Assembly: GCA_020062525.1 (NCBI GenBank) | Contig: JAGUWE010000121.1 | Location: 1 to 26,583, forward strand | Length of the DNA: 26,583 nucleotides | Direction of reading: 5' to 3' | From: Patescibacteria group bacterium | Lineage (GTDB): Bacteria; Patescibacteriota; Patescibacteriia; JAACEG01; JAGUWE01 | Shown: positions 1 through 26,583 of the stretch, piece by piece | How positions within the stretch are numbered: position 1 is the stretch's first letter | Layout of the letters: the number at the start of each line of letters is the position of its first letter | Made by a program: the position numbers and the translations under genes | Notes under the pieces: model-generated | What the model saw: only the letters and a program-made list of their open reading frames with translations | Databases searched by the model: none | Told to the model about the DNA's origin: nothing

Positions 1-1
1 G

Positions 2-49
2 GAATCTCGTCCTCGACCAGGCGGATTTAATCGCGGCAATCGCTATTAA
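2..49 (+). CDS. 3' end of an upstream gene (partial), possibly a single-RRM RNA-binding protein tail
   Basis: Frame 2 reads ESRPRPGGFNRGNRY* (TAA 47-49), resembling the Arg/Gly-rich tail after 'EARP' in bacterial RRM proteins; followed by a terminator hairpin. Too short to be sure. Confidence 0.35.
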   Translation, partial: ESRPRPGGFNRGNRY

Positions 50-55
50 ATAGAC

Positions 56-89
56 ATTGAAAAATCCCCTTAATTGGGGATTTTTCAAT
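56..89 (+). terminator. Intrinsic terminator, possibly bidirectional
   Basis: Perfect 14-bp inverted repeat ATTGAAAAATCCCC (56-69) / GGGGATTTTTCAAT (76-89), 6-nt loop, T/A tracts on both sides, just after a stop codon. Confidence 0.8.
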
Positions 90-198
90 TATTTTTGGCA
101 GACAAGGATTTTATTTAATTTTTTAATGGAAAGAGATAGCTTCTCTAATTCGCGCGAATAATGGAATAATAAAATTTAAGAAATAATTTATTAACAAT

Positions 199-435
199 AT
201 GGAACAATTTTTAGTGGAAAATCAATGGCTTATTTTGGTGGCAATTCTATGGACTTTGCTTTGGAAGGGAGTGGCGCTGTGGAAGGCGGCAAAAAATCAT
301 CACCAAGGATGGTTTATCGCCCTTTTAGTAATCAACACCTTAGCCATTCTGGAAATTCTTTATATCTTCATCTTTAGCAAGAAAAAGCCCCAAACAAAAA
401 ATTATGGAGAGAATGGAAAACTTTCAGGAAATTGA
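199..435 (+). CDS. Small membrane protein, DUF5652-like
   Basis: Two hydrophobic helices with pattern LWKGVALWKAAK..Q.WFIALLVINTLAILEILY, as I recall for DUF5652. Confidence 0.75.
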   Translation: MEQFLVENQWLILVAILWTLLWKGVALWKAAKNHHQGWFIALLVINTLAILEILYIFIFSKKKPQTKNYGENGKLSGN

Positions 436-631
436 AAAACAGATGGTTGAAGGCGTGATCGGAGAATTGCCGGTGGGCTGGAAGGAAAAATTGCCTGCTG
501 ATATTAAGCCCGAGATGGTTGATTTGTTTTTGGGCAACGACAATCTTTGGCGCTGGCACTTAAAGCCCGAATTCATTAAAGATGAAAAAGAAAGGGAAAA
601 ATACAAGATAGAAAGAGAAAAGTGGCCCTAA
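404..631 (+). CDS. Hypothetical protein (75 aa; alternative ATG at 413)
   Basis: Protein-like composition, same strand as neighbours, fills the gap between two clear genes; no family recognised. Confidence 0.6.
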   Translation: MERMENFQEIEKQMVEGVIGELPVGWKEKLPADIKPEMVDLFLGNDNLWRWHLKPEFIKDEKEREKYKIEREKWP

Positions 632-658
632 ATATATGAAGTTTAATATTTTTAAAAT

Positions 659-1231
659 ATGAGTCAAAAAGATGATTTAAGTCAGGGGGAATTAAATTTT
701 GAAGAACAAAAAATCGCTCTCCAAATCGCCCGCCAGACCTTAGAAATTTTTTTTAGAAAAAGAAGCTACGAGCCAGAAGTCAGTGCTTATCCAACTTTTC
801 AAACCAAGCGCGGCGTCTTTGTGACTTTAAGAAAAAATGGCGAGCTGCGCGGTTGTATTGGCACTTTTGAACCAGAACAAAATTTAGCCCAGACCATTCA
901 AGCTATGGTTCTTTCAGCTGCTTTTTGGGATCCCAGATTTTTTCCTTTGCAAGAAAATGAGTTGCCTGAAATCAAAATCGAAATTTCCATTTTATCTCCA
1001 CGACAAAAAATTACTAATCCTACTTTAATCGAAGTTGGCAAACACGGCATTTATATTCAAAGAGGTCATCGCAGCGGTGTCTATCTTCCGCAAGTTGCAA
1101 TTAAGCAAGGATGGAATCGCGAAGAATTTTTAAATAGTTTATGCGAAGACAAAGCCGGCCTTGAGCGTGAGGCCTGGCGTGATGGCTCAGCCGAACTTTA
1201 TATTTTTACTGTTCAGGTTTGTGAAGAGTAA
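659..1231 (+). CDS. amrA: AmmeMemoRadiSam system protein A (AMMECR1 domain)
   Basis: GVFVTL..NGELRGCIG, A.F.DPRF.P, IEISILS, GKHGI and GVYLPQVA..QGW motifs. Confidence 0.9.
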   Translation: MSQKDDLSQGELNFEEQKIALQIARQTLEIFFRKRSYEPEVSAYPTFQTKRGVFVTLRKNGELRGCIGTFEPEQNLAQTIQAMVLSAAFWDPRFFPLQENELPEIKIEISILSPRQKITNPTLIEVGKHGIYIQRGHRSGVYLPQVAIKQGWNREEFLNSLCEDKAGLEREAWRDGSAELYIFTVQVCEE

Positions 1232-1276
1232 GTTATAAGTTGATTAAGAACAAAATATATTTTCATTTTCCCCTTC

Positions 1277-2518
1277 TTATGGTTGTTTTAAATAGGCTTC
1301 ACTGAGGCGTTCTAGGGCTAAGACATAAGCCGCTAAGCGCATATCAATTTTATTTTTTTCTTTAATTTCAAAAACGCGGTCAAAGGTCTCGGTCATAATT
1401 TTATCTAATTCTCCCATTTCTTGAGGAATATCACAGACAGATTTGCCTAAATTGTGACGCCATTCAAAATAGCTAACGGTGACGCCGCCGGCATTGGCTA
1501 AAATATCCGGCATGACTAAAATTCCCCGTTCAAACAGGATTTTATCAGCTTCAGGCGAAGTCGGACCATTAGCTAATTCTAAAATTATTTTAACTTTAAT
1601 ATTTGGGGCATTGGCGGCGGTGATTTGATTTTCTAAAGCTGCTGGAATTAGAACATCTACTTTTAATTTAAAGAATTCATCATTAGAGATAAGTTTTACA
1701 TCAGGATAACCAACTAAACTTTTATTTTTTTCTTTGTAGGCAATTAAATCAGTTAAATTGTAATTTTCTGGCAATAAATAAGCACTGGCAGAATCAGCCA
1801 GAGCAATAATTTTAAAATCATCTTCCTTGAGGAATTTAGTTATATTTTTACCAGCATTACCAAATCCTTGGATAGCAACAGTTGTTTGGTGAGGAATAAG
1901 ACCCAATTTTCTCATTGTTTGGCGCAAAATATAAAGTCCGCCTTGGGCCGTAGCGGTTTCGCGGCAGAGGCAGCCATTGTGCAGTGGTGATTTGCCAGTG
2001 ACGACGGCCGGTTGATCTTGTCCGGTGATTTTAGTATATTCATCTCGTAGCCAATCCATAATTTGGGCATTGGTGTAAACATCGGGGGCTGGGATATCTA
2101 AATTTGGTCCAATAATTGGAGCTATGACTCGAGTATAAGCACGGGTTAATTTTTCTAATTCGGTTTGAGATAAGGCTTTCGGATTAACAATTATTCCACC
2201 TTTACCACCACCAAAAGGAATGCCGACCACGGCACATTTGACCGTCATCCAGAGAGACAAAGCTAAAATTTCGTCAAGATTAACATTAGGATGATAACGG
2301 ATACCACCCTTGTAAGGTCCGCGTAAATTATTGTGCTGGACCCGCCAGCCTTTGAAGACTTTTGTTTCACCACTATCCATTTTCACTGAAAAATTGACTT
2401 CCACAACTCGATCAGGAAATCTTAATCTTGCCAGCAACTCTTTTTTAATTTGAATATAACCGGCAGCTTTTTCTAATTCAGTCACGGCGTTATTAAAAAG
2501 ATAAAGGGTCGAAGCCAT
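1277..2518 (-). CDS. gdhA: Glu/Leu/Phe/Val dehydrogenase (glutamate dehydrogenase)
   Basis: GPYKGGIRYHP, MTVKCA, PFGGGKGG, IPAPDV, Rossmann QGFGNAG, ELANGP and PDILANAGGVTVSYFEW motifs. Confidence 0.93.
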   Translation of the reverse strand: MASTLYLFNNAVTELEKAAGYIQIKKELLARLRFPDRVVEVNFSVKMDSGETKVFKGWRVQHNNLRGPYKGGIRYHPNVNLDEILALSLWMTVKCAVVGIPFGGGKGGIIVNPKALSQTELEKLTRAYTRVIAPIIGPNLDIPAPDVYTNAQIMDWLRDEYTKITGQDQPAVVTGKSPLHNGCLCRETATAQGGLYILRQTMRKLGLIPHQTTVAIQGFGNAGKNITKFLKEDDFKIIALADSASAYLLPENYNLTDLIAYKEKNKSLVGYPDVKLISNDEFFKLKVDVLIPAALENQITAANAPNIKVKIILELANGPTSPEADKILFERGILVMPDILANAGGVTVSYFEWRHNLGKSVCDIPQEMGELDKIMTETFDRVFEIKEKNKIDMRLAAYVLALERLSEAYLKQP

Positions 2519-2573
2519 AAATTTTGGTAATGGATAGAGAGCGGTTCTCTAAAATTTAAACAGCTAAATTTTT

Positions 2574-2804
2574 CTATTCAGCCAAAAGCATTAATTTTTT
2601 AATAACTTCCTCTTTAAGTTCTTCAACAATTTCTCCATCTTTACATTTTTTTTCAACATCATCCATTGCTTGATCCGCAGTCATTTTTTCTTGATTGATT
2701 TTTTCTAAATACTCTTCATAAAGCCGATCAGCAGCCATCAGAATTTTTTCTTGCTTTTTTGGTGGTATTTCTTTCCCTGATGGGAAATTCGCCGATTCCC
2801 TCAT
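2574..2804 (-). CDS. Hypothetical small helical protein (76 aa)
   Basis: ATG start, charged helical composition, co-oriented upstream of gdhA. Confidence 0.6.
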   Translation of the reverse strand: MRESANFPSGKEIPPKKQEKILMAADRLYEEYLEKINQEKMTADQAMDDVEKKCKDGEIVEELKEEVIKKLMLLAE

Positions 2805-2954
2805 AAAAATTTAAATAAATTATTAATTATTTTATCTTTGTCATAATATTATAATATCTTTTAAAATTTAGCAAATTTTTTAAGGTTTTACAAAGGAAAG
2901 GTTATTATACCAATTAGATACGATCGTAGAAATTTGGTAGAATATTATTTTAAC

Positions 2955-2982
2955 TTGTCAAGATTTTTAGCAATGCTACAAT
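2955..2982 (+). promoter_or_regulatory. Sigma70-type promoter for thpR
   Basis: TTGTCA (2955-2960), 16-nt spacer, extended -10 TGcTACAAT (2974-2982); ATG at 3007. Confidence 0.55.
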
Positions 2983-3006
2983 TATATAAATTCGTAAATT
3001 AGCATT

Positions 3007-3564
3007 ATGAAAAGGCGACTTTTTATCGCTATCAATTTACCCGAGGAAGTTAAGCGGCAGTTGAGCCCGCTAATTTTGGCATTGGCAAAACTTAACAGGC
3101 GAGTGGTTATCAAATGGGTGAAGTCCGAACTTATTCATCTGACGTTTCATTTTTTAGGTTATTTGGATCAGATTCGGGAAGAAAAGATTTTGGAAATAAT
3201 TGCCAAAATTTCGCAGAATTATCATCAAATAAACATCAAACTTGGCGGACTCGGCGCTTTTCCGAATCTGACTTCACCGCGAGTAATATTCCTTGAGTGT
3301 CATGAGATAGATGGTAATGTTATGACTAGTCTTCAAAAAGAAATAGGCAAAGAGCTCGAACAAATCGGTTTTGAACCAGAACGACGCCGTTGGCAATCGC
3401 ATTTGACATTGGGCCGCGTTAAAGGTGGAGGCAAAGTGAATTTAGCAGTTAAAGAAATCCCCCAAGCAACCTTTGAAATTAAAAGTGTTGAATTAATGGA
3501 ATCAAGATTGAGTCAAGCAGGACCGGAATATATTGTGGTCAAATCATTTCCATTGAAACCATAA
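3007..3564 (+). CDS. thpR: RNA 2',3'-cyclic phosphodiesterase (2H phosphoesterase, LigT/ThpR)
   Basis: RLFIAI start, two HxT motifs (HLTFHFLG, HLTLGR), C-terminal ELMESRL...GPEY. Confidence 0.92.
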   Translation: MKRRLFIAINLPEEVKRQLSPLILALAKLNRRVVIKWVKSELIHLTFHFLGYLDQIREEKILEIIAKISQNYHQINIKLGGLGAFPNLTSPRVIFLECHEIDGNVMTSLQKEIGKELEQIGFEPERRRWQSHLTLGRVKGGGKVNLAVKEIPQATFEIKSVELMESRLSQAGPEYIVVKSFPLKP

Positions 3565-3579
3565 ATTGAAGTTTTTAAT

Positions 3580-3800
3580 AAAATCAAATATCAAATATAA
3601 AAAATCAAAAACACAAATAAAAAAGATAAAAAGATGTCATTGCGAGGAGTCCCGCCTCTGGCGGGACGACAAAGCAATCCCGTACTATATTGAATGGGAT
3701 CCTTCACCCGCCAGTCGGCGGGCTCAGGATGATGCCTTGCGTCATTTTTAAATTTTTAAGTTTGTATTTTTGATATTTGATTTTTAATTTTTGATATTTT
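3580..3800. repeat. Paired inverted heptamer arrays enclosing a GC-rich palindromic element
   Basis: AAAATCAAATATCAAA (3580-3595) is the exact reverse complement of 3769-3784. Arms are 7-nt units: ATCAAAT/ATCAAAA on the left, ATTTGAT/TTTTGAT on the right. Confidence 0.75.
3636..3732. repeat. REP/RPE-like palindromic element (GTCAT...ATGA class)
   Basis: Starts GTCATTGCGAG; hairpins GTCCCGCC-tct-GGCGGGAC (3649-3667), ATCCC..GGGAT (3677-3700), CCCGCC-agtc-GGCGGG (3707-3722); ends TCAGGATGA. Confidence 0.7.
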
Positions 3801-3802
3801 TT

Positions 3803-5020
3803 ATGTACATCCTCGGTGTTAAAGTTGATGATTTTACCAAAGAAGAAATTTTAGCTAAAATTGATGAGTTTCTAGTTTCTTCTGGTCAATATTATATTAT
3901 TACCCCCAACCCTGAAATAGTGTTAAAAGCCCAAAAAGACCCTGATTTTCAAGATATTCTAAATTACGCTGATTTGGCAATAGCTGATGGGGTTGGTTTA
4001 ATTTTGGCTTCTATTTTATTTTATGGTTGGAAGAAGCGAATTAAAAATCGTGTTCGCGGTATTGATTTGGTTGAGTGGCTGTGTCAGACAAAACAAAGTT
4101 CGCCAATAAAATTTTTTCTATTAGGTGGACAAGGTCAAATCGTTCAATTGGCAACTGATAAATTAAAAGAAAAATACCCGGGAATTACAATTGCTGGCGC
4201 GTTTAGTGGTCCGCAAATTAATTATCAAGGTAGACCAACCAGTGATGAGGAAGAAACCATTAACAAACAAGCAATTGAGCAGATTAATCAAGCTCAACCA
4301 CAAATTCTTTTAGTTGCTTTTGGCGCGCCCAAACAGGAAAAATGGATTTATAATTATTTAGCCCAAATTCCTTCAGCGAAAGTTGCCATTGGCGTTGGTG
4401 GGACTTTTGATTTTCTTGCCGGCAAGATTAAAAGAGCACCGAAAATTTGGCAAAATTTAGGTCTGGAATGGCTCTGGCGACTGATTCAGGAGCCAAAAAG
4501 GTTGTCAAGAATAATTAATGCTATAGTGATTTTCTCCCTTAAGGTTTTAAGTTGGAAATTGCGTCGTTATCTTTTTTATCGGCCTAATGTCTGCGCTTTA
4601 ATTTATCAAAAGAATAAAATTCTTTTAGTGGAACGAGTAGATAGTCCTGGTCATTGGCAAATGCCCCAAGGCGGACTAAGAAAAGATGAAAAACCCGAGG
4701 TTGCAATTTTGAGAGAACTTGAAGAAGAGTTAGGAACTGAGAAATTCAAAGTTAAAAAAATGATACCTAACATTCACCGCTATTTTTGGCCAAAACGAAT
4801 TTATAGCAAAAGTTTTTATCCCTATAAAGGTCAAGAACAAACCTTATGTTTAGTTGAATTTACTGGTAGTGATTCGGATATTAAACTTCATAAAAAAGAA
4901 TTTCGTGACTGGCAATGGGTTTTGCCAGATAAGTTTATACCAACCCTTCATCCATATCGCCGGGAAATTGGTCAAAAGGCCTTGGAGGAATTTAAGAATC
5001 TAAGGATTTTTAAAAAATAA
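3803..5020 (+). CDS. WecB/TagA/CpsF glycosyltransferase fused to a C-terminal RppH-like Nudix hydrolase
   Basis: N-terminal TPNPE, ADGVG, RVRGIDL, LLVAFGAPKQEKWI, GVGGTFDF, GLEWLWRL (TagA). From 4577: YRPNV, WQMPQGG, full Nudix box GGLRKDEKPEVAILRELEEELG, KGQEQ, EFRDWQWV. ATG 3803 preferred over TTG 3791. Confidence 0.88.
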   Translation: MYILGVKVDDFTKEEILAKIDEFLVSSGQYYIITPNPEIVLKAQKDPDFQDILNYADLAIADGVGLILASILFYGWKKRIKNRVRGIDLVEWLCQTKQSSPIKFFLLGGQGQIVQLATDKLKEKYPGITIAGAFSGPQINYQGRPTSDEEETINKQAIEQINQAQPQILLVAFGAPKQEKWIYNYLAQIPSAKVAIGVGGTFDFLAGKIKRAPKIWQNLGLEWLWRLIQEPKRLSRIINAIVIFSLKVLSWKLRRYLFYRPNVCALIYQKNKILLVERVDSPGHWQMPQGGLRKDEKPEVAILRELEEELGTEKFKVKKMIPNIHRYFWPKRIYSKSFYPYKGQEQTLCLVEFTGSDSDIKLHKKEFRDWQWVLPDKFIPTLHPYRREIGQKALEEFKNLRIFKK

Positions 5021-5038
5021 ATTACTTAAGCTTTATTT

Positions 5039-5689
5039 ATGCTTTTGTTTAGGCGTCATCATCAGGAAGTGAATTTAACCGTAATAAATTTTGCTCGGCT
5101 TTTATTTTTCGGGTTGTTTATTTTTGAGTTGCTTAATTATTTGCATATATTGGAATTTAATACGCAATTTACCTGGCTGGGATTGGTAATCACTTCGGCC
5201 GTTGCCTTTATACTGCTTGAAGCGATAGCTTATCATTATAAGAAGATAAAGGGGCGCCGTCTGCACTGGATTTTTTGGTTGATTATAGTCGTTGCTTTGA
5301 GTTTGGATGCTTTCGGCGACTTTTTTCATTTATATGGCGGATTTGAATGGTGGGATCAATTTGTTCATTACAGCGTCAGCGCTATTATATTTTTTACTCT
5401 TTTTAGCGTCATCAGCTTTTTTTGGGTTGATAAATTTAAATTCAGCTTGTTAATGAAAGCCGGCCGGCTTAAATTAGCGCTGTTGCTGGCCTCTGCTACA
5501 ACTATGTCTTTATCGGCGCTTTATGAAATTGAAGAATATATTGAGGATTTAATATTTCATACTAATCGTTCGGGTCCTGGAACCGATACGGCTAATGATT
5601 TACTCTTTAATTTTTTGGGAATTTTAACAACAGTAGCCTTTATTTATTTTTACTATTTAATTACTCATAAGCGAGAGGTAATTGAGTAA
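5039..5689 (+). CDS. Multi-pass membrane protein, DUF2238/YjdF/VanZ-like
   Basis: About 6 hydrophobic segments with WWDQFVH, ALYEIEEY and DTANDLLFNFLG motifs. Confidence 0.65.
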   Translation: MLLFRRHHQEVNLTVINFARLLFFGLFIFELLNYLHILEFNTQFTWLGLVITSAVAFILLEAIAYHYKKIKGRRLHWIFWLIIVVALSLDAFGDFFHLYGGFEWWDQFVHYSVSAIIFFTLFSVISFFWVDKFKFSLLMKAGRLKLALLLASATTMSLSALYEIEEYIEDLIFHTNRSGPGTDTANDLLFNFLGILTTVAFIYFYYLITHKREVIE

Positions 5690-5690
5690 A

Positions 5691-5812
5691 CCCCCACACC
5701 TAATAGCCGCTATTTTAATTTTTCTGTGGGCGATTACTCGCAAAGCCCTTGTCTTAACTTTATTGCTATAGCAATAAAGTTAAGACATTTTCACAGTTAT
5801 TAGATGTGGGGG
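5691..5812. mobile_element. MITE-like 122-bp non-coding element
   Basis: 15-bp terminal IRs CCCCCACACCTAATA (5691-5705) / TATTAGATGTGGGGG (5798-5812), one mismatch; flanked by direct TAAA (5687-5690, 5813-5816); internal 38-bp perfect palindrome 5750-5787. Confidence 0.6.
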
Positions 5813-5844
5813 TAAACCATTTTTTTATTTTGTTAATATTAAAA

Positions 5845-5871
5845 TTAGCACTCTTGACAAGCGAGTGCTAA
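5845..5871 (+). promoter_or_regulatory. CIRCE operator (HrcA binding site)
   Basis: Exact TTAGCACTC-N9-GAGTGCTAA upstream of hrcA. Confidence 0.97.
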
Positions 5872-5882
5872 TTAGTTAGAAT
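5854..5882 (+). promoter_or_regulatory. Sigma70 promoter of the hrcA-dnaK operon
   Basis: TTGACA (5854-5859, inside the CIRCE spacer), 17 nt, TAGAAT (5877-5882). Confidence 0.85.
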
Positions 5883-5907
5883 GAAATTATTGAATAACTC
5901 AACAATT

Positions 5908-5952
5908 GAGATTGCCACGTCCCCCCGCCAAGGCGGAGGGACTCGCAATGAC
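5908..5952. repeat. Right half of a REP/RPE-like element in the hrcA leader
   Basis: GAGATTGC...GC hairpin 5919-5942...CTCGCAATGAC; the last 11 nt are the exact reverse complement of 3636-3646. Confidence 0.65.
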
Positions 5953-5967
5953 AAAATGATAAATTCT

Positions 5968-6651
5968 ATGACTGAACGGCAGGAAAAAATTTTAAAAGAG
6001 ATTATCAAAAGTTACATTAAATTAGCCCAACCAATTAGTTCAGAATGTTTAATGGGTAAGTTAGGTAATAAGGTTTCATCAGCTACTGTCAGAAATGAAA
6101 TGGCTGAACTTGAGGCGGAAAATTATCTTTTTCAACCGCATGCTTCAGCTGGGAGGATTCCCGCCGAAAAGGGTTATCAGTATTATCTTGATCATTTTTT
6201 AGAAGAGAAAGATTTAAGTCAAATATTTGCTAGATACAGTAAAAGAGTAATTAGCGACAAAAAAACTAAAGAAGAAATTTGTAAAAATTTAGCTAAGGTT
6301 GTTGCTCACCTTTCAGGGGAAGCGGTGATTATTAGTTTTTCCAAAGACAATGTTTATTATACCGGCATTTTTAATTTATTTTCTCAGCCAGAATTTAGTC
6401 AATTTAATTTAATTAGAGATTTCTCTCAAATTATTGATAATTTGGACGAGTTTGTAACTCTACTTTATTCTTGTGTGGGTGATGAAGTTGAAATTTCCCT
6501 GGGGCGGGCTAATCCTTTTAGTCCTCAATTAGCTAGTATTTTGACTATGGCTCAAAATAAAACCCTTTTAGGATTAATTGGACCGATGCGGATGGATTTT
6601 GACAAAAATTTAGCCCTGATGAAAAGTTTTAAAAATTTTATTGAAGATTAA
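5968..6651 (+). CDS. hrcA: Heat-inducible transcription repressor HrcA (short form, about 227 aa)
   Basis: ERQ..IL..II..YI, SATVRNEMAELE, QPHASAGRIP..KGY, GLIGPMRM. Start moved to ATG 5968 because ATG 5881 overlaps the -10 box. Confidence 0.92.
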   Translation: MTERQEKILKEIIKSYIKLAQPISSECLMGKLGNKVSSATVRNEMAELEAENYLFQPHASAGRIPAEKGYQYYLDHFLEEKDLSQIFARYSKRVISDKKTKEEICKNLAKVVAHLSGEAVIISFSKDNVYYTGIFNLFSQPEFSQFNLIRDFSQIIDNLDEFVTLLYSCVGDEVEISLGRANPFSPQLASILTMAQNKTLLGLIGPMRMDFDKNLALMKSFKNFIED

Positions 6652-6655
6652 AAAT

Positions 6656-7273
6656 ATGGATCAACCAACTCAATTATCAAAAAATAATCAATCAGATCAA
6701 AAAAAAGAAACCAAAGAAGAAAAGAAAGAAGAAACAAAAACTGAAGCCACAACTGAGGAATTAACAAAAGTCAAGCAAGAACTTGAACTTTGGCAAAAAA
6801 AAGCCGAGGACTATCTTAATGGCTGGAAAAGAGCTAAAGCCGATTATATCAATTTTAAAAAAAATAGTGAAAAAGAAAAAGAAGAATTGATGAAATTTGC
6901 TAATGCTGCTTTGATAATTCAATTACTCCCCGTTGTTAATAATTTTAAGAGGGCCTTTGAGCAGCGGCCAAAAATTCAAGATGAAAAAATAGAAAATTAT
7001 TTCAAAGGTTTTGAACATATTTATAGGGAGTTTTCCGAATTTCTTAAAAGATTAGGCGTTGAAGAAATAAAAACAGTGGGCGAAAAATTTAATCCCCAGT
7101 TTCATGAAGCAGTTTCGAGTGAGACAACTAAAACTCAACCTGAAGAAATCAATCAAGTAGAAAAAGAAGCCAAAGAACAAATAATCGTTAAAGAAGTCAG
7201 CGCTGGTTATATGATATATGGGAAAGTGATAATGCCGGCGAAGGTGGTGATTAAATTAAAAATTAATAATTAA
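6656..7273 (+). CDS. grpE: Nucleotide exchange factor GrpE
   Basis: [37 protein letters not shown]...GKVIMPAKV; operon position; ATG 6656. Confidence 0.93.
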
Positions 7274-7286
7274 GATAAAAAATTTT

Positions 7287-9188
7287 ATGGGTAAAATTTT
7301 AGGTATTGATTTGGGTACAACCAATAGTGCGATGGCGATTGTTGAAGGAGGAGAACCAAAGGTTTTAGAAAATAAAGAAGGAGCGCGAACCACGCCTTCT
7401 GTTGTAGCTATTTCTAAGACCGACGAAAGATTAATTGGTCAAATTGCCAAAAGACAAGCGGTGACCAATCCGGACAATACTATTTTTTCTATTAAACGTT
7501 TAATCGGACGACGTTTTGAAGATAAAGAAGTTCAACGGGACATCAAACTTCTGTCTTATAAAATTGTTAGAGCTGGTGAAGGTGTTAAGGTTGTTATGGC
7601 TGGTAAAGAATATTCACCGCAAGAAATTTCAGCTATGATTTTACAAAAATTAAAGACCGATGCCGAGGATCGTTTAGGTGAAAAAATTGAAGAGGCGGTC
7701 ATAACAGTGCCAGCTTACTTTAATGATTCACAGCGCCAAGCCACCAAAGACGCTGGAGAAATTGCTGGTTTTAAAGTGAGACGAATTATTAATGAGCCAA
7801 CGGCAGCGGCTTTGGCCTATGGCTTTGAAAAGAAGAAGGGTCAACAAACTGCGGTCTATGATTTGGGCGGCGGCACTTTTGATGTTTCAATTTTGGATAT
7901 TGGTGATGATACAGTGGAAGTTAAATCAACTAACGGCGATACTCATTTAGGTGGAGATGATTTTGATCAAATCATTATCAATTGGATAATTTCCGAATTT
8001 AAGCGCGATCAAGGCATTGATTTATCGCGCGATAAATTAGCACTGCAACGGCTTAAAGAAGCGGCTGAAAAAGCTAAAATTGAGCTTTCCACAGTGACTG
8101 AAACCGAAATTAACCAGCCCTTTATTACTACTGATGCTGCGGGGCCAAAACATTTAGTAATGAAATTTACTCGAGCTAAAATGGAAGAGTTGGTCGGCGA
8201 TTTGGTTGAAAAAACACTTGAACCCTGCCGTCAGGCTCTTAAAGATGCTGGATTTACCACTTCGGACATTGAAGAAGTAGTGATGGTGGGTGGTATGACC
8301 AGAATGCCTTTGGTACTGCGGACAGTGGAAAAATTTTTTGGCAAAAAGCCAAACATTTCAGTCAATCCGGATGAAGTGGTGGCAGTTGGCGCGGCCATTC
8401 AAGGTGGAATTTTGCGTGGTGAAGTTAGAGATGTTTTATTGCTTGACGTTACTCCCTTAACCTTGGGCATTGAAACCTTAGGCGGCGTAGCCACCCCACT
8501 TATTATAAAAAATACAACCATCCCGACTTCAAAGTCGCAGATTTTTTCTACCGCGGCTGATACTCAGACCTCGGTTGAAATTCATGTTTTGCAAGGTGAA
8601 CGACCAATGGCCGAGGATAATAAAACTTTAGGGCGATTCATTCTTTCTGGCATTCCGCCAGCACCCCGTGGCATTCCCCAGATTGAAGTTACTTTTGATA
8701 TTGATGCCAATGGTATTTTAAATGTCAAAGCCCGTGACAAAGCGACTGACAAAGAACAATCAATTACTATTACTGCCTCTTCTGGTCTTTCTAAAGAAGA
8801 GATTGAAAAAATGAAAAGAGAAGCCGATGTTCACGCCGAAGAGGATAGAAAGAAAAAAGAAAAAGCTGATCTTAAAAATGAAGCTGACACTTTAATTTTT
8901 CAAACAGAAAAGGTCTTGCGCGAGGCCGGTGACAAAGTTTCGGAGACAGTTAGAAAAGAAGTTCAAGAAAAAGTTGAGGCCTTGAAAAAAGTTAAAGATG
9001 GTGATGACATTGAGGCAATTAAGAAAGCAGTAGCCGATTTAAATCAAACAATTCAAAAAGTCGGCGCGGAAATGTACAAAGCGGCCCAAGAGAAAAGCGC
9101 TTCAGAGCAACCCTCGGGTCAAACTTCTGCAGAAGACAAAAAAGAAGAGCCCAAAGAAGGGGAGTTTGAAGAAGGGGAGAAAAAATAA
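7287..9188 (+). CDS. dnaK: Chaperone DnaK (Hsp70)
   Basis: [51 protein letters not shown] signatures. Confidence 0.99.
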
Positions 9189-9200
9189 ATAAGAAAAAAC

Positions 9201-10313
9201 ATGGCTAAAGATTATTATAAAATTTTAGGAGTTGGGCGAAATGCCAGTCAAGAAGAAATTAAAAAAGCTTTTCGCCGTTTAGCTCACCAACATCACCCCG
9301 ACAAAACCGGCGGTGATGAAAAAAAATTCAAAGAAATCAACGAGGCCTATCAGGTTCTTTCCGATTCGCAAAAAAGGTCTCAATATGACCAATTCGGGCA
9401 AACTTTTGAACAAGCTCAAGCCGGAGGCGGTTTTTCTGGTTTTGAAGGTTTTCGCGATTTTTCGGATTTTACCGACGCCTTTCGCCAAGGCGGCCGCGGT
9501 GGCGTTGAATTTGATTTTTCAAATTTTGGTGATTTTTCTGATGTTTTTTCAGATTTTTTTGGTATGGGCCGAACCAGAAAAAAACCACGAGTTAGCCGAA
9601 ACATTGAAGTAGACCTGACTCTAAATTTAAAAGAGGTTGCCCAGGGAGCGGAAAGAGTTATCGAACTTTATAAAAATGTGAATTGCTCGCGTTGTGGTGG
9701 TAGTGGGGCTGAACCAGGTAGTTTGGTGAAAACTTGTCCGACTTGTAAGGGTCAAGGACAAATTTATCAAGTTCGTTCTACCATTTTAGGTCAAATTAGA
9801 ACAACTTCTACCTGCCCTGAATGTTTAGGAAGTGGTAAATTGGCAGAAAAAAAATGTTCAATATGTCGGGGTGAAGGAGCGGTTAAAGAAATTAAAAAAG
9901 TAAAAATCAACATACCCGGCGGCGTTGATGAAGGACAGGTAATTCGCCTGACAGGTGAAGGTGAAGCCGGTCCTAAAGGTTCGCCAGCCGGTGATTTATA
10001 TGTTAATGTTCATCTTGAGCCCCATCCTTTGTTTTCTCGCCGCGGAGCTGATATTTATACCAAGAAAGTTATTAACATTATTCAAGCCGCCTTAGGTGAT
10101 AAAATTGAAGTAGAAACTCTTTATGGATCTGTAAAATTAGCCATTCCCGAAGGCACCCAAAGCGGCGAAAAGTTTCGCCTGCGCAGTAAGGGCTTGCCAA
10201 AATTGCGCGGCTTTGGCCGGGGCGATGAAATTGTAGAAATTATTGTCAAAACGCCGAAGAATTTAACAAAAAAACAGAAAGAACTATTACGGGAATTAGA
10301 GGAGAGTTTGTAG
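9201..10313 (+). CDS. dnaJ: Chaperone DnaJ
   Basis: J domain with HPD, G/F-rich region, four CxxCxGxG repeats, GDLYV. Confidence 0.98.
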
Positions 10314-10370
10314 AATTTCTAATTTTCAATTTCCAATTTTCAATGAATTTTCAATAATTTAATTTTCAAT
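10314..10370 (+). repeat. Tandem heptamer array AATTT(T/C)(C/T)
   Basis: AATTTCT AATTTTC AATTTCC AATTTTC in register (10314-10341), plus AATTTTCAAT at 10346 and 10361. Confidence 0.75.
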
Positions 10371-10376
10371 ATATTT

Positions 10377-11212
10377 ATGTCATTTGAGTTACCTAATAAT
10401 TATCAGGAAAATAGAGATAATCAAACCCCCGAATCTTTAAGAAAGGGGGCGGAGAAAATTATTAATATATTTTGCAGTAAATTTGAAGTGGTTGGCAAAA
10501 ATAATATTGAAAAAATAAAAAAGGAAAACCCAGATGATAAATTCATAGTTACTTCTTCACATTTTTCAAACTTAGATGGCCAGCCGCAATTAAGGTCTTA
10601 GGTGAAGATTTTAATCTTCAAATAGCAGTTGGATCACTTCATTTTGGCTGGACACCCCAAGAAGTAATGTACAGAATGGGTGGCAAAGAAAATTTTTCTC
10701 CCCTTGAATATCGAAAAAGTAAAGGGGATAAATTCGGTGTATTTAATCCGGATGATTTTGAAAATTTATCAGAAAAAATGAATCAAGGCAAAACACCTTG
10801 GATAGGCATACATCCTTTCACTACTAAAAAGGAAATGCAAAGGGCTCGAGTTGGGCCTGTTTATCTTGCTCAACTGACCGGTGCAAAAATAATTCCAACT
10901 GCTTTAGAAGTTAAAGGTGGAAGCGTTAGTCTTGAAGGACTGCAAGAGTTAGCAAAAGGATTTGTAAAGAAAGTTGAAGCCAGGTATCATATTGGCAAAC
11001 CCGTAGAATTACCAACAATTGACGTCAGCATTATTAGAACAGTTTTAGAAAAAAGAAAAAATAACGAAAAAGTAACTTCTGACGAATTTAAAAAATTTCA
11101 ACAGGTTCACCAACAATTAAAAATTCAAGCCGATGAAGTTGCTCAAATTATTAGCGAAATGCTCCCCGAGAATTATCGAGGAATTTATCAAAGAAACAAT
11201 AATAATTTATGA
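10377..11212 (+). pseudogene. Frameshifted PlsC-like (lysophospholipid) acyltransferase; pseudogene or sequence error
   Basis: ORF1 carries motif I SHFSNLD. One extra base near 10580 gives the continuous reading ...LDGPAAIKVLGEDFNLQIAVGSLHF... into ORF2, which carries IHP (motif III-like) and GPVYLAQLTGAKIIPTAL. Confidence 0.75.
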
Positions 11213-12600
11213 TTAAACTTTATAACACTCTTTCGCGCAAAAAGGAAGAATTTAAGCCGATAAAGAAGGGGAGTGCTGGCATTTACTCCTGCGGGCCCAC
11301 GGTTTATAATTTTGCCCATATTGGCAATCTGCGGTCTTTTATTTTTGCCGATATTTTACAGCGGGTTTTAAGATTTAATGGCCTAAAAGTTAACTGGGTG
11401 ATGAACATAACTGATGTTGATGATAAAACCATCCGCGATTCGCAAAAAGAATATCCTGACTTAGAATCAAAAGAAGCTCTAAAACAATTAACTACTAAAT
11501 ACGAAAAAGCTTTTTGGCAAGATTTAGCCGAGTTAAATATTGAGCGGCCGGATAAAATTCCTCATGCTACAGAATTTATTTCGCAAATGCAAGATTTAAT
11601 TAGGAGAATCATTAAGTCCGGCTATGCTTATGAGTGCGACGGCTCTTTTTATTTTGATGTTGCTAAATATGCCAAAAATTTTAAATACGGGCAATTAGTT
11701 GATTTGGATTTATCGCAACTTAAAACCACCGAAAGAATCATGGCTGATGAATACGAAAAGGCCCAAATCCAGGATTTTGCTCTTTGGAAAGCAACTAAAT
11801 CCAATGAACCTAGCTGGGATTTTAAGTTTTTGGGTAAAAACTATCCCGGCCGGCCGGGCTGGCATATTGAATGCAGCGTGATGAGCCAAGAGTATTTAGG
11901 CATTCCTTTTGATATCCACACCGGCGGAGTTGATTTGCGCTTTCCGCACCATGAAAATGAAATTGCCCAAAACACTACTGGTTACGGCACAAAAAAATTA
12001 GCTAACTTTTTTATTCACAATGAACATGTTTTAGTTGATAATCAAAAAATGGCTAAAAGGTTTAAGAATTTTTATACTTTAAAAAATTTAGAAGAAAAAG
12101 GTTTTGAGTCACTGGCGTTTCGTTATCTATGTCTTTTAACCCATTACCAAAAGAAACTGAATTTTTCTTGGGAGGCGCTTAAAGGTGCCCAGCAAGGATT
12201 GAATCACCTTTGGTTTAATATTAGTAAACTTAAAATCGGTCACGGCAAGGTTATTAAAAAATATTTAGAAAAGTTTAATCAAACTCTTAATGACAATTTG
12301 GATTTGCCCAAAACCCTCGGTCTCATCCATAAAGTAATCAAATCGCAGGCAAAAGAGGCTGACAAGCGTGCTACTTTGCTTAAATTTGATGAGGTTTTGG
12401 GACTTAATCTTAACGTTAAAAACATTGATCAAATAATTGGGAAAGAGATAAAAACAAAAATTAAAAAATATGAATTAGCGCGAAAAAAGAAAGATTATCA
12501 GCTTTCAGATAAACTGCGCCAAGAAATAAACAAAGAATTAGTCAAATTTAATTTACAAATTTCAGATACTAAAGAAGGAGCGGAAATAGTCAAGAAATAA
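11209..12600 (+). CDS. cysS: Cysteine--tRNA ligase
   Basis: [59 protein letters not shown] (KMSKS equivalent). Confidence 0.97.
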
Positions 12601-12607
12601 AAACAAC

Positions 12608-12640
12608 AAGGGCAGGGAATAACCCTGCTCTTTGACTTTT
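12608..12640 (+). terminator. Intrinsic terminator after cysS
   Basis: Stem AGGGCAGGG-aataa-CCCTGCTCT followed by T-rich TTTGACTTTTT. Confidence 0.6.
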
Positions 12641-12645
12641 TAATT

Positions 12646-12715
12646 CCCTCCTTTTAAAAAGGAGGGCTAGGGTGGATTTTAAAAATCTCCCTTATTCCCT
12701 CTTTAATAAAGAGGG
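12646..12715. repeat. REP-like doublet of purine/pyrimidine hairpins
   Basis: CCCTCCTTTT-a-AAAAGGAGGG (12646-12666) and CCCTCTTTA-a-TAAAGAGGG (12697-12715), with GATTTT-a-AAAATC between. Confidence 0.6.
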
Positions 12716-12728
12716 GGATTCATTATTT

Positions 12729-13661
12729 TCACTTAAGCCATTGTTTTTTTCTAAACCAGAGAAGCATTCCTGAAATTATTGTCAACATTAAACCAATAAT
12801 AATCCAGAAGTTGTAAGGATTGTTTAAAAAAGGCATACCGCCATTGGCCCGCATTGAAAAAATAGTGGCCAACAGCGTCATTTGAAAAATGGTGACCGAA
12901 AACATAGTTAAGGTCTTAATAATTTCATTGGTTCTATAAGACATTATTGAGTCATTGGTATGTTTTAAGGCCTCAATCATTTCTTTGTGATTTTCCAAAA
13001 TTTCCCAAATGTCTTTGGTTCTTTGGACAAGTGAATTAAATTTAGGGCGAAGTTCATTGCCAATAAAATAACTTCCTTCTTCTTGGGCCAAGCGGCGAAT
13101 GATATTTTTATGCGCTTGCATTACTCGACGGAAAGTAATAATGTTTCGCTTGATGCGCAAAATGTCCTGGATGCTTTCTTGCTGTTTACCTTGATAAATA
13201 ATTTCTTCTAAATTGTTAATATCCCAACTAATTTTATCCAGAATTGGAAAACAAGATTTTAAAAGTTGTTCTAAAATTTCAAAAAGTATGCTCCCGGGCT
13301 CTTTGTTTAAATATTGTTTTAAGGTGGCGGTGTCTTTTTTACAGACGCTAATAATATTATTAAGTTTTGGCAGCAGGCCGTTATGAACTGAGACCAAATA
13401 TTTTTTACCTAAGAAGAAATCAATTTCTTCAACGAAAACGGCGCCGTTTTTTTCATTATAGGCAGGAAAACGAAAAATGCTAAAACAGTAGTCGCCATAG
13501 CGTTTGATTTTCAGCCGTTGGGCAAAAACAGTAGCTAAGGTTGCCCGCAAGTCCTTTAATTGGAAATCAAAGGTCTTTTTCAAAAACTCTAAGTCCGTTT
13601 TTTTTGCCTGCTTAACATCAATCCATTGAAGGCCATTGTTTTTAAAAATGTGATAAGACAT
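12729..13661 (-). CDS. corA: CorA-family divalent cation transporter with a non-canonical signature loop
   Basis: WIDV..., large cytoplasmic helical domain, two C-terminal TM helices (NEIIKTLTMFSV...IFSMRANGGMPF...NFWIIIGLM). ATG 13661 preferred. Confidence 0.85.
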   Translation of the reverse strand: MSYHIFKNNGLQWIDVKQAKKTDLEFLKKTFDFQLKDLRATLATVFAQRLKIKRYGDYCFSIFRFPAYNEKNGAVFVEEIDFFLGKKYLVSVHNGLLPKLNNIISVCKKDTATLKQYLNKEPGSILFEILEQLLKSCFPILDKISWDINNLEEIIYQGKQQESIQDILRIKRNIITFRRVMQAHKNIIRRLAQEEGSYFIGNELRPKFNSLVQRTKDIWEILENHKEMIEALKHTNDSIMSYRTNEIIKTLTMFSVTIFQMTLLATIFSMRANGGMPFLNNPYNFWIIIGLMLTIISGMLLWFRKKQWLK

Positions 13662-13798
13662 ATTACAAAACAAAAAATCAAATATCAAAAATCAAAAAGA
13701 CGAACATATTAGTTGTTGATAACTATTATTTTAAGGATAAAGAAATTGGTTCGTTCGGTCAAAAAAGAAAATAAATTTTCTTTTTCTCCCTCTCTGCC

Positions 13799-13840
13799 AA
13801 TTATAGCATATTTCAAATTTATTCGCTATATGCTATAATT
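13799..13840. promoter_or_regulatory. Divergent extended -10 promoters (TGCTATAAT on both strands)
   Basis: TGCTATAAT at 13831-13839 (+) and 13808-13800 (-), forming a 13-bp perfect IR between divergent genes. Confidence 0.65.
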
Positions 13841-13867
13841 TATAATGTTAAAGTCAGAAAGAAAGAT

Positions 13868-14413
13868 ATGGCTAATTTACCAGGCCAAAATTTAACCAAC
13901 CAGAAACCAGAAAAGGAGTTTCCCAAAGAGCCAGCAGAAACCCCCCAATTTGAAATTGAAAAAAAACTACCCGAACAAATTCCTGAAAAAATAAAAGAAG
14001 CAATTGGGGAAGCCAAAATTGAAATTAAAAAAGAAGAGCCAAAACCAGAAATCCTCAAGCCGAGCACCCAAATCAGCACCAAAATCATTAAAAGCCAAAC
14101 TCTTAAAGAAATCGAAAATATTTTAGAAGAGGACTTAGAAGAAATTTATTTTGGTCTTCCCCAAAACAAAAAAGTTGAATTTAAACAAAAAGGCGAGGAA
14201 ACTGCTTCCAAAATTGAAGTAATTCTTTTTCAGGTTAAAATTAGGGTCTCGCAAATCTTAAATTTAATCAAAGAATGGTTAAAATTGATTCCCGGGGTCA
14301 ATAAATTTTTCTTAGAACAAGAGGCCAAAATTAAAACCGATAAAATTTTGCAATTATCCAAAAAAGATGAAAAAGAAAAAACAAAAGAGTTAGATATTGA
14401 TGGTTTAATCTAA
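13868..14413 (+). CDS. Hypothetical protein, Glu/Lys/Pro-rich N-terminus
   Basis: Long ORF; C-terminal IENILEEDL...FKQKGEETA..I...WLKLIPGVNKFFLEQEAKIK resembles a CPR protein I associate with the adjacent ATPase; not verified. Confidence 0.7.
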   Translation: MANLPGQNLTNQKPEKEFPKEPAETPQFEIEKKLPEQIPEKIKEAIGEAKIEIKKEEPKPEILKPSTQISTKIIKSQTLKEIENILEEDLEEIYFGLPQNKKVEFKQKGEETASKIEVILFQVKIRVSQILNLIKEWLKLIPGVNKFFLEQEAKIKTDKILQLSKKDEKEKTKELDIDGLI

Positions 14414-14422
14414 AAAACAAAA

Positions 14423-16924
14423 ATGGAAAATTCAAGCACAATCGGAATTTATCTAACAATGATTTTTGTTGTCATTGTTATTTTAGTTTTGGTTGGCTTA
14501 TTGATAGCTCGCTTAATTTTAAGAAGACGAGGTTGGTTACCGTATGCTTTTCAAAAAAGCATTTTTTTGGTTACTTTGCCCAAAGAATCAATTAAAGATC
14601 TGGAGATGGGCAAGGTTAATACACTTCAAATTATTCAAGAAAAAATTGGTTTAGCTGAAGCTCTTTTTAGCAGTTTAGGTGGGTTGCGGGCCCAACGAGG
14701 ACTGAAAGTTTTGCTTTACGGTCGCTCAGATCATCTTTCTTTTGAGATTGTCTCTCACAAAGGCATTATTTATTTTTTTGTGGCGGTGCCACACTATTTA
14801 GAAAGATTTCTGGAACAGGAAATTCACGCCCAATATCAAGAAGCCCTAATTGAAAAAATCACTGATTATAATATTTTTACCCCTCGCGGTGTGATTAAAA
14901 GCGCAACCATTATTTTAAATAAACCCTTTATCTTTCCTCTTAAGACCTATCGTAAATTAAATTCTGATTCTTTAAATTCTTTGACCAATGCTTTGTCTAA
15001 ATTACAAAAAAACGAAGGAGCAGCAATTCAGATTATTGCCCGTTCAGCCAAAGCCCAATGGCACGCTTGGGGAGCGCGAGTTGCCAGTCAAATGAAACAA
15101 GGCAAGCCCTTAAAAGAAGCAATGAAGTCAACCGGCACAGCCGGCAGTCGACCACTTTGGCAAGAAGTTGGCCGAATGATAATTGGTAGTGGCACTACCA
15201 CTCAACAACAAGCTAAAAAACAGACGCTCCAGCCGCAACCTTATTATCATTTATCACCAATGGAAGAGGAGTTAATTAAGGGTTTGGAAGAGAAAACCTC
15301 CAAGGCCGGACTTGATGTCAATATTCGGGTCGTTGTCTCATCAGAGAATCCCGAGCGAGCCCAGATGTATTTGCGCAATATTCTTGATGCTTTTGCCCAA
15401 TATAATATTTATCAATACGGCAATTCCTTCCGGGCAAAAAAACAACAAGGCAAAAAAATCATTCGTAATTTTATTTACCGCAATTTTGACGAAAGAAAAA
15501 AAATGATTCTTAATTGCGAAGAATTAGCTAGTATTTTTCATTTTCCTTTGCTAACAACTGAAACGCCGAATATTTTATGGTTGGCGGCTAAACGAGCGCC
15601 GGCTCCACTTAATATTCCCCATGAAGGCATTATTTTAGGTAAAAATGTTTTCCGTGGTGAGGAGACCTTAATTTACCTTGCTAAAAAAGATCGTCGCCGC
15701 CATATCTATATTATTGGTAAATCCGGGGTCGGTAAATCAGTGATGCTGGCTAAGATGGCAATTCAAGATATTAAAAATGGCGAAGGAATTTGCATTATTG
15801 ATCCGCATGGTGATTTGGCTAATGATGTTTTAGCCGGCGTGCCACCGTCGCGAGCCGAAGATGTAGTTTATTTTGATCCTTCAGACACCTCAAGACCATT
15901 GGGTCTTAATCTTTTAGAGTATGATCCAAAATATCCCCAGCAGAAAACTTTTATGATTAATGAGATGATTAAAATTTTTGACAAACTTTATGATTTGCGC
16001 CAAACCGGTGGACCAATGTTTGAGCAATATATGCGAAATTCAATGCTTTTAGTGATGGAACATCCAGAAAGCGGTAGTACTTTAATGGAGATTCCCAAGG
16101 TCCTCTCTGATGCTGAATTTCGCCGTTTTAAATTAGACAAATGTCAAAATCCGGTGGTGCGTGATTTTTGGCAAAAAGAAGCAGAAAAGGCCGGCGGCGA
16201 AGCAGCCTTAGCTAATATGGTGCCCTATATTACTTCTAAACTTAATGCCTTTATTGCTAATGATATGATGAGACCAATTATTGCCCAACAACAAAGCGCT
16301 TTTAATTTACGGCAAATTATGGATGAGGGTAAAATTCTGATTGTTAATCTTTGCAAGGGTCGGCTTGGAGATTTAAACGCTTATTTAATTGGCATGGTTT
16401 TAGTTGGTAAAATTTTAATGGCCGCCCTCAGTCGGACCGACATTGATCAAGAAAAACGGAGCGATTTCTATCTTTATTTAGATGAATTTCAGAATTTTAT
16501 TACTGATAGCATTGCTATTATTTTGTCTGAGGCCAGAAAATATCGGCTTGATTTAACCATTGCTCATCAATACATTGGCCAATTAGTCAAGGGTCAGGAT
16601 ACTTCAATTCGTGACGCGGTTTTTGGCAATGTTGGCACGATCATTACTTTTAAAATTGGAGTAGAGGACGCCAAATTTATTGCTCAAGAATTTGCCCCGG
16701 TCTTTAATGAAAGAGATTTAATTAATATTGAAAAGTATAATGCTTATGTTAAACTGCTGATTGATAATCAATCAGCCAGACCTTTTAATATGTTGACTTT
16801 GCCCTTAGAAAATCTTGATTTTACTATGACTGAAAAAATTAAACAACTTTCCCGCTTAAAATATGGCCGCGATTTAGCTTTAGTTGAGGCAGAAATCCTC
16901 AAATGGGTTAATTTAGCAATTTAA
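14423..16924 (+). CDS. Membrane-anchored TraG/VirD4/HerA-like P-loop ATPase (type IV coupling protein-like)
   Basis: N-terminal TM helix, Walker A GKSGVGKS, IIDPHGD, Walker B LYLDEFQNF, LSEARKY, AHQYIGQL, FGNVGT. Confidence 0.85.
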   Translation: MENSSTIGIYLTMIFVVIVILVLVGLLIARLILRRRGWLPYAFQKSIFLVTLPKESIKDLEMGKVNTLQIIQEKIGLAEALFSSLGGLRAQRGLKVLLYGRSDHLSFEIVSHKGIIYFFVAVPHYLERFLEQEIHAQYQEALIEKITDYNIFTPRGVIKSATIILNKPFIFPLKTYRKLNSDSLNSLTNALSKLQKNEGAAIQIIARSAKAQWHAWGARVASQMKQGKPLKEAMKSTGTAGSRPLWQEVGRMIIGSGTTTQQQAKKQTLQPQPYYHLSPMEEELIKGLEEKTSKAGLDVNIRVVVSSENPERAQMYLRNILDAFAQYNIYQYGNSFRAKKQQGKKIIRNFIYRNFDERKKMILNCEELASIFHFPLLTTETPNILWLAAKRAPAPLNIPHEGIILGKNVFRGEETLIYLAKKDRRRHIYIIGKSGVGKSVMLAKMAIQDIKNGEGICIIDPHGDLANDVLAGVPPSRAEDVVYFDPSDTSRPLGLNLLEYDPKYPQQKTFMINEMIKIFDKLYDLRQTGGPMFEQYMRNSMLLVMEHPESGSTLMEIPKVLSDAEFRRFKLDKCQNPVVRDFWQKEAEKAGGEAALANMVPYITSKLNAFIANDMMRPIIAQQQSAFNLRQIMDEGKILIVNLCKGRLGDLNAYLIGMVLVGKILMAALSRTDIDQEKRSDFYLYLDEFQNFITDSIAIILSEARKYRLDLTIAHQYIGQLVKGQDTSIRDAVFGNVGTIITFKIGVEDAKFIAQEFAPVFNERDLINIEKYNAYVKLLIDNQSARPFNMLTLPLENLDFTMTEKIKQLSRLKYGRDLALVEAEILKWVNLAI

Positions 16925-16927
16925 TTT

Positions 16928-17776
16928 ATGAAAATCATTTTAGCTAAGTCTGCTGGTTTTTGCTACGGTGTCAAGCGAGCAATTAAACTAGCGGAACAAA
17001 CACTTAAAACCAAACCCAAGCCGATCCAAATGATCGGCGATCTTGTTCATAATGAGTTTGTAGTAACTAATCTTAAAAAATTGGGTCTCGTAATGCTAAA
17101 TAATCTAAAAGATTTAAAGAGAGGCAGTTTTATTATTCAATCTCACGGTTTACCTCAAAAATTAATCAAAAAATTGTCGCGGCGGAATTTATCCATTATT
17201 GATACTACTTGCCCCAAAGTTAAAAAAACAGCTTATTTAGCTCAATATTTAGAAAAAAATGGCTATCAAATTGTTATTTTTGGCGATAAAAATCATGATG
17301 AAATTAAAACAATCAGTAGCACTCTTAAAAACGGGCCACTTATTATCAAAAATATAACTGAAATAAATAAAATTAGAAAAAATAACAAGATTGGACTTCT
17401 TAGTCAGACGACTAAATCTGATGATGAATTTTATCAGCTTGTTAATCAACTTATCCCAATGACTAAAAATTTAAAATATTTTAATACCATTTGTCCGGCC
17501 AGCCAAGCCCGGCAAAGGGAAGCAAAAGATTTAGCCAAAAAAGTTGATCTGATGTTAGTCATTGGTTCAACAAAAAGTGCCAATACGCTCCGACTTTTTC
17601 AAATTTGCAAAAACTATAAGCCGTTGACTTATTTGATTGAATCTGATAATTTTATTAAGAAGAAATGGTTAAAAAAAATCAAAACCGTGGGTTTAACCGC
17701 CGGTGCTTCAACACCTGATTTTGTCATCAAAAATGTTGTTAAAAAGCTAAAGTTACTTTCTACTTATTCACTTTAA
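16928..17776 (+). CDS. ispH: 4-hydroxy-3-methylbut-2-enyl diphosphate reductase
   Basis: AGFCYGVKRA, LVHN, SHG, DTTCPKV, NHDE, SQTT, NTICPAS, GSTKSANT, TAGASTP; all three Fe-S cysteines present. Confidence 0.95.
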   Translation: MKIILAKSAGFCYGVKRAIKLAEQTLKTKPKPIQMIGDLVHNEFVVTNLKKLGLVMLNNLKDLKRGSFIIQSHGLPQKLIKKLSRRNLSIIDTTCPKVKKTAYLAQYLEKNGYQIVIFGDKNHDEIKTISSTLKNGPLIIKNITEINKIRKNNKIGLLSQTTKSDDEFYQLVNQLIPMTKNLKYFNTICPASQARQREAKDLAKKVDLMLVIGSTKSANTLRLFQICKNYKPLTYLIESDNFIKKKWLKKIKTVGLTAGASTPDFVIKNVVKKLKLLSTYSL

Positions 17777-17778
17777 TT

Positions 17779-18843
17779 TTGTTATTTGTGACTCGGCGCA
17801 AAACAAAAAAAATCAAAGTTGGCAAGATTTATATCGGTGGTAATGCACCAATTAGCGTGCAATCAATGTGTGATACCGATACCAGAAATATTAAGGCAAC
17901 TGTTAAACAAATTAGAGCTCTAGAAAGAACCGGTTGCGACTTAATAAGAGTTGCTGTGCCAGATATTAAGGCAGCTTTGGCCCTCGGAAAAATTAAAAAA
18001 CAAACCCGAATCCCTTTAGTTGCTGATATTCATTTTGATTATAAATTGGCTTTGATTGCAATTGAGCAAGGCATAGATAAATTAAGGATTAATCCGGGCA
18101 ACATTGGTTCGGAGGAAAAAATCAAACAACTCATTGCTTTAGCTAAAAAGAAAAAAATACCAATTAGAATAGGTGTTAACGGGGGTTCATTGGAAAAAGA
18201 TATTTTAAAAAAACATCAGGGCAAGGTTACAGCCCAAGCAATGGTTGAATCAGCTTTGAGGCACATCAAAATTTTAGAAAGAAATAATTTTCGCCAAATT
18301 TTAATTTCACTTAAAGCCAATGACATTGCCAGAACAGTTGAGGCCTATCAACTATTAGCGCCTCGCGTTAATTATCCTTTTCATCTTGGCATCACCGAGG
18401 CAGGAACAAAATTCGTCGGCACTATCAAATCAGCCATTGGCCTTGGTGTTTTATTAACTGAAGGTATCGGCGATACTATCCGTGTTTCCTTAACTGCGGA
18501 GCCGTTGGAAGAGATAAAAGTGGGGCGCGAAATTCTTAAGGCGCTTGATTTACTCAATGAAGGTTGTCGAATAATTAGTTGTCCTACTTGCGGCAGAACT
18601 GAATTTGATATTAAGACCTTGACTGAACGCATTGAAAATGAGACAAAAAAGATAAAGAAACCGCTTAGAATCGCTATTATGGGTTGTATTGTTAATGGTC
18701 CGGGTGAAGCGCGCGAGGCCGATGTTGGCGTGGCAATGGGAAAAACCAAAGGAGTCATTTTTCGCCAGGGGAAAATCATTGACACTGCTGAAAAAGAAGA
18801 CATTTTTGAAAAACTTATGATACAAATAAATAAATTGAAATAA
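17779..18843 (+). CDS. ispG: 4-hydroxy-3-methylbut-2-en-1-yl diphosphate synthase (start may be GTG 17788)
   Basis: ISVQSM, PLVADIHFD, RINPGNIG, RIGVNGGSL, HLGITEAG, IGDTIRVSL, CPTCGR, MGCIVNGPGE. Confidence 0.97.
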   Translation: MLFVTRRKTKKIKVGKIYIGGNAPISVQSMCDTDTRNIKATVKQIRALERTGCDLIRVAVPDIKAALALGKIKKQTRIPLVADIHFDYKLALIAIEQGIDKLRINPGNIGSEEKIKQLIALAKKKKIPIRIGVNGGSLEKDILKKHQGKVTAQAMVESALRHIKILERNNFRQILISLKANDIARTVEAYQLLAPRVNYPFHLGITEAGTKFVGTIKSAIGLGVLLTEGIGDTIRVSLTAEPLEEIKVGREILKALDLLNEGCRIISCPTCGRTEFDIKTLTERIENETKKIKKPLRIAIMGCIVNGPGEAREADVGVAMGKTKGVIFRQGKIIDTAEKEDIFEKLMIQINKLK

Positions 18844-18889
18844 ATAAAAACCACGGGAGAAACGTGGATAAAACAAAATCAAAAAAAAT

Positions 18890-19558
18890 ATGAGCCAAGA
18901 AACAACCAAAAACAAAAAAACCAAAGATGTCTTTGATGAAATAGACGATTTGGAACTGCCAGTAGAATCAAAAGGTAAGAAAAAAGAAGAAAAAATTTCA
19001 GCCAAAGTCAAAATTAATCTCACTGAATTAAAAGCCGGATTGCAAAAAATTAAAAATGAAGCAACTCAACTTCTTAACTTAATTGAAGAAGTTGATGTAG
19101 GGGAAGAGTTGGTTGAATTAGATGTAAGTCAAGAAAAATTGCCACTCGTTAGTCCCGAAGTTAAAATTGGTAAGGCCGGTGAAAAAATTATTGAAGGTGT
19201 CTTTGACGGCCAAAATATGGTTGGGCCGGATGGCAAGATTTATTCAGTGCCGGCTAACTATGCTTCAAAATCAAAACTTATTGAAGGTGATATTCTGAAA
19301 CTGACCATTCATAACGACGGCTCATTTATTTTTAAACAAATTGGTCCGGTAGAACGAGAAAGGGTAATCGGTTGTCTCATTTTTAATGAAGCAAAAAGTC
19401 AGTATTATGTGGTTTTAGGCGACCAAAAATGGAAGGTTCTGACCGCTTCCGTGACTTATTTTAAAGGCAAAGTTGGTGATGAAGCAGTAATTTTGGTGCC
19501 CAAAGATTGCCAAAGCCGCTGGGCCGCGGTGGAAAATATTATCAAAAAGTTTGAGTAG
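18890..19558 (+). CDS. Conserved hypothetical protein (acidic/coiled N-terminus, beta-rich C-terminus)
   Basis: IIEGVFDGQNMVGPDGKIYSVPANYASKSKLIEGDILKL segment resembles a CPR-conserved unknown family I recall; no function recognised. Confidence 0.75.
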   Translation: MSQETTKNKKTKDVFDEIDDLELPVESKGKKKEEKISAKVKINLTELKAGLQKIKNEATQLLNLIEEVDVGEELVELDVSQEKLPLVSPEVKIGKAGEKIIEGVFDGQNMVGPDGKIYSVPANYASKSKLIEGDILKLTIHNDGSFIFKQIGPVERERVIGCLIFNEAKSQYYVVLGDQKWKVLTASVTYFKGKVGDEAVILVPKDCQSRWAAVENIIKKFE

Positions 19559-19614
19559 ACAATACAATTTATTACCTGAAATAAAATATTATTAAACTAA
19601 TTTTTGAACCAAAA

Positions 19615-19731
19615 AATTCAAAAATCAAAGTGCAAAGTGCAAAATGACAAATCAAAATGTAAAAAGAGTTAATTAAAATAATTTTGAATTTTACATTGTC
19701 ATTTTTATATTTGATTTTTGCATTTTGAATT
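19615..19731. repeat. Paired inverted heptamer arrays (long imperfect hairpin)
   Basis: Left TTCAAAA ATCAAAG TGCAAAG TGCAAAA TGACAA ATCAAAA TGTAAAA; right TTTTGAA TTTTACA TTGTCA TTTTTAT ATTTGAT TTTTGCA TTTTGAA. Confidence 0.75.
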
Positions 19732-19739
19732 ATTTTTTT

Positions 19740-20843
19740 ATGTCTACTCTTTATCGCAAATACCGGCCGCAAAAGTTTTCAGAACTGGTCGGTCAAAATC
19801 ATATAAAAATAACACTGCAGAATGAAATCAGGATGGGCAAATTAGCCCATGCTTTTATCTTTGCTGGCCCACGGGGCATTGGTAAGACCACCACCGCTCG
19901 TCTTTTAGCCAAAACCATTAATTGTTTAAACAATAAAGATGAGCCAACTGAGCCCTGCAATGCTTGTTTCGCTTGTCAAGAAATAACCAACACCATTGCT
20001 TTTGATGTTATAGAAATTGATGCTGCTTCTCATACTGGCGTTGATAATGTCAGAGAAAATATTATTACAACCGCTAAGATTAGCCCGGCGCGACTAAAAT
20101 ATCGCGTTTTTATCATTGACGAGGTTCATATGCTTTCCGGTGCTGCTTTTAATGCCCTTTTAAAAATTTTAGAAGAACCGCCGCCAAATGTTGTTTTTAT
20201 TTTGGCCACCACCGAAATTCATAAAGTGCCGGCAACTATTATCTCGCGCTGTCAACGGTTTGATTTTAAAAAGATAAGCCCCAAGGAGATTGTGGTGCTC
20301 TTGGCTTCTATTGCTGAAAAAGAAAAGATTAAAATTGACAAAAAAGTTTTGGAAAATATTGCCAGAATTTCCGGCGGCTCAATCCGTGATGCCGAAAGCG
20401 TTTTAGGGCAAATCTTGGCTTTGGGTGAAAGGGAAGTCGGGCTTGAGGAAGCGGACTTGATTTTGCCCCGCTCTGACTTTAACTTGATTTTAGAACTGCT
20501 TAAATATTTGGCCAAAAAAGAAGCTCCGGCGGCCATTGGTTTTATGAATAAAATCGTTTTTGAAGGAATTAATTTAAACCAATTTACCGGGGATCTAATA
20601 GAAATTTTAAGAAAAACACTCCTTCAAAAAATTGGCGGTAATTTAGAACAATTTACTCTTCAGTTAGATGAAACATTAGAAAAAGAAATTATTGACTTGA
20701 ATCAAACTTTAACCCTAACTGATATTATAATGATGATTGAAATTTTCAGCCGAAGAAAGTTAGAAATTAAATCCTCGGAAATTATTCAATTGCCTTTGGA
20801 GTTGGCCGTCATTGAGATAACGGAAAAAATCGGCAAAACTTAA
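19740..20843 (+). CDS. dnaX: DNA polymerase III subunit gamma/tau (short, gamma-length)
   Basis: LYRKYRPQKF, Walker A GPRGIGKTT, Zn motif C..EPCNACFAC, EIDAASHTGVD, IIDEVHMLS, SRCQRF. ATG 19740. Confidence 0.96.
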   Translation: MSTLYRKYRPQKFSELVGQNHIKITLQNEIRMGKLAHAFIFAGPRGIGKTTTARLLAKTINCLNNKDEPTEPCNACFACQEITNTIAFDVIEIDAASHTGVDNVRENIITTAKISPARLKYRVFIIDEVHMLSGAAFNALLKILEEPPPNVVFILATTEIHKVPATIISRCQRFDFKKISPKEIVVLLASIAEKEKIKIDKKVLENIARISGGSIRDAESVLGQILALGEREVGLEEADLILPRSDFNLILELLKYLAKKEAPAAIGFMNKIVFEGINLNQFTGDLIEILRKTLLQKIGGNLEQFTLQLDETLEKEIIDLNQTLTLTDIIMMIEIFSRRKLEIKSSEIIQLPLELAVIEITEKIGKT

Positions 20844-20853
20844 AAAAGTTTAT

Positions 20854-20886
20854 TGCGGGATCGTCTGCCTGCGCAAGCAGGTCTAA
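20854..20886 (+). repeat. Duplicated 5' fragment of tRNA-Gln interrupted by an 18-nt mini-hairpin
   Basis: TGCGGGATCGTCT (20854-20866) equals the tRNA 5' end. Removing 20867-20884 extends the identity to 15 nt. The insert contains CCTGC-GCAA-GCAGG and GTCT is repeated. Confidence 0.7.
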
Positions 20887-20945
20887 CTTGCCCCGCCAAA
20901 TTTAATATTGAATTTTTCTTAAATTCAAAAATTTCTTTTCAGGGC

Positions 20946-21016
20946 TGCGGGATCGTCTAATGGCAGGACAACGGATTCTGGCTCCGTTAATCTAGGTTCG
21001 AATCCTGGTCCCGCAG
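20946..21016 (+). tRNA. tRNA-Gln (anticodon CTG), CCA not encoded
   Basis: Acceptor TGCGGGA/TCCCGCA, D arm, anticodon stem ACGGA/TCCGT with loop TTCTGGC, T loop TTCGAAT, discriminator G. Confidence 0.95.
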
Positions 21017-21405
21017 CTGTGGAAAGAAAATAAATTTGGCGGGGTGAAGTCGTCAATTATGGTTCCGCCCGTTCGCCTGCCCGTGTGAGCGGAGGGATTT
21101 TAGGGGATTAAATTGCGGAAGTATTATTTAACCGGGGAGAAATTACGATTAACGATTGCGGAAGTAAAAAAATAGGTAAAATATTGCGCGATTTCTTGAG
21201 CGATTATTGCGCGGCAAAGGTCCGGCTTCCGCGTATGTGGCCAGATAAAAAAAGATCGCCAAAGACGTTACTTGCCCTTCCAAAGTCCCACAAAACGGGA
21301 CGAAGGATGGGGCGTTGGCATTTGCTCGTCCTGAATTTACTTGTGGTGAACAGAGTTGAGTCCATCGAAGGGAGGATTTAAGGAAATAAATTTAATTTAA
21401 AAATT

Positions 21406-21996
21406 ATGCCAAAAAAGAAAATTAAATCACAAATGGAGTTGTTGCTCGCTTACTTTAAGAAAAATGCGGGTAGAAACATTAAACATCCCGAAATTGTTGA
21501 TTGGGCTACTAATGAGTTTAAGAAAATGACGGGCAAGGTTTTTAGAGACCCAGATCGCGGCATCAGAAAATTACACCAAGATGGTTATTTAATTAAAGTT
21601 GCCAAAGGCATTTACAGGTATGACCACGGCTTCGTAAAAAAACGAGATTTAGAAGATTTTAGCCCGCGAGTCAAAGAGCAGATTTTTAAGAGAGACGGTT
21701 ATAAGTGCGTGATGTGTGGTAGGGGGCGAGCTGATGGAGTAGAGATTCACGCAGACCATATTAAACCAAAAGATTTAGGCGGAGAAGCAGCCTCAGAAAA
21801 TGGCCAGACACTTTGCGCGCAACATAACTTTTTGAAAAAGAACTTGAAACAAACCGAAACGGGTAAGAAATACTTTATCAGGTTATATCAACTTGCCAAA
21901 AAAGAAGGCAATAAACAATTGATCGATTTTTGCTCCCAAATTTTAGAGATCTTTGAGAGGAATAATGTTAACGGACATATAAAGTGGGAGAAATAA
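21406..21996 (+). CDS. HNH endonuclease, probable restriction endonuclease partner of the adjacent methyltransferase
   Basis: IFKRDGYKCVMCG...IHADHIKPKDLGG...ENGQTLCAQHN (Zn-bound beta-beta-alpha-Me fold); N-terminal wHTH-like segment; convergent with a DNA MTase. Confidence 0.82.
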   Translation: MPKKKIKSQMELLLAYFKKNAGRNIKHPEIVDWATNEFKKMTGKVFRDPDRGIRKLHQDGYLIKVAKGIYRYDHGFVKKRDLEDFSPRVKEQIFKRDGYKCVMCGRGRADGVEIHADHIKPKDLGGEAASENGQTLCAQHNFLKKNLKQTETGKKYFIRLYQLAKKEGNKQLIDFCSQILEIFERNNVNGHIKWEK

Positions 21997-22008
21997 ATCT
22001 TTTTGTTT

Positions 22009-23370
22009 TTAGAGTAATTTTCCCTGATTTAATTCTTTATCAACTCTATCTTTGGCAACTTTGCAATACTGCGGTGAAATATCGATGTGGATGAATTGTC
22101 TGCCTGTTTTTGCGGCGACTGCGGCCACCGTTCCCGTTCCGCCGAACATATCAAGTACAGTATTGTCTTTGTAAGAATAAAACTTAATGAGCCTATAAAT
22201 TAAGTCCTCTGGGAACGGCGCTGGATGGCCTTTTCTCTGTGTTTCTGGCCAGATTTGCCAAAAGCCATCAGAAAACTTCATAAACTCCTCTTTGGAGATG
22301 TCCGCGTTTTTAGGATCGCCATCAAGACGATCTTGGTCCTTTGAAAAAATCATCACATACTCCCACGACGGAACAATGTGAGGATTGGCTGGACTTTTAA
22401 AACTGCCCCATGCCGTCCTTTTCAACATGGTTTGTTTATACCAGATAATTTCGGTCCTGAATTTCATGCCAAGTTTTCGGAATTGATTCGCAAAGTCGTG
22501 ATGTATGGGGACGAAATCTTTAATCCCTGTGGGTGCGATATTTAATGCAAAACGGCCGCCCGGCACCAGAACTCTTTTAGTTTCGTGCCAGACCTTATTG
22601 AGCCAATTAAGATAATCCTGATAGTTCATTTTATCGTTGTGGTTATCATAATTTTTGCCGACATTGTAAGGAGGGGAGGTTATTGCCAAATGTATAGAAT
22701 TATCAGGGAGGGTTTTTATAATTTCTAAAACATCGCCGCAAAAGATTTTACCCGGTTCTACTTTTGGTTTTTCGAGAGTATGAATGACGCTTACTACTTT
22801 GCCCTGGATATCAACTGCTCTTACAAAAATTGGCTTAAGAGTTGGATTTGCTGGTTGTAGCCTGAATCCGCGTTTTTCTCTGTAGATTTTTTTAAGGGTT
22901 GTTTCGTTGCCATTTATTAAAGCTACAACATTATCTCCATTTTCTGCTGTTTGCTGTCGTCTAATAATAACAGTGTCACCATCAAAAATGCCCTCGTCTA
23001 TCATACTGCTCCCATTAACTTTGAGGGCAAAATGTTCACCGCTTTTTGTTAAAAAATTTTTAGAAACAGTTATACTTTCTGGTATTGGATACGCTTCAAG
23101 CGGTTCGCCCGCAGTAATAGTGCCCACGATAGGAATTTTTACCAGATCAAATTTTTTATTATCAACCAATTCAATACTTCTCGCACCATAACCGTTTTTT
23201 AAAATAAATCCTTTTTCAATTAATTCTTCTATGTGTTCGGAAATTGTGGAAAGTGCTTTAAGTCGCAAATGCTTTTTAATCTCCTCAAAAGTAGGGGATA
23301 TACCACGCTTTTGTATATACTTTTTGATGTAGTCGTATATTTGCTTTTGACGCTTTGTAAGTGTAGCCAT
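22009..23370 (-). CDS. lexA: LexA repressor (aa 1-about 198) fused to a beta-class N4-C/N6-A DNA methyltransferase (aa about 208-453)
   Basis: LexA HTH (LTKRQ..IYDYI...SPTFEEI), Ala87-Gly88 cleavage site, Ser122 (GSSM), Lys160 (TLK). MTase motif IV SPPY (232-235), HPAPFP, motif I DMFGGTG (407-413). No stop or ATG at the junction. Confidence 0.92.
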   Translation of the reverse strand: MATLTKRQKQIYDYIKKYIQKRGISPTFEEIKKHLRLKALSTISEHIEELIEKGFILKNGYGARSIELVDNKKFDLVKIPIVGTITAGEPLEAYPIPESITVSKNFLTKSGEHFALKVNGSSMIDEGIFDGDTVIIRRQQTAENGDNVVALINGNETTLKKIYREKRGFRLQPANPTLKPIFVRAVDIQGKVVSVIHTLEKPKVEPGKIFCGDVLEIIKTLPDNSIHLAITSPPYNVGKNYDNHNDKMNYQDYLNWLNKVWHETKRVLVPGGRFALNIAPTGIKDFVPIHHDFANQFRKLGMKFRTEIIWYKQTMLKRTAWGSFKSPANPHIVPSWEYVMIFSKDQDRLDGDPKNADISKEEFMKFSDGFWQIWPETQRKGHPAPFPEDLIYRLIKFYSYKDNTVLDMFGGTGTVAAVAAKTGRQFIHIDISPQYCKVAKDRVDKELNQGKLL

Positions 23371-23405
23371 AATGTTGACAAGTTTTACTTATTTATTATA
23401 CTTAT

Positions 23406-23434
23406 ATTATACCCGAAGATTTCCCGAAGGTCAA
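23406..23434 (-). promoter_or_regulatory. Promoter of lexA-MTase with a putative LexA operator in the spacer
   Basis: Minus strand TTGACC (23434-23429), 17 nt, TATAAT (23411-23406); the spacer contains TTCGG-GAAATC-TTCGG (23428-23413). Confidence 0.8.
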
Positions 23435-23441
23435 AAGTAAG

Positions 23442-23450
23442 TTATCCACA
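23442..23450 (+). promoter_or_regulatory. DnaA box
   Basis: Exact TTATCCACA; single copy. Confidence 0.45.
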
Positions 23451-23481
23451 GTTTTAAAAAATAGGCACGAAATTTGGCGGC

Positions 23482-23509
23482 GGCGGGGAAAATTAACTCC
23501 GCCTTTTTT
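23482..23509 (+). terminator. Intrinsic terminator
   Basis: GGCGGGG-aaaattaa-CTCCGCC (one G-U pair) followed by T6. Confidence 0.6.
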
Positions 23510-23597
23510 ATATTAAACTTAGTGATTGCATAGACCCCTTTTGATGAGTTAGAAACTCTATGCTTCAGCATATCCCTTCAGGATATTTATGTTGCTC

Positions 23598-23696
23598 TTG
23601 TCATTCCGCACTTGATGCGGAATCCAGGGATAAACCGTACCAACTCTGGATTCCTGCTCCCCGATTTCTCGAGGACAAGTTTCGCAGGAATGACAA
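23598..23696. repeat. Full-length REP/RPE-like palindromic element
   Basis: 10-bp terminal IR TTGTCATTCC/GGAATGACAA; internal ATTCCGCA-cttga-TGCGGAAT, GAATCCAG/CTGGATTC, TTCCTGC/GCAGGAA. Confidence 0.8.
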
Positions 23697-23947
23697 AAGG
23701 GAGAAGCTAAAATCAAAAAATCTCATTGAACAACCTATGGACTTCCAGTCCATAGAGGTTTATAAACATTCCTGATTGCTCAGAAGAAATACCTTGACCG
23801 ACAGAAAAATTTGAAGAAGTTATAAAAAATTTTAGGAACAATTTAAAAATTATTTACAAAAAATTATTTGCTATTACAAATAGCATATGATATGCTATTT
23901 TATATTGTTCTTGAACAATAAATCCTAAAAAACATAAGGAGGTTTCA

Positions 23948-24055
23948 ATGGCAAAAGAAAGGAAGTCTATAAAGAAAAAAGTCGTTATTGTGCCAAAAGA
24001 CAAGGTCGAATTGGAGCAATTTATTTCCAGGATCCGCGAAACAGAAGTTGTATGA
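23948..24055 (+). CDS. Small ORF, 35 aa (MAKERKSIKKKVVIVPKDKVELEQFISRIRETEVV); not in the ORF track
   Basis: Near-perfect SD TAAGGAGGT (23935-23943) 4 nt before ATG; dyads upstream; hairpin plus T4 downstream. Confidence 0.55.
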   Translation: MAKERKSIKKKVVIVPKDKVELEQFISRIRETEVV

Positions 24056-24100
24056 TACTTTGAAATCTTTGAAAACAAAACAACTTGAACTCAACTTTGA

Positions 24101-24125
24101 CGGTTCTCATTGAGAATCGGCTTTT
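24101..24125 (+). terminator. Probable terminator after the small ORF
   Basis: CGGTTCTC-att-GAGAATCG (8 bp, one G-U pair) then GCTTTT. Confidence 0.45.
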
Positions 24126-24127
24126 CG

Positions 24128-24156
24128 TTGTCATTTTTTATTAAAAGAGGTATAAT
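24128..24156 (+). promoter_or_regulatory. Sigma70 promoter for the glycosyltransferase operon
   Basis: TTGTCA (24128-24133), 17 nt, TATAAT (24151-24156); ATG at 24167. Confidence 0.7.
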
Positions 24157-24166
24157 TAGAGAAAAT

Positions 24167-25393
24167 ATGAAAATCGCTATTTTCTCTGATAATTTTTATC
24201 CAGAATTAAGTGGTATTGCCGATTCTATTATTGCCTTAGCTAAAGAATTAGCTAAACATGGTCATAAAATAGTTTTTTATGTGCCAAAATATTCAACAAA
24301 AGATTACCAAACCATTAAACAACCACTATTAGAAATTAGGGTTGGAAAAAATATTCAAATCCACCGTTTTCTTTCTTTGCCTTTTACCTCACCTACTGGA
24401 CAATCGCGTTTAGTTATACCCACGGCTTTACGTTGGCTAATTGTAAAAAAGTTTAATCCAGATATTATTCATACTAATCTTTTTTTTGGCGTGGGACTGG
24501 AGGCCCTATTAACTGCTAAAATGCTTAAAATACCCTTAGTGGGGACTAATCATACGCGTCTGGCTGAGTTTATTCGTTACAGCCCAATCCGAGCCAATTG
24601 GGTTAGAAAATACAGTTTGCGTTATATGATTTGGTTTTATAATCATTGCGATTATGTGACCGCCCCTTCAAAATTGTTTTTAGATGAAATGAAACAAAAT
24701 GGTTTAAAACAACCTAATCAGGTAATTTCAAATCCAGTGGATCTAAAAATTTTTAAGCCGGGGGCAAAGCAAGATAAGCAAAAAATTTTAAAGAAATACA
24801 AACTTTCGGAAAATACAATTATTTATGCCGGTAGATTAGCGAGCGAAAAGAATATTGATGTAATTATCCGAGCTTTAGCGATTGCCAAAAAAAAGATTTC
24901 CAATATTAATCTTGCTTTAGCTGGTCATGGCAGTGCCAGTCAATCGCTCAAAAATTTGACTAAACAATTATCTCTAAAAAATAATGTTAAATTTTTAGGC
25001 ACTCTTGATCAGCCATCATTAGCTAAACTATATCAAGTAGCAAAAATTTTTGTTACCGCTAGTACTTCGGAAGTACAAAGTATGACTATTTTACAAGCAA
25101 TGGCTTGCCAGTTACCGGTAATCGGAGCAAAGTGTAATTCTATGCCGGAACTTATCAGTCAGCAACACGGATTTTTATTTAAACCCGGTGATTATCGGAC
25201 TTTAGCAGAAAAAATAATTTTTTTAGTGAAACATAAAAAGCAAAGAGAAATATTAAGTAAGGAAGCACAAAATTTTGTCCAGAAATTTTCTATCCAAAAA
25301 ATTGGACAAGAGTGGGAAAAACTATACAATAAAGTAAGATTGATAAAAAATAATACCTCTTATGAAACTTTCAATCATCATTCCGGCTTATAA
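24167..25393 (+). CDS. GT4 glycosyltransferase (monoglucosyldiacylglycerol synthase-like)
   Basis: MKIAIFSDNFYPELSG, TNHT, VTAPS, ISNPVDL, YAGRLASEKNID, SEVQSMTILQAMA, GFLFKPGD. ATG 24167. Confidence 0.9.
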   Translation: MKIAIFSDNFYPELSGIADSIIALAKELAKHGHKIVFYVPKYSTKDYQTIKQPLLEIRVGKNIQIHRFLSLPFTSPTGQSRLVIPTALRWLIVKKFNPDIIHTNLFFGVGLEALLTAKMLKIPLVGTNHTRLAEFIRYSPIRANWVRKYSLRYMIWFYNHCDYVTAPSKLFLDEMKQNGLKQPNQVISNPVDLKIFKPGAKQDKQKILKKYKLSENTIIYAGRLASEKNIDVIIRALAIAKKKISNINLALAGHGSASQSLKNLTKQLSLKNNVKFLGTLDQPSLAKLYQVAKIFVTASTSEVQSMTILQAMACQLPVIGAKCNSMPELISQQHGFLFKPGDYRTLAEKIIFLVKHKKQREILSKEAQNFVQKFSIQKIGQEWEKLYNKVRLIKNNTSYETFNHHSGL

Positions 25394-26096
25394 CGAAGAA
25401 AAATTAATTGGCCGTTGTCTTACTTCAATTTTAGAGGCGGAGATTCCGGTTGGGTATGAAATTATTGTGGTCAATAATGCCTCAACTGACCGCACCAAAG
25501 AAATTGCCCAAAGTTTTCCGGGTGTTAGAGTTGTTGATGAACCCAATAAGGGTTTAACTAAAGCTCGTCAAGCTGGCTTTGCGGCCTCTGGAGGCGAAGT
25601 TTTAGTTTATTTTGATGCCGATACAATTGTTCCCAAAGATTGGTTTAAAAACGCTCTGGCAATTTACGAACAAAGCCCCAAGATTGTCGGCGTTTCCGGG
25701 CCTTATTATTTTGAGGGACTAAATACGATTGAGCGCTTTCTGGAATGGCTGTATTACACAGTTTGCTTTCATGGCGTCAATTTAATTTATAGATTAATTC
25801 CCAATCATGGCGGCATTTTTCTTTTAGGCGGTAATTTTTCAATCAAGCGTTGGGTAATTGAAAAAATTGAGGGTTTTAACACTAACATTGCTTTTTATGG
25901 TGAAGATACTAATTTAACCCGCCGGGTGGCAAAATATGGTAAAATTAAATTTACTAACCGCTTAAAAGTGATTTCCTCGCCGCGCCGACTGCGCCAGCAA
26001 GGAGTGATTAAAACTTTAATTCTTTATATTTCCAATTTTTTTTCCGAAGTTATTTTCAAGCGGCCGATTTCAAAAGAGTATCGCGATATCAGATAA
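25362..26096 (+). CDS. GT2 glycosyltransferase
   Basis: SIIIPAYNEE, IIVVNNASTDRT, ARQAG, FDAD, GGNFSIKR, GEDT, SPRRL. Confidence 0.92.
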   Translation: MKLSIIIPAYNEEKLIGRCLTSILEAEIPVGYEIIVVNNASTDRTKEIAQSFPGVRVVDEPNKGLTKARQAGFAASGGEVLVYFDADTIVPKDWFKNALAIYEQSPKIVGVSGPYYFEGLNTIERFLEWLYYTVCFHGVNLIYRLIPNHGGIFLLGGNFSIKRWVIEKIEGFNTNIAFYGEDTNLTRRVAKYGKIKFTNRLKVISSPRRLRQQGVIKTLILYISNFFSEVIFKRPISKEYRDIR

Positions 26097-26108
26097 AAAA
26101 TTAAAAAA

Positions 26109-26137
26109 TGTCATCCTGAACTAAGTTCAGTTTGACA
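26109..26137. repeat. Truncated mini palindromic element (TGTCA...TGACA)
   Basis: TGTCA-tc-CTGAAC-taa-GTTCAG-tt-TGACA; TCATCCTGA is the reverse complement of 3724-3732. Confidence 0.45.
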
Positions 26138-26164
26138 AACAAATTATTATTAATTCAAAAAACT

Positions 26165-26583
26165 ATGCAAAACAAGACATTTTTCGTCGTCGTTTCATTC
26201 TTAGTTGTTTTAACAGTCGTGGTTTGGGGGACAGTTATCTTTTACACTTATCAAAACTTAAGTCAACCACCCCAAGTTTTAACTAATTCACAACCAAGCC
26301 CTCCAAAAGACCAACCAGTAAAACCATTATCAAAAGTTGAAATGAAGAAATTTGCTTCTGAGCAAGAATTTAAAAATTATTTAGCCAAAGTTTCTGATTT
26401 GGGGGGAGGGGGATTTGGTTTACTTCAAGCGACTAGAGGTCTTGCTGAGATCGGGGATATTCTTAAAGCACCTTCTGCTCCTGGCTTAGAGGCGGCTGAG
26501 TTTGGCGGTGGAGCTGAACCAAGTCGTGTATCGCAGACCAATGTCCAGGTTGAAGGCATTGATGAACCGGATATTGTCAAAAC
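26165..26583 (+). CDS. Secreted or membrane-anchored beta-propeller domain protein (partial, runs off the window)
   Basis: Open frame from ATG 26165: MQNKTFFVVVSFLVVL... TM helix, Pro-rich linker, then SQTNVQVEGIDEPDIVK, the characteristic start of the Beta_propel (PF09826) family. Confidence 0.8.
   Translation, partial: MQNKTFFVVVSFLVVLTVVVWGTVIFYTYQNLSQPPQVLTNSQPSPPKDQPVKPLSKVEMKKFASEQEFKNYLAKVSDLGGGGFGLLQATRGLAEIGDILKAPSAPGLEAAEFGGGAEPSRVSQTNVQVEGIDEPDIVK

Follow-up and report, generated by a model that had tools for sequence, protein, structure and literature searches.

Does a single gene of a Patescibacteria bacterium join an SOS repressor to a DNA methyltransferase and, if so, what would a LexA do beside a nuclease gene, in what looks like a restriction-modification (RM) unit? 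The question is raised by the window analysed here, a stretch of 26,583 nucleotides (contig JAGUWE010000121.1), in which the original prediction had placed a LexA-methyltransferase fusion facing an HNH nuclease. The genes and domains concerned are the following.

20946-21017, + strand: tRNA-Gln (CTG), adjoining the module on its left, with 388 nt between it and the HNH start
21406..21996, + strand: candidate restriction endonuclease of the HNH type, 196 aa, with an N-terminal winged helix, the HNH and a C-terminal helical hairpin
21997..22008, no strand: gap of 12 nt between the convergent stop codons
22009..23370, - strand: lexA-methyltransferase fusion gene, 453 aa
22012..22755, - strand: beta-class N4/N6 DNA methyltransferase domain, residues 206-453
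22132-22146, - strand: methyltransferase motif FGGTG, residues 409-413
22666-22677, - strand: methyltransferase motif SPPY, residues 232-235
22756..22779, - strand: short linker, residues 198-205, with LEKPKVEPG at 199-207
22780..23370, - strand: LexA part, residues 1-197, comprising a winged HTH (1-57) and an S24 autopeptidase/dimerisation domain (80-193)

The open reading frame, Pfam and NCBIfam agree that a complete LexA is joined to a beta-class SPPY methyltransferase in one 453-aa protein. Pfam assigns residues 1-57 to LexA_DNA_bind (PF01726), 80-193 to Peptidase_S24 (PF00717) and 226-440 to N6_N4_Mtase (PF01555), and the lexA model TIGR00498 scores 181 bits against a curated equivalog cut-off of 110.95; with an N-terminal winged HTH, an S24 domain and a score above that cut-off, the protein qualifies as a LexA. 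Ala87-Gly88, Ser122, Lys160, SPPY, FGGTG and the linker all lie where they had been placed, and the junction lacks an internal ATG as had been claimed, residues 190 to ~247 being free of methionine. In other fusions the linker is charged and variable in length. A stop codon or frameshift between the two parts was looked for in relatives, and the frames proved uninterrupted at 10 genome loci; more than 120 full-length homologues (64-83% identity) share the architecture. Because of these homologues and loci, the junction is, on the sequence evidence, not an assembly artefact. Such fusions had been suspected to sit unremarked in CPR annotations, and NCBI indeed labels the homologues 'transcriptional repressor LexA'. 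Our full-text literature search found no account of LexA-methyltransferase fusions or of LexA-controlled RM; outside its scope lay a 2017 study by Sanchez-Osuna, Barbe and Erill, whose subject reportedly was the SOS network of Patescibacteria.

The methyltransferase domain matches PF01555 with 158 bits over profile positions 1-220 of 221, and its motif IV (SPPY) precedes motif I (FGGTG), the arrangement of beta-class N4/N6 enzymes. The closest PDB relative is 2zie, an uncharacterised putative methylase, after which the closest named ones are the m4C enzymes 8s9m and 8s9n; the enzyme is probably N4-cytosine specific. DPANN archaea and Chloroflexi have stand-alone homologues with 70-88% identity. 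A palindrome count revealed no avoidance of CCGG or WCCGGW in the genome and a depletion of TCGA and CTAG, a pattern that is uninformative on the specificity of the module.

The protein encoded on the opposite strand carries the motif CxxC...DH...N...CxxHN and matches PF01844 at residues 101-139, and C101, C104, D117, H118, N132, C137 and N141 are invariant across 22 homologues. The catalytic motif, the CxxC...CxxH zinc site and the modelled fold (pLDDT 84) identify it as an HNH (His-Me finger) protein. A PDB sequence search with it gave no match, and Foldseek on the model gave partial domain matches only, the best multi-domain ones being weak (E 0.012, TM 0.29) and leading to McrA and TagI, both modification-dependent enzymes. 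The two genes converge as originally described, their stops 12 nt apart, and a consensus scan found no terminator-like hairpin in the gap. Rfam detected only the tRNA in the window and no RNA family in the long spacers on either side of the module. A search for traces of integration at tRNA-Gln turned up just short, ambiguous repeats around the module, and its GC content is unremarkable.

HNH genes are often mobile. Together with the weak fold matches to McrA and TagI, this mobility would fit a reading that takes the methyltransferase for an orphan epigenetic enzyme and the HNH protein for an unrelated selfish or modification-dependent nuclease, present next to it by chance. The same can be said of one locus (L073) in which a 66%-identical HNH gene lies beside a different methyltransferase, only 36% identical to the one here, a pairing of a similar nuclease with a diverged methyltransferase that makes strict cognate specificity awkward. 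We nevertheless consider chance neighbourhood highly improbable. The original prediction had staked its RM reading on the co-occurrence of this HNH type with this methyltransferase family, and the two genes have stayed neighbours in at least 24 loci of bacteria and archaea and across three diverged HNH subgroups: the pair recurs fused in CPR bacteria (8 of 12 same-type fused loci have a directly adjoining HNH homologue) and unfused in DPANN archaea and Chloroflexi (at least 16 loci with an unfused methyltransferase, Planctomycetes included). The three same-type fused loci without the HNH gene have a convergent BsaWI-family nuclease instead. Loci L041 and L043 encode fusion proteins with 91% identity, but the neighbour is HNH in one and a BsaWI-like nuclease in the other, and the DNA similarity stops at the methyltransferase stop codon; a classical Type II nuclease family can thus substitute for HNH. 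Most other fused genes are also flanked by nucleases, and the families found downstream of 25 of them include HNH, BsaWI, TaqI, ScaI, NgoFVII_C and EndoVII. PADLOC recognises MTase_II (239 bits) and REase_II (26 bits) in the module. A methyltransferase adjoining a nuclease gene, with a linkage conserved in relatives, is the arrangement of a Type II RM system, and the RM assignment is borne out by this synteny and by the nuclease swap.

We then turned to the control region of the fusion gene, which contains three elements.

23406..23434, - strand: promoter, TTGACC, 17-nt spacer, TATAAT, 11/12 consensus positions
23410..23429, - strand: putative LexA operator, the direct repeat CTTCGGGAAATCTTCGGGTA (period 11 bp), which takes up the -35/-10 spacer
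23442..23450, + strand: perfect DnaA-box-like 9-mer TTATCCACA, upstream of the -35 at a distance of 7 nt

With a PWM derived from 48 lexA promoters, the putative operator reaches 20.3 bits, and TTCGG-N6-TTCGGTA in the -35/-10 spacer is common to fused and stand-alone lexA promoters. The TTCGG-N6-TTCGG repeat has the same 11-bp period as the alphaproteobacterial LexA motif GTTC-N7-GTTC (PMC8565304). Of 31 promoters of fused genes, 23 contain the DnaA-box-like 9-mer with no more than one mismatch. When the genome was scanned with the PWM, no other strong promoter-placed operator was found, and recA is without one. The idea that the uncleaved protein would tether the methyltransferase to SOS operators generally is unsupported, because the gene's own promoter is the only strong site of this kind.

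In a sampled tree, one branch (support 100/99) divides 30 fused LexAs from 51 housekeeping LexAs. Another 40 short unfused LexA relatives fall with the fused ones, their split from the housekeeping proteins being supported by 99, and RM genes lie directly downstream of six of the seven unfused members examined. The LexA of our fusion does not group with the stand-alone, taxonomy-tracking housekeeping LexAs of Patescibacteria; by its place in the tree, it belongs to an RM-linked Patescibacteria lineage distinct from the housekeeping SOS repressor. The methyltransferase types counted for the 30 fused LexAs were N6_N4 (21), D12 (Dam-like; 6) and C5 (5), and at least three, probably four, methyltransferase families have been fused to RM-linked LexA. 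The controller role originally suggested for LexA agrees well with a lineage whose members are fused to methyltransferases or lie directly upstream of RM genes, and with the operator-type repeat in the promoter. This context suggests that these RM systems are tied to the DNA-damage alarm of the cell.

About 23 of 401 sampled Patescibacteria genomes (~6%) carry a LexA-methyltransferase fusion, which rules out that the fused form is the usual LexA of the group. The fusion might still be the general SOS repressor of this cell, the methyltransferase sitting on the resident lexA and being held at SOS operators genome-wide. No further LexA was found in the source genome, the fusion is likewise the only LexA found in six other fusion-bearing genomes (one of them 100% complete), and its operator is of the same type as in housekeeping lexA promoters; as the only LexA found, it may also act as the SOS repressor. 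Two weak S24 matches elsewhere in the genome were considered as extra LexAs and rejected as signal peptidases. The source genome is only 91% complete, however, so that a second lexA may have escaped, and a separate housekeeping LexA is kept in 14-16 of the 23 fusion-bearing genomes, or two thirds of them. With a LexA domain that falls outside the housekeeping clade, and with neither recA nor any second promoter bearing a strong operator, a general SOS repressor is an improbable identity for this protein.

Whether the RM-linked LexA is also a damage sensor depends on its autopeptidase, whose key residues are encoded as follows.

23107..23112, - strand: codons of the Ala87-Gly88 scissile bond, A87 invariant and G88 kept in at least 90% of 30 fused LexAs
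23005..23007, - strand: codon of the nucleophile Ser122, in GSSM, kept in at least 90% of fused LexAs
22891..22893, - strand: codon of the general base Lys160, in TLKK, invariant in fused LexAs

The cleavage site and the Ser/Lys dyad are thus conserved among the 30 fused LexAs, as the proposal of autocleavage needed, and recA is present in the source genome. These conserved residues predict that the LexA domain is competent for self-cleavage. The promoter layout can be explained by autoregulation alone, and the strong operator in this genome is limited to the gene's own promoter. Both would suit a LexA part that serves only as a DNA-binding, dimerising autorepressor in the SsoII-type manner (see below), without SOS wiring and with RecA cleavage playing no physiological role, and one fused relative (L154) has even lost the nucleophile (Ser to Asn). 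On the other hand, 29 of the 30 fused LexAs retain Ala-Gly, Ser and Lys; because they are kept across three methyltransferase families, selection for cleavage is hard to avoid, and the genome does encode RecA. We therefore see the autorepressor-only alternative as unlikely.

Taken together, these results favour, with a probability of roughly 0.6, a two-gene Type II RM module in which HNH is the nuclease and the methyltransferase, probably N4-cytosine specific, is fused to an RM-dedicated LexA that would provide self-cleaving feedback. A LexA-methyltransferase dimer would bind the TTCGG-N6-TTCGG repeat in its own promoter and repress itself; methylase output is for this reason proposed to be high on entering a naive cell and low later. 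DNA breaks or single-stranded DNA, including those arising from nuclease cuts in under-methylated host DNA, would activate RecA, which in turn would trigger self-cleavage at Ala87-Gly88, removing the DNA-binding head and leaving S24 joined to the methyltransferase. The promoter would then open, methylase output rise and protection be restored, so that the cycle of cleavage and induction would act as a built-in restriction-alleviation loop. Cleavage could also leave an S24-methyltransferase fragment that is broken down instead of being set free in active form.

A broader reading, which we put forward tentatively and hold to be less probable, extends this to the whole lineage as a general RecA-sensitive RM controller: nuclease damage would raise methylation through activated RecA, and the DnaA-box-like site would add an input from the replication state. 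If true, it would define a new regulatory class for RM systems, with a built-in self-restriction alarm. In any RM system, methylation must stay ahead of restriction, or the host is killed; known systems achieve this with C-proteins, HTH-bearing methylases or antisense RNAs, and Type I systems by proteolytic restriction alleviation. A methylase covalently coupled to a self-cleaving damage sensor would solve the problem in another way, the balance being reset by the damage signal itself, and LexA would have been taken into the exclusive service of a mobile defence module, in organisms whose tiny genomes encode few regulators. The CPR proteins labelled 'transcriptional repressor LexA' would then form two functionally different groups, which matters for reconstructing SOS regulons there.

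The nearest parallels among known systems are the autoregulatory Type II methyltransferases that bear an HTH region at the N-terminus, M.SsoII/M.Ecl18kI, M.EcoRII, M.MspI and M.ScrFIA. Like the fusion described here, they carry a DNA-binding module ahead of the methyltransferase of the RM system, and they repress themselves through an operator in the promoter of the methylase gene, as is predicted in our case. The module here is, however, a complete LexA of ~200 aa, whose S24 autopeptidase, with scissile bond and dyad, offers a possible damage-triggered off switch, and besides being fused to three or more unrelated methyltransferase families, it is also found as a gene of its own upstream. RM systems under C-protein control, such as PvuII, BamHI and Esp1396I, resemble the predicted arrangement in that the RM unit encodes a small dedicated transcription factor, which acts through an operator at the promoter of its own gene and sets when methylase and nuclease are expressed. 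The C-proteins, dimers with an Xre-type HTH, bind palindromic C-boxes and lack a proteolytic switch, whereas the controller here is LexA-type, has a putative direct-repeat operator and is usually fused to the methyltransferase; judged by these features, it is a functional analogue only. With canonical LexA (TIGR00498) it shares the full domain set, the cleavage site, the Ser/Lys dyad and a putative operator in its own promoter, but it differs in its separate lineage, its C-terminal methyltransferase and the lack of any regulon detected in the genome beyond that promoter. Finally, lambda CI and SetR of SXT are S24-family repressors of mobile elements and, like the LexA here (as predicted), RecA-sensitive self-cleaving repressors dedicated to one horizontally moving gene set; in the present case, what is controlled would be a two-gene RM module, neither prophage nor ICE, and the repressor and the enzyme under its control form one covalent chain.

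The original prediction of a single 453-aa frame joining a complete LexA to a beta-class methyltransferase was borne out by the ORF, by Pfam and by the NCBIfam lexA equivalog TIGR00498 (181 bits, cut-off 111). The scissile bond, the Ser/Lys dyad and the SPPY and FGGTG motifs all lie at the predicted positions, and motif IV stands ahead of motif I, the beta-class order. The convergence on an HNH gene near tRNA-Gln also held, with the two stops separated by 12 nt.

20946-21017: tRNA-Gln
21406-21996, plus strand: HNH ORF, 196 aa; Pfam HNH (PF01844) at residues 101-139
22009-23370, minus strand: LexA-methyltransferase fusion ORF, 453 aa
Fusion residues 1-57: LexA_DNA_bind (Pfam)
Fusion residues 80-193: Peptidase_S24 (Pfam), with Ala87-Gly88, Ser122 and Lys160
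Fusion residues 226-440: N6_N4_Mtase (Pfam), with SPPY at 232-235 and FGGTG at 409-413
23434-23406, minus strand: fusion promoter, TTGACC, 17-nt spacer, TATAAT

The LexA-methyltransferase fusion is real and common. A homologue search of 5.8 billion proteins retrieved >120 full-length proteins that share its three domains at 64-83% identity and span many CPR lineages (Azam-, Zambryski-, Staskawicz-, Levy-, Roizman-, Gottesman- and Shapirobacteria); where a database name is given, it is mostly 'transcriptional repressor LexA'. Ten loci from species-representative genomes have unbroken frames through the LexA/methyltransferase junction. In a survey of 401 Patescibacteria species genomes (the tallies include one unpublished genome, G154, which underlies none of the specific claims), most encode a stand-alone LexA of ~200 aa, about two dozen carry LexA inside frames of 450-650 aa, and only one further genome has the exact type found in the window.

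All 30 fused proteins analysed carry both LexA domains, and their C-terminal partners are N6_N4_Mtase (21), Dam-like D12 (6) and C5 cytosine methylase (5); PF02384 was also seen, in fragments from the protein collection. In an unrooted maximum-likelihood tree of the LexA parts, a single branch (100/99 support) splits the 30 fused from 51 stand-alone LexAs, and taxonomy is followed by the stand-alone, housekeeping clade but not by the fused proteins. The ~200-aa proteins closest to the LexA domain of the window (55-66% identity) all fall on the fused side, interleaved with fused forms, and adding them leaves the 51 housekeeping LexAs in a single clade. Six of the seven unfused lineage members examined in context lie directly upstream of restriction-modification (RM) genes: two N6_Mtase/Eco57I enzymes, one with a convergent DraIII-family nuclease; an N6_N4 methyltransferase; a C5 methyltransferase with Vsr; an NmeDI-like nuclease; and a DpnI-like nuclease. 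The last of these (L170:3501-4886), a methyl-dependent type, has no methyltransferase nearby. Families downstream of 25 fused genes include HNH, BsaWI, TaqI, ScaI, NgoFVII_C and endonuclease VII, and the neighbour is convergent in 20. Since a housekeeping LexA is also retained in 14-16 of 23 fusion-bearing genomes, the tree split and the RM neighbours together place the LexA of the window, on sequence grounds, in a lineage dedicated to RM systems, fused or separate.

The cleavage residues are well preserved in this lineage: all 30 fused LexAs have A87, G120, M123 and K160, and at least 90% of them have G88 and S122. In one 511-aa fusion with a D12-type partner (L154:501-2033), Asn replaces the catalytic serine (GDNM), so this is probably a non-cleavable variant. 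The genome that holds the window encodes recA.

Stand-alone enzymes share 70-88% identity with the methyltransferase part (residues 208-453) in DPANN archaea and Dehalococcoidia, and 60-65% in Thermoplasmata and Verrucomicrobia, which indicates transfer between domains of life. PADLOC matches this part to Type II methyltransferase models (239 bits). The SPPY motif and the nearest solved structures, TTHA0409 and N4-cytosine enzymes, point to m4C as the probable product.

The predicted RM pairing rests on synteny and on an exchange of nucleases. In 8 of the 12 fused CPR loci of this type, a homologue of the HNH protein (58-67% identity) is the direct neighbour of the methyltransferase. At least 16 unfused methyltransferases have one beside them too; the pairs span three diverged subgroups and both orientations. 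The three same-type fused loci without HNH have a convergent BsaWI-family Type II nuclease (PF18643) at the same position. The fusion proteins of a Taylorbacteria locus (L041) and an Azambacteria locus (L043) are 91% identical, yet the gene behind the fusion encodes HNH in one case and a BsaWI-like nuclease in the other (L041:5353-5940, L043:5330-6205), and DNA similarity ends at the methyltransferase stop codon. Two unrelated nucleases beside near-identical methyltransferases look like alternative restriction partners of one specificity, and the swap may point to a CCGG-related site as the one under the protection of the methyltransferase. The HNH protein weakly matches a Type II nuclease model in PADLOC, and its CxxC...DH...N...CxxH/C residues are invariant across 22 homologues. 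In its AlphaFold model (pLDDT 84), the HNH core lies between an N-terminal winged helix and a helical hairpin, and PDB folds match only in part (winged-helix domains and the McrA, TagI and Gme HNH domains). By these comparisons, the methyltransferase and HNH form a predicted RM module. At L073:2412-4419, a 66%-identical HNH lies co-directionally behind a LexA whose fusion partner is another N6_N4 methyltransferase (36% identical), an arrangement that a strict link of HNH specificity to a single methyltransferase would not explain.

Repeats are found on either side of this region. A second copy of the first 13 nt of tRNA-Gln stands 92 nt upstream, the tRNA gene is flanked by CCCCGCCAAATTTA and its complement, and a related AAATTTGGCGGCGGCGGGG lies just past the fusion promoter (20854-20866, 20891-20904, 21031-21044 and 23469-23488); such repeats could be scars left by insertion on both sides of the RM module. 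A palindromic element at 23590-23710 has its arms at 23595-23607 and 23687-23699 and contains a spurious ORF with the reading '...WIPAPRFLEDKFRRNDK...'; it resembles a widespread REP-like repeat of many environmental genomes.

A direct repeat of 11-bp period, CTTCGGGAAATCTTCGGGTA, takes up the spacer of the fusion promoter. Across about 80 promoters compared, TTCGG-N6-TTCGGTA lies between -35 and -10 in most stand-alone and many fused lexA promoters (34/51 and 14/30 at ≥9/12 seed positions), and also in unfused RM-linked lexA genes; other fused promoters have the variant TTCTA-N6-TTCTA. The alphaproteobacterial LexA motif GTTC-N7-GTTC, cited in PMC8565304, has an identical period. The promoter comparison supports a putative LexA operator, and the repeat and the RM-linked lineage together agree with the earlier proposal that LexA would serve as controller. 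A perfect DnaA-box-like 9-mer (TTATCCACA / TGTGGATAA) stands at 23442-23450, just upstream of the -35, and recurs upstream of lexA at loci L035, L036, L039, L041, L073, L165 and L170. Allowing up to 1 mismatch, it occurs in the 120 nt upstream in 23/31 fused-gene and 11/51 housekeeping lexA promoters (chance expectation about 2% per promoter), and may link expression to DnaA or to the state of replication. Back-to-back with the fusion promoter is a promoter-like site at 23375-23402 (+) (TTGACA, 16-nt spacer, TATACT), pointing away from the fusion gene through the operator and followed by a terminator-like hairpin at 23482-23503 (+). Many relatives, fused as well as unfused, have an opposite-strand TTGAC right before the ATG, and the site may drive a divergent LexA-controlled transcript.

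The fusion is the sole LexA found in the 789-kb, 91%-complete assembly; two other S24 matches are signal peptidases. A scan of this assembly with a PWM from 48 promoters gave three operator sites of ≥20 bits: one in the fusion's own promoter, one inside a coding region (contig C142) and one with no promoter layout around it (contig C85). The scan found no operator site at recA. The proposed tethering of the methyltransferase to SOS operators thus fared poorly, the fusion's own site alone being both strong and promoter-placed, and the PWM sites favour a private autoregulatory loop over genome-wide tethering; the fusion may have a double role. Elsewhere in this genome, quadruple direct-repeat arrays (TTCGTA-N1-2-TTCGTA-N4-5-TTCGTA-N1-2-TTCGTA) occupy at least 14 intergenic sites on contigs outside the window (for example C27:309-340, C53:1855-1885, C62:10320-10350, C76:2876-2908, C95:1281-1312 and C143:5491-5522), often in divergent pairs and 5-20 nt upstream of rplP-, fusA-, rpsK- and murG-like housekeeping genes and probable RNA genes. 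TTCGTA is under-represented outside them, and the array resembles a promoter or operator element specific to this lineage.

In the private loop, self-repression at the operator would make methylase output high on entering a new cell and low afterwards. RecA* cleavage at Ala87-Gly88 would take off the HTH head and leave the methyltransferase joined to the S24 domain; the promoter would then open and the S24-methyltransferase product build up. Breaks that the nuclease itself introduces into under-methylated DNA would be part of the likely signal, and the device would therefore act as a restriction-alleviation loop. With HNH co-directionally downstream (L035, L073), both genes would come under LexA control. 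The convergent layout of the window has no terminator and, speculatively, would allow antisense read-through from the fusion gene into HNH.

A LexA-methyltransferase fusion is undescribed in the full-text literature searched, a coverage that excludes a 2017 study of the Patescibacteria SOS response. Its nearest known counterparts are autoregulatory methylases with an HTH (SsoII type), C-proteins and the S24 repressors of mobile elements. None of them is known to combine an RM methylase with a complete LexA of the self-cleaving kind.
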